Shown here: positions 1-64,000 of the stretch, piece by piece | Layout of the letters: each line of letters begins with the position of its first letter | How positions within the stretch are numbered: the first letter of the stretch is position 1 | Source of the DNA: a virus | Taxonomy: Duplodnaviria > Heunggongvirae > Uroviricota > Caudoviricetes | Virus record (IMG/VR): IMGVR_UViG_3300013383_000021 | Location: 27,767 to 91,766 of that record | DNA length: 64,000 bases | Direction: 5' to 3' (one strand) | The notes under the pieces: model-generated | Databases searched by the model: none | The model's input: only the letters and a program-made list of their open reading frames with translations | Told to the model about the DNA's origin: nothing | Position numbers and translations under genes: made by a program

Positions 1-250
1 GAAATCTAAGCGACTTGTCGTATGACAATTCCGTGCCAAGCCTTTAAGAGGAAGGTGTAACGACTATCCCCTGGCGGTGAGATTCCGCAATAGGAGTACG
101 GCTGAGTGAAACTCTCAGTGGGTGAGACCCCCTTAAATGGAAGCGCTGACTACCCGTACCTTACGGGTAATGATATAGTCTATTCCCTAACAAATATCCG
201 GAAACGGAGGGTGTAAAAGAGATTACGCAAAGACCGGAATCCTGTACCCT
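1..250 (+). ncRNA. 3' portion of a group I intron core (window begins inside it)
   Basis: P7-like pairing GACTAT (approx. 66-71) with ATAGTC (approx. 175-180); the second element lies in a GATATAGTC context resembling the group I S consensus. GAAA-tetraloop hairpin tccggaaacgga at approx. 196-207. Open frame continues into the ORF at 251. Confidence 0.45.
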
Positions 251-862
251 ATGCCACGTACTATTTCAAAATACGGACGCCCCCTCCCCTACTTTATGAA
301 GTATGCCTCTCCGTATTATGAAAGACTGAAGCTGTCCCGGTCACTGTCTAATATGAATAAACTGTGTTGGGAGATTGAGCATTGGAAGAAGAGCGTCAGG
401 TATAAAAGAGCTGACCAGGAATTCGATTATAACATCATGATCAACGATCAAATCCCTGTTTCGGACGAACTCTATAAGGAGATGGAGCAAGCCTATCGCT
501 CATTCTGCGCAGAGGTAAAGGAGCTGTCGCACGAATTGAAACAGCTCGACGGGGAGGACGCGGAGGCAGAACGTAAGAAAGCATACGCCCTGCTGTACGA
601 GCGGTACAGAAATCGCTGCTACTCTATTTGTGACGGCAATGCTTTGCTGGTTGCCAACGCCGCCGTCATGTTGTGCCACGATCACAAGACATGGAATCAA
701 CGCTTCAAGTGGATTGTCGGCGGGGCTGGTATCGTTAAGAATATCGAGCAGGTAGACATCAAGTTGCCAAAGCAGGATGATACAGGAGAACTCGAATACC
801 TAGGAAAGAGATACAAGATGATTGAAATAAAGAAGGAGGATGTACCCTCATTTGATAGATGA
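251..862 (+). CDS. hypothetical protein (possibly a downstream exon, or a gene following the intron)
   Basis: 203-aa ORF. Frame is open from 191. No strong RBS at 251. Confidence 0.45.
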   Translation: MPRTISKYGRPLPYFMKYASPYYERLKLSRSLSNMNKLCWEIEHWKKSVRYKRADQEFDYNIMINDQIPVSDELYKEMEQAYRSFCAEVKELSHELKQLDGEDAEAERKKAYALLYERYRNRCYSICDGNALLVANAAVMLCHDHKTWNQRFKWIVGGAGIVKNIEQVDIKLPKQDDTGELEYLGKRYKMIEIKKEDVPSFDR

Positions 863-1517
863 AGTATACGAAGTAAAAGAATACCTGGATGGAAAGAAAA
901 TAACTGAACGCGGGCGCTATCGCGCCGCATATATGATCGCTCGGTGGTACACCCAGGAAGGGTGTACCTTCCGGGAAACGCGGGACAAGATTTTTGAATG
1001 GGCAAAGAGAACGGACAACTTTCTAAAGTACAACGTAAACGACATTATTGAATCCGCGCGTAACTGCGATGACAGACTGAAGGACAATGTGACCTTGTAT
1101 ATCAGCGAGACAGATGTCAACAGAATCGTCACTTTGTTTGACGGGAAGAACACACGTAAGCTCGCCCTCGCATTACTTTGCTACGCTAAAGTATATGCTA
1201 ATAAGAACAAAGAATTTGATGTTTCCCTCTCCGCGCTTTCTGAGTGGTGTGGTGTGACACGGGCACATATTAGCCATACCTACCTGCCGGAGTTAGTTAA
1301 GCTCGGCTACATTACAAAGATAGACCCGTCAGCTACCACGGTGTGGCATCGAGCAAAGAAAACGACAACTAGCAAGTACGCTCAGACTAGACTGCGGATT
1401 GAAGTACCGCTTTACAACGCAGGGAAATTTCAGCTGATACATAACGATTTTAAGAAACTACACAGCGAAATATTTGAAAAGACACAACGCAATAGATTTT
1501 ATATCGAGGAGGACTAA
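840..1517 (+). CDS. hypothetical protein with putative winged-helix/HTH segment
   Basis: 225-aa ORF. RBS aaggagg 7 nt upstream of ATG. HTH-like stretch LSALSEWCGVTRAHISHTYLPELVKLGYI. Confidence 0.5.
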   Translation: MYPHLIDEVYEVKEYLDGKKITERGRYRAAYMIARWYTQEGCTFRETRDKIFEWAKRTDNFLKYNVNDIIESARNCDDRLKDNVTLYISETDVNRIVTLFDGKNTRKLALALLCYAKVYANKNKEFDVSLSALSEWCGVTRAHISHTYLPELVKLGYITKIDPSATTVWHRAKKTTTSKYAQTRLRIEVPLYNAGKFQLIHNDFKKLHSEIFEKTQRNRFYIEED

Positions 1518-1801
1518 TGGCAGTTTTATCTAGGGAAGAACGAGAGACTATCATCTTATATACGGAAGCTGATGATCGTGCGGAGGTGTACACTCATAAT
1601 AAGAAGATGATCAACCGGCTGGCAAAGCTTTATGCTGAACGTCCAGACGAAGTTGAGAAAATCAGAGAAGCAAACGCGGGAGCTGTGACATACACAGTCC
1701 CCCGCGACTGGGTAAGGATTGCTCCTAAGCGTAGAGTTTCCGAAGAGCAGCGAGCGGCAATAGCGGATCGGTTCGCCGCCCTACGTGCGAATCAGTCGTG
1801 A
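1517..1801 (+). CDS. hypothetical protein
   Basis: 94-aa ORF. RBS gaggagg. Start ATG overlaps previous stop. Confidence 0.5.
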   Translation: MAVLSREERETIILYTEADDRAEVYTHNKKMINRLAKLYAERPDEVEKIREANAGAVTYTVPRDWVRIAPKRRVSEEQRAAIADRFAALRANQS

Positions 1802-1870
1802 CACATATATTGACGAACAATGTAATATGTGGTAAAGTATTTCTATCATAAAATTGACGGAGGGAAATAT

Positions 1871-2641
1871 ATGAAAAAGATACTAAGCATTTTGCTTGTC
1901 GCTTGCATGGCTGTGTCGCTGGCGGGTTGTTCTAGCGGAAGCGATTTCACGGTGGGGGAATTCTGTGACGCATATAATAAAGGACTTGACGTTTGGAGTG
2001 GAAAATTTTCTGTAAGTTCTATCTCCATGTCTCACCTCGGAGTGATCAACGAAAACGGTGTTGTGCCATTAGACGATAGCGCTGAGATTAGAATTTATAC
2101 TAAAAATTCATCTGTCAGTAAGGACGATTCTATCCAGGAGATTATGTTCGTTTATGATGATGGTAACGGCAATTTTAGCAGCAACGAAAAGATTTTTTAC
2201 ACTCAGCTGTTCTCGTTCTTCGAAGCTGCGCTTCCGAACGCGACATCTGACAAAATATATCAATTGGTTGACTGTTATACTAAGCACGTAGATTCTCTTC
2301 CCGATTTAAGCGATGGTGAAATCATTGACAATGGCATTGGGTCGGTCATTGTTAATTACAGTGGTAAGAAAGCCCAAGATTACACCGGGAAGTATCACGG
2401 GGTTGCGTATTATGAATCGTCGAGCGCACAGACCGGGTTTAACCTGGAGATAAATAAATTTGGTAGCTGTAAGGTCAGTTTCGATGACGACGAGACAGCT
2501 GCAGATCCTGTGAATGTAGAGTGGCGTGTCAATGAAGACACTATTATTATTGGTTCTGGTAGCAGAGAGATATTTAGAGGCAAGATTAACAACAATTCTA
2601 TAACGCTTTCTGACAAAGATATAGTTTTAGAAAAAGAATAA
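1871..2641 (+). CDS. lipoprotein (signal peptide with lipobox LAGC)
   Basis: MKKILSILLVACMAVSLAGCSSG. RBS ggaggg 7 nt before ATG at 1871. Followed by a terminator. Confidence 0.7.
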   Translation: MKKILSILLVACMAVSLAGCSSGSDFTVGEFCDAYNKGLDVWSGKFSVSSISMSHLGVINENGVVPLDDSAEIRIYTKNSSVSKDDSIQEIMFVYDDGNGNFSSNEKIFYTQLFSFFEAALPNATSDKIYQLVDCYTKHVDSLPDLSDGEIIDNGIGSVIVNYSGKKAQDYTGKYHGVAYYESSSAQTGFNLEINKFGSCKVSFDDDETAADPVNVEWRVNEDTIIIGSGSREIFRGKINNNSITLSDKDIVLEKE

Positions 2642-2647
2642 CAACCA

Positions 2648-2679
2648 TAGCCCTGGTAATGCCGGGGCTATTTTTTTTG
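2648..2679 (+). terminator. rho-independent terminator
   Basis: tagccctggtaatgccggggcta followed by T8. Confidence 0.75.
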
Positions 2680-2726
2680 TAAATTTTCATCTGCCAAAAT
2701 TTTCTTCTATTATATGAGATTAAAAT

Positions 2727-2761
2727 AATGAACAACATTAAAGTTCATTTTTAATGTTCAC
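2727..2761. promoter_or_regulatory. inverted-repeat operator-like site
   Basis: atgaacaACATTAAAgttcattTTTAATGTtcac. It contains nested 8-bp and 5-bp inverted repeats and lies upstream of the metallophosphoesterase/recombinase operon. Confidence 0.35.
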
Positions 2762-2808
2762 TTTTCGGTTCTTTATTTGGTCTCAAATAGAATAAAAGGA
2801 GAAACGAA

Positions 2809-2992
2809 ATTGATTCAAATTTCAAAAGCAGAAGCTGCGGCAATCCGTAAGAACGTACGGCACGCAAACATCAGAAAGACGCGACATAAGTTCTACCTAG
2901 AAGAAAGTCGTACAGTTATGAGATTCCTAAATCGACTGCGAACAGAAGGCGTGGTCGCTACCTATGGTGAAACGGGGTGTCGTCGTCAGTGA
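2809..2992 (+). CDS. small basic hypothetical protein (TTG start)
   Basis: RBS aaaggag 7 nt before TTG. Product is approx. 61 aa, Lys/Arg-rich. Confidence 0.3.
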
Positions 2993-4176
2993 TCTCTTAC
3001 GACCGCTTGCGATATCTTGTCGATAGCAAACTTGTAACCCGCACTCTCCCGGACAGCTTTGAAGACATCAGTGAAGAGATTTTTGGTGAGGGCAATGCCT
3101 ACAGCTCATCCGAGGTTCGCCGACGGATGTACGGTATGAAACGGTTATTTGAAGTAATCGACAATGAGGGGTTGCTTATCCATAAGGTCAACGCGAAAGA
3201 CCCACTATACAGCCAAACAAAGAGGATTGAGCATGAACGCAAAGCGCTGCTCGACCAACAAAAAGTCCTAGACGCGAAACTGTCTCATGCAGGTAGATTG
3301 GAAGCGCTAGGCGACAGGCTGTTCGAGGCCGCGCTCACTTTAACCCCTAAATTGCACAACCTCTATCAGGAAGAATCGGCTGTAGACTGTGGAGATAATG
3401 AAGCTGTACTGGTGTTGGCGGATTGGCATTACGGGATGAAGACCTATAATGTTTGGAATGAGTATAGCACTGATATCTGTGTTAGCCGTGTCAGGAAGTT
3501 GATCGACGGCGCAGTCGAACGGATGAAGTTGCATAGGCCAGGTAAGCTGCACGTGCTTGTGTTAGGAGATATGATTAGCGGAGCTATTCATACAACCTCT
3601 AGGATTGAATCTGAGCAACTAGTATGTGACCAAATCATGCAAGTGTCAGAGATTATTGCTGAGACGGTTGCTGAATTATCGCAGTATGTGCCAGAGCTGA
3701 ATGTATATTGTACCTACGGTAATCACTCTCGAACGGTGCAGGATAAGCGAGACAGCATTCATGCAGATAATATGGAACGGCTGATCCCGTGGTGGCTTGA
3801 GTTGAGGCTGGCCGGATTTGAACATGTTCATATTATCAACTCTGAGTACCCAGAGTTCGCTACAATGGATGTCTGTGGCTATCATATTTGTGCGACGCAC
3901 GGCGATCTGGAGAGGAAGGTTAACACGGCTGGGAAGAATCTGTACGCGCTCTTTTCAAAGCGGTTTGGCGAAAAGATTGACTATGTTATCCTCGCCCATC
4001 GTCATCACCTAGAGGAATTTGAAGAGCTTGCTATTGAAACGATTTCTGTTCGAGCGTTGTGCGGCACTGACAACTATGCTAATACAAAAAGGCTATATAG
4101 CATTCCTGGCCAGACGCTGTTATTCTTCAATCCCGAGTGCGGACGGGATGCGTCATACAATATAAGACTAGACTAA
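2977..4176 (+). CDS. calcineurin-like metallophosphoesterase with N-terminal coiled-coil region
   Basis: Motifs LADWHYG (DxH), VLGDMISG (GDxxD), YGNHSR (GNH), ATHGD and AHRHH. Confidence 0.7.
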   Translation: MSSSVISYDRLRYLVDSKLVTRTLPDSFEDISEEIFGEGNAYSSSEVRRRMYGMKRLFEVIDNEGLLIHKVNAKDPLYSQTKRIEHERKALLDQQKVLDAKLSHAGRLEALGDRLFEAALTLTPKLHNLYQEESAVDCGDNEAVLVLADWHYGMKTYNVWNEYSTDICVSRVRKLIDGAVERMKLHRPGKLHVLVLGDMISGAIHTTSRIESEQLVCDQIMQVSEIIAETVAELSQYVPELNVYCTYGNHSRTVQDKRDSIHADNMERLIPWWLELRLAGFEHVHIINSEYPEFATMDVCGYHICATHGDLERKVNTAGKNLYALFSKRFGEKIDYVILAHRHHLEEFEELAIETISVRALCGTDNYANTKRLYSIPGQTLLFFNPECGRDASYNIRLD

Positions 4177-4210
4177 AATTAAATACTGCTAGAAAGCGAG
4201 GTGGGCGTAT

Positions 4211-5236
4211 ATGCCACGTAAGACAAAGTATAACAATATCACTAGCCCTGCGCTTTTAGAGCAGGTTAACCCGGAAAACAAAAGATTAAAGAATGACTTC
4301 CTTACTTATCTAAAGTCAGTACAAAGAAGTAATGGAACAATTGATGGGTACTCCCACGACCTCGACATCTTCTTTGTATGGAACTTACAGAATAACAATA
4401 ACAAGTTCTTCGTTGACTTATCAAAGCGCGATTTGATCTCGTATCAGAACTGGCTTATCTACGAGAACGAAAACTCCCCCGCGAGAGTCCGGCGTCTAAA
4501 GGCCGCCCTCTCTTCCCTATCCAATTACGTGGAGAATATTCTGGATGATGAGTACGAAGGGTATCGCCCTATTGTAAGAAAGATCGAGTCTCCAATTAAC
4601 CAGCCAGTTAGAGAGAAGACTGTGTTCTCCGATGAACAATTGCAGTCGTTGCTAGACGTCCTAGTAAAAGAAGAAAAGTTTACCCAGGCGTGTGCGCTAT
4701 CACTTGCTATGTGCAGTGGCAGAAGAAAGTCAGAGCTGTTACGTTTCAAGGTAGATTGGTTTACAAGAGACAATATTATCTACGGGTCGCTGTATAAGAC
4801 TCCGGAGAAAGTAAAGACAAAAGGTGCTGGCAACGGTAAGTATCTTTACTGCTACACCCTTTCAAAAGAGTTTGATCCTTATCTGAGTCTCTACATGGGC
4901 TGGAGAAAAGAAAATAACGTGGAGAGCGAATGGCTGTTTTACGACAAAGCCGATCCCACGAAACAAATGAATATTTCTACGCTGAACAGCTGGGCTGTTC
5001 GGTTTAGCAAAATATTGGGCGTGCCGTTCTATTGGCACGCCTTGCGTCATTTCTTCACCACGAAACTTGCGCGGCTTGGTTTGCCGGATAGTGTCGTGCA
5101 GACTGTTATCGGTTGGAGTTCTGCCGATATGGTGCGGCTATATGACGATACTCCCGATGACGAACAGCTGGAAAAGTATTTTGGTGAAGATGGAATTAAA
5201 ACAGATGTTAAGGCGGCTGGGTTAGCCGACCTGTAA
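4211..5236 (+). CDS. tyrosine recombinase (XerC/D-phage integrase family), second recombinase in window
   Basis: N-terminal SAM-like core-binding region. Catalytic motifs GRRKSELL (Arg I), WHALRHFF (HxxR) and VRLY (Tyr). RBS gaggtgg. Confidence 0.75.
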   Translation: MPRKTKYNNITSPALLEQVNPENKRLKNDFLTYLKSVQRSNGTIDGYSHDLDIFFVWNLQNNNNKFFVDLSKRDLISYQNWLIYENENSPARVRRLKAALSSLSNYVENILDDEYEGYRPIVRKIESPINQPVREKTVFSDEQLQSLLDVLVKEEKFTQACALSLAMCSGRRKSELLRFKVDWFTRDNIIYGSLYKTPEKVKTKGAGNGKYLYCYTLSKEFDPYLSLYMGWRKENNVESEWLFYDKADPTKQMNISTLNSWAVRFSKILGVPFYWHALRHFFTTKLARLGLPDSVVQTVIGWSSADMVRLYDDTPDDEQLEKYFGEDGIKTDVKAAGLADL

Positions 5237-5253
5237 CACGAACGAATGAAAGG

Positions 5254-5577
5254 TTGAATGAAATGATTAACAACAAGCAATTTGTAAGACGAGTATTGGA
5301 AATGGCAGAACATCTGTCTGGCGTTAAGTATAGAGTAAAGGATGGCGAGCTGATGGTAGACGCTGTTAAGTTCGCTATTGAAAAGGCTCTGGCCGAAGGT
5401 GAAGACATCTCTCTGCACGGCTTTGGTGCTTTCAAGGTGCATGAATATCCCGAACGCCAGGCGACAATCAACGGACAGACTTATAATGTTCCTCCTCGTA
5501 AGGGTGTGAAGTTTAGCCCTGGCAAGCGGCTGCGCGATGAAGTTGCAAAGGGTCGTTTCCAGACTATTGACCTGTAA
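5254..5577 (+). CDS. HU/IHF-family nucleoid DNA-binding protein
   Basis: GFGAFKVHEYPERQATINGQTYNVPPRKGVKFSPGKRLRDEV matches the HU arm/beta-ribbon signature. Confidence 0.85.
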   Translation: MNEMINNKQFVRRVLEMAEHLSGVKYRVKDGELMVDAVKFAIEKALAEGEDISLHGFGAFKVHEYPERQATINGQTYNVPPRKGVKFSPGKRLRDEVAKGRFQTIDL

Positions 5578-6551
5578 TGGCTAAACAGAGATTAGGGGCA
5601 GCCGAACCAGCGAGAGTTAAAGGTCAGTTCAAGTGTGTTGGCTGCGGCACCGTTTACTCTACGCAGGTTCGTAACTTTAAAACTGTCCAGAGTCCGTTAT
5701 ACAAAGGGAATAACAATTATCTGTGTTGGTGCAATAGATGCGTTGACGCTCTGTACATCAAGTATAGGGATAGCGGATTATCTGAAGCGGATGCCGCTAG
5801 GAAGGTGTGCTCTAAGTTTGATATCTATTGGGACAGGGACGCCTGGGATAAGGTTTCTACGGCAAAGAAAAGTGAAAGTTCAACGATAATCAGAACTTAT
5901 TTCGACCGGATGAATCTTAATCATCACACAAAAAAAACGTACGACAATACGCTTGTTGAAGAAGCACGCCAGCAGATGTTGCTAGAGAAGCAATCCTCTA
6001 TTGGTATGAACGCTGAAGAAGATCCCGAAGTCTCCCCGGAACTAGAAGAGTTCTGGGGTAAGGGTAGAGAGCCGTGGTGCTACGCCGAGCTTCAGCATAC
6101 ATATGACAGATTGACTAATGGGTATACTGTTGATACTCCCGCTAAGGCTCTCCTGGTCAAACAGGCTTGCCTGTCTGTGTTTGAGATTGATGAGCTTCAG
6201 AAGAACGGTAAGCCTTTCGAAAAGCAGCAAGCCTCTCTGGTTAATACGCTTGGTTCATTGAATCTGAAGCCTAGCCAGATTAAAGAAGACGAGCGGAACT
6301 CTGGATTAGATGATATGCCATTTGGTGTAGCGATCCAGAAGTGGGAGCAGACACGTCCCATCCCGGAGCCGCAATCGGACTGGGTTGACATTGATAATAT
6401 CAGAAAGTACAACATGACTTGGTTCCTAGGTCCGCTATGTAATATGGTTGGGGTGGATAACAAGTACAATGAGATGTACGAAGAAGCAATGAGTGAGTAC
6501 AGGGTTGATCGTCCGGATTACTCAGAAGATGAGGATGTGGTCGATGAATGA
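5577..6551 (+). CDS. putative terminase small subunit (position-based), N-terminal Cys4 zinc ribbon
   Basis: CVGCG...CWCNRC. Sits immediately upstream of the large terminase and overlaps it (ATGA). Confidence 0.35.
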   Translation: MAKQRLGAAEPARVKGQFKCVGCGTVYSTQVRNFKTVQSPLYKGNNNYLCWCNRCVDALYIKYRDSGLSEADAARKVCSKFDIYWDRDAWDKVSTAKKSESSTIIRTYFDRMNLNHHTKKTYDNTLVEEARQQMLLEKQSSIGMNAEEDPEVSPELEEFWGKGREPWCYAELQHTYDRLTNGYTVDTPAKALLVKQACLSVFEIDELQKNGKPFEKQQASLVNTLGSLNLKPSQIKEDERNSGLDDMPFGVAIQKWEQTRPIPEPQSDWVDIDNIRKYNMTWFLGPLCNMVGVDNKYNEMYEEAMSEYRVDRPDYSEDEDVVDE

Positions 6552-8323
6552 CAGAGTACACAAAGACACGACAGATAAGACTTGACCCTACTAAGTCAAG
6601 AGAGGAGCGCGTCTTCGAAGGTGTTGCCGCCTGGGCTGCTTTCTATCGAGCAAACCCACATAGATTTGCAAAAGATTATCTAGGCATCAGCCTAAAGCCG
6701 TTTCAACAGATACTTATGGTTGAGATGGATCAGTGCAACTATACTGCTTATATTGCAGCGAGAGGACAAGGCAAGAGCTTCCTTATCTCTCTTTACTGCT
6801 GTGTGCGGTGTATCTTGTACCCCGGTACAAAAGTCTGTGTCGCTGCTGGGCGTAGGTCTCAGAGTATCAATATTCTGGAGTATATTCAGAATCAGTTCAT
6901 GGTAAACTCGCCAGGACTGAAGCGCGAGATTAAGACTATTACGACAGCCCCTAACAACCCTATTTGTATCTTTGAAAACGGGTCAACGATTAAGGTTGTA
7001 ACTGCTAGTGATACAGCTCGTGGTAACAGAGCGAACATTATTATCTGTGATGAGTTTAGAATGATCCCTGAGTCAGCCATCAATGAGGTACTAAGGAGAT
7101 TTCTTTCTGACGAACGTCATCCCCCGTATATTGATAACCCAAAGTATGCTCATATTAAAGAAAGAAACAAAGAGATCTATTTAACCTCCGCCTGGTTTAA
7201 AGATCATTGGTCGTACAAGAAGGTCGAAGATTTTTATGCCAAGATGGTGCAGGCCGGTCCGTACTTTGTGTGTGGTCTCCCTTATCAACTCTCTATTAAA
7301 GAGGGACTGTATAGTGCAGAGCAGGCAATCGAAGAAATGTCCGAAGCAACATTTAATGAGTCCCAGTGGGCGAGAGAAATGGAGTGTTGTTGGACTGGCG
7401 ACGTCGAAGGTTCTTTCTTTAACTACGAAGCGATTAACCGTACACGGCGACTGAAGTTCCCAATGTTGCCGTCCTACGCATTGCCTGGCAAGCTGGCTGC
7501 CAAGGATATGGGAATCGTGAATAAGCAGGTAGGCGAGATAAGAATCATCTCTGTTGACGTTGCTTTAATGAGTTCTACTAAAAAATCAGAGAACGACGCG
7601 ACAGCAATCTTTGTGAATCGAATGACGCCAAATGCACACGGTCGCTACTATAGTAATATTGTTTATACGGAATCTCACGAAGGTGAGACGACACAAAGGC
7701 AGGCATTGCGTATACGACGGTTGTACGAGGAATACTCAGCAGACTATATCGTGATTGACGGCAAAGGTGTCGGCGCTGGTGTTGTTGACCTGCTGTTAGA
7801 TGACATCTACAATCCTGATACAGGAGAGACGTATGGCGCTCTCTCCTGTTATAACAACCCTGACCTTGCTGCTCGGTGTACCGACATGGACGCACCAAAA
7901 GCTCTGTGGGTAATAAATAATCAAACTGCACGCTTCAATTCGGAGTGTGCTTTTTCTTTGAGAGAAGGGTTCCGCTCTGGAAAGATTCGTTTGCTTGCAA
8001 ATGAATATGACGCGGAAGATTATCTTTCTGAGGTACGTGGTTGGGGGTCTATCAACCCGGTCGAGAAGACCGTAGTGCGGCTTCCATATGTGGACACTAC
8101 GTACCTAGTTGACGAAATTATTAACTTGAAATACGAAGACACTCAATCAGGTGTAAAGGTATACGAAAAATCTGGTTATCGAAAAGACCGGTATTCATCC
8201 CTTTCTTATAACTACTGGGTTGCGTGTCAGTTAGAAGACAAGTCGCGCATGAAGAGAAAGTCTAATATAGACATCTCTGAATTGCTGCGATGCCAAAGAG
8301 CACCCAGACTTAGAAGGAGGTGA
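6548..8323 (+). CDS. terminase large subunit
   Basis: Walker A-like AARGQGKSF and Walker B IIICDEF. C-terminal nuclease-like region. 591 aa. Confidence 0.85.
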   Translation: MTEYTKTRQIRLDPTKSREERVFEGVAAWAAFYRANPHRFAKDYLGISLKPFQQILMVEMDQCNYTAYIAARGQGKSFLISLYCCVRCILYPGTKVCVAAGRRSQSINILEYIQNQFMVNSPGLKREIKTITTAPNNPICIFENGSTIKVVTASDTARGNRANIIICDEFRMIPESAINEVLRRFLSDERHPPYIDNPKYAHIKERNKEIYLTSAWFKDHWSYKKVEDFYAKMVQAGPYFVCGLPYQLSIKEGLYSAEQAIEEMSEATFNESQWAREMECCWTGDVEGSFFNYEAINRTRRLKFPMLPSYALPGKLAAKDMGIVNKQVGEIRIISVDVALMSSTKKSENDATAIFVNRMTPNAHGRYYSNIVYTESHEGETTQRQALRIRRLYEEYSADYIVIDGKGVGAGVVDLLLDDIYNPDTGETYGALSCYNNPDLAARCTDMDAPKALWVINNQTARFNSECAFSLREGFRSGKIRLLANEYDAEDYLSEVRGWGSINPVEKTVVRLPYVDTTYLVDEIINLKYEDTQSGVKVYEKSGYRKDRYSSLSYNYWVACQLEDKSRMKRKSNIDISELLRCQRAPRLRRR

Positions 8324-8328
8324 GGCTT

Positions 8329-9828
8329 ATGAGTGAAAAATTTGTGGTAGATAGTATAGCGAAGGATAAACCTAAACAAGAGTTTGCTCTCAAGGATACG
8401 TTCAGGATGCCAGAGCGGTTTAAGGTTTTGAATCGTCTTATTATGCGAGATCTGAATCGGCGTGATTACAGACCCACATTTAAGAAGTACACCAAAGAAC
8501 AAATCCTGGACTTCCTAGAGGATCCCTACACGCATGAGAAACAGTTGCGGGATGCCTGCATCAATGTATACGGTGTTAGCTCTTACTTCCGTCGTCTCAT
8601 TCAGTATTTCGCTATGCTAAATGACCTGGCTTATGTTGTGTCTCCATTCGGGATAGATACATCAAAAGAAAATAAGACAAGTGTGAAGCGTAACTTTAAT
8701 AAAGTTCTCAAGGTAATGGAGTCATTTAATGTGAAGTCGCAGTTTAGAAAGATTCTAACTGTGTGCTTTAGAGAGGACGTCTATTACGGGACGCTATGGG
8801 TAACACAAGATAATATTACAATTCAAAGACTTCCGTCTGATTATTGCAGAATTTCTTCAATAGAGGGTAATGTTTACAATGTAAGCTTTAACTTCACATA
8901 CTTTGCAACATACCCCGACAGACTTCAATTCTTCCCAGAAGAGTTCCGTATAAAATACGATGAATACAAGAGGCGTTCTCTCGATAGATGGATTGATTTG
9001 GATTGCCCAACGTCTTTTGCCATTAAATGCACGAATGATATTGATTCCTATGCCCTTCCCCCATTCATTGGCATTATGCCTGAGATATATGACCTAGAGA
9101 GTTATAAAGAACTCAAGCTCACCAAGACGGAGCTAGAGAATTATGCAATCTTGGTTATGAAGCTTGGCCTTACTTCCGACGGCCAATGGCAAATGGATTT
9201 TGATAAGGCGAGAGAGTTTTGGATGAACCTTGACGATGTTCTTCCTGATGCGGTCGGTTCGGTCTTGACGCCGATGACGGTTGATAAAATCTCGTTCGAA
9301 AAATCTTCCAGCACAGATTCGAACGCGGTAGCTGATGCGGTCAGCTCATTGTTTGATTCCGCTGGTGTCTCTTCTCTGCTGTTCAATAACAGCAGCAAGT
9401 CATCCAGTAACGCTCTGCTGCTTTCCATTAAAGCCGACCAAGGTATTACTTATGGCGTTGTGAAGAGCATTGAAGATATGGTCAATCGGTATATCCAGTC
9501 ACTGAATTTTGGTAAGAAGTTTAGAGTTACGTTCCTAGACTCTTCTCCATTTAACAGAGACGAGCTAGGTAATCAGTATCTCAAGATGTGCCAGGTTGGT
9601 ATGCCTATGGTGTCTTATCTGGCTGCAACGTATGGTATGCCGCAAGCAGATATGAACTGTCTCAATTACCTTGAGGATGATATCTTGGATATTAAGAATC
9701 GCTTTATGCCTCTTCGCTCTACAAACACTATGAGTTCTGATTCACTAGCAGAAGCTGGTCGTCCAGAGGCATCTGCGCAGGATCTTAGTGACAACGGAGA
9801 AATCTCACAAGAGAGAGACGAAGGATAA
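8329..9828 (+). CDS. portal protein (putative)
   Basis: Approx. 500 aa. Immediately after terL. RBS gaaggaggtg 7 nt before ATG 8329. Acidic C-terminus. Confidence 0.6.
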   Translation: MSEKFVVDSIAKDKPKQEFALKDTFRMPERFKVLNRLIMRDLNRRDYRPTFKKYTKEQILDFLEDPYTHEKQLRDACINVYGVSSYFRRLIQYFAMLNDLAYVVSPFGIDTSKENKTSVKRNFNKVLKVMESFNVKSQFRKILTVCFREDVYYGTLWVTQDNITIQRLPSDYCRISSIEGNVYNVSFNFTYFATYPDRLQFFPEEFRIKYDEYKRRSLDRWIDLDCPTSFAIKCTNDIDSYALPPFIGIMPEIYDLESYKELKLTKTELENYAILVMKLGLTSDGQWQMDFDKAREFWMNLDDVLPDAVGSVLTPMTVDKISFEKSSSTDSNAVADAVSSLFDSAGVSSLLFNNSSKSSSNALLLSIKADQGITYGVVKSIEDMVNRYIQSLNFGKKFRVTFLDSSPFNRDELGNQYLKMCQVGMPMVSYLAATYGMPQADMNCLNYLEDDILDIKNRFMPLRSTNTMSSDSLAEAGRPEASAQDLSDNGEISQERDEG

Positions 9829-9830
9829 AA

Positions 9831-10010
9831 ATGAAATACATTTATGTGTTCGCCGAGACCGACAGGGATAAGCTGTTGGACCTTGGCTTTTTGCTGCTCG
9901 GACAAAAAGACAACACATCATCATGGGCGTTTGTAGATAAGACAGGGGCGAGTATTGATTTAGATAGTATGCTCTCTTCTTATGTAACGTCCAATGTTTT
10001 GATGTTTTGA
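9831..10010 (+). CDS. small hypothetical protein (59 aa, below ORF-track cutoff)
   Basis: RBS gaagga before ATG 9837-ish. Frame reads MKYIYVFAETDRDKLLDLGFLLLGQKD... Lies in the 218-nt portal-scaffold gap. Confidence 0.3.
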   Translation: MKYIYVFAETDRDKLLDLGFLLLGQKDNTSSWAFVDKTGASIDLDSMLSSYVTSNVLMF

Positions 10011-10045
10011 TATACAACACCTAACAGCAAGGAGGTGAGAAAAGA

Positions 10046-11473
10046 ATGAATGACAAGAATGTAAGACTTGTTTTCAACTCTGCACTAAAGAACATCATGT
10101 CATGCAACGAATCGTTTGACCAGGGTGTCCTGCGCATTGCTTACCACGGGGAGAACCGCAATGGTTCCTATATCAGTAAGGAAGTGTTTGAGAAGTGCTT
10201 ACCGTCTATGTACAACGTACCGGTTGTTGCTAACTACATGCGAGACGACGACATGATTGGCGGGCATGACACTGAGATTGTTCGCAAGAACAGACTCCCA
10301 AAGATGGTAAATATCACTCACCCCGTTGGTGTTATCCCCGAGTCAGCAACTAATTGGTGGGAGTTGGTTACGGAAGAAGATGGCTCTGTTCATGAATATC
10401 TGTGTACCGACGTCCTGCTTTGGAAGCGACAAGAGGCGTATGAAAAGATCGTCAGTGACGGAATCGTTTATGAATCTATGGAGATCAAAGTTAAAGAAGA
10501 TCACCTAGATAATGGCGTGTACGTAATTGATGATTTTGAATTTTTAGCATTTTGTTTGCTTGGCAATTGCGAGCCTTGTTTTGAATCTGCGTCCCTTACT
10601 ACCTTCAGTTCTGACGCATTTACAACAGAGCTATATGCAATGCTCGAAGAAGTGCCTATGGCAACTAGAAACTATTTAGAAGGGGTGACAAACAAGTTGG
10701 TTAATAAAAAGCTAAAGCTGGTCGAGAAGTATGGACTGACATTGGATGACCTGGATTTTGAACTGGCTGCTTATCCTGAAAGCGAAGTAGAAGATAAGTT
10801 GGCGGCAATCAGAGCGCGTCTTGGTATGCCTCAGATTGATGAAGAAGATCCCGTCGCGACTCCTCCGGAAGAGGAGGAGCCTGACACTCCCACTCCTCCC
10901 ACGCCAGAGAATCCAACTGAAGAGAACCCGACTGAACCCGGCACCGATCCTGATACTGACCCTGACACAGACGAGTCCCAAGACTCCGGCCAGGATGACA
11001 ACCAGGAAGATGTTGAAGAACATTCTTTGGAAGAAGATCAGGTAGATCATGCAAAGGATGATTCAGAGGATGAGGAAGATAAGAAACCTCATGACAACGA
11101 TGATGAGTTTGCTTGTGGTGAAGACGAAAAGAAAGCGTCTAATTCTATTTCTGAAGAAGACTTTGCTCTGCTAAAGAGAGAGCTTGAAGAACTCAGAGAG
11201 TTCAAGAATCAGATTCTATCAGAAAAGAAAGCAGAACTGTTCAATATGTTCTCTGACCTTGAATCAAATGAAGATTTCAAGAATCTAAAAAATGATGCGG
11301 ACAAGTATGACCTGGCCGCAATTGAAGAGAAGTGTTTCGCCATTCGTGGCCGAACTGCAACATTCTCTATGAATCAAACTTACAAGAAGGCACCTGTGCT
11401 ACCGGTGCTCGATCATGACCCCACCTATGAACCTTATGGTGGTGTTGTAAAGAAATACCTACATAACAAATAA
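10046..11473 (+). CDS. putative scaffolding/prohead-core protein with acidic Pro/Glu/Asp linker and C-terminal coiled coil
   Basis: Located between portal and capsid. Strong RBS aaggaggtg. Low-complexity PTPPTPENPTEENPTEPGTDPDTDPDTDE. Confidence 0.45.
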   Translation: MNDKNVRLVFNSALKNIMSCNESFDQGVLRIAYHGENRNGSYISKEVFEKCLPSMYNVPVVANYMRDDDMIGGHDTEIVRKNRLPKMVNITHPVGVIPESATNWWELVTEEDGSVHEYLCTDVLLWKRQEAYEKIVSDGIVYESMEIKVKEDHLDNGVYVIDDFEFLAFCLLGNCEPCFESASLTTFSSDAFTTELYAMLEEVPMATRNYLEGVTNKLVNKKLKLVEKYGLTLDDLDFELAAYPESEVEDKLAAIRARLGMPQIDEEDPVATPPEEEEPDTPTPPTPENPTEENPTEPGTDPDTDPDTDESQDSGQDDNQEDVEEHSLEEDQVDHAKDDSEDEEDKKPHDNDDEFACGEDEKKASNSISEEDFALLKRELEELREFKNQILSEKKAELFNMFSDLESNEDFKNLKNDADKYDLAAIEEKCFAIRGRTATFSMNQTYKKAPVLPVLDHDPTYEPYGGVVKKYLHNK

Positions 11474-11487
11474 GGAGGTAGACGAAA

Positions 11488-11988
11488 TTGGCCTACACTG
11501 TATTTCGCTGTGATAGCATGCCCGGCACCGATCAGCGCACAATGATTACTTCTGTTCTGGTGCGGGATGGCGATGGTAAGAACATCGCTGTTGAAAATGG
11601 CACCATCGTTGAGATTGGTGCTCTTGTTCCTGGTGAACACGATCTGTATTATGCAACTCTAGCAACCGCATCTTCTGCTCTGAAGAATTGCGCTGTGCTC
11701 GGCACCACTGAAATCGTTTACGACGAATGTACTCATAAGAATTTGGATGACTTCATTAACGAAGCTGGTAAGCCCGCCACCGCCTATAGACTAGGCCGTG
11801 AGGGCGTTTTTTCTGTCACCGCTGAGGGTTTTGTTGGAGGCACTGTCCCTACTGCTACAGCAGTTGCTGTGTCTCTGGGTGCTAATGGTAAGATTACCGC
11901 TCCTGCAGTCACTAGCGCAACTGCGCTTGGTAAGGTAATTGCCATTGATAAGACTGCTCGTTATACATTCTATGCGATTGAAATGTAA
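11488..11988 (+). CDS. head protein (decoration/scaffold-associated), TTG start
   Basis: RBS aaggaggt. 166 aa. Immediately upstream of the capsid gene. Confidence 0.4.
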   Translation: MAYTVFRCDSMPGTDQRTMITSVLVRDGDGKNIAVENGTIVEIGALVPGEHDLYYATLATASSALKNCAVLGTTEIVYDECTHKNLDDFINEAGKPATAYRLGREGVFSVTAEGFVGGTVPTATAVAVSLGANGKITAPAVTSATALGKVIAIDKTARYTFYAIEM

Positions 11989-12005
11989 GAAAGGAGGACT
12001 CGAAA

Positions 12006-13010
12006 ATGAATGTTGATATGAATCTGGTTCAGCTGGCCGTTGACGTTGTCAAGGGTAAACCTGAGAACTATTCTAAGGAACAGGGTCTGGAAGCTATGCG
12101 TAATGCCCTAATTGAAATTAACGGCGGCACCACTCTGGGCTATAAGCAGATGAGAGATGGTGCTTACAATGGTCTGTTTGCTCTGATCGAAGAGATTATT
12201 CCCCGCACCGTTGTTGAAGGTCTGCAGGGCGATGAGATGTTCACCTCTCTGGTTGACTTCCGTAACGTCGCAGAAGGCGATGAATCTACTTTCGTGGTAG
12301 AGGATGTAAACTGGTATGATGTCTCCACTGTGGCACCTGGTGTCCGTGGCCTGCGCCGTCAGAGACTGGGTGGGGCTACCACTAAGACTATCCACACCGA
12401 AATGCACGGTGTTCGCATTTACGAGCCTCTGCGTAGACTGCTGGCCGGTCGTGTTGACTTTAATGAGTTTATCAATAGAGTCGGTGAATCTTATCGTCAG
12501 AAGGTTCTGAATGATATCTACACTTGCTGGGCTGGTCTGACTTCTGACGACCTGGACGGGACTGCTTTCTTCCCTGCTGCTGGTTCTTATGACGAGGGTA
12601 CTGTGCTGGATGTCATTCAGCATGTCGAAGCTGCTTCTGGCAAGCAGGCAATCATCATGGGTACTATGAAGGCTCTGCGTAATCTGGCTCCCTCTATTCA
12701 GGGTCTGGAATACAAGTCTGATATGTACAACATGGGTTATGCTGGCAAGTTCTTCGGTACTCCTGTTATCAAGACTCCTCAGCGTCATAAGATTGGCACT
12801 CATGACTTCATCTTCCCTGATGACACTCTGCATATCATTGCTACTGACTCTAAGCCTATCAAGATGGTTTATGAGGGTAATAGCATTATCAAGCTAACTG
12901 ATGCTCTGGATAACGCAGATATGACTCAGGAATATGAATTCTACGACATGTATGGCATGGGCGTCGTGACTTCTTGCAACGACGGTATTGGCCGTATTCA
13001 GTTCTCTTAA
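12006..13010 (+). CDS. major capsid protein (putative)
   Basis: 334 aa. Strong RBS aaaggagg. High-expression codon usage. Followed by a strong terminator. Confidence 0.6.
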   Translation: MNVDMNLVQLAVDVVKGKPENYSKEQGLEAMRNALIEINGGTTLGYKQMRDGAYNGLFALIEEIIPRTVVEGLQGDEMFTSLVDFRNVAEGDESTFVVEDVNWYDVSTVAPGVRGLRRQRLGGATTKTIHTEMHGVRIYEPLRRLLAGRVDFNEFINRVGESYRQKVLNDIYTCWAGLTSDDLDGTAFFPAAGSYDEGTVLDVIQHVEAASGKQAIIMGTMKALRNLAPSIQGLEYKSDMYNMGYAGKFFGTPVIKTPQRHKIGTHDFIFPDDTLHIIATDSKPIKMVYEGNSIIKLTDALDNADMTQEYEFYDMYGMGVVTSCNDGIGRIQFS

Positions 13011-13024
13011 TTGACAACTATTTT

Positions 13025-13052
13025 AGCCGCCCCTTCTCAGGGGCGGCTTTTA
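13025..13052 (+). terminator. rho-independent terminator
   Basis: agccgcccc-ttctca-ggggcggct followed by ttta. Confidence 0.8.
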
Positions 13053-13071
13053 GGAAAGAAAGGATTTTAAA

Positions 13072-13653
13072 ATGGCAGCAAGTAAAACAGGCGTAAAGAA
13101 GGGCACACTGACCGGTACTCCTGCAGCTAGCGCAAAAGCGCCGGAAGAAACTGTGGCAGCTACCGAAGCGGTGGTTGAAAAGAAAAAGCCTTCAAAGCTG
13201 AAGGTTCGGAAAGCACTTGACCCTAATCTTTATGTAAGTGTTAAAAATGGTTTCCACGGATCTTTGTTTTATAAGGACGCAACGACTGGTGAGGAACATA
13301 GATGGTCTGAGTTCGGCGACGAGATCGAAATGACCTTTGGTTCACTGCAGAGAGCAAGAAGTGCTCAACGTAAGTTCTTCACGGAGAACTGGTGGTTGAT
13401 TGACGATCCGGAAGTGCTGGAAGCTCTGAATGCTACACAGTATTATAAGGACGCTTTGACCTATGAAGACTTTGAAGATCTGTTCTCTTTGAAGGCAGAC
13501 GAAGTTAAAGACAAAGTATCTGGTCTGTCTCGTAGTCAGAAGCGCGGAGTCGTGTACGTTGCAAAGCAAAAGATTGAAGATGGTAAACTAGCAGACCTTA
13601 ATGTTATTAGAGCTTTGGAAGAAGCACTAGGCACCGAGCTGATTTATAAGTGA
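13072..13653 (+). CDS. hypothetical head-associated protein
   Basis: 193 aa. RBS aggaaagaaagga. Confidence 0.5.
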   Translation: MAASKTGVKKGTLTGTPAASAKAPEETVAATEAVVEKKKPSKLKVRKALDPNLYVSVKNGFHGSLFYKDATTGEEHRWSEFGDEIEMTFGSLQRARSAQRKFFTENWWLIDDPEVLEALNATQYYKDALTYEDFEDLFSLKADEVKDKVSGLSRSQKRGVVYVAKQKIEDGKLADLNVIRALEEALGTELIYK

Positions 13654-13662
13654 GGTTGATTT

Positions 13663-14166
13663 ATGGCGACTTCATTCGATGTGTTTACCGGAGCGTTTTT
13701 GAACAAAATCACATCGTATGATTATGTCAATATGGAAGAAGATGTGTTCAACGAACAAGCTGATCAATTTCTTTTTTCCGCCTGCTCCGAATTTGAAAAT
13801 ATCTTTCGGCGTCGCACCGGCTTGTCCTTTTCCGACAAAGATTTAGAAGCCCGGCAATTCAACTGGGATCTCCCGGTGTGCATTACCGAATATCATGATA
13901 AACGTCTTGATGATTATATTACCTCTGATGAGGTAGTTGATATTATTTCTGAAGGTATGCTGCTCAAATGGTTGAGCGGCTTTTTATTTAGCGGAGATCA
14001 CTTTGTTCTGGGTAACTTTCTAAAGACAAAAGACTTCTCGCCCTACTCCCCTTCTAATTTCATCAGTAATATGCAGGGTCTTTACTCAACAACAAAGTCG
14101 AATTATAAAAACATGATTAACGAGTTTTCTTATAATCATGGGGCGCTGCACAAGCTGCATATGTGA
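13663..14166 (+). CDS. hypothetical structural protein (head-tail joining region)
   Basis: 167 aa. RBS gaggttga. Confidence 0.5.
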   Translation: MATSFDVFTGAFLNKITSYDYVNMEEDVFNEQADQFLFSACSEFENIFRRRTGLSFSDKDLEARQFNWDLPVCITEYHDKRLDDYITSDEVVDIISEGMLLKWLSGFLFSGDHFVLGNFLKTKDFSPYSPSNFISNMQGLYSTTKSNYKNMINEFSYNHGALHKLHM

Positions 14167-14179
14167 GCGGAGGTGTTTT

Positions 14180-14497
14180 ATGATACCAGACGCTATGATG
14201 CAGAAATACTTTGAGCGCACTGTGGGGAAGTTGTATAAGATTTTGCCGCTAAAAGAATGTGAAGAAGAGACTTTAAAAGAATACCTGGACACTTTATTGA
14301 CAGAGCTTATTGGTGTCGAGCTGTTAGATAATTTATCCTCGCAACCGTACTATATGAGTATCATTGGTATCGTATCTTACCTGTCCGACAATATATCAGA
14401 CTGCTCAGTAAAGAAAGTAAAGAAGAATGTTTTTCGAGCGATTGACCTGTGCAAGAAGCTAGAGGCATCGTATAAAGGTGGTGACGTTATTGAGTAG
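14180..14497 (+). CDS. hypothetical head-tail connector/adaptor-region protein
   Basis: RBS ggaggtg 5 nt before ATG 14180. Approx. 105 aa. Confidence 0.45.
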   Translation: MIPDAMMQKYFERTVGKLYKILPLKECEEETLKEYLDTLLTELIGVELLDNLSSQPYYMSIIGIVSYLSDNISDCSVKKVKKNVFRAIDLCKKLEASYKGGDVIE

Positions 14498-15482
14498 CCT
14501 AAGCAATTATAAACGTCGCCTATCTTATCTAAAAGACCCACCAAGAGAGCGTTGGTTGAAGAATACACAGAGTTGGATCAACAACAAACTACCAAACTCA
14601 TTGTCATTTCAAACAGCAGTCATTGATGGAGAAGAACGTAAGTGCGCTATTACTAGCACACAAAAGCTGAAGGAAAAGAACATTCATACTATGCCGGGCG
14701 AGACAATCTTTGCTGGCACATATGTAGAATGGGCTAATAGTATTTGGCTTATTACGTCCGTTGATGAATATAGCGAAGTGTATCAGACAGGACTAATGGT
14801 TCAGTGTAACTACAATCTAAAATGGGTGAATCCGAGCGGCGAAGTAGTGTCTCGTATGGTCGTCGCTATCGACGGCACTAAGTATCTGACCGGCGAATAC
14901 TCTCAGCAGTTTGTTACTGTCGGCGACGCTAGAATGCAGATTACAATGCCGAGGGACGAGGAGACTGCCTTGATAGATCGTGATGACAGATTTTTGATTG
15001 ACGACCCGAATGCGGAAGATATCCAGGCGTTTGAAGTTACCAAACTGAATAGAGCTAGTAGCGTTTACAACGGACATGGTGTCTATGTACATATGCTGGT
15101 TGAGAGTCCGCGTAATGACGAGGTTGATAATTACGAGCTGATGATTGCTAATTATTACGACCGAATTAAAAAGCCTGACGCGCCCAAGCCGGAGCCGACA
15201 AAAGATCATATTGAGATTATGGGTTTCGACAAGGGGTTCGTTTATATCGGTTCTAGGAACTCTTTGGTTGCTTCCGTTTATATTGACGGAGAGATCGCAA
15301 ATGAACAGGTCACGTATTCTGTTGATTGCGAGTCAAGTGTCGCGTTGGTAGCGCTGACAGGCGATCAAGCTATCCTGTCTGTTGGTAAGAACAGAGGTAA
15401 CATAGGCAAGAAGTTTGTCCTGACTGCTACATATGGTGAGTTAGAAGCAAAGAAAGAATTCACAGTAAAGGGGTGGTCATAA
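14478..15482 (+). CDS. hypothetical structural protein
   Basis: 334 aa. GTG/TTG start with aaaggtggtg RBS. Confidence 0.5.
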   Translation: MVTLLSSLSNYKRRLSYLKDPPRERWLKNTQSWINNKLPNSLSFQTAVIDGEERKCAITSTQKLKEKNIHTMPGETIFAGTYVEWANSIWLITSVDEYSEVYQTGLMVQCNYNLKWVNPSGEVVSRMVVAIDGTKYLTGEYSQQFVTVGDARMQITMPRDEETALIDRDDRFLIDDPNAEDIQAFEVTKLNRASSVYNGHGVYVHMLVESPRNDEVDNYELMIANYYDRIKKPDAPKPEPTKDHIEIMGFDKGFVYIGSRNSLVASVYIDGEIANEQVTYSVDCESSVALVALTGDQAILSVGKNRGNIGKKFVLTATYGELEAKKEFTVKGWS

Positions 15483-15970
15483 TGGGTCTATTGTATCCAG
15501 CACGTGTGTGCAAAGACAAAGCAATTGAGTGTATCCTATCTTCTCAAAAGATTGTTGATCTGCTCGGTGACGATGAGTTTAAGACTGCCCCAGCTCCTGG
15601 ACTTCTGTATAAGAAGGTCTTTCCTTTTGCCCGCATCCCAGAGACGACCGATATCGCGGCTCCATACATTTGTTGCGAGACGAATATTACAAGTATCAGT
15701 AGTGACACTGTGTGTGACGTCGAGCTTATGATCTTTGTTACATGCCATACGACTATGATGCGTGGCGAGTTTGGCACTCTTGTCGATATGATTGCTGATG
15801 CGATTGATGATGAGATCAATCACAAGCACGGGTTTGGTATTGGTAAGGTAACGCCTTCAGAACGCTACCCCGTTGGATATGTTCTGCCGAACTACAACTA
15901 TATCACAAGAAAGGTAGTGTACCTGTTTAAAGACTTCAACTTTAGACACGGGGCAAAAGATTATGGTTGA
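15482..15970 (+). CDS. hypothetical structural protein (neck/tail completion region)
   Basis: RBS aaaggggtgg before ATG 15482. Confidence 0.5.
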   Translation: MGLLYPARVCKDKAIECILSSQKIVDLLGDDEFKTAPAPGLLYKKVFPFARIPETTDIAAPYICCETNITSISSDTVCDVELMIFVTCHTTMMRGEFGTLVDMIADAIDDEINHKHGFGIGKVTPSERYPVGYVLPNYNYITRKVVYLFKDFNFRHGAKDYG

Positions 15971-16712
15971 TTCCTTCACAAAGCTGGAGCTGAACTACAC
16001 AGGTTCTTTACCGGTAGAGGGGGTCGGCCATATACGTTGCCCTACTACCAATGAGATTGTAGAAGCTGGCGGCGAGGACGTATACAACTGGCGGATCGGT
16101 ATGCTTCTATATACGAAGTCTCAACTAGCAGATAACTTAAACATAGAGCTAACGCCAGATGTTGTAGAAGAGCTAAACTCCACTCCCCTCTTTTTGTTCT
16201 TGGTTGCGCAACAGGATTTTCGTAATGCAGTCGCAGAAGCGTTGTCATTCTTTCTAGATGAACGTCTTGTGTTTGATGAGCCGTCGGCGTCCTTTTTGAC
16301 GCTACGTCCTGGTACAGATGATATTGTCGGGAATATCAATTGCAATAACTATGAGCAGGTACGAGATTTAATTTTGCAGCGCAACTATATGTCCCCTCCA
16401 AAAGAAGGGGCCGTTAAAAAGAAGAGTAAGAAAGAGCTGGAGCGTGAAGCAAAGATAGCAGCAGGCAGAAAGAGGTCTAAGAAATATAAGGACAGACAGG
16501 ATGCTATGCGGCTAGATAACGTCACATCTAAGTTGGCAGCAAGATCATACTCGATGAGCATTCAAGACGTTTACAACTTAACAGTGTATCAACTGTACGA
16601 TCAATTTAACGAAATCAATATGTCCCTACAGATTGACACCATCCTTACGCGCTGGAGCGTGTGGGGTAAAGATGACTTTGACTTCTCTGTTTGGTGTCGT
16701 CCGAATGAGTGA
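15963..16712 (+). CDS. hypothetical structural protein
   Basis: 249 aa. Overlapping start. Followed by a terminator. Confidence 0.5.
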   Translation: MVDSFTKLELNYTGSLPVEGVGHIRCPTTNEIVEAGGEDVYNWRIGMLLYTKSQLADNLNIELTPDVVEELNSTPLFLFLVAQQDFRNAVAEALSFFLDERLVFDEPSASFLTLRPGTDDIVGNINCNNYEQVRDLILQRNYMSPPKEGAVKKKSKKELEREAKIAAGRKRSKKYKDRQDAMRLDNVTSKLAARSYSMSIQDVYNLTVYQLYDQFNEINMSLQIDTILTRWSVWGKDDFDFSVWCRPNE

Positions 16713-16720
16713 CACTTGCT

Positions 16721-16748
16721 AACCGCCGTTATGGCGGTTTTATTTTTA
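16721..16748 (+). terminator. rho-independent terminator
   Basis: aaccgccgttatggcggtt followed by a T-run. Confidence 0.7.
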
Positions 16749-16770
16749 TATCTAATAGGAGGAATAAAAC

Positions 16771-17511
16771 ATGGGCGTTCCTAATATGGCGAACCGCGAG
16801 GTTTGTAATGCTGTTTTCTGTGAATATAAGACTAAAAAGCCTTTCCTGAATATGGACTACGCAAACGTGTCCACTGCCGAAATGACTGGTGAATCCGTTT
16901 ATGCTTATGGTGGCTGGGGCCATCCTAAGCGTGTCACTTTCTTTGGTGAGCGTGGCGGCACTATCAGCTTTGAAACTCAGATCACTCCGCTTGACCTGTA
17001 TTCTCTGATGACTGGTGGTGATATCGAGTCCGGTGCAAGCTGGCTGAAGCGTGAAGCGGTTACTGCAACCGAAGCGGGCAAGCTGACTGTCACCAGCCAG
17101 ACCGCAACTTCCGCAAACGTATTCAAGTTTGATGACGACTGCGGTACTGAGATCAGCGGTGCGCTGGCAAGCGGTACCTTCACTGCTGGTGAAGAAAATA
17201 AGATTGCCGTTGGCGATAAGTGCGTTGTCTATTACATGGAAGAGCTGACTTCCGCAAAGAAGATCTCTATCAAGTCTACTACCTTCCCCAAGTATTTCAC
17301 TGCCTACATGGAAACTAAGGATAAGACTGAGGCCGGTGAAGATGTCTGGTTCCGAATGATTGCTTACAAGTGCGCACCTCAGACTGACTTTACTCTGGAG
17401 ATGTCTAACAACGGCGATCCTGCAAGCGTTACTATCACCTGTGACCTGATGGTCGATACTGAAAACGATAACAACATCCTGGATATGATTTTGCTGGACG
17501 AGAACGATTAA
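16771..17511 (+). CDS. major tail (tube) protein (putative)
   Basis: RBS aataggagg. 246 aa. Flanked by strong terminators, i.e. highly expressed. Sits upstream of the chaperone/TMP genes. Confidence 0.55.
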   Translation: MGVPNMANREVCNAVFCEYKTKKPFLNMDYANVSTAEMTGESVYAYGGWGHPKRVTFFGERGGTISFETQITPLDLYSLMTGGDIESGASWLKREAVTATEAGKLTVTSQTATSANVFKFDDDCGTEISGALASGTFTAGEENKIAVGDKCVVYYMEELTSAKKISIKSTTFPKYFTAYMETKDKTEAGEDVWFRMIAYKCAPQTDFTLEMSNNGDPASVTITCDLMVDTENDNNILDMILLDEND

Positions 17512-17536
17512 CCGGATTCTATCCATACCTATTCTA

Positions 17537-17567
17537 GGGGTACGGAATATTCCGTACCCCTATTTTT
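17537..17567 (+). terminator. rho-independent terminator
   Basis: ggggtacgga-atat-tccgtacccc followed by tattttt. Confidence 0.85.
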
Positions 17568-17582
17568 AACCTAGGAGGAAAT

Positions 17583-18056
17583 ATGCGTATACTCGCGTTA
17601 GATCAGGCGACTGCTATTAGCGGGTACGCCGTATTGGAAGATGGCGTTTGTATTGAATCAGGCGTCATTGATTTAAGCAAGGACAAAGATGCCGAAAGGC
17701 GGATTGGGTATATGATGATCAGTCTTTGTCACATCATAGTAACTTCAAACGCAGACTTGGTAGTGTTTGAGGATATACAAAAACAAGTGAACGTAAGTAC
17801 ATACAAATCTTTAGCTCGTATACAAGGAGCGATTATGGCGTGGTGCTACTATCACGACATTGAGTTCTATTGCATCCTGCCGACGGCCTGGAGAAAGAAA
17901 TTAGGTTTTCATCAAGGGAAAGGTATTAAGAGTAAAGAGCTAAAACAACAGGCGATTGCCTATGTAAAAGACAAATTGGATAAAGATGTTGGGCCAGACG
18001 AAGCAGACGCAATTTGTATTGGATTGTCACACTTTGCTACACTGGCTAACGAATGA
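17583..18056 (+). CDS. RuvC-family Holliday junction resolvase
   Basis: MRILALDQATAISGYAVL (catalytic Asp7). VVFEDIQKQ (catalytic Glu). PDEADAICIGLSH (DxxD...H), which aligns to E. coli RuvC motifs. Confidence 0.7.
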   Translation: MRILALDQATAISGYAVLEDGVCIESGVIDLSKDKDAERRIGYMMISLCHIIVTSNADLVVFEDIQKQVNVSTYKSLARIQGAIMAWCYYHDIEFYCILPTAWRKKLGFHQGKGIKSKELKQQAIAYVKDKLDKDVGPDEADAICIGLSHFATLANE

Positions 18057-18706
18057 AAGGGATAATTATGAATAACGAAGAAAACAAGCGCATCAGTGTT
18101 GATGCTTTAAATAAATATTTCAAGGAACAAGATAATTCACCTAATGATATAGTTGTTGAGATCGGTGATGGGATTATGTTTCGCGTTAAAAAGAGTATTA
18201 CCGCAGATCAATTCGCTGCAGCAGTAGAAGCCGGAATCTCTTCTTGCTTTGCTAATGATGAGTATTTGCCTTGGCTTAAAGATGTCGCGTATATGCACGC
18301 TGTGCTAGTCGCATTTACTGATATTGATTTTGATGAGGCAGATGTGGAGTCAGAGTTCTTCCTTATGACTGCTACAGATGTTTACGACAAGGTGCTTGAT
18401 AAGGTGGATGAGAATCAGCTGTTTATTTTTGAAAACGCATTTGAGGAACAGTTGCAGGCACGCATTGATAAGATCAACAGCACAAGAGAAAAAGAGCTGA
18501 ATGAGGCATTGCTTATGCTGAAGTTCGTCACTCAGAAGTACAACGAAGTATCACTTGTGTTTAAGGAAATTATGGGTAGCGATTTGTCTGAGATCATTTC
18601 TGCTTTTTCAAAGAACGCTGAGTCTTTGAAGGCAAGCGTCAGCGCATTGGCAGAAGATTTCAGCAAGTATGTAGCTGAACAAGGTGGTAGCGGTGATAGT
18701 ATTTGA
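18053..18706 (+). CDS. tail assembly chaperone (acidic), putative
   Basis: 217 aa. Acidic. Sits directly upstream of the TMP. Confidence 0.5.
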   Translation: MKGIIMNNEENKRISVDALNKYFKEQDNSPNDIVVEIGDGIMFRVKKSITADQFAAAVEAGISSCFANDEYLPWLKDVAYMHAVLVAFTDIDFDEADVESEFFLMTATDVYDKVLDKVDENQLFIFENAFEEQLQARIDKINSTREKELNEALLMLKFVTQKYNEVSLVFKEIMGSDLSEIISAFSKNAESLKASVSALAEDFSKYVAEQGGSGDSI

Positions 18707-19112
18707 TAATTTCGCGGCTCTTGAAGCGCACATAATGGAAGAGCTTAGAGGTGTCATACATAACGAAATCCCAACTATGGTGGATGATGTTATAAAGGAA
18801 CATATCAACTCGGATGTCTACTCGTACAACCCCGAGTGGTATACACGCAGGGGTATGATGCAATCCGGAGCAAACCTAAAGCACTACGAAGGAGACTTAT
18901 CTCTTTTAGTGACAGATGAAACGCCAGGTAACACGCCGGTGTTCCCAGGTTATCAACCGTCTGGCACAGACCTAAGCTTCATTATAAACACAGGGGTACA
19001 AGGAAACGGGAATGGCATGTGGAGGAAAGCCTTTGCTAGACCATACATAGACAATGCACAAAAGGACGTCAATGCTAAAGTCATCGACGTCCTTCGTTCT
19101 AAATTTGGATAA
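18684..19112 (+). CDS. possible +1-frame extension of the tail assembly chaperone (GT-like), or a separate small gene
   Basis: Overlaps the 3' end of the chaperone in the +1 frame. That frame is open only from 18675. No canonical RBS. Confidence 0.3.
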   Translation: MVAVIVFDNFAALEAHIMEELRGVIHNEIPTMVDDVIKEHINSDVYSYNPEWYTRRGMMQSGANLKHYEGDLSLLVTDETPGNTPVFPGYQPSGTDLSFIINTGVQGNGNGMWRKAFARPYIDNAQKDVNAKVIDVLRSKFG

Positions 19113-19130
19113 TATCAAGGTGGTGAGATC

Positions 19131-22100
19131 GTGGCGGAAGAATTTGGTGTAAAGGTAAAACTTATACCTGAGTTTGATAGCAATGCTTTGAAGACTGCTG
19201 CTAGTGCGGCTGTTGGGAAGAACGGCGTGCAGGTAAATCTCCTGCCCGTAATTGATACTAAAGGACTGCAGAATGCCGTCAATGCCGCAGCAAAAAATCT
19301 AGTTCTAAATATAGATGATGTAAAGATCAACGGCAAGAATAGTCGGGGCGGCGGAGGTTCTGGCAGTGGTGGCAACTCTGGGAGTAAGAAGTCGTCCGCT
19401 ACTAATATCGAACCTCTTATTAAGTATTATAAAAATCTAGTAGACTATATCCGAAAGAACCCGTCTGTTCAAAGAGACAAGACTTTATCTGGTGATCTGT
19501 CTAATGAAAAGAAAGCGCTAGCTGGTATTGTCAGAGGCGCTATTCAGGCCGGATCTTACAACAAGAACGAGTTTACTAATAGCAAGAATAAGATTGCCGC
19601 AATACAAAATGCGGCTAGAATCCGGGGCTTGGAGGATACATCCACTCCAAATAAGGCGGTTGTAGCACTTCAAAAACAAGTCGATGCCATTCGTGAAAAA
19701 GCTGCCAAGTATAGCACATCGACGGCAGATACTGCGAAAGTAGAAGCTGAGTTAAAGAAGGCGGAGGGTGCGATCCACCAGCTCAGTCAACTAGGAACGG
19801 TATCCGCCGAAAGTTTTGGCAAGGTTGAATCTTCGGCGAGAGCAGCTATTACATCCGCTAAGGGAGCAATGGATAGCCTTTCTGCTTCAGTTAAAGATAC
19901 ATCTAACGATTTGGTTCCCGTATACAATCTGTTAAAGAAAATATCCAGCATGGATCAACCGAAGAAGTTGTCGTTGTTGGACGATACTGATGTTAATGAT
20001 CTAAAGTCTTATAAGGCGCAGCTTGAAGCAATTGTTGAGACTGGGGCATATAGCAAGTCGGATTTGAAGAAAATTACGTCGGGCGTTGCTGGGATTGATT
20101 ATAAGCAGAGTAGTGCCAATACCGGGTTTAAATCAGAAGTTCTTTCTATAGTACAGGGTGTAACTGCAGCCGAAGCAATACAGGGCGCTTTTTATAAAGC
20201 AAAGCAAGTTGCGACAGAAATGGTTAGTGCCGTCAAAGACATTAACGACGCACTAACCCAGCTTACCATTGTTACCGGGAAGAGCGGTTCAGAACTTGAT
20301 TCATTCTTCCAGAAGGCAGCAGATTCAGCTTATGATATGGGGCATAGTGTGACAGAGGTACTTGGGTCCGTCGAGACATTCTCTCGACTCGGCTATGGGT
20401 TGGAAGACGCCTCTACCCTCGCTGATGCTGCGACTGTTATGTCTAATGTTGCTGACACAACAGTGGACGCGTCAACGACTGGTTTAACTTCTATTATCAA
20501 GGGCTATGGCCTTGAAGCCTCCGACGCCACTCGTGTTTCTGATGTCTTGGCCAAGGTTGGCAAGGACTACGCCATTAGTGCTGAAGGACTGATGTCTGCG
20601 TTGGAACGTGGCGGTGCTGCTCTTAACGTGGCCAATACATCGTTTGAAGAATCTGTTGCTCTCGCAGCAGCCGGAAACGCCGCAATTCAGGACCCGGAAA
20701 AAATCGGAAATGCCTTGAAAACTGTTTCCGCAAGAATTCGCACATCTAAGCCAGAGCTTGAAGAACTCGGCGAAGATTACGACGATGTTGCGACATCAGC
20801 CGCAAAGTATCGCGCAGAGATTAAGGCGTTGTCTGGTGTTGATATTATGGAGAACGCCACTACCTATAAGTCGATTTACGATATTATGGTGGAAATTGCG
20901 AGCGTTTGGGATAAGATGTCCGACACAGATCAGGCAGCCCTGCTTGAGCGTATCGCTGGTAAGAATCAGTCCAACGTTGTTGCTGGCATCATCACCAATC
21001 TAAAGGATTTGACAGGTGCTTATGACGAAGCCCTAAGTGCTTCCGGAGAAACCGAAGCGGCTAATGAAGTTGTTATGAACTCAATCTCCGGTAAGGTCGG
21101 CCAATTTAAAGAGCAGTTTGAAGAACTGTCTTACAACACTATAAACTCAGATTTAGTAAAAGGTGTAGTGTCCGGCGGCACAGGTATTTTAGGATTCCTA
21201 AATAAAGCAATAGAGCTATTCCATCAGCTTGGCCCTGTCGCGACCGTGGCTGAAACTGCACTTGCTGGTATAGCGGGTGTTAAACTAGCAAAAGGCGGGG
21301 CGGATATAATTAAGCAACTCGCTACAGGTGACAACAAGGATTCCTTTAGCGGGATACTTGCTGGGAAGGCTTTGTCTGGTGTTGACAAGGCTAAAAGTGC
21401 AATCAGTGGCCTATGGGGTGTTATATCAGCTCATCCTGTTGCAGCTGCGGTAGTCGCCGTTGGTACATTGGCTACTGCGTTTGGCGTCACCGCAATGAAG
21501 GCTGAATCCCTCGATAGCAAGATTGAAAAATTGCAAGCGTCTACGGAGTCTTATAAGGCAGCCCAGACAGATGTAGATAATACGGAAACGCAGATAGAAG
21601 CTAATCAAAAGATCATTGATAACATACGAGATCAGGGTTATACGAGTCTTACTGATGAAGGCACGGTCGCGAAGCTCCAGAGGGAGAACGAAGGGCTTCG
21701 GCGTACACTTGCGTACAAAAAGGAAGTTGCTGAAACAGAATCTAAAAAGGTTCATGACGATGCATTAAGTGTTATAACATCAAGTGGCGGCGCGTGGGAT
21801 TCTATATCAGCAGCCTTCACTGGCGGTTATGACGGTCTTCTTGGAGAAAGACTTCTCGCTGCATCTGAAGATATCCTTAAAAGTAGCGAAGCTGTAAAAG
21901 AATCCAAGGAGGCGTTAGAAGACACCACTTTGCCAGAATGGCAAAGAACAGGTTACGAAAACGGCCTGACATTAAACGAAGAAAATCTTGAGTCAGCCAA
22001 AGCAGCCGCCCAGGAGTATGTCTCTGTTATTGAGGACACATTAAGTGGTTTTGAGGCGGCAACACCCGAAGAGCAAAAGTATGTTGATCTGCTCCGTGAG

Positions 22101-25100
22101 TCGGAGGCTGCTTATGTGCAGGCAATGGACGCTGCTGAGGGAAAGAGTATCGAAGAAATCATTGGTGATGGTTTCGCCGCAGACGGTACTTTGTCATCCT
22201 TGGTTGATGATTTTTACAACCTTGGTGACGCTGGGGATGTGACAAAGCAATCTATTCTAGCGCTTGCCAGTGAGTTCCCTGAATTGAACACGTTCATGCA
22301 AATGCATGGCATTACCGCACAGCAACTTTGTGATTACTATAACAACCTGGCAGACGCTACTGACCGTGTGTTGTCTTCTGAAGAACAGTATGGTTACGTG
22401 CTACAAGACGTGATCTCTTTCGGGAAGAGTATGCAAAATTATCAAAATATGTCGAAGTCTTATGCTCCGTATGATGAGACTGTAAAGGCATATGATAATA
22501 TGATGCAGTATCAAAAGACTGGGATGACTGGTCTCGGCAATGAGAGTTATTGGGGCTTCTTAAAAGAAAACTTTGTTGGCTTTGACGATGTTGATATTAG
22601 TAATGTTGGCGAGAAAAGAAAGCAGGCAGAGAAACTTCTAAAAGAGTACGACTCGATTTATAGGAATAGAGATAAGGACGGCAATTTAACTGCGTCTGGT
22701 CTTCAGGCATTCTTTGATAAGATAAACTCTAGTAAAGAGGCCCAGGCTGTACTAAAGAAATACGGCGACTCGTTCACCAAGGACAAAAACGGTGACTACG
22801 ACTGGAATATCCCGGTCAGTCATTTCAAAGAAGTAGCAGAAGCACTTGGTCTGTCGAGAGAAGGATTTGAGTCTCTGGTTGCTGCAGCTGGGAACTACAT
22901 TGATATAGACTGGTCCGACGATGCCGGGATGGATTATTTTGAGCGGCTCAAGAAACACGCGAAAGAGGCCGGTGACTCTATTGAGAGCACGAAAGAGTAC
23001 GTTGTTGCGTCTAAGGAAACTATCGAAAGAGCCGCGAAAGGATCAGGCAAATCCGAAGAAGAGTTTGCTAAAGAATATCAGAAAGAGAAAAAGAAGGTTC
23101 TGTACACGGATCTCGGAGGAGGGTACTATCAGGCTGACTATAGTTCTGTAGAGAAGGCTGCGCAGGAAGCTGGTAGAACCTTGCTAGGATATGTAAATAC
23201 GCTCGAATCTGAAACAGGTAAAAAAATTATTCTGTCTATGGATGTCGACACCGTAGACGCAGAAAAAGCGGTCGGCACATTTGTTGAAGACGAGAACGGT
23301 CAAGTCATTAAGGTTTACTCCGAGGTAGACAAAAACTCTATCGAACAAATAAAGAAAGAGTATGAGGGACAAAACGTCACTATTAAGGTCCGCACTGGAT
23401 ACGCCGGAGAAAAAGAAACGGTCGAAAAATCAAGCAGCGCTGATAAAGAAAACGAAATTAAAACTAAGGTTTCAGTAGTTGGCACGGAAGAAGCTAGCGC
23501 GAAGATTGATGCGCTTGAAGGAAAGTATGACGCGTTTCGATCTAAGCCAAATATCACAAAGACTATTACGACCAACTATGTAGAAAATCATACTGTTAAC
23601 AGGTCCGGCGGTTCCTCTTCGGGTAACTCTCATCGCTATGCTGGCCTGACTATAAATGGTAGTAGTGGTGGTGCTAGACGGAGACAGACAAACGGATCTA
23701 AGGCTAACGGTACTGCCTTCGCTCAAGGCACATCTGGTTTCTGGGGTGCTGGGGATTCCGGCACCGCTCTTGGCGGCGAGGTTGGCCCCGAACTGTTGGT
23801 ACGGGACGGCTCATTCTATGTAATTGGACAAGACGGCGCAGAGTTTTTTGACTACCGTTCTCATGATATAATTTTTAACGCTGCGCAGACAGAAGAACTC
23901 TTCAAGAAGGGCAAACTTCGCGGCTCTGACACTCGTGGCAAAACAGCCATGGCGGACGGTACTGCCTTTGCTGGTAGCACTACTGGCGGGAAAAAGAACT
24001 TCGGTAATCCTAACCCTGGTGTTCGTGGCGACAGTAGCTTAAAGTCGGAGGGTTCCTCTTCTAAGTCTAACTCCAGCAAGAAAAACAAAAAAAAATCTTC
24101 TAGTAAGAAAAAATCGTCTGGCAAGAAGAAGGGTTCCGGTTCAAAATCAGACGCCGAGTTTTTCGATTGGGTTGAAGTCAAGCTTCAGAGAATCGAGGAA
24201 GCTATTGAACTTGTTAAGATAACAGCTGATAGCGCTTATCAGCTGGTGGGGACGCGAAATGATGCCTTGCGAAAGAACATCAAGAATCTCAACAGTGAGA
24301 TTGTAACGCAAGGCAAGGCGTACGACTATTATATCAAGAAGGCAAACTCTGTTGGTTTAAGCAAAGCGTATAAAAAAAAAGTGCAAAACGGCGCGATTGA
24401 TATTGATAAGATCTCCAATAAGAAGCTGAAAGAAAAGATCAGTCAATATCAAGAGTGGTATAATAAAGCTCAAGACTGCAAGAAGCAGGTAGAGGAGCTG
24501 AAGGTAACTGTTGCCGACGCTTATAAAGAAATATTTGATAACTACTCCACTAGAGCACAGAACACTATTGACCGTGCGAAGGATTATCAGGAAGCATTCC
24601 AGGCATCTATCGACTTTTATGAAGAGGCAGGCTATAAAGCAAGTTCTAAGTATTACGATGCTTTGATTAAGTATGAAGCTAGGAATCAGAACAGGCTTGT
24701 GGCTAAACGAGCTGGCCTCGTGAAGAAGTTAAACGAGGCTGTTGATTCTGGGTCTGTGAAGATTGCTTCCGAGGCATGGTATGATATGCGGCATGAGATC
24801 GACCAACTCACAACTTCTATTATTGAGGCGGACGAAGCATTAGCAAGATATAAAAATGAGTTGCGGCAATTAGACTGGGATAAGTTTGACGATATGCAGG
24901 ATGGTTTCTCGAAACTAACAGACGAGGCAGATTTTCTCATTGACTTAATGAGCAAGAAGGATTTGTTTGATGACAACGGAGCGATTACTAACGAAGGTAT
25001 CGCTACCAAAGCGTTGCACGCTCAGAATTACGACGTGTATATGGCCCAGGCTGATCAGTATGCTAAGGCTATCGCTGAGATCAATAAGTCTATCGCAAAC

Positions 25101-26561
25101 GACCCGTACAACACAAAGCTTTTAGAGCGTCGTGAAGACTTAATTGAATCACATAGAGACGCTATCCTGGCAGCAAATGACGAGAAGGACGCGCTAAAGG
25201 ATTTAGCAGAGGACGGGTTCGACGCCCTGTTGGATTCTCTGAAGGATACTATTGATGAATACGAGAAAGCGTTAGATAGCGCAAAAGATCTGTACGACTA
25301 CCAGAAGAACATCGATGAGCAAGTTAAGAATATATCAAAGCTGGAGAAGCAGCTGTCGGCTTATTCTGGAGACACTTCAGAGGAATCTAAGAAGACTGTC
25401 CAACAGTTGAAGAACGACCTAAAGGAAGCAAAGGACGACCTGCAGGACACCCAGTATGATCAGTATATTTCTGACACAAAAGAACTTCTGGATGATCTTG
25501 TTGACAACTTTGAGGAGTTTATAAACGAACGTCTTGATGATATAGATAAGCTACTATCTGACGCTATTGAGTCTGCGAACAAGAATGCGTCAACAGTTTC
25601 CGATACAATTACTAGCGCGACCGAAGAGGTTGGGGCTACTCTTTCTGATTCGATGAAGACTATTTGGGATGAGAACAGCTCTAAGGATGTACTGGCTAAT
25701 TACAGTGACAACTTTAGTGAAGAGTGTACTACCTTAAATGGTATTCTGAATGAGATTAAAGAGTACGTCGCGCGTCTATATTCTAATGGTGACTCTGATG
25801 CTGCTGGTGATATAAAGGATGTTGAAAATCAGACTGACGAAGGCAAGGGCACTCCGAAGTCAAATACCGGTGGCGACACTACAACCACAACAAAGACTCC
25901 GCCAGATGATAAAAAAATGGACGGAATCTTCTATAAGAAGAAATACACCGGCAACAAGAAAAAGCTGCAGCCTAATAAATACTTCATCCATAGATTAAAG
26001 TACAAAGATTACGATTGGTCAATGAAGGCCCGAAACGAGTATTTCAAAAAGATGGGTTTCGAAAAGAAGTACGGAAAGAAATACGAAAAGATCGGCGGCA
26101 AGTATAACAAGCAGCTAATCGCATGGATGAAGAAGCGTGGCTATGCGTCTGGCATACAGAGTGTCCCCCGCGATGAGCTTACGTGGACTCAGGAGAATGG
26201 CCCGGAGACTATCATTCGTAAGTCTGACGGAGCTTTGCTTACTCAGCTCAAGAAAGGCGATAGCGTTTTGAATCGAGACGCTACGTCCAATATCTGGGAT
26301 ATGGCGAACAACCCTCGTGACTTCATCGCCCGCGCTATGAACTTCGGCGTTAGTTGGCCAGTTGCTAAAGTCCCTGGTAGCACTGGCAACAATATCAAAA
26401 ATTCTATCGACATGGAAATTGTTCTTCCGAACGTGTCAAACTACAATGACTTCATGAACTCAGCACGGTCTGATCCTAAGTTTGAAAAGTTGGTTCAGGC
26501 AATGACTGTTGATAGGCTGGCGGGTAGAAACGCAAAAGGAAAGAATAACATCAAATGGTAA
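19131..26561 (+). CDS. tail tape measure protein (2476 aa)
   Basis: GTG start with aaggtggtg RBS. Giant coiled-coil-rich ORF. Gly-rich and Lys/Ser low-complexity segments. Position between chaperones and Dit. Confidence 0.85.
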   Translation: MAEEFGVKVKLIPEFDSNALKTAASAAVGKNGVQVNLLPVIDTKGLQNAVNAAAKNLVLNIDDVKINGKNSRGGGGSGSGGNSGSKKSSATNIEPLIKYYKNLVDYIRKNPSVQRDKTLSGDLSNEKKALAGIVRGAIQAGSYNKNEFTNSKNKIAAIQNAARIRGLEDTSTPNKAVVALQKQVDAIREKAAKYSTSTADTAKVEAELKKAEGAIHQLSQLGTVSAESFGKVESSARAAITSAKGAMDSLSASVKDTSNDLVPVYNLLKKISSMDQPKKLSLLDDTDVNDLKSYKAQLEAIVETGAYSKSDLKKITSGVAGIDYKQSSANTGFKSEVLSIVQGVTAAEAIQGAFYKAKQVATEMVSAVKDINDALTQLTIVTGKSGSELDSFFQKAADSAYDMGHSVTEVLGSVETFSRLGYGLEDASTLADAATVMSNVADTTVDASTTGLTSIIKGYGLEASDATRVSDVLAKVGKDYAISAEGLMSALERGGAALNVANTSFEESVALAAAGNAAIQDPEKIGNALKTVSARIRTSKPELEELGEDYDDVATSAAKYRAEIKALSGVDIMENATTYKSIYDIMVEIASVWDKMSDTDQAALLERIAGKNQSNVVAGIITNLKDLTGAYDEALSASGETEAANEVVMNSISGKVGQFKEQFEELSYNTINSDLVKGVVSGGTGILGFLNKAIELFHQLGPVATVAETALAGIAGVKLAKGGADIIKQLATGDNKDSFSGILAGKALSGVDKAKSAISGLWGVISAHPVAAAVVAVGTLATAFGVTAMKAESLDSKIEKLQASTESYKAAQTDVDNTETQIEANQKIIDNIRDQGYTSLTDEGTVAKLQRENEGLRRTLAYKKEVAETESKKVHDDALSVITSSGGAWDSISAAFTGGYDGLLGERLLAASEDILKSSEAVKESKEALEDTTLPEWQRTGYENGLTLNEENLESAKAAAQEYVSVIEDTLSGFEAATPEEQKYVDLLRESEAAYVQAMDAAEGKSIEEIIGDGFAADGTLSSLVDDFYNLGDAGDVTKQSILALASEFPELNTFMQMHGITAQQLCDYYNNLADATDRVLSSEEQYGYVLQDVISFGKSMQNYQNMSKSYAPYDETVKAYDNMMQYQKTGMTGLGNESYWGFLKENFVGFDDVDISNVGEKRKQAEKLLKEYDSIYRNRDKDGNLTASGLQAFFDKINSSKEAQAVLKKYGDSFTKDKNGDYDWNIPVSHFKEVAEALGLSREGFESLVAAAGNYIDIDWSDDAGMDYFERLKKHAKEAGDSIESTKEYVVASKETIERAAKGSGKSEEEFAKEYQKEKKKVLYTDLGGGYYQADYSSVEKAAQEAGRTLLGYVNTLESETGKKIILSMDVDTVDAEKAVGTFVEDENGQVIKVYSEVDKNSIEQIKKEYEGQNVTIKVRTGYAGEKETVEKSSSADKENEIKTKVSVVGTEEASAKIDALEGKYDAFRSKPNITKTITTNYVENHTVNRSGGSSSGNSHRYAGLTINGSSGGARRRQTNGSKANGTAFAQGTSGFWGAGDSGTALGGEVGPELLVRDGSFYVIGQDGAEFFDYRSHDIIFNAAQTEELFKKGKLRGSDTRGKTAMADGTAFAGSTTGGKKNFGNPNPGVRGDSSLKSEGSSSKSNSSKKNKKKSSSKKKSSGKKKGSGSKSDAEFFDWVEVKLQRIEEAIELVKITADSAYQLVGTRNDALRKNIKNLNSEIVTQGKAYDYYIKKANSVGLSKAYKKKVQNGAIDIDKISNKKLKEKISQYQEWYNKAQDCKKQVEELKVTVADAYKEIFDNYSTRAQNTIDRAKDYQEAFQASIDFYEEAGYKASSKYYDALIKYEARNQNRLVAKRAGLVKKLNEAVDSGSVKIASEAWYDMRHEIDQLTTSIIEADEALARYKNELRQLDWDKFDDMQDGFSKLTDEADFLIDLMSKKDLFDDNGAITNEGIATKALHAQNYDVYMAQADQYAKAIAEINKSIANDPYNTKLLERREDLIESHRDAILAANDEKDALKDLAEDGFDALLDSLKDTIDEYEKALDSAKDLYDYQKNIDEQVKNISKLEKQLSAYSGDTSEESKKTVQQLKNDLKEAKDDLQDTQYDQYISDTKELLDDLVDNFEEFINERLDDIDKLLSDAIESANKNASTVSDTITSATEEVGATLSDSMKTIWDENSSKDVLANYSDNFSEECTTLNGILNEIKEYVARLYSNGDSDAAGDIKDVENQTDEGKGTPKSNTGGDTTTTTKTPPDDKKMDGIFYKKKYTGNKKKLQPNKYFIHRLKYKDYDWSMKARNEYFKKMGFEKKYGKKYEKIGGKYNKQLIAWMKKRGYASGIQSVPRDELTWTQENGPETIIRKSDGALLTQLKKGDSVLNRDATSNIWDMANNPRDFIARAMNFGVSWPVAKVPGSTGNNIKNSIDMEIVLPNVSNYNDFMNSARSDPKFEKLVQAMTVDRLAGRNAKGKNNIKW

Positions 26562-26615
26562 TAGAAAACGGGAGCGGCTGTGCCGCTCCCGTTCGTCATT
26601 ATTGGAGGAAATGGT

Positions 26616-26909
26616 TTGGATTACAAAAGAAGATATCAAGCTCAAAAGAACAAGTATGAGCGGCTAAGAGAGAAGTACGATAATATGCTGGCCGAGAAAG
26701 AGTTGTTCGAAGCGCGATATTCTGATTCATTAAACGAGATTGATTCGCTAAACGAAGAGGTCTCTAATCTGAAAGCAGAGCTAGCTAAAGCAATTCTCGA
26801 CGCGACAACGCAGAGCGACAACTATGCGGTCCTAAACAAAAAAATGGCTAGACTGCTCAAAGAGATTGAACGAGAGTTTTATAGACGCTACCAGACAGTA
26901 GCAGAATAA
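26616..26909 (+). CDS. small coiled-coil protein (TTG start likely)
   Basis: RBS ggagga, then TTG 26616. Heptad-rich sequence. Confidence 0.35.
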   Translation: MDYKRRYQAQKNKYERLREKYDNMLAEKELFEARYSDSLNEIDSLNEEVSNLKAELAKAILDATTQSDNYAVLNKKMARLLKEIEREFYRRYQTVAE

Positions 26910-26928
26910 ATGAATAGGAGGTTACTAT

Positions 26929-27744
26929 ATGAGAGCAACAGATTTCATATATGATGGCGTGCAACTTAGTAGCCTCGGCTACGTCGTATGCACGTTTGAT
27001 AGCGGCGGCACTGATAGTAGCTCCGCTGGGTCTGAGATTACTTTTAACTCCGTCAAGCAGCACGGCGGAGTTTACTATGCGCAGACGGGGACAGAATACG
27101 AGCAGTGTTTCTCCACTACATTCAGTATCTGTAGAGATATTACTGACGGCCCCGGCCAGGAGATCTCTCTGGCTGATTACCGCAAGTTGATGCGCTGGCT
27201 AAACCGTAAGCAGTTTCATGACTTTGTTTTGCTCGACCCGAAAGAAGATGATTGGAAGAATATCACTTTCCAAGGAAGCTTCAATGTGGAGAAGATTGAA
27301 TTCTCCGGCAATATCATCGGATTGAATCTTACGTTTAATACTAACCGACCGTTTGGTGTTGGCAAAGCGACAACCGTTGCGTTCTCTATAGAAGCCGCTA
27401 ATGGTACTTACAGTATAACAAACGACTCAGACGAAATTGGAGTTCTCTATCCTGACCTCTTTGAAATCACATGCAAGCAGGATGGCGACCTCACCATCAC
27501 TAATAATCCGGAGGGGCAGGTTACATTTATTACTGGTTGCACTTCTGGAGAAAAGGTAACGATGGATTGTGCGAATCAGATTATTACCTCTTCCCTAGCC
27601 TCTCACAAAAAGATTTATAACGATTTCAATTTCACTTTCTTCCGGCTTTATAATTCTTACTCAGAGCGTGTGAATGTTGTTACTTTCTCTATGCCATGCG
27701 ACGTAAAAATCGTCTATAGGCCGATACGGAAGGTGGTGTTCTAA
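26929..27744 (+). CDS. distal tail protein (Dit), putative
   Basis: 271 aa. Directly after the TMP. RBS aataggagg. Confidence 0.5.
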   Translation: MRATDFIYDGVQLSSLGYVVCTFDSGGTDSSSAGSEITFNSVKQHGGVYYAQTGTEYEQCFSTTFSICRDITDGPGQEISLADYRKLMRWLNRKQFHDFVLLDPKEDDWKNITFQGSFNVEKIEFSGNIIGLNLTFNTNRPFGVGKATTVAFSIEAANGTYSITNDSDEIGVLYPDLFEITCKQDGDLTITNNPEGQVTFITGCTSGEKVTMDCANQIITSSLASHKKIYNDFNFTFFRLYNSYSERVNVVTFSMPCDVKIVYRPIRKVVF

Positions 27745-30700
27745 TGGCTATTCGTATTCAGTTTGATGGGACTGGCTCGCCGGAATGCCCTACTTTAGTG
27801 CTAGCTAAACGAGGCGGCGAAAAGCTCGGTGTTTTAAACACAGTTGATAATATCAGCGTGTCAGATAGACTGAGTGACGCCTGCGAATTATCTTTCGACG
27901 TACATAAAGAGTTCGACGGTAAGGTCTGTCCTATATGGAATAAGATTGTTGACTTCAAATTGGTCTGGTGTAAAGAGTGGGACAAATGGTTCTCTATCTC
28001 TGTTAACACACAGGAATCTTCTAGGGTTATGAAGAGTGTGACCGCGACTAGTTTGGGAGAGGCCGAGTTGTCTCAGATTCTACTACACGACATTGAGATT
28101 AACACGGAAGACGACATCAACAGAGATGACTATGATGAGGACTTCCCTACTATTCTCTATCGTCCAGACAAGCCAGAGGCTTCCCTTCTCCATCGTCTGA
28201 TGGAGAAAGCGCCGCACTATTCTGTCGGTCATATGGACTCGACTATAGCAAAGCTTCAGCGCACTTTTTCTTTTGATGGCGATTCTATCAAGGACGCCTT
28301 TGACGCTATTGCAGAAGAGATTGGGTGTCTGTTTGTTTATCCTTCTAGGTCTACTGATAAAGGAACTCCATCTCGCACAGTGGAGGTGTATGACCTGGAA
28401 CGCACCTGTCTGGATTGTGGCTATAGAGGTGAATTTGACGGTAACTGCCCTGAGTGTAAGAGTTCTAATATTAACGAGGGCTACGGCCAAGACACAACAA
28501 TCTTTGTTTCCACGGAAAATCTTACCGATGAAGTATCTTACGAAACAGATACCGACTCTGTGAAAAATTGTTTTCGGCTAACTGCTGGTGACGATTTAAT
28601 GACGGCGACTGTCCGCCTATGTAACCCAAGTGGCGGCGGATATATCTGGTGTATCACGGATGACACCAAAGAGGACATGTCGGACGAGCTAGTAGCGAAA
28701 TTAAACAGTTATGACGAGCTGTGTCAGCATTACAACGAAGAGGCTGGCAGTTCTATTGACGCTACCATCCTAGCTTCCTACAACGAGCTTGTAGACAAGT
28801 ATAAGTCGATGAACGAAGACCTAGAGAAGATCACCTCTCCTATAGCAGGATACTCTAACCTGGTCAAAGCTTACTTTAGTGCGATAGAGTTTGGCAGCTA
28901 CTTGCAGACATCTATGATGCCAACCTATGAGCATCAGGAGACAAACGCTGCGTCGCAAGCTGCTCTGCTGACAGCGGATAACCTCTCCCCTATCGCGGTA
29001 TCTAAGCTGACTTCTGGGACATCAAAGGCTACAGTCGAAAGCGCACTAAAGGCAATGGTAAAAGTGTTTATCGACACAAGTAGATTTAAGTTTACTATTA
29101 ACACAATCTCGTGGGTAAACACGGAAGGCAAAACACCAACATGGACAGGCAACTTTACCGTTACTAGCTACACCGAGGAAGACGACGAGGCGACCTCGGC
29201 CACTATTTCCATTGTCGTGACAGATAACTACGCTGACTACGCGAAGCAGTTAGTGGAAAAGAAAATCGCTATCTCAGATACAGAGGATGTTAGTATCACC
29301 GGTTTGTTTAAGCTAGAGCTAGAGCAATTCACAAACAACCTAAAGAAGTACAGCATGGACTGTCTGAACGAGTTCGAGGATTGCTGCCAAGACGTCTTGA
29401 ATATCTTGACTGAGTCCGGCGGCGGCGAAACAACTTCGATTATGTACGACCAGTATTACCTACCGTACTATAATAAGCTACTTGCAATACAGGCAGAGAA
29501 GGATGTTCGCAGCTCAGAACTCAGGATTATATTGGGCGACGAGGAAACCGAAACAGATTCAGGCGAACCGGTGCTTGGAGTAAAGCAGTATATCGAAAGA
29601 GCGCAGGAAGAAATCCGGAGTGCTCTCGATTTAGAAACATACCTAGGTCATGATTTGTGGGTTGAGTTTTCTTCTTATCGCAGAGAAGATGAGTACTCTA
29701 ACGACAATTTCATCTCTGACGGGCTAACTGATTCAGAGCTTGTTGACCAAGCACTTCAGTTTATTGATAAAGCTAAGAAAGAAATCTATAAGTCCGCGAA
29801 CCTGCAGCACACTATCACGGCGACGTTGAAGAACCTTCTAATCATTCCGGCGTTTGCACCGATAGTTGATTATTTCTCTGTGGGCAATTGGATACGAGTA
29901 AGGGTTGACGACGCGGTATATAGGCTACGGCTTGTTAGCTACGACATCGACTACTCCGATATGGATAATCTATCTGTTGAGTTTTCCGATGTCACTAAGA
30001 CGCTTAGTGGTACGGCTGACGTGGCGGACATTTTATCTCGCGCGTCTTCCATGGCGTCCACTTTTGATTATGTAACAAAGCAAGCAGTTAAGGGTTCCGA
30101 TGCGTCTGGCGTTCTTTCTAACTGGACGGAGAATGGCTTAGCTGCAACGCATACAAAGATTATAGATAGCGCAGATAATCAGAACATGGTTGTTGACCAG
30201 CACGGGACTCTTTACAGAAAGTTCGACCCGATGACTGAGAAGTACGAAGACATTCAGATGAAGATTATCAACTCCACCATTGCTATCACGGACGACAACT
30301 GGAAGTCTACTCGCGCGGCTCTTGGCCGCTTCTTCTATGTTAATCCGAAGACCGGAGAGTATACAGAGGGGTATGGTATCAACGGCGAAGTTCTTTGCGG
30401 TAAGCTATTGCTAGGCGAGTCCCTAGGGATCTATAACTCTGACAATAGTATGCGGTTTGACGCTGATGGTTTGACAGTTACAAACGGCACGAACACGGTT
30501 ACTATTGATCCCAAGGGAGATTCGGTGCTGTCAATAGTTAGCGAAAATGGAACTGTGATTTCGTTTAATAAGGACGGCACGGCAAACTTTACTGGCAACG
30601 TTAACGCCACCTCCCTATCCACCGGCGGCAAGGATTCTATAACTTCTACAAAAAATGGCACTTATATTGCAGCAGATGGATCTATTTATGTTGGAGGAGA

Positions 30701-31652
30701 CAACGGCGTGAAGATCTTGTCTAACGGCACATTTAATTTTGGCGGTGGCAAGCTTGTCTTTAACGGTACGGACCTGAATATGAGCGGAAATATTGTGGGC
30801 GATGACATTTATATATCTTCCCAAAGACATAATAGTAGCGGAGTGCTAACGAGCTGGAGTCGTATTTTTACCCAGGATATTGATGATGGGTCTGACCGGA
30901 ATGGCAAGTATGGCCTTACATTCACGTCTGAAGCGTATTCTAATGGCACTACTGTCGCGTATTCGTCTATGATACGGGTATTCCCTTACTGGATTACAAT
31001 TAGTTCTGGAGAGACTTTAGACATTGATGCTACTAAGTCTATTGTTATTGGAGATAACTCATCATCTGTTAGAATTGGAAATTACAATAGCACTATCCAA
31101 ATTGGAGAAATGTTTCAGGATCCTGAAAAGATTTATTATTCAAAAATTAAAATGAACGGGCCGACAACGATCGACACTGAAAATGCGTACCTCACTATAA
31201 CTGATAATTCAATTGTCTTAGACGTAGATACCAGTAGCAACCAGTCAAATGAAATTTCTATTGGCAGTGAAGGGGCTATTGTGAACTTGTGCGGTAGCTG
31301 GATAAATGACACATCGTATTCATCCAAGTCTTACAGCGTGTCTGGTGCTGGCAGTCCAGCCACCGCTGGAACGATTACAGTTACGAAGAAGCTGGGCGTT
31401 TGCTACATTAACGGGAGTGTTACGCTGGAGGGGGCCGTTAGTGGCTGGGTTACGCTGTTAGATAGTAGCATTGTGCCGGGGTCGCAAACTATGGAAACGA
31501 TTATCATGACTCTGCCGTCTTGGAAGGAGCCTGCCACAAATCCAGCTAGATTGCGTATTCCAGCTGCTGGCGGTTTGCAGATCACAAGAGGGTCAGCTAA
31601 CGCATTCTGGATTAACTTAGCTTATCCTATCACGGACGTGCCTGGTGGCTAA
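27744..31652 (+). CDS. tail-associated/baseplate protein (Tal) with C-terminal beta-helix-like fibre region
   Basis: 1302 aa. Follows Dit. C-terminal repetitive G/T/N/S-rich segments (GTNTVTIDPKGD..., NGTFNFGGGKLVFNGTDLN). Confidence 0.6.
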   Translation: MAIRIQFDGTGSPECPTLVLAKRGGEKLGVLNTVDNISVSDRLSDACELSFDVHKEFDGKVCPIWNKIVDFKLVWCKEWDKWFSISVNTQESSRVMKSVTATSLGEAELSQILLHDIEINTEDDINRDDYDEDFPTILYRPDKPEASLLHRLMEKAPHYSVGHMDSTIAKLQRTFSFDGDSIKDAFDAIAEEIGCLFVYPSRSTDKGTPSRTVEVYDLERTCLDCGYRGEFDGNCPECKSSNINEGYGQDTTIFVSTENLTDEVSYETDTDSVKNCFRLTAGDDLMTATVRLCNPSGGGYIWCITDDTKEDMSDELVAKLNSYDELCQHYNEEAGSSIDATILASYNELVDKYKSMNEDLEKITSPIAGYSNLVKAYFSAIEFGSYLQTSMMPTYEHQETNAASQAALLTADNLSPIAVSKLTSGTSKATVESALKAMVKVFIDTSRFKFTINTISWVNTEGKTPTWTGNFTVTSYTEEDDEATSATISIVVTDNYADYAKQLVEKKIAISDTEDVSITGLFKLELEQFTNNLKKYSMDCLNEFEDCCQDVLNILTESGGGETTSIMYDQYYLPYYNKLLAIQAEKDVRSSELRIILGDEETETDSGEPVLGVKQYIERAQEEIRSALDLETYLGHDLWVEFSSYRREDEYSNDNFISDGLTDSELVDQALQFIDKAKKEIYKSANLQHTITATLKNLLIIPAFAPIVDYFSVGNWIRVRVDDAVYRLRLVSYDIDYSDMDNLSVEFSDVTKTLSGTADVADILSRASSMASTFDYVTKQAVKGSDASGVLSNWTENGLAATHTKIIDSADNQNMVVDQHGTLYRKFDPMTEKYEDIQMKIINSTIAITDDNWKSTRAALGRFFYVNPKTGEYTEGYGINGEVLCGKLLLGESLGIYNSDNSMRFDADGLTVTNGTNTVTIDPKGDSVLSIVSENGTVISFNKDGTANFTGNVNATSLSTGGKDSITSTKNGTYIAADGSIYVGGDNGVKILSNGTFNFGGGKLVFNGTDLNMSGNIVGDDIYISSQRHNSSGVLTSWSRIFTQDIDDGSDRNGKYGLTFTSEAYSNGTTVAYSSMIRVFPYWITISSGETLDIDATKSIVIGDNSSSVRIGNYNSTIQIGEMFQDPEKIYYSKIKMNGPTTIDTENAYLTITDNSIVLDVDTSSNQSNEISIGSEGAIVNLCGSWINDTSYSSKSYSVSGAGSPATAGTITVTKKLGVCYINGSVTLEGAVSGWVTLLDSSIVPGSQTMETIIMTLPSWKEPATNPARLRIPAAGGLQITRGSANAFWINLAYPITDVPGG

Positions 31653-31680
31653 CTTGTTTTTATAAAGAGAGGTGAACAGT

Positions 31681-31992
31681 TTGATCGAATACATACCTCA
31701 AGTGATCGTTCCTGTGCTTGTTTCCTTTTTAACCGGCGCGTGGGCAATCTTGTACAAAAAGCAGCAAACACTATTTCAACGTTATCATGCGGTTAACGAC
31801 GGGATGAAATGTTTGCTGCGAGCAGAAATCATTAGAGATCATTCGCATTACGTGAGTATGGGGTATATCCCGATGTACGCAATGCAGAATGTGCTGGAAA
31901 GTTATTGTGCGTACCACTCGCTTGGCGGGAACGGCACGATCACAAAAATGGTAGAGGAGCTTAAACAGCTCCCCACCAAGAACGAAGAGTAA
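31681..31992 (+). CDS. small membrane protein, holin-like (BhlA/UviB-like topology), TTG start
   Basis: Single N-terminal TMD VIVPVLVSFLTGAWAILY followed by a charged region. RBS gagaggtg. Confidence 0.4.
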   Translation: MIEYIPQVIVPVLVSFLTGAWAILYKKQQTLFQRYHAVNDGMKCLLRAEIIRDHSHYVSMGYIPMYAMQNVLESYCAYHSLGGNGTITKMVEELKQLPTKNEE

Positions 31993-32018
31993 CTGTACTA
32001 ACGGAAGGAGTAATAGTT

Positions 32019-32228
32019 ATGAAGCAAAGAGAATGGCTCCATAGAGCACTACGCACCGCACTGCAGGCTGCTGCTGGCGCTATCGCAGCAAACCTGGTAG
32101 CATGGGTTAACGGCGTCACTGACGTGGCAAGCGCAAAGACTGTGGCGATTAGTGCTGGTGCGGTTGTCGTCAGTGCTGTATTGGCAGCCCTTATGAATAT
32201 GGATAAGAACGAAGACCTGGAGGAATAA
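32019..32228 (+). CDS. holin-like protein with two TMDs
   Basis: LQAAAGAIAANLVAWV and VAISAGAVVVSAVLAALM, then a charged C-terminus NMDKNEDLEE. RBS ggaaggag. Confidence 0.5.
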   Translation: MKQREWLHRALRTALQAAAGAIAANLVAWVNGVTDVASAKTVAISAGAVVVSAVLAALMNMDKNEDLEE

Positions 32229-32275
32229 CCTTTAGGTCTTCTAGCGTTAGCTATGGCGAAAGGATGTGATTTAAT

Positions 32276-32467
32276 ATGGTGTCCTTGATTAAATATGGCG
32301 GACAGCAAAACAAAAACGATATGAGTTTTGTTGGCAAGTCTACTGACGAAAAGCCGATTAAAGTTTTTAACGGTATGCTTATCCCAAACGGAAGTACGTT
32401 TTATGAGATGGACTCAAAGATAGGATATATGTATGACGAGGAAGCTCATGAATGGCTAGAAGTATAA
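32276..32467 (+). CDS. small hypothetical protein
   Basis: 63 aa. RBS aaagga. Confidence 0.4.
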   Translation: MVSLIKYGGQQNKNDMSFVGKSTDEKPIKVFNGMLIPNGSTFYEMDSKIGYMYDEEAHEWLEV

Positions 32468-32478
32468 GGCGTGATTGA

Positions 32479-32730
32479 ATGGATTTTAATGTTGATTCGA
32501 TTATTAAGTGTAAAATGCTTGGACACGATCCGATTGGCTCTAGTGGCACAACCTACCCAAGCTATGTTGGCACGTACTCAGTTGAACCGGATGTAGAAGC
32601 TCAGATTCTGCTTACAAAAAAGCGCATCATGGAAGATAACTTAACTGTCCAGGCAATACCTCTTCATGAGGTATCAAATCAAGACGGTGGCACCACCGTC
32701 GTTATAGGAGGGAAAAAGTATGGCGTATAA
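32479..32730 (+). CDS. small fibre-associated protein ending in the GGTTVVIGG motif
   Basis: 83 aa. Its C-terminal motif is shared with the next gene. Confidence 0.4.
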   Translation: MDFNVDSIIKCKMLGHDPIGSSGTTYPSYVGTYSVEPDVEAQILLTKKRIMEDNLTVQAIPLHEVSNQDGGTTVVIGGKKYGV

Positions 32731-33295
32731 CAAAATAGTGTACGGTAGCAATGTGTTAATTGACTTAACCGCCGATACTATCAGCGCTGACAAACTACTG
32801 AAGGGGCTTACCGCCCACGACAAGAGCGGCGAAACTATCACTGGTACATGTGAATACGATGTTGACTCTACCGACGCTACCGTTGCGGTAGCCGAAATGC
32901 TTGAGGGGAAAACTGGCTACGCCAGAGGAGCGAAGCTGGTTGGTACTATGCCGAACCAAGGCTCTATCGCCGGTACAATTTCTAACAAGGATGACGCTTA
33001 CACTATTCCTATGGGCTTCCATGATGGCAGCGGTAATGTTGTTATTGCAGCGGACGAAAAGGAGAAACTGATTCCTGGCAACATCAAGCAAGGCATTACG
33101 CTCCTTGGTGTTGAGGGTGAGTACTCTGGTGCTGAAATTACAGCGCAGAGCAAGACTGCGACTCCGTCTGCGGTCGAGCAGACAATTCAACCCGACGAGG
33201 GGTATGATTACCTGTCCAGCGTGACCGTCGCAGCAATCCCTTACAACGAAGCTGAAAACGCAGCAGGCGGCACCACTGTCACTATCGGAGGCTGA
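32720..33295 (+). CDS. fibre-like protein, paralog A
   Basis: N-terminus MAYNKIVYGSNVLIDLTADTISADKLLKGLTAHDKSGETITGT is paralogous to 33300. Ends with GGTTVTIGG. Confidence 0.5.
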   Translation: MAYNKIVYGSNVLIDLTADTISADKLLKGLTAHDKSGETITGTCEYDVDSTDATVAVAEMLEGKTGYARGAKLVGTMPNQGSIAGTISNKDDAYTIPMGFHDGSGNVVIAADEKEKLIPGNIKQGITLLGVEGEYSGAEITAQSKTATPSAVEQTIQPDEGYDYLSSVTVAAIPYNEAENAAGGTTVTIGG

Positions 33296-33299
33296 GAAA

Positions 33300-33581
33300 A
33301 TGGGCGTCAGCAAAGTAGTCTACAATGGACAGGTACTGGTCGATCTTACAGGCGACACTGTAACGGCGGACTCGCTGGCGCAAGGAGTTACCGCTCATGA
33401 TGCAGCTGGTAACGAAATCACTGGTACTGTCCAACCTACTAAGATCGCCACCAACAGCACTCTCGGAATTGTAAAAGGTGGCGGTAATGTTTATATTCGT
33501 GATGACGGAACAATGTATATTTCCGAAGAAATCGGAATAGAGGCGCTTTCAGCCGAAGAGCTGGATGCGCTTTTAGTATAA
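33300..33581 (+). CDS. fibre-like protein, paralog B
   Basis: N-terminus MGVSKVVYNGQVLVDLTGDTVTADSLAQGVTAHDAAGNEITGT. C-terminus EELDALLV resembles the end of the next gene (EELDAICV). Confidence 0.5.
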   Translation: MGVSKVVYNGQVLVDLTGDTVTADSLAQGVTAHDAAGNEITGTVQPTKIATNSTLGIVKGGGNVYIRDDGTMYISEEIGIEALSAEELDALLV

Positions 33582-33610
33582 TATCATAACATATTAAGGA
33601 GAAAGCTATT

Positions 33611-34534
33611 ATGGATATCAATGAACTGAAGAATAAGTATATGAACGGTGCTCGCGTCCAACAGCTGTGGAATAAGATCAAGGATAAATTTGCGACTAAG
33701 GATGTGGCTACCACTTCCGCAGATGGCCTGATGTCTAGCGCCGACAAGACGAAGCTTGATGGCGTGGCAGAAAATGCTAATAAGTATGTCCACCCTGTAT
33801 ACACCGCTAAGGAATCTGGTTTGTACAAGGTCACTGTTGACGGCGAAGGACACGTTTCTGCCGCAGCAGCTGTAGAGAAGAGCGATATCACCGATCTTGG
33901 TATTCCCGCCCAAGATACTGTGTATACCCACCCTGCACATGTTGCTCATGACGCTGGCATGTACAAGATTACCGTTGACGACAAGGGTCATGTGTCTGCA
34001 GCAACCGCAATTGCCAAGGACGACATTACCGGTCTCGGCATTCCTGCACAAGATACGGTTTATAATCACCCTGTACATGACGCTCATACCTCTGGTCTGT
34101 ACAAAATCACTGTCGATGGTGAAGGCCATGTGTCTGGTGCCGAGAAGGTAACGAAAACTGACATCGAAGCTCTGGGTATCAATGGCGACGATCCTATCAA
34201 CTATCCTCCCGCATCTAGCACCACTGATGGTCTGATGGCGAAGGAGGATAAATCTAAGTTGGACGCTCTCCCCACCAATGCTTCTCTGGAGAGCACCTAT
34301 GCTAAGAAGTCTGATATCACTAATGTCTATAAGTTCCAAGGCAGCGTCGCTACCGAAGCTAATCTGCCTTCTGAAGGTCTGACAGCTGGTGACGTTTATA
34401 GCATTGAGGCCGAGTCTAGCTATGGCGCTCCTGGTATGAATGTCGGCTGGACTGGCGAGAAGTGGGATAACCTGGGCGGCCTGTTCTCTATTGATGCTAT
34501 CACTGAAGAAGAGCTGGATGCCATTTGTGTTTAA
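33611..34534 (+). CDS. tail fibre protein with three tandem His-rich ~40-aa repeats
   Basis: The unit HPxH-AHDxGxYKxTVDxxGHVS(A/G) is repeated three times. The DGLM..DK.KLD motif occurs twice. Confidence 0.55.
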   Translation: MDINELKNKYMNGARVQQLWNKIKDKFATKDVATTSADGLMSSADKTKLDGVAENANKYVHPVYTAKESGLYKVTVDGEGHVSAAAAVEKSDITDLGIPAQDTVYTHPAHVAHDAGMYKITVDDKGHVSAATAIAKDDITGLGIPAQDTVYNHPVHDAHTSGLYKITVDGEGHVSGAEKVTKTDIEALGINGDDPINYPPASSTTDGLMAKEDKSKLDALPTNASLESTYAKKSDITNVYKFQGSVATEANLPSEGLTAGDVYSIEAESSYGAPGMNVGWTGEKWDNLGGLFSIDAITEEELDAICV

Positions 34535-34545
34535 GGAGGTTTTTA

Positions 34546-35640
34546 ATGTCTTTTTTAAATAATATTATCCTTGCAAAACTTTGGGATAAAATTAAAACGC
34601 TTGTAAAAAATCATGTGCCTGATAAGGTTGAGTCTACAAAGGTTGGGGGTGGTGCGACTAGCACCACCTTCATCGCGGACGGTGTGACAACTATTTCTCG
34701 TAGTGACGACACTAATAGTTCTACTACGAGAACGGTGATTGATGGTGGCACTATAAAGATTAGCGGCGACCCCGTTAACACCAGCCAAGACAATGCTACC
34801 ACACTCAACATTAGCTCAACCGGCTTACAATGCGTCGATGAATTTACAATCTATACTTACGACGTCGTTAATTATGATCAGCCTCTGTTGAGATATTATG
34901 GACCTGACACCGGGAAGGGTGATAACAGCAAACTAATGCTTGGCAATAGTTATGTGAAAGTGTACGGCAACGACAACTTACTTTCTACTGACTCAAGTTC
35001 TTGTTTCGCAACAACTAAGTGGGTTGGTGATAAACTTTCTAGCGAACTTGGTAGCTACGCGAAGACGTCAGACCTAAACGGTTACGCAAAAACTTCTGCT
35101 TTGAGCGACTACGTTAAGACGACCGCTTTGTCTAGTTATGCAAAGAAGGATGACATCCCTACTTCTCTTCCCGCAAATGGAGGTAGCGCAAATTACGCTA
35201 CTTCTGCGGGGAGCGCAAATACCGCTACCTCTGCAACTTCCGCGACAACTGCAACCCAGATTATTAGCAGAACTACTGACGGTATGGGGACGCGTACGAC
35301 TTTCTACCCATATTATATTGCCGGAGACAGATTAACCGGCAAGTGGAAAGGGGGCGGTTATGTCACAACCGCTAAGAAAGAGGTCGTGTTTACAGTGCCG
35401 CTTGCAAGGCCGATTGTCGGCAGCCCGACCATTTCTGTGACCGCTTCATTGATTATTAGACAGGGGAGTAAGTATACTCATGGGTCGTCTTCATCTACAA
35501 AAGTTACGCCTTCCTCTTATGAAATTGAGCGTGGCATTGGCGATTCAATCTGCATTACTTGTGTTATGTCTGACCTGACTAACGCTGTCAACAACGATGC
35601 GTGCGCGGTGGCGGCGGACTTGACCATTACATTTAGCTAA
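34546..35640 (+). CDS. tail fibre protein
   Basis: RBS aaggagg. N-terminus is similar to 33611 (LWDKIK). YAKTS-type repeats. Ser/Thr/Ala-rich stretch. Confidence 0.5.
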   Translation: MSFLNNIILAKLWDKIKTLVKNHVPDKVESTKVGGGATSTTFIADGVTTISRSDDTNSSTTRTVIDGGTIKISGDPVNTSQDNATTLNISSTGLQCVDEFTIYTYDVVNYDQPLLRYYGPDTGKGDNSKLMLGNSYVKVYGNDNLLSTDSSSCFATTKWVGDKLSSELGSYAKTSDLNGYAKTSALSDYVKTTALSSYAKKDDIPTSLPANGGSANYATSAGSANTATSATSATTATQIISRTTDGMGTRTTFYPYYIAGDRLTGKWKGGGYVTTAKKEVVFTVPLARPIVGSPTISVTASLIIRQGSKYTHGSSSSTKVTPSSYEIERGIGDSICITCVMSDLTNAVNNDACAVAADLTITFS

Positions 35641-35705
35641 CGAAGGTCGGCTCTTGATTAGATGATAACTGACGAGTGCTGCCTTGGTATAAAAGGAGTG
35701 ATATA

Positions 35706-37019
35706 ATGCCGCTGAAAGGTATTGATGTATCTGTACATCAGGGAGTAATCGACTGGAAAAAGGTTGCGAAGGATGGCGTAAAATTCGCCATCCTTCGTGC
35801 TGGTTACGGGCGAGAGATCTCTCAGAAAGATAAATATTTTGAAACAAATTACACCGGGGCTAAGGCCGCTGGCATTAAGGTCGGAGCCTATTGGTACAGC
35901 TATGCTAACAGCGTGGCTCGTGGTGAGCAGGAGGCTAAGACCTTCCTGAAAGCAATCGAGGGGAAGAAGTTTGACCTCCCTCTCTTCTTCGATCAAGAAT
36001 ATGAAACGGCCATTTTGAAACTGTCTAACGCTACCAGAACAGACATCGTTTTGAAGTTTGTTCAGACGGTAAAGGCCGCTGGTTATGAGTGCGGGCTGTA
36101 TAGTTCTACCGACTTCTTGAAGAACAAGCTGGTTACTTCTAGAGTGTCTGGTCTAAAAATTTGGCTGGCCGAGTATGGCTCTAAGCTGCATTACACCGGT
36201 AAGGTTTGGGCTTGGCAGTACAGTAGCAAAGGCCGTGTGTCTGGTATCAGCGGCAATGTTGATATGAACCACGGGTACTTTAAGATTGATACGCCTGCAA
36301 AGACTCCGGCTAAAAATAGCGACAACCTACTGATGAAAGATGATACCGGCGACAAGGTCAAACTATTGCAGCATCGGCTAAATATTCTTGGCAACCAGCT
36401 AGTTGAGGACGGCATCTGGGGTATCAAGACCGAACAGGCCGTTCGTAATTTTCAGTATAATTACGGACTGGTCGTAGACGGTATTGTTGGCCCAAAGACA
36501 CAGGAGAAACTTATTTCGGAGGCGATAGTTGCGTCTGCAAAGACAATCAGCAACTATATGTTGAAGAATAAATGGCATTACAAGGGCAATGGTTACACGG
36601 CGAAGACTACGTTCGCCGCGACTAAGAAGCTGTCTAAGCCTGGTTCAAGCTGCGCACACTTTGTCTCCTGGGTGCTGCAGGATGTCGGTCTGCTGCAGGC
36701 TGGAAAGGTTCTCAGCCATACCAAGGCTGGCTATGGCGTCGGCGAAAAATCTATCGTCAACGCGGACAAGCTGATTGACTGTAAGGTCATATACCCGAAC
36801 AAGAGCATCGACTCTTATAAGGGTGAGCTGAAGCCCGGCGACGTAATTGTTCACGACTCCAGTATCGCTATTTACCTGCTAAAGGATAAGAAGCCCGCCG
36901 TGCTGACGGGTCGAAACGGATCATGTATCAATAGCAAAGGTCAGTATGTAAAGATGCTCGTTATGTCTGGTTATGAGTGGCGACACAATATCCTGGCTAT
37001 CGTAAGAGCAAAAGTATAA
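35706..37019 (+). CDS. modular endolysin (N-terminal GH25 muramidase, peptidoglycan-binding repeat, C-terminal Cys/His domain)
   Basis: GIDVSVHQGVIDWKKVAKDGVKFAILRAGYG (GH25). PGBD-like DGIWGIKTEQAVRNFQ and DGIVGPKTQEKL. C-terminal ...SSCAHFVSW...VIVHD. Confidence 0.85.
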   Translation: MPLKGIDVSVHQGVIDWKKVAKDGVKFAILRAGYGREISQKDKYFETNYTGAKAAGIKVGAYWYSYANSVARGEQEAKTFLKAIEGKKFDLPLFFDQEYETAILKLSNATRTDIVLKFVQTVKAAGYECGLYSSTDFLKNKLVTSRVSGLKIWLAEYGSKLHYTGKVWAWQYSSKGRVSGISGNVDMNHGYFKIDTPAKTPAKNSDNLLMKDDTGDKVKLLQHRLNILGNQLVEDGIWGIKTEQAVRNFQYNYGLVVDGIVGPKTQEKLISEAIVASAKTISNYMLKNKWHYKGNGYTAKTTFAATKKLSKPGSSCAHFVSWVLQDVGLLQAGKVLSHTKAGYGVGEKSIVNADKLIDCKVIYPNKSIDSYKGELKPGDVIVHDSSIAIYLLKDKKPAVLTGRNGSCINSKGQYVKMLVMSGYEWRHNILAIVRAKV

Positions 37020-37034
37020 AATGTAAAGTAAGTA

Positions 37035-37063
37035 TTGATAAACACACGGTCGTATGTTATATA
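37035..37063 (+). promoter_or_regulatory. near-consensus sigma-A promoter (TTGATA-17-TATATA)
   Basis: -35 TTGATA at 37035-37040, a 17-nt spacer, then -10 TATATA at 37058-37063. Confidence 0.45.
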
Positions 37064-37069
37064 TATAAG

Positions 37070-37219
37070 TGCAAGGCTCGCTCCTTGTGCAAGGTCTAAC
37101 TCCTTGCGTGCAGGTATGCTTTAGCGTACGACTGCTGGATTAAAAGAAAATAGCAAGCGTGTATTTTGACAAAGATGCACCAAGCGGAAAAAGAGGACCT
37201 CCGGAGGTCCTCTTTTTTT
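37070..37219 (+). ncRNA. candidate small RNA (promoter to bidirectional terminator, no ORF)
   Basis: An approx. 150-nt transcribed interval. It contains two similar hairpins (caagg-N6-ccttg and gcaagg-N7-ccttgc) and ends at the terminator at 37187. Confidence 0.3.
37186..37219. terminator. bidirectional rho-independent terminator
   Basis: aaaaagaggacctcc-gg-aggtcctcttttttt, with A- and T-runs on both sides. Separates the + structural/lysis block from the - block. Confidence 0.85.
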
Positions 37220-37472
37220 ACCCATTTTCTCTTTGCTTGGCGCGGCACATTCTAATGCGTAAGGCGTTTGTGGTAGGGAATTTAGCGTTATAAACACCTT
37301 TTACATACGGGGCGTTTCGATGCACGGCGCTTTCTGTTACTCTTTGCATCTCTGCTATTCTCTCAATAGGGACTCCTGCACGGGCAAGCGCTGCTTCAGG
37401 AGTGTTAAGCGCACCCACCGTCACTAAGAGTTTCTTTGCTTTATATGTTGAACATTTAAGTCCATCGGCCAC
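37218..37472 (-). CDS. hypothetical protein
   Basis: 84-aa ORF. Last gene of the - strand cluster before the bidirectional terminator. Confidence 0.4.
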   Translation of the reverse strand: MADGLKCSTYKAKKLLVTVGALNTPEAALARAGVPIERIAEMQRVTESAVHRNAPYVKGVYNAKFPTTNALRIRMCRAKQRENG

Positions 37473-37561
37473 ACTACGGATCGACCCACACTCTTTGTAG
37501 ACTTAAGCAGCTATCATCGCCTCGATTGGCATGTCGTTATTGTGGTAGCGTTGCGCCATAG

Positions 37562-38095
37562 CTACTCATACCTCCAAACCATTCTTGATTTCCTGCCGGA
37601 GTTTTTGAAATACACTCTGTTTACTTCTTTTGCTACCCTGTCTACCCATGCGGGGGAGCCATCTGGCTCCTCAGAATATGGAGAGCCGCGATCCAAATAT
37701 TCTTCCATCGACCGTCTGAACCCGGCAAGCCATTTTTTATTTTGACGCAAGAAGTGAGGAATACAGTGCCAGGCGGCATTATGGGCTAAGTCCATTTTTG
37801 TAATAACAACTTCGATAGTCTTAGCCCTTTCATTATAACTTCCCGGAATGTACCTACACGTGTTCCATTCTTTTTTGTATTCCGAGTACGGCATACGCCT
37901 CACGTTAACCTCGTCGCTCCGCCCTTTCTTTCGTAGCTCTTTCTTGTACCAACATAGGTAACACGTTGTTTCTTCTTTTTGTATCTTTGTTTTCCACCAG
38001 TCTCTTTGTCCCGTGGATGAGCACACTTTTTCACGACGGACTAGGCAGCCGCACATGACACATTCTTTATCAACGCGAGCATTTACCATCTTCAA
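37562..38095 (-). CDS. hypothetical Cys-rich (putative zinc-binding) protein
   Basis: 177 aa. CVMCGC...C...CYLC pattern. Confidence 0.45.
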   Translation of the reverse strand: MKMVNARVDKECVMCGCLVRREKVCSSTGQRDWWKTKIQKEETTCYLCWYKKELRKKGRSDEVNVRRMPYSEYKKEWNTCRYIPGSYNERAKTIEVVITKMDLAHNAAWHCIPHFLRQNKKWLAGFRRSMEEYLDRGSPYSEEPDGSPAWVDRVAKEVNRVYFKNSGRKSRMVWRYE

Positions 38096-38522
38096 CCTGG
38101 CCCTTCACGTTCACAATTCTGGGAACTAATTCTTCCTTCCCTACCGGAATCGGAGGAAGCCATCTTAACTCCAGTCTTTTATCGCCGCGCTTTTCTGACC
38201 CTACCCAATAGTGGTGCCAATGGGCGCGACGAACGTAGGACTTTGCGCTGGCTCGTAGTTTTTGGCCAACGGATTTACCCACAAAAATAACTCCGTTGCT
38301 AGACTTACTGGTGTCTGTGTTAGCGGACAACAAATATAACACAAATTGAAGCATCTCTTGTATTACATTGAACTGCATATCTTCTTTTGTTATTGACTTC
38401 GGAAGATCTAAAGGCTCATATTTCTTAACGGTGGTGGTAGGCCCTCTTTCAGGAGTCAGTCTAAATGAGGCGGATAAATACCCAACACTGTTAGAAGCAC
38501 CTTTTGTTTTAATAAGTAACAA
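38070..38522 (-). CDS. hypothetical protein
   Basis: 150 aa. Overlaps the downstream gene by 26 nt (operon). Confidence 0.45.
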   Translation of the reverse strand: MLLIKTKGASNSVGYLSASFRLTPERGPTTTVKKYEPLDLPKSITKEDMQFNVIQEMLQFVLYLLSANTDTSKSSNGVIFVGKSVGQKLRASAKSYVRRAHWHHYWVGSEKRGDKRLELRWLPPIPVGKEELVPRIVNVKGQVEDGKCSR

Positions 38523-38682
38523 GCGTATACATACGTCTTCTTTTTTCAGATTTGTAGTCCGTCCAACAGAAGAACCCAGGGCTTTCTATGATAGGAACAG
38601 CAGCCTCAACGAAGAAACACCTGTGTGGAAGTTTAGATAACAGTTCTTCTGGCAGGGTAACTTTGTCCTTATACCTGTCTAC

Positions 38683-38994
38683 TTAAGCGATCAATTCGCT
38701 AGCAAGAGTGTAGTCAAAGCGGTACACAATGCGCTCTTTATCCCACGCCCAAGCCGCGGCAAGCTCAGAACATAGGCTCCTGGCGATCTTATCGCCACGT
38801 TGTTCTTTTAATACAGAGTAAGCTACATAAGTCGGAACTGTGCATTGGCTAGGCCATGTATTAGTCTTTGTTGCTTCTTCGGCAGCTCGTGACATGGCAC
38901 CCCATATGCCACGAGTCTCTGGGTTGTATCGCCAATAGCTGACCACTGTTGTGGGAAGTAATTTCGATACGGATTTACTTTTTCGTTTCTTCAT
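38683..38994 (-). CDS. hypothetical protein with basic N-terminus
   Basis: 103 aa (MKKRKSKS...). Preceded by a poly-A16 tract on its strand. Confidence 0.45.
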   Translation of the reverse strand: MKKRKSKSVSKLLPTTVVSYWRYNPETRGIWGAMSRAAEEATKTNTWPSQCTVPTYVAYSVLKEQRGDKIARSLCSELAAAWAWDKERIVYRFDYTLASELIA

Positions 38995-39015
38995 TCGTAA
39001 CGCCCCGTTAAATCC

Positions 39016-39031
39016 TTTTTTTTTTTTTTTT
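39016..39031. repeat. homopolymeric tract T16 (A16 on - strand)
   Basis: Sixteen consecutive T, approx. 20 nt upstream of the start of the 38994 gene. Confidence 0.9.
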
Positions 39032-39039
39032 CGCCCCTG

Positions 39040-39525
39040 TCAGTACTCAACTAAATCCGTGACTTCGCAGTTAAGCACTCCAGCCAGTTTCCCTAACTGC
39101 TCAATACTCTTAGGAGACCTCCTTCGGGCCTCCCAGTCCGCGATCGTGCGTACCGGGACACCGGATGCCTTAGCCAGCTCTGCACGAGACAAACCGTGCT
39201 CCTTACGCTTCCTCTCTATCTTAGTCCCAATCCCTCGCACAGTGCGGTAATACGCGAGCTGCCAGGTGCCTTGCTGCTCTAAGTTCAGATGTGTCCGAAA
39301 ATCCTTTTTCATATGCTCCGGTGTGAGCGAATCAACTCTTTCTGCGATCAAATCAGTGATGTCGTCATCACTTTTATGAAGCTGGTGCAATTTTTGCACA
39401 GCGAAAGTGAAACCCCGAAGCGGCCAACACATTGCGTTATACCGATCCGTTTCGTTCCATCCTACTCTCTGTTCGATGAGAGCATAGGCTTCCGCAAGTC
39501 CCTGAATCTGTTCTGTTGTAAGCAT
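39040..39525 (-). CDS. transcriptional regulator with C-terminal XRE-family HTH
   Basis: GLSRAELAKASGVPVRTIADWEARRRSPKSIEQLGKLAGVLNCEVTDL at the C-terminus. The N-terminal approx. 100 aa are unknown. Confidence 0.65.
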   Translation of the reverse strand: MLTTEQIQGLAEAYALIEQRVGWNETDRYNAMCWPLRGFTFAVQKLHQLHKSDDDITDLIAERVDSLTPEHMKKDFRTHLNLEQQGTWQLAYYRTVRGIGTKIERKRKEHGLSRAELAKASGVPVRTIADWEARRRSPKSIEQLGKLAGVLNCEVTDLVEY

Positions 39526-39548
39526 TTAAAATCTCCTCCTTCTGGATA

Positions 39549-39619
39549 AATGCGTCTATTTACAGGCAAATTATAACGCGATTGCGTCTATTTGTCAACG
39601 GTTTTAGACGCATTTTTTG
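39549..39619. promoter_or_regulatory. three copies of a TGCGTCTATTT operator-like repeat (two direct, one inverted)
   Basis: aatgcgtctatttacagg (39549-39566). attgcgtctatttgtcaacgg (39581-39601). Inverted copy tagacgcatttttt (39606-39619). All lie upstream of the XRE gene start. Confidence 0.45.
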
Positions 39620-39641
39620 ACCGCGTCCGTCTCGACACGAT

Positions 39642-39667
39642 AAAAGCCCGGCCAGTTGGCCGGGCTA
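39642..39667 (-). terminator. rho-independent terminator (minus-strand orientation)
   Basis: aaagcccggcc-agtt-ggccgggct. The U-run is present only on the - strand side. Confidence 0.6.
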
Positions 39668-39715
39668 AAAAGTAAAGCATCCTCAAGAATATAATATAAG
39701 ATCTTTCTTGAGTGG

Positions 39716-39748
39716 CATTTATTAAGATTTATTTAAGAATTTATTATG
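39716..39748. repeat. three direct ATTTATT(A/T)AAGA-like repeats (candidate integrase arm-type sites)
   Basis: catttattaaga, tttatttaagaa and tttattatg in an AT-rich region beside the att core. Confidence 0.3.
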
Positions 39749-39897
39749 TATAGATTAAAATTGATATGCAAAGTCAGGTCGCATCCACAAAATTCAATTA
39801 CCACCATTTAAATACTTCTATTTAGAAATTGTTTTGGGTCAAAAGACAATTTTCCTTTATTACGCTGACGAAATATTTATTCCAAAATGGTTATGAA

Positions 39898-39930
39898 AAA
39901 AGCCTAGAATATAAAAATTCTAGGCTTTTC
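39898..39930 (-). terminator. rho-independent terminator downstream of int (minus strand)
   Basis: aagcctagaat-ataaaaa-ttctaggctt, with a T6 run on the - strand. Confidence 0.7.
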
Positions 39931-39953
39931 CCTTACACCTTACGCACCTTATC

Positions 39954-40003
39954 TGGTGGAGATAAGCGGGATCGAACCGCTGACCTCTTGAATGCCATTC
40001 AAG
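39954..40003 (-). tRNA. 3' half of tRNA-Ala(GGC), anticodon stem to CCA, forming the attP core
   Basis: Reverse complement reads cttga-atggcat-tcaag aggtc agcgg-ttcgatc-ccgct tatctcc a cca. Anticodon GGC. T-loop TTCGATC. U70 present for the G3:U70 Ala identity pair. No D-arm or 5' acceptor strand upstream. Confidence 0.6.
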
Positions 40004-40030
40004 AAAAACCTTATATTTTTTATCATCCTA

Positions 40031-41116
40031 TTAGCTACATTTGAAAAATTTTTCTATGCCGCTTACAGCGTTTTCTTTTGTGTTCTTAGAAATATGAGTA
40101 TAATGTAGGGACATTTTCATATTGCTATGCCCCGCAAGTTCTTGTATAGTTTTGATGTCAACTCCACTTTCTGCAAGCATTGTAATATATGTATGCCTGC
40201 AGCTGTGCGGAGTTAAAACGCGGACTCCGGGAACCAGCTTTAAGGTAGCCATAAATGTTCTTCGAAAATAACTTTGGCTTACGATTTTGGTTGGGTCTTT
40301 CCCAGGCCATATGAATTCTTTATTCCCAGAGTTTCTAAGTTTCATAACATACTTCTGAACCTCTTTTGGGACCGGCACGTCCCTAACGCCGCGCTCACTT
40401 TTTGTGCATCCGATGATCACTGAGCCTTTAACAGATTTGACAGCTTGCCTAACGTGTATTACACTGCCGTCTTTTTCTATGTGTTCTGGGGTCAGTGCTA
40501 GTATCTCTTGAGATCTCAGCCCTGTTGCTATCATAACCCTGATCGCAACTCCCATCTTGTTTATTGGCAGATTCGACATCAGAAGCTTTATTTCTTCTGG
40601 AGAAAAAACTTCTTTTTCTTTTGTCGTGTTAGTGTTCTTTATCTTCTTGGCAAGTCTAACAGGGTTTTTACTAATCAAGTCGTTGCTTTCTGCACTCATC
40701 ATAATTTGATAAAGCATCCCTCGTAGTTTAGACGTGTATGATTTTGATCTGCCAGCCCTCGCCGCCGCTTTTAAAAACTCCTCGATGTGCATCGCTTTAA
40801 TTTCGTCGAGTCTTGTGTTCCCAAAATAATCAACTAGTATATTTAATGTGTACTTATACCCTTCATATGTTGTTGCGGAAACCTCCCCTTCATAGTCCCT
40901 GTACCATTGTAACGCCCATACTGCAAAATTAGGAGGAAGGCCGTTAAGCCCAACTGATATATTCCTTTGTACCGTGTGTGCCTTTGCTTCGACCCCACTT
41001 TTTGTGCTGCCATAGAAATATCGGTAAAGGGGCTTGTTGTTATCATCTCTGCCAATTTCTATACGGCATTCCCATCTTCCATCCTTACTCTTCTTTACAT
41101 AATAAGATCCTTCCAA
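40031..41116 (-). CDS. int: phage tyrosine integrase with N-terminal AP2-like arm-binding domain
   Basis: YYVKKSKDGRWECRIEIG arm domain. Catalytic R...HxxR...Y (HSCRHTYITMLAESG...LAGHSNMKMSLHYTH). Adjacent to the tRNA-derived att core. Confidence 0.85.
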   Translation of the reverse strand: MEGSYYVKKSKDGRWECRIEIGRDDNNKPLYRYFYGSTKSGVEAKAHTVQRNISVGLNGLPPNFAVWALQWYRDYEGEVSATTYEGYKYTLNILVDYFGNTRLDEIKAMHIEEFLKAAARAGRSKSYTSKLRGMLYQIMMSAESNDLISKNPVRLAKKIKNTNTTKEKEVFSPEEIKLLMSNLPINKMGVAIRVMIATGLRSQEILALTPEHIEKDGSVIHVRQAVKSVKGSVIIGCTKSERGVRDVPVPKEVQKYVMKLRNSGNKEFIWPGKDPTKIVSQSYFRRTFMATLKLVPGVRVLTPHSCRHTYITMLAESGVDIKTIQELAGHSNMKMSLHYTHISKNTKENAVSGIEKFFKCS

Positions 41117-41173
41117 AGAAACAATCCTTTCATATAAGAGGGGCGAAACAACCGCCCCTCTTGTTTTTACTTG

Positions 41174-41920
41174 TTAAGATTTGATTGCCTGGTACTTCCC
41201 TTGCATTTCTTCATACTTGCCGCAACTCATATTGCCTTCCGGACATTTGCCCTCAGCCACACAGCTAGGCCCAGCCTTTGCAAACAAGTTCGGTGCTACG
41301 GGGTAAACAAGCTCCAGCATCTTATCTGCCAGTTCTCTGACTTCCCACTGAGCGCGATTACAACATCGGAGTTCGAACAAATGCAACAGAGATCTCGCGT
41401 TCATGGTCACAATCATTCTTGTCGTCGCCGCATTCGGTAGAACGAATCTTGCATCTTCATTTGCAACCTTGTCAGCCGCAGACTTCTTCATACCGGCTTC
41501 GACATACTTTTTAGACAGCCTGTCCTGGAGGACTTCGTACACTCTGTTTTCCATTGTCATCGTTTCAGAGAATAGAACGTTCAGTTCCTCGTCGTCTTCT
41601 ACAGCTGGCGGGGTAACGAAATCAAACCCATTCATGCTGACGTACCGCTGACTCTGCACTGAGTAAGAGGCGATACGGTGACGAGTCAGCTGCGCAAGCA
41701 GAGCGCGGGATACTCCCTCGATACCAAACATGAAAGACACGTGCTCGATAGGAGACTGGTGCCCCATGTTTGAAAGATGCTGAATGAACTTAGATACAGA
41801 CTCATCCGTCAGGCCGTTCATCAGGGTCTCAATGCTGTCCGCGCTTGAGTAACACAGCTTGGCTGCAGCTGCGACAACCTTTTCCGGTTCCGGCGTATGT
41901 GTAATTAGAGTAACCTTCAT
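41174..41920 (-). CDS. thyX: flavin-dependent thymidylate synthase ThyX
   Basis: ThyX signature RHRIASYSVQS (RHRx7S). 248 aa. Confidence 0.85.
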   Translation of the reverse strand: MKVTLITHTPEPEKVVAAAAKLCYSSADSIETLMNGLTDESVSKFIQHLSNMGHQSPIEHVSFMFGIEGVSRALLAQLTRHRIASYSVQSQRYVSMNGFDFVTPPAVEDDEELNVLFSETMTMENRVYEVLQDRLSKKYVEAGMKKSAADKVANEDARFVLPNAATTRMIVTMNARSLLHLFELRCCNRAQWEVRELADKMLELVYPVAPNLFAKAGPSCVAEGKCPEGNMSCGKYEEMQGKYQAIKS

Positions 41921-41929
41921 TTACAAACC

Positions 41930-42832
41930 TCACTTATCCATTCCAACCATGATGTTTCCGTCCTTTGATGTGACGACGCTGGGCATTTTGCCGTCCCATT
42001 TTTCAATGTACTGGCTCTTAATAACGTTATCAGTCAAAGATTTTTCCAACATCTTGTTTGCTTTAGACTCAGCTTCAGCATTTTTGATCTTTACTTCTGC
42101 TTCAGCTTCTGCTTTAGCGATATTTTTCTTATTGAGAATCTCTTGTTCCTCTGCTTCAAGCTGTGCTTTCTGCTTTTTAGCGATAGCTTTGCTATAGCTA
42201 TCCTCGAAGTCAGCACCGTTGATGACAATCCTGTTAACCACAACGACATCCTTGCTGTATTTTTCGTCCAGCGCCTCTTGCAGACGCTTCATAGTAAGCG
42301 GTTCAATCTTTGTTCTAGACGTTGCATCAGTGTCCTGCAGTTCCTTACTTGCAGACTTGACCGCAGAAGATACAATTCCAGCAGAAACCAGCATATCTTT
42401 ATAGTCTGAGACATTAGCGTAGACCCAAAAGGACTTGTCCGGGTTAATTTGATAGGTCACTGTCACATCTTCGTAGTACACAGCAGTTCTATTTGTAGTC
42501 TCAGACCAAATCTTGCCCTCAAAAGTGATATCTTGCTGCTTGTTATTTACCACTTCAATCTTCTGGATGAACGGAACCTTCCAATTGACCCCATTCTGAA
42601 CGGTCTCTTCTGAAATCTGGCCGAACGTACTACGTACACCGGTATACCCGGTGGGAACAATGGTGAGCGCTTGGGTAAACAATGCCAAAATAAAGCCGAC
42701 CACAACAAGGGGAACGCAAAGTTTTGCAAATTTTGCTGTGACTTCGCGATCTCTATCAACATAGCTAACAAAGAACAGCACTCCGGCTCCAGTTAACACA
42801 AAAACTGCAGCAACAACACTCAAAAATACCAT
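41930..42832 (-). CDS. SPFH/band-7 (HflK/C-, prohibitin-like) membrane protein
   Basis: N-terminal TMD. SPFH core (VPTGYTGVRSTFGQI...). C-terminal Ala/Glu/Lys coiled coil. Confidence 0.7.
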   Translation of the reverse strand: MVFLSVVAAVFVLTGAGVLFFVSYVDRDREVTAKFAKLCVPLVVVGFILALFTQALTIVPTGYTGVRSTFGQISEETVQNGVNWKVPFIQKIEVVNNKQQDITFEGKIWSETTNRTAVYYEDVTVTYQINPDKSFWVYANVSDYKDMLVSAGIVSSAVKSASKELQDTDATSRTKIEPLTMKRLQEALDEKYSKDVVVVNRIVINGADFEDSYSKAIAKKQKAQLEAEEQEILNKKNIAKAEAEAEVKIKNAEAESKANKMLEKSLTDNVIKSQYIEKWDGKMPSVVTSKDGNIMVGMDK

Positions 42833-42842
42833 ATAGCCCTCC

Positions 42843-43448
42843 TTATTTATCTACTTCATCTAGATGACTTGCCATCATATCTGCCATATGCAGCATAAAT
42901 CCGAGCGGATACTTCTCCCACGCCTTATTAAGAGACCTATCCCCGCCTTTCACGGCGTTATCAAACTCACCCATATGCCATCTAATAGCAATCGCCTCTT
43001 CCGGCTTCAGCTTCATGTAGTTCTGGATAATAAAGTTGGTCTTCTCGCCGTGACCAATCGGGAATCTTTCGTTAATCACGTAGGTTGGAACCGTTTCCCA
43101 TCTGCCAGTGTCCGGATTCTTTACATTCCGTGTGCTAGACTGGTAAAAATGAATCTTGCACAGGTCGTGCAGGAGCGCCGAGATAGCAACCATCTCGTTA
43201 ACCTCTTCGTCTGGTGTTCCAGCGGGGAAGCAACGCTCCTTGTCTGCCTGATTATCAAGCAACTGAACTAGTCTATCGTACACGTTCAGGCTATGGATAC
43301 ATAGACCTCCATCGCAGGATAGGTGAAACCGAGTGCTGGCCGGTGCCGTGAAGAAATCAGACCGCTCCAGGTACGACAGGAGCCGATCGCTCCCGTCGCG
43401 GTGAATGTTATCTTTAAACACTTCAATAAATCTTTCTTTGTAGTCCAT
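42843..43448 (-). CDS. HD-domain phosphohydrolase
   Basis: H...HD (LLHDLCK) and downstream D (HMADMMASHLD). Confidence 0.6.
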   Translation of the reverse strand: MDYKERFIEVFKDNIHRDGSDRLLSYLERSDFFTAPASTRFHLSCDGGLCIHSLNVYDRLVQLLDNQADKERCFPAGTPDEEVNEMVAISALLHDLCKIHFYQSSTRNVKNPDTGRWETVPTYVINERFPIGHGEKTNFIIQNYMKLKPEEAIAIRWHMGEFDNAVKGGDRSLNKAWEKYPLGFMLHMADMMASHLDEVDK

Positions 43449-43456
43449 GCTCCTCC

Positions 43457-44098
43457 TTATTCTTTGTTGACGTCATTGCCCTCGAACATAGTCTTGCAGT
43501 TTCTTTTCATATTTTCTGCAAGCATGTTGACCATAAACTCCCAATTATCGCGAGCTTTCTTTTTCTCTAGCTCACGGACTCTCTGTTTGGCCGCACGCTT
43601 TCTCTTCTCTTTCTCCTTGGCTTTCTCCTTCTCAATCTTGAAGGCGTCTTTCTTTTTTAGGGCTTCTCTCAGCATATTGTTGTACAAATTCGTGCCGGAC
43701 TTATCGCCAAACTTTTTAAACATCAGCCGGAGGATTCTTTTCATAAGGCAAATCGTCACACCGGTTTCAATTGAAAATGTATCGCCCTCGCGGCAGATAG
43801 CTTTCTCCTGTGTGCTATCAGTAAATGTGACGATAGTAACTTTGTCGTTCACAGCCGTTACATCCGCAACCTCTGGGTCAATGCCATGAGGAGTCTGATG
43901 CTTGGTTGCACCGCGCCAGTCTGCGACAAGGCACGCACAGCCATTATCAAGTGCGCAGGTAAGACCTTCTTTATCGTCATAGTTGATAAATTTCACCTCC
44001 TCGTTGGTTACGCCAGACACTGGTTCTACGAGTTCAAGATATGTATCGCCAAGAAAAGGAATGTTAATTTCGTAAGTATTGTTGCATTCATAGCCCAT
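43457..44098 (-). CDS. hypothetical protein with Lys/Glu-rich C-terminal coiled coil
   Basis: 213-aa ORF. Confidence 0.45.
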   Translation of the reverse strand: MGYECNNTYEINIPFLGDTYLELVEPVSGVTNEEVKFINYDDKEGLTCALDNGCACLVADWRGATKHQTPHGIDPEVADVTAVNDKVTIVTFTDSTQEKAICREGDTFSIETGVTICLMKRILRLMFKKFGDKSGTNLYNNMLREALKKKDAFKIEKEKAKEKEKRKRAAKQRVRELEKKKARDNWEFMVNMLAENMKRNCKTMFEGNDVNKE

Positions 44099-44175
44099 TT
44101 AATTACCTCTTTCTGTTGTATTGTATTTATGTTTGTGGTATCATGAAATTATACTTTCATGAAAGGAATGAGAAT

Positions 44176-44391
44176 ATGGCAAGAGCCAGAAAAACCCTGG
44201 AACAGCAGCTTATTGACATCGACGAGAAAATTGCTTTTTACGAAAACAAGATTGCAGAGCTTAAAATGAAGCGAGAAGCTCTTCTCGCTCCGTCTCCCGC
44301 CGAAATTATCGCCATGGCTAAGAGCAAAGGCATGACTATTACTGATATCATGGATGTGCTTGGCGTCAACCCTAACGAAACTGCTGAATAA
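44176..44391 (+). CDS. small coiled-coil protein encoded on the opposite strand within the leftward operon
   Basis: RBS aaagga before ATG (MARARKTLEQQ...). Followed by a GC hairpin and a T-run at approx. 44397-44432. Confidence 0.4.
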   Translation: MARARKTLEQQLIDIDEKIAFYENKIAELKMKREALLAPSPAEIIAMAKSKGMTITDIMDVLGVNPNETAE

Positions 44392-44418
44392 CCTTTAACG
44401 CGCGTCGCTTGTCGGCGC

Positions 44419-45633
44419 TTATTTTTTATTTAGCTTACGGATGATCTTATCAATCTCAATCGCACATCCTACGAAGTCAAGCGGGCCGAACCCCTTAGTC
44501 GTCATAGCCGCGCATCCAATTCTGATTCCGCTGGTTTCTGACGGGGATCTCTTGTCGCCCGGCACACAATTCTTGTTTACTGCAACGCCTTTCTTTTCCA
44601 AGGCGTCCTGAACCATCTTACCGGTAACATTAGGATGGGTGTTAGTCAGGTCAATCATGAACAGGTGGTTGTCTGTTCCGCCGGATACAATCTCGTAGCC
44701 CATCTTTTTGAACTGTTCGCACATAGTGTATGTATTCAGAATCACATTGGAGATATACTCCTCATACTCTTTTGTACAAGCTTCTTCTGCCGCTACTGCT
44801 TTGCCTGCGATAACGTGCATTAGAGGGCCGCCCTGGTTTCTAGGGAACACCGCACTGTTGATTTTCTTTGCCAGCTCTTCCGTGCGAGAGAAGATCATGC
44901 CGCCCCGCGTGGATCGAAGAGTTTTGTGCGTGGTAGTTGTAATTACATCCGCAAGACCGAACGGGGATACGTGCTCGCCGCCGACAATCAGCCCGGCGAT
45001 ATGTGCCATATCCACCATAAAGATGGGACGGTAATCAGGGTCAACAGACATTTCGATGTTAATGATTTTTCTAATCAATCCAAACTTAATTTCTCTTGAG
45101 TAAGAACTTGCACCAGCTAGGATTAGCTTAGGCTTGTAAGTTCTTATTTTTTTACTGAGATCGTAATAGTCAATAATCCCGTCTTCATCCAGCCCATAAA
45201 AAATCGGGTTGTAAAGCTTGCCGGAAATACTGGCTGGCGAAAAGTGTGACAGATGCCCACCACAATCCAGTGACATACTCAAGACCGTATCTCCTGGATT
45301 AAGTAGCGCATAGTAGACCGCTTCGTTTGCTTGAGTACCGGAATGTGGCTGAACATTTACGAAGTAGTCTGTATTAAAAGCTTCCTGCCATTTCTTTTGG
45401 CAGTAAAGCTCAAGCTCGTCTACCACTTCGCAGCCACCATAATACCGGTGGCCTGGATACCCTTCTGCGTATTTATTGGTAAGACAGGAGCCAACCGCTC
45501 TCATCACATCTTCTGAGCAGAAGTTCTCCGATGCAATTAGATTGATCTGGTTTTCTTGTCTCTGCTGTTCTTCTGCGATTAAATCAAATACTCTTTTCGT
45601 TACTACACACCTCCGTTTGTTATATGTATGTTG
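44419..45633 (-). CDS. glyA: serine hydroxymethyltransferase (full conserved frame; canonical start codon absent)
   Basis: TTTTHKTLRSTRGG (PLP-Lys motif). LIASENFCSEDVMRAVGSCLTNKYAEGYPG. The in-frame extension upstream of the listed GTG encodes the conserved SHMT N-terminus up to the stop at 45634-45636. Confidence 0.8.
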   Translation of the reverse strand, partial: QHTYNKRRCVVTKRVFDLIAEEQQRQENQINLIASENFCSEDVMRAVGSCLTNKYAEGYPGHRYYGGCEVVDELELYCQKKWQEAFNTDYFVNVQPHSGTQANEAVYYALLNPGDTVLSMSLDCGGHLSHFSPASISGKLYNPIFYGLDEDGIIDYYDLSKKIRTYKPKLILAGASSYSREIKFGLIRKIINIEMSVDPDYRPIFMVDMAHIAGLIVGGEHVSPFGLADVITTTTHKTLRSTRGGMIFSRTEELAKKINSAVFPRNQGGPLMHVIAGKAVAAEEACTKEYEEYISNVILNTYTMCEQFKKMGYEIVSGGTDNHLFMIDLTNTHPNVTGKMVQDALEKKGVAVNKNCVPGDKRSPSETSGIRIGCAAMTTKGFGPLDFVGCAIEIDKIIRKLNKK

Positions 45634-46185
45634 TTAATTAACCCAACGCACAATCGGGTCGCCTTGGAACCCTTTCTCCCAGACGAACCATGCGTATGCA
45701 ACAGCGTTATTCTTTCGATCAAACACACCATTCTTGCCGCAGCATACACGCGATGAGAACACGTATATTATTTTAGGTGGATACTTTTGAAACAGTTGCT
45801 TACGAGCCTTTCCTTCCAAGAAGGTAAGCTTCAGAAACATTGCAACCTTGTGTCCATTACCCACACACTTCAAAGACTTCTCGACGAACTCCCGTGCATG
45901 CTTATAAGGGGGGTTGGTTATGATGTCGATATCATCTGCCTCTGTGAAGCTCTCGTTTAAAAAATCAACGGGAAGTTTGAAACCAAAACCTCTATACACT
46001 AGATCCGTGCTTAACACATCATACCCTCTCTCAAGCAAGACTTTTGATATGTGCCCTTCACCACAAGCTGGCTCCCAGACATTCTTAGAGAAAGTTTCGT
46101 GGTCGAGTAAAATCTCTACTGCTCTCGGTTCTGTGGCATAGTAGTCGTTGATTTCTGCATCGTCTTTTCTGTTGTTACCGGACAA
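45634..46185 (-). CDS. DNA N6-adenine methyltransferase (orphan)
   Basis: Motif I-like EPACGEGH. Motif IV NPPY. Confidence 0.6.
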   Translation of the reverse strand: MSGNNRKDDAEINDYYATEPRAVEILLDHETFSKNVWEPACGEGHISKVLLERGYDVLSTDLVYRGFGFKLPVDFLNESFTEADDIDIITNPPYKHAREFVEKSLKCVGNGHKVAMFLKLTFLEGKARKQLFQKYPPKIIYVFSSRVCCGKNGVFDRKNNAVAYAWFVWEKGFQGDPIVRWVN

Positions 46186-46213
46186 AATAAACTGTTGCGT
46201 CCCAACCCAGTCT

Positions 46214-46678
46214 TTATTCTTTATTGCTCAACAGCTCCTTTGCGAGATCTACAAGCGGCCAAAGGTCTCGCTCGAAGTCTGGAATTCCACAGTAGTCAAA
46301 CCAGATGTCGTCTATTTGTTCTGGAAACCCTGCGGATCTATAGATTAACAGCGCTTGTTGCTTGGACGCCCTTCCGCCAAGCTCGCTAACAATCAAATCA
46401 CATACCTCTCTAACCCAAACACTGTATCGTCCTTCTCGATCTTGCACAGTCTTTTCATATTCCGCTTGGAATTCTTTGTTTCTCTGGGCGAGCTGCTCTC
46501 TGTTCCATTTAACAGACTTGTTTTCGTCAATCACGGTGTCAACGCCACATTGCTTGCGCACCGGCCTGTTATTCTTAATCCGATATATTTCTTCTCTGAG
46601 CCGACCCCATGTTGCTTTGTAAATCATAAGCCCTCCTTTTTGACCGCCGCCCGTATGGGCGGCGGTTCCGTAAATCAT
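46214..46678 (-). CDS. hypothetical protein
   Basis: ORF of 154 aa. The likely true start is internal (MIYKATWGRL). Confidence 0.35.
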   Translation of the reverse strand: MIYGTAAHTGGGQKGGLMIYKATWGRLREEIYRIKNNRPVRKQCGVDTVIDENKSVKWNREQLAQRNKEFQAEYEKTVQDREGRYSVWVREVCDLIVSELGGRASKQQALLIYRSAGFPEQIDDIWFDYCGIPDFERDLWPLVDLAKELLSNKE

Positions 46679-46986
46679 CTGTCTGTCTTATCGTAAGCTG
46701 TCTTTACGACGGTCCCGATACGAACACTTTTAACAACCTTGTAAGGCTGCCCGGTCATTTGATAACCGAGAAGGTCCCACGTCCAGGGGATGCACCACAG
46801 GTTGTTACCAGCCTTAATGATGGTCTGCATTTCTTTAGCTGACCGACCTTCTCCTTTTTCTACCACATCAAATTCTTCGTACTTGCCTGGTTCTGTGTTA
46901 CACCTGTCATCATAGCCAAGCGCTAAGTAGCAGAGTTCTTCTTCGTCAAGAGGGATGCCGTGTAGCATCTTTTCAATGATTGTCAT
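46675..46986 (-). CDS. hypothetical protein (start trimmed to avoid out-of-frame overlap with dut)
   Basis: The listed ORF 46675-47220 overlaps dut in another frame. The internal start MTIIEKML gives approx. 103 aa. Confidence 0.3.
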   Translation of the reverse strand: MTIIEKMLHGIPLDEEELCYLALGYDDRCNTEPGKYEEFDVVEKGEGRSAKEMQTIIKAGNNLWCIPWTWDLLGYQMTGQPYKVVKSVRIGTVVKTAYDKTDR

Positions 46987-47563
46987 CAGGCTCACCACCT
47001 TCTTTGCTTGTGCTGCCGAACCCGCCAGCTCTTTCTTCAATACCATACAGCTCCACGTTTTTGTTATCGTATTCAGGAAGAGTGGAGTACGGGACAATGA
47101 TTCCCTGCACAAAACCATCGTTAAAATGGAAGGTGACTGCTTCATGGTGGTCGTGGTTGAATAGCTTGACCATGATATGCCCTTCGCTTCTAGTGTCGGG
47201 GTTGTAGTAATCACTATCAATAACGCCGACCGTATTTGCGAGACTTACGCCGTACTTAAAACCGCTGCCACTTCTAGGAACGATCAGGAGCACAGCTGAC
47301 TCCGGCATAACAATTCTCACGCCAGTAGGGATTGTAACCGAACCACCTGGCTGAATTGTCACATCGAACGGGATAAAGAAATCATACCCGGCAGAACCAG
47401 GCGTTGCCCTTGCTGGCAATCTGAATTCTTCATAGGAACCTTGGATTCTTCGATTGAACGCTGCGTCATCCTCGCAGAGGCTTTGCATCTCTGGGATTTT
47501 TGCGCAGTCTGTTCTGAAGGTCTCGAATGGAACCTTTTCAAAATAGCCTTTACATCCGATCAA
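46973..47563 (-). CDS. dut: dUTP diphosphatase
   Basis: AGYDFFIP, RSGSG and GVIDSDYYNPD motifs of trimeric dUTPase. Confidence 0.8.
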   Translation of the reverse strand: MIGCKGYFEKVPFETFRTDCAKIPEMQSLCEDDAAFNRRIQGSYEEFRLPARATPGSAGYDFFIPFDVTIQPGGSVTIPTGVRIVMPESAVLLIVPRSGSGFKYGVSLANTVGVIDSDYYNPDTRSEGHIMVKLFNHDHHEAVTFHFNDGFVQGIIVPYSTLPEYDNKNVELYGIEERAGGFGSTSKEGGEPDDNH

Positions 47564-47578
47564 TTCGTACCTCTCTTT

Positions 47579-48112
47579 CTAGTTTGTAATCCATTTGACC
47601 CATACGCCATCTTGCTTCTTCCAAACAATCTGGTTACTGCTACCACGGAACTGCAGGGTGACATCTCGCTTATCAATCTCAAACCTTCCGTCTACCACCA
47701 CATCACAGCTCCCAATCACATCTCTTCTCAAAAGGAGGCTCTCGTTTGCCTTCCTGTTGCAGATGTTCAGATTCGGGTTAAGGATTTCTTCCATGGTGTA
47801 TCCCGTATAAATCCAAATTGTTTTTTCAGGGAACGCACCCTTCAACTCTCTTGCTAATTCCAAAACGTCTTGCAAATTTTCATATGCAAGTGGCTCTCCC
47901 CCAAGGATTGAAACCCTCTTTATATACGGTTTACTTGCAAGTATTAAGAGCTTATTTTTCACCTCAGTTGTAAACTCTTTGCCGCCATCGAACGCCCACG
48001 CCCCAGGGTTAAAGCACCCTGGGCAGCGGAACGAACATCCTTGCACAAAGACGGAGACGCCTGCGTGTTTGCCATTGCATATTTCAAACGGAACAATCTG
48101 CGCATATCTCAT
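47579..48112 (-). CDS. nrdG: anaerobic ribonucleotide reductase activating protein (radical SAM)
   Basis: CSFRCPGC CxxxCxxC cluster. Overlaps the nrdD stop (ATGA). Confidence 0.8.
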   Translation of the reverse strand: MRYAQIVPFEICNGKHAGVSVFVQGCSFRCPGCFNPGAWAFDGGKEFTTEVKNKLLILASKPYIKRVSILGGEPLAYENLQDVLELARELKGAFPEKTIWIYTGYTMEEILNPNLNICNRKANESLLLRRDVIGSCDVVVDGRFEIDKRDVTLQFRGSSNQIVWKKQDGVWVKWITN

Positions 48113-48591
48113 TACAGAATCACCCCGCTATGTTTTGTTCTCATAGAAACCTCTTGCTGTTTACCTTCATTAAACGCTGTCGTGTAATCGCCTGTGAGAT
48201 ACCCGGTCACTCTTCTCAATCTCTGGATCTTGTTGCCGCCGCACATAGGACAAACATCTGAGATTTCATCCGTATAACCGCAGCCCATACAAGTATCGTT
48301 CGGGACATTCACCGCAAAATAGGGGATGTCCTTATCTATTGCGTAGTTAACAATGTCCTCTAGCGCCTCCAGGTTGTTTTTTACTGTTGAGTCTAACTCG
48401 ATATATGTGATGCATCCAGCGCTTGAATACCCGGTCAACTGGGCTTCAAGGTCAATCTTTTCGTAAGGGGTCATTTCCTCCCATACGGGGATATGCATCG
48501 AGTTAGTAAAGAATTTTTTGTCTGACACGTTCGGAATTTCGCCGTATTTTTCTTTGAACTTCTTCATAGATGTGTAACAAAGATTTTCCGC
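48112..48591 (-). CDS. nrdD: nrdD exon 4 (C-terminal Zn ribbon and glycyl-radical domain)
   Basis: AENLCY... CMGCGYTDEISDVCPMCGG... RRVTGYLTG (glycyl radical motif RVxGY). Confidence 0.75.
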   Translation of the reverse strand, partial: AENLCYTSMKKFKEKYGEIPNVSDKKFFTNSMHIPVWEEMTPYEKIDLEAQLTGYSSAGCITYIELDSTVKNNLEALEDIVNYAIDKDIPYFAVNVPNDTCMGCGYTDEISDVCPMCGGNKIQRLRRVTGYLTGDYTTAFNEGKQQEVSMRTKHSGVIL

Positions 48592-49568
48592 CATAAATGG
48601 ACTATGTTTTCACCCTAGGCACTCTAGGGGCCTGGTCTTTCGGGCTTGCACCCTACTCTACTCGCTTCTTACTTTCGATAGTCTCTACACATTTACAATA
48701 AACATTTTAGATTTTTATTCTTTTAAACCAAACGGGTGCTTTGCTCCATTCGGCTTTCCCTCTTTTTATCATGCCGTTAATATTAGAAATGCCATAGTGC
48801 CGTTCTGCTAAAGCCGCGCTGGCAAAACGCTTGACTTCTTCATCCGTCTCACGATCATAAGCCGCAACAATCTCATGTTCTCTCGGGCCCTCACCGTGAA
48901 ATGTGAAGTATGTCTGTTTTCTTAGCTTGTCACCTTTGTCCCTACATTGCCGCGCGATTGTCGAGGCATGAATACCTGTTGCCCGCGCCGCCTCTTTAAC
49001 CGACCCAAATTCTGCTATAAGTATATTTGTTGCAGAGTCATATTGATCAACAGGCATACTTTGGGAGTCTTCCCAACCCATGTCGTTTTTTGCTAGCCCG
49101 TCATCAAACGCTTGCTTTGTATTTTCTGAGATAGTTCCCCATCTTAGATTACTCATGTCGTTATTTTTCTTGTCATTGTCAATATGCATTACTATTGGCA
49201 AGCCACATGGATTAGGAATAAATGCGTTAGCCACAAGTCTATGTACTCGTTTACTAATGTTCTTACCGGGGTATTTTATTCCGCAATACCAATAGCCGTG
49301 GTTTGAATATTTTGCCTTAAGAAAATATTCCCCTAGACGTGGATTACCTTGTCTAGTTTCTACTCCATACACATTACCTCTTGGGTCTATGTAATCCAAC
49401 GCTCCTTCAATCAGAGCCGCGTCTTCTGGTAGCTTGTTTATGTAATTTGTCAAACAACCACCTTTCTTTTTTTATGTAAAATGTTTATTGATTTAGCACG
49501 GCGTTCTTGGATTCGCCGTTTTAGCCAGGTTTTTCATTTCACCTTTCGATGAAAGCCCCCACGGATTC
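48592..49568 (-). mobile_element. group I intron 3 of nrdD carrying an HNH homing endonuclease
   Basis: Exon frames are rejoined as YFTP|AENLCY (T4 NrdD: STPAENLCY). 5' splice site follows U. The intron ends in G. R-like gagactatcg and S-like atagtcc elements lie on the - strand. Confidence 0.65.
48707..49453 (-). CDS. HNH homing endonuclease (intron-encoded) with C-terminal NUMOD-like DNA-binding region
   Basis: HRLVANAF...HIDNDKKNNDMSNLRWGTISEN. Confidence 0.8.
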   Translation of the reverse strand: MTNYINKLPEDAALIEGALDYIDPRGNVYGVETRQGNPRLGEYFLKAKYSNHGYWYCGIKYPGKNISKRVHRLVANAFIPNPCGLPIVMHIDNDKKNNDMSNLRWGTISENTKQAFDDGLAKNDMGWEDSQSMPVDQYDSATNILIAEFGSVKEAARATGIHASTIARQCRDKGDKLRKQTYFTFHGEGPREHEIVAAYDRETDEEVKRFASAALAERHYGISNINGMIKRGKAEWSKAPVWFKRIKI

Positions 49569-50117
49569 AGGGGTAAAATACACACCAAAGTTCAATTTAT
49601 ATTTTTCTTTAAACTTCGCGCATCTCTCCTTAAATAAAGCCTCGATATGTTTTGCTAAGGCCATACCTTGCGGTGTTGTGTGATTACACCCGATAAGAAT
49701 TTGTAAAGCTTCCGCTAGGCCGATCTGGCCCACGGCCAAAGTTCCATGTTTTAGGGCAGATTGGATACCCTCTTCGGGGATATACCCCTCCATAATTCTG
49801 TTATCATACATAAACTTTGCAGACTCCGGTGGCTGAGAACAAACCAGCTCAAATCGCTCAAGCAGCATGTCTTTAGCTTCGTAGATTTTCTTATCAAGCA
49901 AACTCATAAACTCTCTCACGCAATCGTATAGCATTACGTCGTCGCAATTTGTTCTGTCAATGATCGCTAACGGGGTAAATCTATTGTCCTCCTCGACCTT
50001 CTTCACTGCCTCAATAGCAAGGGTTGGGAGAATAATTGTGACCGGGCAGATATTACCTCTGCCGTCTTTCAGTTGGCCAAGACCGTTGATATCAAACCCG
50101 TTTGCAGTACGGCATCC
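49569..50117 (-). CDS. nrdD: nrdD exon 3
   Basis: GCRTANGFDINGLGQLKDGRGNICPVTIILPTLAI... and TLAVGQIGLAEAL...FGVYFTP align with T4 NrdD MGCRSF...DGRNNLGVVTLNLPRIAL and SLGYIGIHE...FSLYSTP. Confidence 0.7.
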
Positions 50118-50446
50118 CCAATATGTTCATACAAGTTCGCTACGCTTGTACCGTCCTCCAAGGACCGCTATATGTTGCCATATAGTTCAGACTATGTCAT
50201 ACCCCTGTATTGCTCTATCCTTTACAGGGGCCTCATCTTTTCGCGTCGCTTGACGCTACTCTACTCACTTCTTTGCACCAGTGTTTCTCTTGTGCTATGT
50301 TTTCGATAGTCGTTTAGCTTTTAACCAGCCTCAAACAGGTATTTAGCACGTGGTTATCCTTATGCCGATTTTATAAGGACTTCCCATGTTTAGATGAGTT
50401 TTTCAAAACACATTGCTGCGTTAAGCCACAGTTTCTTTATGGTGCT
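50118..50446 (-). mobile_element. group I intron 2 of nrdD (ORF-less, approx. 330 nt)
   Basis: Removes the in-frame stop between exon 2 (...DNPCTYF) and exon 3 ((G)CRTANGF). Carries R-like cgactatcg and S-like atagtct elements, and the ctactctactc motif shared with intron 3. Confidence 0.6.
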
Positions 50447-50738
50447 AAAGTATGTACAAGGATTATCTTTGTCATACCCTTCGTTACCTGACCAGTCTAC
50501 ATTCGCGTAGTTCGGGTACAACCTTTGCGCGGTAGACTTCAGTGCTAATTGAAACAAGTCATAGTTTGGATCTCCAGGTTTTCTGTTAATACCTCGTTTA
50601 CACTGAAAGATTCCGCAAGGAAAAATAGGAGTCTTGTGCAGCTTCCCCGTCCCGTTAATAGAGTTCTCTAGAAGTGCTTTAATTACCATCCTGCCCTCTG
50701 GGAGTGTACAAGTCCCATAATTCAATGAAGTGAAAGGT
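50447..50738 (-). CDS. nrdD: nrdD exon 2
   Basis: PFTSLNYGTCTLPEGRMVIKALLEN...KTPIFP...DPNYDLFQLAL...YP aligns with T4 NrdD TPFVTITFGTGTDWTERMIQKAILKN...ITPIFPK...DPNYDIKQLAL. Confidence 0.7.
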
Positions 50739-51903
50739 CAAATTTGTTATCATAAAAGTTTATTATCTTTTACCTCCGGAGCTTTCGCCCTTTTACCCAC
50801 CATCATTTGGTGGCGGTTCAGCATACGTATTCATCTTCGGCTTCACCCGTTAAGATGCGGACACTCTTGGCGGTATTATATTCTCTATACGAGGGTCAAC
50901 CGCTATGCGTTACGATACCATAGGATTTTTATTTCCTTTGGTTATCTCGGCGCTACCATATTTGTACGCTTCTGCGTACACTAAATCACAAAGACGCTTT
51001 TTTCTTTCCATATACACATGTGCGTCATCATACATATAATCTATTAGCTTTAACATGCTACTGTTTTTTCTATATGCTATCGACCACAGGTTATCTTTTT
51101 CTCTATAAAGGTTCACCTTTTCAACCTCGGCATTAGCGAATAGGAACTCGACCAAGTCTTCTAGAAATTGTTTGTTCCCTTTGCAAAAACGAACCGCTTT
51201 CGTGTGGGACTTTCTTCCATGTGCCGCTCTTGAGTAATACGACACAGAACCGTCCCCGTCCAGTACCCCTCTGATAAAATGTCTGTAGAACTGTTTCGGG
51301 ATATTTTTGGGGAACGCAACAGAAAGAGATCTGTCCGGTGCGATACCATACTGCTTTAAATCAGTCACCATCTTACTCGACAGTATGCTTAACGAACAAC
51401 AGCCCCGCCCATCTCCTGTCACTCTTTTGTTCGAATTAAGCTCTTCTTTTAGCTTCTCTAGTAAGTAGGCGTCTGATTTTTGGAGCGTCAGCGAGACTAG
51501 TGGTTGTCTGCCTTTTGTGCTATGAATACAGCCGTCTGTTATGATCAGCCCTAAAAAGTACGCTTTACATTCTGTGTTAATCGTCTCGAAATAATCCTCT
51601 ATTAAATCAGGCGAAAACAAACGCACTTTTGAGTATCTCTTAACGCGGTATTCATTCAGCACCTTTATTACGGATGGTATACTAATATTGAACGTCTCCA
51701 CAAGATGCTCAAGAGTCATTGGTCTGCTCTTGTAGTATCTAACCAGCGCTTCTTTCACTTCCTTTGTTATATGCTTTGGTATATCTCTCACCTTCTTTCT
51801 GCGACATACAGCGATGATATAAAATGATTTGTGATTTATTAGGCTCCGCCGATATTGCCCTTTATTGTTTCAGTATATTTCTATAAAGCCAGCCACTTAT
51901 CTT
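50739..51903 (-). mobile_element. group I intron 1 of nrdD carrying a LAGLIDADG homing endonuclease
   Basis: Proposed junction ...SRSGNQ(L)|PFTSLNYG. 5' splice site after tt. The intron ends in G. Stop codons lie on both sides of the endonuclease ORF, so this is not an intein. Confidence 0.6.
50910..51791 (-). CDS. double-motif LAGLIDADG homing endonuclease (intron-encoded)
   Basis: AYFLGLIITDGCI and FIRGVLDGDGSV. Confidence 0.85.
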   Translation of the reverse strand: MRDIPKHITKEVKEALVRYYKSRPMTLEHLVETFNISIPSVIKVLNEYRVKRYSKVRLFSPDLIEDYFETINTECKAYFLGLIITDGCIHSTKGRQPLVSLTLQKSDAYLLEKLKEELNSNKRVTGDGRGCCSLSILSSKMVTDLKQYGIAPDRSLSVAFPKNIPKQFYRHFIRGVLDGDGSVSYYSRAAHGRKSHTKAVRFCKGNKQFLEDLVEFLFANAEVEKVNLYREKDNLWSIAYRKNSSMLKLIDYMYDDAHVYMERKKRLCDLVYAEAYKYGSAEITKGNKNPMVS

Positions 51904-52886
51904 AACTGGTTTCCACTTCTTGATTGCAGTGTGTTAAGGTTATGGTACATGCCCTCAGCCGCTTGCATGGTTTCACGTTCCGTCATTTTCAAAGCATACC
52001 GATATACCCTGTCGTTTTTCTTCCAGAACGGATCGTCAATACTCCTATCTTTGTCCGAGCCTTTCATAGAGAAGAGTTTCGAATTAGTATCGTCGCATAA
52101 CCATTCAAGTCCATCCCTGTAGTGTTTCCAAAAACTCTTTCTTACATATGGAACCATTGTCCAGTCAATATGGCTCGCAGAGACACCACCATATTGCTGG
52201 AGGCTCTGCAGCTGGAAGATAACAGCAACCAACTGAAAGGCCGTCCCTACAGAACCAGCAGAACGAATGTCGGTTTGCCTTGTATCAAATCCATTTTCCA
52301 GCAATTTATCAAAAGGAATTGTGAGACAGTTGTGACTGCCCACCGCATAGCTTGACAAGTCATGGATATAAATCTCATTGTTCAAATGATTATTTCTCGC
52401 CATCTCTGACATGCAATAATCCAGCGCGTATTGCTTCATAACAACAGCGTTTGCCTCGCCCATACGCCCACCAAACGATCTCTCGTCAACATTTGCATTC
52501 TGGTTTTGCACGTTGCTCGCCATAAGCTTCTCAGATACGGCTTTAATTAGGTCACTGCCACGCTCTCTAGCTTTCGTCCGCTCATTTCTATATAAGATGT
52601 ACGCTTTCGCCACATCTTTTCTGTCGGACTCCATAAGTTTGGCTTCAACAATGTCCTGAATTTCCTCGACAGACTTGCTTTGCTTCATTTCAGCAGTCAC
52701 AGCAACCGCAATTTCCCTTGCAACAGCTGCACATTGCCCATTTTCTTCCCCATCGACGCTCACAAACGCCTTCTTCACCGCTTCTTCTATCTTTTTAGGG
52801 GAAAATTTCTCTAACCGACCGTCTCTTTTGATTACAAATAGCTCGATAATCAACCACAACCTTCCACAATTTCGCTTGCGACCCAA
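51904..52886 (-). CDS. nrdD: nrdD exon 1 (ATP-cone and N-terminal catalytic region)
   Basis: VIKRDGRLEKFSPKKIEEAV (ATP-cone). NANVDERSFGG. IYIHDL. The start codon is uncertain because the region upstream of the ATP-cone is poorly defined. Confidence 0.75.
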
Positions 52887-53395
52887 TCTGCAGCCGATTC
52901 CAGGCTTTCCAGCGTCAAATTTTCGACCACATAGTCAAAATCGTAGTCGTCAAGCTCGTTTTCTGATTTATGTCTACGCCAAAACGCCGTTTCATCACCG
53001 CAATCCATTCTCTCAATACGCACAGTCACGGTTTTGAACGCCGTTTTCACTTTTTCTACTTCATTTTTGAACCGAGCGTCGGAAATCAGCACGATATCCC
53101 ACCGATATCCGATAGAGTGCAGGGTGTCAATCATAAAGTTCACAAAAAAGTCCTCATTGTTTGCTCTGAATGCGTCCCCAGTTACCTGGAGAAGCTCTCT
53201 GCCGCAAGGATCCTTCTTACCGTCCCAGCTAAAGTAACTACGGAGAATGTATTTTAAAGAATCGGCATAATGAGTCGTGCAAACCTTCTTCTCGTACGCC
53301 TGCTCAAGCTCGTTTGTCAGCATTTTCGCAAACGTGTCCTTGCCAGAACCGGCTTTTCCTGAAATCAGGACGACCAAAGGGTCTTGACTCTTCAT
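52850..53395 (-). CDS. deoxynucleoside monophosphate kinase (T4 gp1-like)
   Basis: P-loop LISGKAGSGKDT resembles T4 dNMP kinase LSGVKRSGKDT. Confidence 0.65.
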   Translation of the reverse strand: MKSQDPLVVLISGKAGSGKDTFAKMLTNELEQAYEKKVCTTHYADSLKYILRSYFSWDGKKDPCGRELLQVTGDAFRANNEDFFVNFMIDTLHSIGYRWDIVLISDARFKNEVEKVKTAFKTVTVRIERMDCGDETAFWRRHKSENELDDYDFDYVVENLTLESLESAADWVASEIVEGCG

Positions 53396-53718
53396 ACTAC
53401 TCCCTCCTCGGTCAAATTACTTAGCACTAACCACACTTCGTCGTCCGGAATGTCCTTATTGCTGACCATTGGAGATCTTTCAATCCAATCATACTGGCAC
53501 TTCGCGTCCCAGCTCTTCTTCTGCGGACTGTACCGGTCAACTCTGTTCTGCATATACAGCAGGAGCTTATAGCAATTACCTTCACTCATGTAAACGTCTA
53601 GCGGAGAAGCGTGAAGGCGGTTCATATCGTAGGACAACCCCTCCACACCCTTAAAGAAATCCGCCACACACGTAATTAGTTTGAATTCTTCAATGTCGTA
53701 CTTGTATTTCTTGATCAT
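53392..53718 (-). CDS. hypothetical protein
   Basis: 108-aa ORF. Translationally coupled to its neighbours. Confidence 0.45.
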   Translation of the reverse strand: MIKKYKYDIEEFKLITCVADFFKGVEGLSYDMNRLHASPLDVYMSEGNCYKLLLYMQNRVDRYSPQKKSWDAKCQYDWIERSPMVSNKDIPDDEVWLVLSNLTEEGVV

Positions 53719-53924
53719 TCTTCCTCCATGAATGGGTCAACCGCAAAATCAATACGGTTTACAATTTTATCAAAGCATTTGTAACACAAAGTGCAGCTGA
53801 ACCGCAGCCCGTCATAGATACTGCCATATCCAACCTCTCCGAGGTCAATATCGAAGTGGTTGACCAAGCCGGACTCGTTTAGTTTGCGGCCACACACGTT
53901 ACATTTCTTATGTATATTATTCAT
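53715..53924 (-). CDS. small Cys4 zinc-ribbon protein
   Basis: CNVCGRKL...CTLCYKCF. Confidence 0.45.
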   Translation of the reverse strand: MNNIHKKCNVCGRKLNESGLVNHFDIDLGEVGYGSIYDGLRFSCTLCYKCFDKIVNRIDFAVDPFMEEE

Positions 53925-54004
53925 TTTATAAAAACTCCTGTTGTAATAGTTGCTCCCACCAGCAAGGCGGGCTTCTGTTGTTCAAAAACTTTTCTGCGAT
54001 TGCA

Positions 54005-57000
54005 TCACTCCAATACTTTGTAGTCGTTCAAATACCAATACCCCTTCTTGTTTTTGTACAGACCCGCACCAAACAGGATATTGTATTGAGCGAAAGGCTT
54101 CTTATCAAAAATAGACTTACGAACCGTGAGTCTTGCCTCGTTACCAGTGCCGATAGACCGCACTGTCGTGGCAACACCCCACACTCCGCTAGGTCCGTTC
54201 AGGTCAAACGTCTCAAGAACAAGTAACTTTCTTCTATCTTGCGGATCATTGGTCGTGATATCTATGTACCCCATTAGTCCAAGCTGATCCATGATCCTGC
54301 TCCTCACATCAGCCTCTTCAATACCAAGACTTAGAACATTGCGCTCACATTCCTCCAACAAGCCGGGCATATCTGTGATTGTATAAGACTTTAGCTCATT
54401 GCTTTTCACGCCAACGTCTGTAGCGTGTCGCTTTACGATTTTACACATCGGCCCTTCTTTAAGCTTTGTCTTCTTAATAGATTTGGCCACGCCATCATTA
54501 AAGAACTTGAAGATGTCGTACATTCTTTGCAACTCACGGGTGTTGCCATACTCAGAAAAAAAGCCTATCCGAATTAGATTTAGCAGTTGCCGCTCATTGC
54601 ATGACGTCTCTGACCGAATTCTAAGAAGTGTTTCCATAAATGACTCCGGTTTCTTCTGGTGATACATGGCATAGAGTTGCTGCGGCACAACTTTGTTAAG
54701 ATACTTTACAGAGCTGATGCCTTTAGACACAATCTTTCTATCCGGGTCAAACATGTACTGGTCAGATGATGCACCAAACACCGGAGGTGTAATCTTCAGC
54801 CCGTATATCTGTGCAAGCTTAGTGCCATTTCTAATATCCTCATCTTTCGCAGGGTTGTTCAGATAACTTGTCACGAATTCATACGGATGATAGCAACGCA
54901 ACCACGCGCACAAAAAGCCGACCAGACAATAGCTGATAGAGTGATTGTAGTTAAACATATATCTTGAGCTGTCCTTGATAACCTGGATGAACTCTTTTGC
55001 TTCCTCCTCGGCGATGACCCTTGGTTTATCTGACTTCTGACAATAGCCCTCTAAGATTTTAGGAAGAGCGGCCTCCAGTTCGTCTTCATGCTTTCTTGCA
55101 ATGTGACAACGTACTGTATCGGCCTCACCACCAGATAGCCCACAAACCTCCTGCAAGAACTTGATAATGTCTTCCTGATACACTAGTCTGCCATACTGAT
55201 CTTTTAGCAGTTCGTCAATCAGTGGGGACGGATTCTTATGTGGGATTCTAGCGATCAATTCTTCTCTGTATGATGCACCACCAGGTCGAATGCACGCTGT
55301 CACCAACGACATATCAAAGATTGACTTTGTGTTAAAGTCCTTCAGCATCTTACCTGCAAAGGGAGACTCCATCTGGAAGATACCAATGTTGGAAACCATC
55401 ATATCTTCCCAAACTCTCTGGTCGTCCCAATCTATTTCGTGTGACTTTGGGTATGGAATGTTCGCCAGTTTGCAAGCATCACGAATAATTTGTAGTGTGT
55501 TTAGAACAAGCATGTCATACTTAACGAGAGATACTTCGTGGATTTCTTCCATGTCAATCTGGAGCACAATACCACTATCCTTGTGATGAAAAACGCCATA
55601 GTTATCATCTAGTGTAACCGGGCTAATTACGATGCCAGCCGGGTGTACAGATTGTGACACTCTTGTATTCAGGAACCCGTCAAAATAATAGAACATTTCC
55701 TTGTATTTCCCTCTGCACGTCTCTGCGTCCTTTCCGTAATCTGCTTTTATCTTTGCCGCTAGACTCACTGGATATGGGTTTTCGTTTTTGTCCGCTTCCG
55801 GATGTTGCTCTGTCCATTTATGTCTTAACCCACGCACAATCTCTTCGATAGTCGCCAAGCCTTTTAATGTGCCGCATGATGGAACGAACGCAGTCTTCCG
55901 TTGCCCGAATCGTTCAATAATGTAATTGAAGATCTTAGGCCGGTCATCTTCAATAACGTCTGTGTCGATATCACCCACTTCAATTCGGTCCTCATTGCAA
56001 AAGCGGCTGAATACCGTGTGCCATGTTTCCGGGTTAACGTCTGTAATATCTGTCACATAAGCAACTCTTGACCCAGCTACACTGCCACGCCCAGGACCTG
56101 TTACAATCCCATTCTCATGGCACCATGTAAGGATCTCGCTCATGGATTGCATGAACCCGCACATCCCAAGTTTTGTGAATACTCTAAGTTCTTCTTTAAT
56201 TGCGTCTCGGAACGCTTGCTCTTGCTCTCTTGGGATGATTCCGGCCTCTAACTTTGCTTCTAGCTTTTCGTTAATATTCTGGATAAATTTTTCTCTATCC
56301 TCTTCTGCAGACCCATAAAGGATTGGGTATTTCAAAGAAGTGTCTAATTCAAACTCCTCAACCTGATTTGCCATCAAGACTGTATTGTCTATCGCGGCTT
56401 GCCACACTTCTTCTGGGATAGAGTCCTGCTTTCTAAATGCTTCTTCCAATTCCTCGCGCGACTTATACGTTAGATCAAAATCATCTTCCGTGTCATAATG
56501 TTTGTTCTTTGCATAAGCAAGTAACGATCGGCATTCAGCGTAGTATTGGTCGATGCTGTGTGTGTCTGTTGCCGCAATCAAAGGAATGCCATACCTCTGA
56601 GACAACGCTGCCAGATGTCTGTTGTAGACAACCTGATCTTCACAGTCGTGCGGTTGAATCTCGAGGTAGTCATACTTCTTTACGAGCTTCTCGTAGTACG
56701 GGTGGCTTACATCCAGCTTGTTCAGCGGCGAAGCTAAACAAGCGGACATCTTGATAATGTTCGGAGAGATATTCAAGAACTCATCAAATGAAAGCCGCCC
56801 AACATAGTATTTGTGATCCTCGTCGGTTGACATACTGAGCAACTTATTGAGTTCCAAAAAACCTTGCCGGTTCTTCGCTATCAGAATTGTGTGGTAGTTA
56901 TCTCTTACTTTCTCCTGCAGAGAGTCCGTTAAATAAATCTCCACACCATGCAGGTACTTGATACCTGCTGCATCGCAAGCCATCTTCTTGGCAACCCATC

Positions 57001-57139
57001 CACGGGTATTGCCGTGCTCAGTAAAACAAATAGCTTTTTGTCCGAGCTGCTTTGCCTTCTCTACGTAAAGGTTAAAATCTGTCGTCGAGTCCAACAGCGA
57101 ATAGTCACTGTGAACATGGTACGCAACATAGTTGTCCAA
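54005..57139 (-). CDS. DNA polymerase III alpha-subunit-like replicative polymerase (DnaE/PolC family)
   Basis: N-terminal PHP domain AYHVHSDYSLLDSTTDF...CFTEHGN. 1044 aa, uninterrupted. Confidence 0.85.
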   Translation of the reverse strand: MDNYVAYHVHSDYSLLDSTTDFNLYVEKAKQLGQKAICFTEHGNTRGWVAKKMACDAAGIKYLHGVEIYLTDSLQEKVRDNYHTILIAKNRQGFLELNKLLSMSTDEDHKYYVGRLSFDEFLNISPNIIKMSACLASPLNKLDVSHPYYEKLVKKYDYLEIQPHDCEDQVVYNRHLAALSQRYGIPLIAATDTHSIDQYYAECRSLLAYAKNKHYDTEDDFDLTYKSREELEEAFRKQDSIPEEVWQAAIDNTVLMANQVEEFELDTSLKYPILYGSAEEDREKFIQNINEKLEAKLEAGIIPREQEQAFRDAIKEELRVFTKLGMCGFMQSMSEILTWCHENGIVTGPGRGSVAGSRVAYVTDITDVNPETWHTVFSRFCNEDRIEVGDIDTDVIEDDRPKIFNYIIERFGQRKTAFVPSCGTLKGLATIEEIVRGLRHKWTEQHPEADKNENPYPVSLAAKIKADYGKDAETCRGKYKEMFYYFDGFLNTRVSQSVHPAGIVISPVTLDDNYGVFHHKDSGIVLQIDMEEIHEVSLVKYDMLVLNTLQIIRDACKLANIPYPKSHEIDWDDQRVWEDMMVSNIGIFQMESPFAGKMLKDFNTKSIFDMSLVTACIRPGGASYREELIARIPHKNPSPLIDELLKDQYGRLVYQEDIIKFLQEVCGLSGGEADTVRCHIARKHEDELEAALPKILEGYCQKSDKPRVIAEEEAKEFIQVIKDSSRYMFNYNHSISYCLVGFLCAWLRCYHPYEFVTSYLNNPAKDEDIRNGTKLAQIYGLKITPPVFGASSDQYMFDPDRKIVSKGISSVKYLNKVVPQQLYAMYHQKKPESFMETLLRIRSETSCNERQLLNLIRIGFFSEYGNTRELQRMYDIFKFFNDGVAKSIKKTKLKEGPMCKIVKRHATDVGVKSNELKSYTITDMPGLLEECERNVLSLGIEEADVRSRIMDQLGLMGYIDITTNDPQDRRKLLVLETFDLNGPSGVWGVATTVRSIGTGNEARLTVRKSIFDKKPFAQYNILFGAGLYKNKKGYWYLNDYKVLE

Positions 57140-57142
57140 CCA

Positions 57143-59968
57143 TCAGCCTCCTCCCTGTATCATGCCATACACTTCCGACTCAGCATCCAATGGAGCACAT
57201 GGAACGCGGGTAGTGTAAATCTTGTCATCCCATTTATATCTGCGGTCGTACTCTTCATAGTTCGTGAAGAACCTCCGGCACGCCTCGTCGTAGTACAACC
57301 CAAGTTCAAAGCCAGCTCTCCCTCGCATACGATCCTTTGTTACGGACACAACACAGGAATACTGCGAGAACTTTGACGTTCCTTGCTCTTTCTCGTCCTG
57401 CCGTACTCTCCGTAGAGACAATGTACGGTGCGCGAGATTTGGGAGGTTCGACGTGCCGCCGATGTCATACAACGCGACCGCCCCCGGCGTTGTCCCGCTG
57501 GGAATCTTTCTCGGATGTGCAACCAGAATCACACACACATTGAATTTTGACGCGAACTGAATCAGCCAGTTGACCAGCTCGGTCTGCTTGTCATACTTGT
57601 TCTCGTCAGAAGAATGCAAGTCTATGGTCATTAGGTTGTCCAACAGGAACAACTTGCTGCCATACTTTCTGGCTGACGCTTCCATAGATTCTTGGATCGA
57701 CTCGATGTCGTTCGGCCACTCGTTCTTATACACGAACCACTGGCCTCTGTAACACTCATTGATTTTCTCTTTCGCTTCTCTCGAAGCAACCCAATAGATT
57801 GCGCCGTTCTTGCCGGTATGTTCTTCGACGTTTCTCGGCCCGGCAAGTAAGTAGTTCATCCACGCCTTACTCATGAAGTCCGGCAACTCTCTTGAAAAGA
57901 TCCAAGCACCTCTGTTTTGCTCAAGCGCATTACAGATAAGCTGGTACAAGAAGCTGGTCTTACCGGAACCCGGCGTGCCAGTCACGAGCGTTAACGTCCC
58001 GAAGAACAGCTTGAATAATTCTCTATCAAGACTTTCAATGCCAAAGTAAATCCCATCCAAGTCACTAATGTTAACATCCTCGACGTCGCTAAGATCCATT
58101 ACACTGTCAATCGGAGATTCTTTCGCGCTAAGGATTGCGTTCATCACTGCCTCTTTCCCCTGGTAATAAAGCAGCTCGTTCAAATCTTTAATATGCTTGC
58201 CAGTCGCTTCATCTACCGGAGGGATATCTACGACCTTTGTTCTCCAAGAACCAAGTCTAGGGCATACATCTTTCGCCATTTGATAGCCCGCCTTATCATT
58301 GTCAGAGCAGATGATAATCTCGGAAAACTGGTCTAGCCAATCCATATTCTCTTCAATCCAGTGGTGATTCTGAGAGCCTAAAGGAACGCTCACCGCATTC
58401 GTGTAGCCGGACTCAATAGCAGCCATCGCATCGCAATTACCCGTAACAAAAATCGTCCCGTACTGCCTTACTAAGATCATTCCGCTTGGCACTGTCACAC
58501 AATAAACGGTACCAACGTAGTGTTCTGTTTCATATGTAATGTCGTTTAGGTCTGCTTTTTTCTTACCTGTAATCGATACTCGATAGATCCCATCCAGCGT
58601 AGATAGCCGGTACCTAACAGAGCATTGCTGCCCGCTTGTGTGAGCAATCGTCTGTATTACATTAGCGTTGCTCAACTTACAGGCATAACCCGCAGTCCAC
58701 TTCTGAAACCGCCGAAGAATTATGAGCTTTTGTACCTCAGACGTGGTGCTAACCCACGAATAAGAGATTGGTTCTATATGAACGTGTGGCGGAATCCTGA
58801 ACAATATTCTGGAACCATAGTCAGAGAGTGGTATCTCGGTGTGATCAACAGACAATTTCTTGAGAAGCCGTCGCAGTCTGCGCCGTTTTCTTTTCTCTGT
58901 TGTCAAGAACCTGTACTCGCTATTGTTTTTGTCGTAACTGCAATTCTCCGATATGGCAATTGATAACTCAATCTCGTCTCTAGAGAGAGAAAACCCATTA
59001 CCTGAATGACTTGTTGTGATTGGAGCCGATTTATACCAGCCATCCGTCAGCTTTCCCGGCTTCGTCTTTTCCAAAAAACCGAGAGCGTTATAAGTTACAA
59101 CATTGTGGCCTCCAGTTACACACGACACATAGTTGTCTGTAGCAATAAAGGAGAGAAAACCTTCGTAGTGCTCGTTAATAATTGCGGTTGGTCTTACAAA
59201 TTTGCCGTGCAGCTTCGACCAAGTACCAGCAAAGAGGTCGTCCGCCCACACCGAATACACGTCCTGCCCGTGATACTCATCAAACCGAACCCACCCGTCA
59301 GGCGTTAGAATTTCTGCGTCGCCAGGAAAGCATTCGCCTTCAGTTATCAATAACGGCTGACTTATGTTTACCCTGTTCATATTGAAAAGGAGCGGACGAG
59401 TGTCCGCTCCTTTCTGACACCAGTTCTTAACCTCACCTTTTGACTTGTCGATTTTTCTAGCCGGTCGGTACTTCACCATCGTCAACACGTCGTTCGTATC
59501 GTAGTAGTTGAACACGGCGTTACCATGTTCGTCTTCCCGTACATCACAATGATCTAGTGTTTTCTCACTAATCTTTCTCGTAGCCATATACTGGTTTACG
59601 ATTGACCGGTCTCTTAACGGGGTCTGCTGGGGATACCGATAACCCCTGTGAGTCTTGATGCCTTTCTCGCCAAAGCTATAAGCCATCCCAGCTTCTTCAA
59701 AAGTTTTCTCCGCTGCTTCAAGATATGTATTACCAGACATCACATAGGCGTCAATGATATCAATGTTGCAGCCGCACCCAAAGCAGTGGAAGCTATAGGC
59801 TTTCGGGTTGTAAATAAAGCTCGGAGTGTCTTCCTGATGTACCGGGCACAATGATTTCAAGTTAGACGGATCAAACAATTTAAGGTTAAGCGTTTCAGCA
59901 ATCAAGAATGGAGTCCTATCTCCGATTTTCTCTTTCGCCTTCTGTAATTTCTCCTTTTCAATCAGCAC
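57143..59968 (-). CDS. primase-helicase (DnaG-type zinc finger plus TOPRIM, and DnaB-like helicase) containing an intein
   Basis: Zinc finger CPVHQ...HCFGCGC. TOPRIM LLITEGE[intein]CDAMAAIESG. Walker A GTPGSGKTS. Walker B LFLLDN. Confidence 0.8.
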   Translation of the reverse strand: MLIEKEKLQKAKEKIGDRTPFLIAETLNLKLFDPSNLKSLCPVHQEDTPSFIYNPKAYSFHCFGCGCNIDIIDAYVMSGNTYLEAAEKTFEEAGMAYSFGEKGIKTHRGYRYPQQTPLRDRSIVNQYMATRKISEKTLDHCDVREDEHGNAVFNYYDTNDVLTMVKYRPARKIDKSKGEVKNWCQKGADTRPLLFNMNRVNISQPLLITEGECFPGDAEILTPDGWVRFDEYHGQDVYSVWADDLFAGTWSKLHGKFVRPTAIINEHYEGFLSFIATDNYVSCVTGGHNVVTYNALGFLEKTKPGKLTDGWYKSAPITTSHSGNGFSLSRDEIELSIAISENCSYDKNNSEYRFLTTEKRKRRRLRRLLKKLSVDHTEIPLSDYGSRILFRIPPHVHIEPISYSWVSTTSEVQKLIILRRFQKWTAGYACKLSNANVIQTIAHTSGQQCSVRYRLSTLDGIYRVSITGKKKADLNDITYETEHYVGTVYCVTVPSGMILVRQYGTIFVTGNCDAMAAIESGYTNAVSVPLGSQNHHWIEENMDWLDQFSEIIICSDNDKAGYQMAKDVCPRLGSWRTKVVDIPPVDEATGKHIKDLNELLYYQGKEAVMNAILSAKESPIDSVMDLSDVEDVNISDLDGIYFGIESLDRELFKLFFGTLTLVTGTPGSGKTSFLYQLICNALEQNRGAWIFSRELPDFMSKAWMNYLLAGPRNVEEHTGKNGAIYWVASREAKEKINECYRGQWFVYKNEWPNDIESIQESMEASARKYGSKLFLLDNLMTIDLHSSDENKYDKQTELVNWLIQFASKFNVCVILVAHPRKIPSGTTPGAVALYDIGGTSNLPNLAHRTLSLRRVRQDEKEQGTSKFSQYSCVVSVTKDRMRGRAGFELGLYYDEACRRFFTNYEEYDRRYKWDDKIYTTRVPCAPLDAESEVYGMIQGGG
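58436..59332 (-). mobile_element. intein (approx. 299 aa) inserted in the primase TOPRIM E-G-x-x-D motif
   Basis: Block A CFPGDAEILTPDGW. Block B-like ...TGGHNVV. Blocks F/G VYCVTVPSGMILVRQYGTIFVTGN followed by +1 Cys. Removal restores ITEGECDAMAAIE. Confidence 0.7.
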
Positions 59969-59995
59969 TTAGTTCTCACCATCTATCACACTCCT

Positions 59996-60619
59996 TTACT
60001 CCATTGTTGTATCCGCACTCTCTACATTCATCCTCGCTCCGCAATTTGGGCAATATCTTGCGAATGTATACGGCTTGGGGCTTTCTAAAAACCTCTCTAA
60101 AGCTTTTTGCTTTTCTGCTTCTAAATCCCATTCATACGTATACTCTTCTCCGTCCGGCGCATATAGTCTGTGCGACCATACTACTGCATTATTTGGATGC
60201 CTTTCCCCGCACCCAGAACACACTGCCGTGATGGATACAGAAAGTTCTCTTTCCTCAGACATTGTATCCATATAAAAAGCTCTTGGCACCAACTTCCACT
60301 GCTGCCATCTATAGCAGAAACACGCAGGAAGAACATCCGCCGCCGGAGCATTTTCTATAGCACTAATCACATCTGCAGGATCAAAATTCCCTTCCGGATA
60401 TTTCATCGGCGGCCCATATACACCGCCTCCATCTTCCCACCATGTCGGCAGATCTTTTATGTATGCTAAAAGCGATTCTCTCTCAATATATTCAGGCACT
60501 CTTATATCTCCTATTGTTCTTGGCTCTAAACGGACAGCTCTCAGCGGTATCACAAATGTATGTGCATCTGAAGAACTCAGGGTCTGGTTCGAACTCTCTT
60601 TCATTTTTAATCTCTTCAA
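59996..60619 (-). CDS. hypothetical Cys-rich protein (start uncertain)
   Basis: CSGCGERHPNN...CPNCGARM. The listed start overlaps the upstream gene by approx. 128 nt, so a later start is possible. Confidence 0.35.
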   Translation of the reverse strand: MKRLKMKESSNQTLSSSDAHTFVIPLRAVRLEPRTIGDIRVPEYIERESLLAYIKDLPTWWEDGGGVYGPPMKYPEGNFDPADVISAIENAPAADVLPACFCYRWQQWKLVPRAFYMDTMSEERELSVSITAVCSGCGERHPNNAVVWSHRLYAPDGEEYTYEWDLEAEKQKALERFLESPKPYTFARYCPNCGARMNVESADTTME

Positions 60620-61415
60620 TCCGATCCAGCACCCACTGTTTTACTTGCTCAAGCCGCTCTTCATCAAACGCTTCCGTGATAAACCGCCCGTGTCGGTAAC
60701 AGTTAAAGTCCAATGTAGCAGGCCACTCTCCATACTCTTCTTTGATAGGGATTGAGTAAATATAAGGCTGTCTGTAATACCTATCTAGCTCCTTGTCATA
60801 TTCCGTCTGGAACTTCCTATTGCTTCTGAATCTCAATCCATGTGACTTGTGATCTGTTATATGGAAGCCGTTCTCTTCAGCCACTACGTCTATAAATCCG
60901 ACAAATTCGTACGGACCAATCTTAAAACGAATCTCTTTTTCAGTAGCGACGATATTCTCAATGGCGTACGGGAAGTCAATACCCTCCAAATATGAAAGAG
61001 CATTATTGAAGAAATTATCTTCAACCTTTTTGCTGGGCGCTTTCCCTACAACCTGCTCGTCATAGTGATCCAAGAAATACGGTACAAGTTCTTCCTTTGC
61101 CAAAGCTCGTGACAAGTATTGCTCCAAGATATGGTGCATAAACGTACCGTACGTGGAAAAGAAGTGCGGCTCCGGCTTGATCCTTACCGCCGTGTGTTCA
61201 ACAACCTTCTGGTAAGTCTCATCGTCGAACCTCTCCTTCATCCACTCCATGACCTTTCTATAGATCTGGTCGAGGTTTTTGTTGTATGCTATATATCGAA
61301 CGAACCAGCCATACTTGCAGTCATCAAACGAGGACAGTCTAGAATAACTCCATAGCATAGCTGAAATTGCTCTTTCATATTCCGGGTCAGAGACGATCTC
61401 AAAAGGGATCGTCAT
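60492..61415 (-). CDS. PD-(D/E)xK (RecB/Cas4-like) nuclease with C-terminal Cys cluster
   Basis: GFIDVVAEENGFHITDHKS (D...D.K). C-terminus CTYICDTAESCPF. Confidence 0.5.
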   Translation of the reverse strand: MTIPFEIVSDPEYERAISAMLWSYSRLSSFDDCKYGWFVRYIAYNKNLDQIYRKVMEWMKERFDDETYQKVVEHTAVRIKPEPHFFSTYGTFMHHILEQYLSRALAKEELVPYFLDHYDEQVVGKAPSKKVEDNFFNNALSYLEGIDFPYAIENIVATEKEIRFKIGPYEFVGFIDVVAEENGFHITDHKSHGLRFRSNRKFQTEYDKELDRYYRQPYIYSIPIKEEYGEWPATLDFNCYRHGRFITEAFDEERLEQVKQWVLDRIEEIKNEREFEPDPEFFRCTYICDTAESCPFRAKNNRRYKSA

Positions 61416-61758
61416 CTGTTACGGTAGGCTGACTTGCCGGAATCGCGCCACTTTCAGAGTTACCTCTGGAGTTATCAGCGGACTCAAAGGAGAACACAGC
61501 AAAATTGTAGTACCGCTTGTTCGTTTCCTTGTTGTAGCTGTTGGTTGCGTCCATGTCGCCGATACGAATTCTGTCTCTCGGTTTCAGTTCCTTCGCGTTA
61601 GCGTGCGCCGCGCCAACAAAGTTTACAAAGTCGCTAAACTTTGTCTCGTACTCGCCAGTGTTTTTATTCTTCTGGCTAACAGACAGGTTTACCTTCGTGT
61701 AGTTACCCTTGTCTTCGACAGACCAAATTGTTGCATATGCACCAGTATGAAAACCCAT
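61399..61758 (-). CDS. ssb: single-stranded DNA-binding protein
   Basis: OB-fold-sized ORF. Acidic tail ending DDDPF. Confidence 0.8.
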   Translation of the reverse strand: MGFHTGAYATIWSVEDKGNYTKVNLSVSQKNKNTGEYETKFSDFVNFVGAAHANAKELKPRDRIRIGDMDATNSYNKETNKRYYNFAVFSFESADNSRGNSESGAIPASQPTVTDDDPF

Positions 61759-61761
61759 GTA

Positions 61762-62472
61762 TTATTCCTCCGTATGTAGTTTATTTAAATCTCTCAGCAG
61801 AGCAGTCGCTCTTGCTTTCTTTGTAATCTGTTTGTAGTCTCCGGTGGGAACCAGCTTGCCCTTTTCATCACGCTTATCCACGTGCTTCGTGACCAGCTCT
61901 CTAATCTTTTCTCTCTTACTAGGATCTTTCGCCACAATATCATTGGCGACCGCGTCGATTTCTTCGATAATAGAAGCGAGTTCGTTCTTGGATTTCTCTT
62001 CTTTCTGCTTCGAGCGGATGAAGTCCGGGTCGTCGGTCGTAGTAGCACACTGGAAGTATTTCAGCAGGAAGTATCTGTTGCTATAGGTAAGAGCCGAGCC
62101 AAACGCTTGACTGCTATCTGCCTGATTGCCGGTCATTGTCCAAGGGACAACGATCTTTTCTTCCGGATTGTCGTTGTTGACCCAGGTATAAACCATGTCA
62201 GCAGAGACCAGAAATTCATTCACTTTTTCTGTCTTGCCGCCCTTCGTTTTCTCGTAGCTAAAAGGCCGCACATCAGCTGTACCGTGGACAATCCCAGGAA
62301 CCAGCGTCAGGCCGTACTCCGCGACAGCACTGTTAATTTTAGGCAACAGCTCTACGTCAGAAGTATAGCTATACCCATATCCCTTCTTATCTTTCTTGAC
62401 AACATCTACAGCTTTCTGTACTGCCGCAAGCTTCTGATAGATGTTCAACGTTGCATGATTTTCTTTTTCCAT
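61762..62472 (-). CDS. Erf-family single-strand annealing protein
   Basis: IYQKLAAVQKAV...KGYGYSYTSDVELLPKI and LTYSNRYFLLKYF align with P22 Erf FYARLAEIQEHL...GKYKYRSCEDILEGVKPLL and SSYARKYCLNGLF. Confidence 0.6.
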   Translation of the reverse strand: MEKENHATLNIYQKLAAVQKAVDVVKKDKKGYGYSYTSDVELLPKINSAVAEYGLTLVPGIVHGTADVRPFSYEKTKGGKTEKVNEFLVSADMVYTWVNNDNPEEKIVVPWTMTGNQADSSQAFGSALTYSNRYFLLKYFQCATTTDDPDFIRSKQKEEKSKNELASIIEEIDAVANDIVAKDPSKREKIRELVTKHVDKRDEKGKLVPTGDYKQITKKARATALLRDLNKLHTEE

Positions 62473-62586
62473 ATTTCACCTCATCTCATTTTTTCGCGCT
62501 AGCTGTGTTGTAAAATAACCTTATATTTTTTAACCGCTCAGCGTGATTATATTATATAGCTTTATTTTTCAAATGTCTACCCCTTT

Positions 62587-62613
62587 TCGCGAAACTCGTC
62601 TGACGAGTTTCGC
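62587..62613. promoter_or_regulatory. perfect 13-bp inverted repeat (operator-like palindrome)
   Basis: cgcgaaactcgtc-t-gacgagtttcgcg. No U-tract on either side. Confidence 0.4.
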
Positions 62614-62633
62614 GGAGGAGCAGCCAGTTAAAA

Positions 62634-63047
62634 TCACAGTCCTTGAATCCTTTTTGACTCTTTCCACACATCCAGCAGTTCCTCTTCGGAGAGAAGGGCG
62701 ATAGCCGAGGAAGACAGGACGTTCCCAATAGCTACGCTCTTAATGTCCTCCTCTTTCAGAGAGCCGAGATATTTCAGCAGCCTCGCCTTCGACATCCTCT
62801 GCGGGTTCTCGCACAGGACAAGGCTGTCCGCCAGCAGGTTGTATTTCTCTGCCGGGAGGAGCACGTGTGTGGGTTGAGTCAGATTCTTAATTCTGGTTGT
62901 GAGTGGCAGCGCTATGACGTTCGGGCTTCTATCATTCCCGACATCATTTTGGAAGATGACTCCTGGTCTAATTCCCTTCTGTTCACTGCCTACCCCGCTA
63001 AAACTCATTAGGTATATGTCGCCTAGTCGTGGATTATCGTATTCCAT
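62634..63047 (-). CDS. MazF/PemK (EndoA-like) endoribonuclease toxin
   Basis: GDIYLMSFSGVGSEQKGIRPGVIFQNDVGNDRSPNVIALPLTTRIK...THVLL resembles B. subtilis EndoA [36 protein letters not shown]...PTHV. RBS gaaggagg before ATG 63047. Confidence 0.7.
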   Translation of the reverse strand: MEYDNPRLGDIYLMSFSGVGSEQKGIRPGVIFQNDVGNDRSPNVIALPLTTRIKNLTQPTHVLLPAEKYNLLADSLVLCENPQRMSKARLLKYLGSLKEEDIKSVAIGNVLSSSAIALLSEEELLDVWKESKRIQGL

Positions 63048-63110
63048 AAAACCTCCTTCTACCCGACAGTTAGACTTCACTAACACACGGGTAGAAAAGG
63101 AGGCGTTCAA

Positions 63111-63287
63111 TTATTACTTTTCTTCCGTGTTCTTAGGCGAAGCGTCAGGCTTTTCCTTAAATCTATCTGTTACTTGTCTCCATGTGCAGGCAACCCACGC
63201 CTGCCAGTCAGGGCACTGACGGGTACATTTCCAGTCTCTATCGCACAATCTACAAGGACTAGTATCCAAAATATTCTCCGGCATTAT
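63111..63287 (-). CDS. small Cys-rich protein (59 aa, 6 Cys), translationally coupled upstream of the MazF-like gene
   Basis: MPENILDTSPCRLCDRDWKCTRQCPDWQAWVACTW... Start overlaps the upstream stop (TAATG). Ends 1 codon before the mazF-like region. Confidence 0.35.
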
Positions 63288-63556
63288 TCCACTACCTCCA
63301 GCCTTTTCAGTCCAAGAGTTTTAATAACAACGTACACTGCAGACGGCGTCACCTTGATCTTTCTTGCAATATCGCTGGCACTCATTCCATCCAGATACAA
63401 AGACGCTACCTCGTCGATATCAATCTTAATACGGCCATCTCTCACTTTATTCTTTCGCTTTCTATGTACCTGCTCATTCGGGCGATTCTGCGCTACCCAC
63501 TGGCCGTAACTCAATCCAGCTTCCTTGGCCGCAGCCGCCACTTCATTAACCGTCAT
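63284..63556 (-). CDS. small HTH DNA-binding protein (sigma-70 region-4-like)
   Basis: ASLYLDGMSASDIARKIKVTPSAVYVVIK. Confidence 0.5.
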   Translation of the reverse strand: MTVNEVAAAAKEAGLSYGQWVAQNRPNEQVHRKRKNKVRDGRIKIDIDEVASLYLDGMSASDIARKIKVTPSAVYVVIKTLGLKRLEVVE

Positions 63557-63587
63557 TCGATTACAGTTCGTAATAGTTATTTCCTCC

Positions 63588-64000
63588 TTATTTCGTTATG
63601 TAATTATTTAAAAATCCTTCTTCCGAAAGAATCGGGATCCCCATGCTAATAGCTTTCTTGACCTTCGAGCTTCCGCTCTGCGGGTCATTGCAAACCAAAC
63701 AAGTCGTGTCTTTCGTCACGCTTGACGACACGTTCCAGCCAGCATCCTTCACGACTTTCTCAAACTCTCTTCTTGACTTGAACGCCTCCAGCTTACCTGT
63801 CACGCAGACTGTCATCCCCGTGCTTTTCTTACTTTCTCTAATAGTGATAGCTAAATAGTAATTCAGCACCGCAATCTCTGCAGAATGTTTTTTGATATAG
63901 GCGTTGATTCCTTCACTGGTCTTCACACCAATTCCACTAAGACCGCTCCAATCCGTCTCAGCATTCGCCATATCACATAGCGCCTCGATAAACGAACGTC
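63588..64000 (-). CDS. ligA: NAD-dependent DNA ligase, C-terminal HhH/BRCT portion (gene continues beyond the window edge)
   Basis: BRCT TVCVTGKLEAF.SRREFEKVVKDAGWNVSSSVTKDTTCLVCND...GSSKVKKAISMGIPILSEEGFL. The frame is open through position 64000. Confidence 0.6.
   Translation of the reverse strand, partial: RSFIEALCDMANAETDWSGLSGIGVKTSEGINAYIKKHSAEIAVLNYYLAITIRESKKSTGMTVCVTGKLEAFKSRREFEKVVKDAGWNVSSSVTKDTTCLVCNDPQSGSSKVKKAISMGIPILSEEGFLNNYITK

Follow-up and report, generated by a model that had tools for sequence, protein, structure and literature searches.

Gene content of the locus

The window, by which we mean the whole 64,000-nt stretch of DNA analyzed here, is part of a ~107-kb Caudoviricetes genome that encodes an integrase (E 1.4e-21) together with an XRE-type helix-turn-helix (HTH) protein, and the phage is, judged by its genes, temperate. 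All of the genes considered below lie on the minus strand. In the direction of transcription, the 3′ end of a gene for an NAD-dependent DNA ligase (63588 to 64000; BRCT domain, Pfam E 2.3e-12), whose frame is open to the window edge and continues past it, is followed after 31 nt by the start of a gene for a 90-aa HTH protein (63284 to 63556), then by a gene for a 56-aa Cys-rich protein (63114 to 63284) and by the gene for a 137-aa MazF/EndoA-type protein (62634 to 63047; ATG at 63047, stop at 62634 to 62636). Relatives carry a LigA of 650 to 674 aa at the position of the ligase gene. A perfect 13-nt palindrome (62588 to 62614, on no particular strand; inverted repeat I2, 100% complementary) lies directly past the MazF stop, and a different palindrome occupies this position in the related contig L023. 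Next comes the first gene of a recombination module, encoding an Erf-type single-strand annealing protein (61762 to 62472; Pfam ERF, E 5.3e-17; it also matches PHROG 155) and preceded by a promoter-like site that is kept in relatives (62551 to 62579, minus strand; TAGACA-17-TATAAT, 11/12). The order of genes thus agrees with what an earlier note on this DNA had claimed from a first reading: there are three codirectional ORFs for an HTH, a Cys-rich, and a MazF-like protein, the toxin gene is carried by a phage, and it is placed in the recombination region. On one side of it lies the DNA ligase gene, and on the other are the Erf/SSB-like/exonuclease recombination genes.

The same note was mistaken about the junctions. 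The TAATG overlap (63282 to 63286), which it had assigned to the Cys-rich gene and the toxin gene, joins the HTH stop to the Cys-rich start instead, and the toxin start that it had put one codon after the upstream stop is a mechanical TTG at 63110. We rejected this start, which would give a 158-aa protein, because relatives conserve neither the length nor the frame of the spacer and because gene callers predict a 137-aa product for nearly all close relatives. The true start, ATG 63047, has GAAGGAGG directly before it and lies 66 nt from the Cys-rich stop. Among relatives, the spacer ranges from 69 to 78 nt; since its length varies, and not in multiples of three, it is non-coding.

A MazF/EndoA-type protein with a conserved C-terminal extension

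The MazF protein matches Pfam PF02452 (PemK_toxin) over residues 9 to 106 with an E value of 2.4e-23 (82.8 bits; cutoff, 23.1), as well as PHROG 1936, "MazF-like growth inhibitor." Its nearest relatives of solved structure by sequence are Staphylococcus aureus MazF (E ~1e-19; ~40 to 44% identity) and Bacillus subtilis EndoA, i.e., MazF (E ~2e-16; 36 to 40% identity), so the label "EndoA-like" that had been given to the toxin core is right. The AlphaFold2 (AF2) monomer model (pLDDT 92.4, pTM 0.86) retrieved S. aureus or Bacillus MazF-type chains in every one of the top 26 Foldseek hits against the PDB, with target-normalized TM scores of 0.84 to 0.91 and E values of ~1e-12. R27 and T50 align with Arg25 and Thr48, the catalytic residues of B. 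subtilis MazF (PMC7354611); across 57 homologues, R27 is invariant and T50 is at least 90% conserved. The sequence score, the MazF/CcdB-type beta-barrel fold, and the catalytic Arg and Thr place the protein firmly in the PemK/MazF superfamily, and we infer that it is a catalytically competent, sequence-specific endoribonuclease.

MazF of Bacillus and Staphylococcus cuts at UACAU. In counts of this site and of all 3- to 7-mers along the transcribed strand, UACAU was not depleted on the phage sense strand (71 observed versus ~67 to 72 expected), and no strong, strand-specific avoidance of any 5-mer was found there. These counts are uninformative as to the specificity of this MazF. With UACAU not depleted, an unrestrained enzyme that cut this site would also cleave the phage mRNAs, so that an inhibitor or tight timing would be needed.

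Canonical MazF lacks the C-terminal extension seen here (residues ~113 to 137; 62637 to 62711, minus strand), which is kept across the MazF subfamily; L124 and W128 are each shared by at least 90% of the 57 homologues. Helices are predicted at residues 115 to 118 and 121 to 135, and for the latter the block-mean pLDDT is 97 for residues 121 to 130 and 87 for residues 131 to 137. One could envision a MazE-like tail fused to the toxin, but we rejected this: a profile of the extension searched against the PDB gave no MazE up to an E value of 10 and no significant match to any chain, and hhalign against B. subtilis MazE gave a probability of 0.2%.

No MazE-type antitoxin and a Cys-rich upstream neighbor

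Reannotation of the neighboring ORFs with Pfam, PHROG, and NCBIfam found no MazE-, AbrB-, or RHH-like ORF, as had been suspected from the sequence, and by these comparisons the MazF gene does not form part of a mazEF cassette. PADLOC defense-system models did not match the HTH, Cys-rich, or MazF protein. An RNA antitoxin was likewise rejected, with no tandem RNA repeats of the type III (ToxIN-like) kind between 62300 and 64000 and no Rfam match at the locus.

The first gene of the block does encode an HTH protein (best Pfam match HTH_7, E 1.2e-5, 25.8 bits with the cutoff at 23.8; HTH_28, E 3.2e-5), while the likeness to sigma region 4 that had been proposed for it is weak (Sigma70_r4_2, E 0.014). 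Among the relatives, this gene is confined to the window's lineage and L023. No promoter of its own was detected before it, and a weak promoter-like site sits within its 3′ end.

The Cys-rich ORF, earlier described as 59 aa with six cysteines, has 56 aa and five. That it is a genuine Cys-rich gene, under purifying selection, is confirmed at the level of its codons: variable sites in the core (residues 1 to 45) are distributed 1:1:13 over the three codon positions. A CxxC-x5-C-x3-C knuckle precedes a Trp-rich helix; C11, C14, C20, and C24 are invariant, as are W30 and W35, and the C-terminal tail is variable and nonconserved. A structure prediction, which had been suggested as a check, gave a helix at residues 27 to 43 in an overall poor AF2 model (pLDDT 52). 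The protein has no match in Pfam, PHROG, or NCBIfam. An HMM search places it in a wider family of 44- to 110-aa proteins, and those that we looked up are on phage contigs. The idea of a MazE mimic was rejected, its profile giving an hhalign probability of 0.09% against B. subtilis MazE.

Comparative evidence argues against the earlier suggestion that this protein is the cognate, zinc-ribbon antitoxin of MazF. The gene lies beside MazF in only 5 of the 56 non-identical loci of the subfamily, and five distant members of the Cys-rich family, on five unrelated phage contigs, all lack a neighboring MazF homologue within the flanking sequence that was checked (a few hundred bases up to 4 kb). The co-occurrence of toxin and putative antitoxin across relatives that characterizes a canonical mazEF module is therefore not found here. 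We regard the Cys-rich protein as the best local candidate for a neutralizer, not as a family-wide one.

A hairpin over the MazF ribosome-binding site

Directly 3′ of the Cys-rich stop, the non-coding spacer contains a hairpin (63047 to 63109, minus strand; inverted repeat I1) that buries the MazF ribosome-binding site by pairing its Shine-Dalgarno (SD) sequence, GGAGG (63052 to 63056), with an upstream CCUCCUU tract. Its minimum free energy is −32.6 kcal/mol (z −4.67), and none of 200 shuffled sequences folded equally well. A palindrome spans 63057 to 63096 within the spacer. The pairing of the SD with the pyrimidine tract is kept in the consensus fold of nine spacer variants from relatives and in all six variants that were folded singly; only one base pair shows a two-sided change across variants. 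Given this sequestration, synthesis of the RNase would be gated and kept low compared with that of the two proteins encoded upstream. A ribosome terminating at the Cys-rich stop could open the hairpin, whose anti-SD tract begins ~10 nt farther on.

Gene neighborhoods of the MazF subfamily

Carriers of this MazF subfamily are ~100-kb phages whose contigs fall mostly into bins of gut Clostridia, and some carrier contigs reach 200 to 550 kb. Across the 56 loci, the gene linked most tightly to MazF is not an upstream one but a downstream homologue of the MrpR/YopR repressor, found 3′ of MazF in 47 loci at a median gap of 20 nt. This family matches Pfam MrpR_N_CB (E 6.7e-13), and its profile finds the SPbeta YopR/MrpR structures (E 4e-9 to 6e-8) ahead of the XerA tyrosine recombinase (E 1.5e-4). 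On the 5′ side, an ORF of ~107 aa is present in 32 of the 56 loci; Pfam, PHROG, and the PDB contain no relative of this ORF, nor is the Cys-rich protein related to it. A promoter scoring at least 10/12, in nearly every case bearing an extended −10 TG, precedes MazF in 47 of the 55 loci in which promoters were surveyed, at a distance of 32 to 112 nt (nearly always 32 to 73 nt), and 45 of these 47 also have the MrpR-like gene downstream.

The window departs from this arrangement. Its best promoter-like match upstream of MazF scores 8/12, and it contains no homologue of the ~107-aa ORF. No significant MrpR-like homologue was found in the window or the 20-kb loci, which between them cover all but ~33 kb of the phage genome; the sole tblastn match in the window, 61 residues long, is a weak one (E 0.002). 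What is kept instead is the HTH-Cys-MazF block, which is invariant across ten varied neighborhoods of the lineage, to which IMGVR_UViG_3300045988_115450 belongs, while the gene upstream of it varies, and which is also found in L023 (77% MazF identity). Three codirectional genes, for a regulator, a small protein without DNA-binding features, and a toxin, thus move as a unit. In L024 (70% MazF identity), the Cys-rich and MazF genes are adjacent without the HTH gene, and a promoter separates them. The HTH gene occurs exactly where the MrpR-like gene is absent. Contig L095, a seeming intermediate at 75% identity, was rejected as an assembly artifact with adaptor-like insertions.

Interpretation

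The reading that we favor, although we would put it somewhat short of an even chance, is that this MazF is a tightly throttled regulatory RNase under phage control, part of the phage's own regulatory wiring. Across the subfamily, MazF would typically be the first cistron of a two-gene operon, driven by a near-consensus extended −10 promoter and followed by a gene for a repressor of the MrpR/YopR type, the master repressor of SPbeta. In the window's lineage, both the promoter and the MrpR-like wiring appear to have been replaced, leaving MazF as the putative last cistron of the HTH/Cys-rich/MazF block right behind the ligase gene, where the strong hairpin, by hiding the ribosome-binding site, would keep the RNase scarce and gated. 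We imagine that RNA cleavage by MazF, controlled by the phage, may shape the balance between lysogenic and lytic growth and the takeover of the host, in analogy to the role of host MazF in SPbeta and phi3T phages. Any protein that neutralizes the window's MazF would be a non-MazE partner. Because the MrpR link is absent from this lineage, MrpR would be relevant here by homology only.

Of the position of the gene, it can be said that it lies in the early replication/recombination string and not beside the integrase/XRE module at 39 to 41 kb, which does not speak for a regulatory RNase. The layout of a throttled toxin cistron behind two small genes also resembles stoichiometry control of the toxin-antitoxin kind, which counts against the favored reading.

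The invariant block and the buried SD do fit such stoichiometric control, and one can envision a tripartite addiction or abortive-infection module in which the HTH protein is the regulator, the Cys-rich protein, probably zinc binding, is an antitoxin of a new type that binds MazF, and the spacer hairpin couples translation of the toxin to the upstream ORF so that the antitoxin is always in excess. The order of the genes on a shared strand, the TAATG overlap of the HTH and Cys-rich genes, an anti-SD tract within presumed reach of a ribosome terminating on the Cys-rich gene, the constancy of the block in the ten neighborhoods and in L023, and the adjacency kept in L024 even without the HTH gene are all consistent with this, and the HTH protein could be a non-orthologous replacement for a DNA-binding partner where the MrpR-like protein is missing. 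Small phage inhibitors of EndoA-type MazF are known as well, namely, AimX (51 aa) and YosL (PMC10769878). We nonetheless consider such a module doubtful, if well worth keeping in mind, given the rarity of the Cys-rich gene beside MazF in the subfamily, the five distant family members without a MazF homologue nearby, the promoter between the two genes in L024, the lack of MazE similarity, of a PADLOC match, and of a detectable promoter before an HTH gene only 31 nt past the ligase stop, and a variable C-terminal tail that is unlike a conserved toxin-binding tail. The earlier interpretation thus held for a phage-borne toxin, its location, and the lack of a canonical MazE, while the comparative evidence does not support a Cys-rich antitoxin. 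A broader proposal, that phages of gut Clostridia use their own MazF as a lysis-lysogeny effector held by non-MazE partners, a master repressor of the MrpR/YopR type in most lineages and a Cys-rich zinc-knuckle antitoxin with an HTH regulator in the window's, strikes us as rather doubtful when taken as a whole.

It is unlikely that no protein inhibitor is involved at all, with MazF acting as a solitary phage weapon or housekeeping RNase, an early-expressed, sequence-specific mRNA endonuclease that would shut off the host or turn over early transcripts, and the HTH and Cys-rich genes being unrelated early genes. Enterocloster phages, Psychrobacillus phage Perkons, and others do carry normal-length PemK/MazF genes unaccompanied by any annotated antitoxin, many phage PemK-like proteins are present in BFVD, the Cys-rich family looks like a generic small phage protein, and MazF lies within the early replication/recombination region. 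But the phage is temperate, the tight linkage to a repressor in most relatives would be unexpected for a simple shut-off nuclease, the elaborate sequestration of the SD suggests that the product must stay scarce, and phage transcripts avoid neither UACAU nor, strongly and strand-specifically, any other 5-mer. A more improbable alternative still is a self-restrained MazF, whose C-terminal helix would fold back, or swap across the dimer, into the groove that binds RNA or MazE, as a built-in plug to be freed by a trigger such as proteolysis or the binding of a partner. The family-wide extension with its near-invariant Leu and Trp and its confidently predicted, packed helix would suit this, and by eye it contains an ungapped pattern, hydrophobic (−4), aromatic (0), small or hydrophobic (+3), Leu/Ile (+6), and Asn (+7), that is present too in the helix by which B. 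subtilis and S. aureus MazE bind MazF; AimX employs positions M14, Y18, E20, and M21 (PMC10769878). The pattern would suit any amphipathic helix, however, it has no statistical support in the PDB search or in hhalign, and a monomer model cannot show a dimer groove. We think it very improbable that the protein is a noncatalytic decoy, an anti-defense or pro-lysogeny factor rather than a nuclease, that binds host MazE and frees host MazF, as YopM of SPbeta does, or that poisons host MazF dimers. SPbeta-like phages do use binding proteins to manipulate host MazEF (PMC10769878, PMC10516654), and 40 to 44% identity to a Firmicute MazF makes cross-binding of host MazE conceivable; against this, the invariant Arg, the Thr conserved to at least 90%, and many invariant or near-invariant core positions in the 57 homologues point to selection for enzymatic activity.

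MazF is among the best-studied bacterial toxins, and its role in phages has become clear only recently, through Bacillus arbitrium phages that manipulate host MazEF. The locus and its ~50 relatives suggest that abundant gut phages encode the RNase themselves, usually in one operon with a master repressor of the SPbeta type, and in no case alongside MazE. If the favored reading of a phage-controlled regulatory RNase were confirmed, this would be a second, independent system tying MazF activity to the control of lysogeny, with a MazF subfamily bearing a new regulatory appendage and possibly a new type of cysteine-rich antitoxin. For annotation, the locus is a caution against assuming that any small ORF right upstream of a toxin gene encodes its antitoxin.

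Comparison with known systems

Three-gene toxin-antitoxin operons include omega-epsilon-zeta and paaR-paaA-parE. They have the same order as the block described here, with a regulator of DNA-binding fold first, next a small protein that has no DNA-binding domain, and last a toxin; they differ in that no promoter of its own was detected for the block and that the family of its small protein is not linked to toxins elsewhere. RegB of phage T4 is a sequence-specific mRNA endonuclease with a toxin-like fold that acts early in infection with no known antitoxin. It differs from the window's MazF in its RelE/YoeB-like fold, in belonging to a virulent phage, and in having no known linkage to a repressor. 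Solitary PemK/MazF genes are common in phages, and those of Enterocloster phages PMBT24 and CB457P1, Psychrobacillus phage Perkons, and Lactobacillus phage LpeD, which have no annotated antitoxin, encode proteins with 37 to 46% core identity to the one described here. The solitary phage PemK genes examined are shorter, at ~118 to 120 aa, lack the C-terminal extension, and occupy other genome positions; that of PMBT24, for instance, sits among tail genes.

With B. subtilis EndoA/EndoAI (MazF/MazE) and S. aureus MazEF, the window's MazF shares the toxin fold and the catalytic Arg and Thr. Unlike them, it is a phage protein whose gene lies in an early gene string, has a conserved C-terminal extension, and is without a MazE-type gene; the usual partner in its subfamily is an MrpR-like repressor downstream, not an antitoxin upstream.

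The network of SPbeta and phi3T (AimX, YosL, YopM/phi3T_93, and MrpR/YopR) likewise ties a MazF-type RNase to a master repressor of the tyrosine-recombinase fold and to small phage proteins. In SPbeta, the yopMNOPQR operon, of which mrpR is the last gene, encodes a MazE-binding protein (PMC10769878, PMC10516654), and AimX and YosL inhibit MazF (PMC10516654, PMC10769878). AimX and YosL mimic the MazE helix, whereas the Cys-rich protein, compared with MazE itself, has no similarity to it. No arbitrium genes were seen here, and the window's lineage is without the MrpR-like gene. The RNase in SPbeta and phi3T is that of the host, whereas here the phage encodes it, and most relatives hold mazF and an mrpR-like gene in a single operon.

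Gene layout around the MazF-like protein

The minus strand carries all of the relevant genes, in the 5′-to-3′ order of the 3′ end of an NAD-dependent DNA ligase gene (with a BRCT domain, its frame open up to the window edge), a 90-aa HTH protein (63556-63284), a 56-aa Cys-rich protein with five cysteines (63284-63114), a 66-nt spacer, a 137-aa MazF-like protein (63047-62634) and, beyond a gap of 160 nt, genes for Erf, an SSB-like protein and a PD-(D/E)XK exonuclease. The Cys-rich protein had previously been described as 59 aa with six cysteines, and a TAATG overlap had been placed at the toxin; the overlap is actually the junction of the HTH stop and the Cys-rich start. The reported stop one codon before the toxin refers to a mechanical TTG start at 63110. 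That start is ruled out, since gene callers predict the 137-aa product in nearly all close relatives and the spacer varies among relatives in both length (69 to 78 nt) and frame; the true start is the ATG at 63047, preceded by GAAGGAGG.

The 160-nt gap holds a perfect 13-nt palindrome directly past the MazF stop (62588-62614) and a promoter-like site for the Erf operon, TAGACA-17-TATAAT (62551-62579), with AAAAGGGG between them. A more distant locus, L023, has another palindrome at the equivalent place; this suggests that the element is an RNA hairpin that has been conserved or an operator that co-evolves.

The MazF-like protein

Several independent results make it clear that the toxin belongs to the PemK/MazF family, and the EndoA-like core proposed in the earlier note holds up. 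The protein matches Pfam PemK_toxin (E 2.4e-23) and, by sequence, both Staphylococcus aureus MazF and Bacillus subtilis EndoA; its AF2 model (pLDDT 92.4, pTM 0.86) superposes on S. aureus MazF with a TM of about 0.9. Arg25 and Thr48, needed for activity of B. subtilis MazF (PMC7354611), align with R27 and T50.

About 25 residues extend past the canonical C-terminal helix, predicted by AF2 as a short helix (115-118) and a longer one (121-135; block-mean pLDDT 97 and 87). Within this extension, the subfamily conserves L124 and W128 to at least 90%. In one homologue (L037:5001-5450; contig binned to Bacteroides sp. CAG:927), an in-frame TAG interrupts the extension (AFLS*EELLEAW): either TAG is recoded in this phage, or the protein is naturally truncated and lacks the extension. 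A second in-frame stop is found shortly before the conserved N-terminal region. An apparent 175-aa MazF on an ENA contig (L095) was discarded as an assembly artifact, the contig being full of recurring adaptor-like insertions that translate to MCIRDS or VYKRQ.

A MrpR-like neighbor in relatives

In most relatives, mazF sits in a two-gene operon (L008-L018 and L038-L082; 45 to 47 of 55 to 56 loci). In 47 of 56 loci, the MazF stop is followed at a median distance of 20 nt by a gene encoding about 318 aa, and in some loci the two genes overlap; the product carries an MrpR N-terminal core-binding domain (E 6.7e-13), and its family profile matches the SPbeta YopR/MrpR structures (E 4e-9 to 6e-8). 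Upstream of MazF, 47 of 55 loci have a near-consensus promoter at 32 to 112 nt (nearly always 32 to 73 nt), typically TTGACA-17-TATACT with a TG directly ahead of the second hexamer (an extended -10), and the MrpR-like gene follows in 45 of those 47.

SPbeta MrpR/YopR is a master repressor with a recombinase fold that does not recombine, and yopMNOPQR, the operon to which it belongs, includes the gene for YopM, a protein that binds host MazE (PMC10516654). In phi3T, AimX and YosL bind and inhibit host MazF, whose activity favors lysogeny (PMC10769878). Given these parallels, the majority architecture looks like that of a phage having internalized the RNase arm of the SPbeta/phi3T circuit. This coupling of a phage-encoded MazF to a master repressor may merit separate study.

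For the window lineage, neither a near-consensus mazF promoter nor an MrpR-like gene was found at the locus or in the window. The HTH gene is present exactly where the MrpR-like gene is missing, and may have replaced it as the DNA-binding partner. A second distant locus, L024, is intermediate; there the Cys-rich gene comes first, followed by the promoter, MazF and a divergent MrpR-like gene.

Phage genome and hosts

The window comes from a Caudoviricetes genome of about 107 kb, and the order HTH-Cys-MazF-Erf recurs on four IMG/VR contigs at about 92% protein identity. The plus strand carries structural genes as far as about 37 kb, and the minus strand those for replication and nucleotide metabolism. 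The phage is temperate, as shown by a genuine integrase (40031-41116), an XRE-type HTH protein (39040-39525) and a second tyrosine recombinase (4211-5236). Contigs with subfamily homologues, some of 200 to 550 kb, are mostly binned to Clostridia (Oscillospiraceae, Ruminococcus, Acutalibacteraceae and others).

In close relatives (L027-L029), RtcB RNA ligase, a Thg1-like enzyme and the NAD-dependent DNA ligase are encoded 3 to 10 kb upstream of MazF, beyond the window end. RtcB joins 2′,3′-cyclic-phosphate and 5′-OH ends, the same ends that MazF leaves, and the phage may combine RNA cleavage with RNA repair. On the window sense strand, several palindromic hexamers hardly occur (CGGCCG, ATTAAT, GCCGGC and GAGCTC 0, GTCGAC 1, ATCGAT 2; expected, 10 to 14), which suggests restriction-site avoidance. 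By eye, the 941-aa primase-helicase (57143-59968, minus strand) contains an intein-like insertion (…GECFPGDAEILTPDGW… to …IFVTGNCDA…); no intein domain is listed among the Pfam matches recorded for its relatives. A LAGLIDADG homing-endonuclease ORF (50910-51791, minus strand) lies amid genes that by eye resemble those for ribonucleotide reductase, a region seemingly split by mobile elements.

Function and comparison with known systems

We tentatively favor a phage-controlled regulatory RNase that has no canonical antitoxin and is translationally throttled in the window lineage. Its function would relate to the control of lysis versus lysogeny or to early regulation. The throttle would be the spacer hairpin (-32.6 kcal/mol, z -4.7), in which the MazF Shine-Dalgarno sequence is base-paired to a CCUCCUU tract located about 10 nt past the Cys-rich stop. 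This pairing is kept in the consensus fold of nine spacer variants from relatives and in all six variants folded singly; a single pair changes on both sides, giving weak covariation support. The hairpin would limit MazF synthesis to less than that of the proteins encoded upstream, and could also tie it to the upstream ORF being translated.

A tripartite HTH/Cys/MazF toxin-antitoxin module, in which the Cys-rich protein would be the noncanonical antitoxin envisioned in the earlier note, seems a weaker candidate. In its favor are the hairpin and the constancy of the block, intact in ten different window-lineage neighborhoods while the gene upstream varies (ligase, a Band_7 protein or a 260-aa insert). 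The Cys-rich ORF is itself a real gene under purifying selection, as its core has variable sites 1:1:13 by codon position, and four invariant cysteines (CxxC-x4/5-C-x3-C) and a Trp-rich helix are kept in L023 and L024, where MazF is 77% and 70% identical to that of the window. Two tests, run reciprocally, speak against the Cys-rich protein being a dedicated partner. Of 56 loci that differ in their MazF sequence, taken from the window lineage, IMG/VR and GTDB MAG contigs, only 5 have the Cys-rich gene. An HMM search of 1.84 billion representatives added 16 members (P0124-P0139; 44 to 110 aa) to this so far undescribed family, sharing SPCxxC-x4-8-C-x2-4-C..W..W[FV]...W, in two tandem copies in P0126, with no model in Pfam or PHROG; all five that could be placed are on phage contigs, mostly within small-gene arrays, and none has a MazF homologue within flanks of a few hundred bases to 4 kb. 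The family therefore represents a generic small phage protein. Separately, the spot between the ligase and HTH genes, just upstream of the block, is an insertion hotspot that in some relatives holds a Band_7/flotillin gene (513 to 519 aa) or the 260-aa ORF (L085, L089, L090 and L027 versus L086-L088).

An uninhibited shut-off nuclease resembling T4 RegB is unlikely. UACAU, the site that Bacillus and Staphylococcus MazF cut, is not depleted on the phage sense strand, suggesting that the enzyme, if it shares that specificity, cannot be left unrestrained; some neutralizer or strict timing is likely. Inhibition in cis by the conserved C-terminal helix, in which we detected no similarity to MazE or to PDB chains, is more doubtful still. 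Least credible is a catalytically irrelevant decoy; R27 never varies among 57 homologues of 46 to 94% identity, and T50 is at least 90% conserved.

The module departs from a canonical mazEF cassette in lacking a MazE-type gene, as had been claimed, and in that the putative partner fails to co-occur with the toxin. Phage PemK/MazF genes are already cataloged (PHROG 1936; PMC6507118), and we found no literature on partners of phage-borne PemK/MazF. What appears to be new, judged from sequence, is the C-terminal extension, the MrpR-like operon of the relatives and the HTH/Cys/hairpin arrangement of the window.
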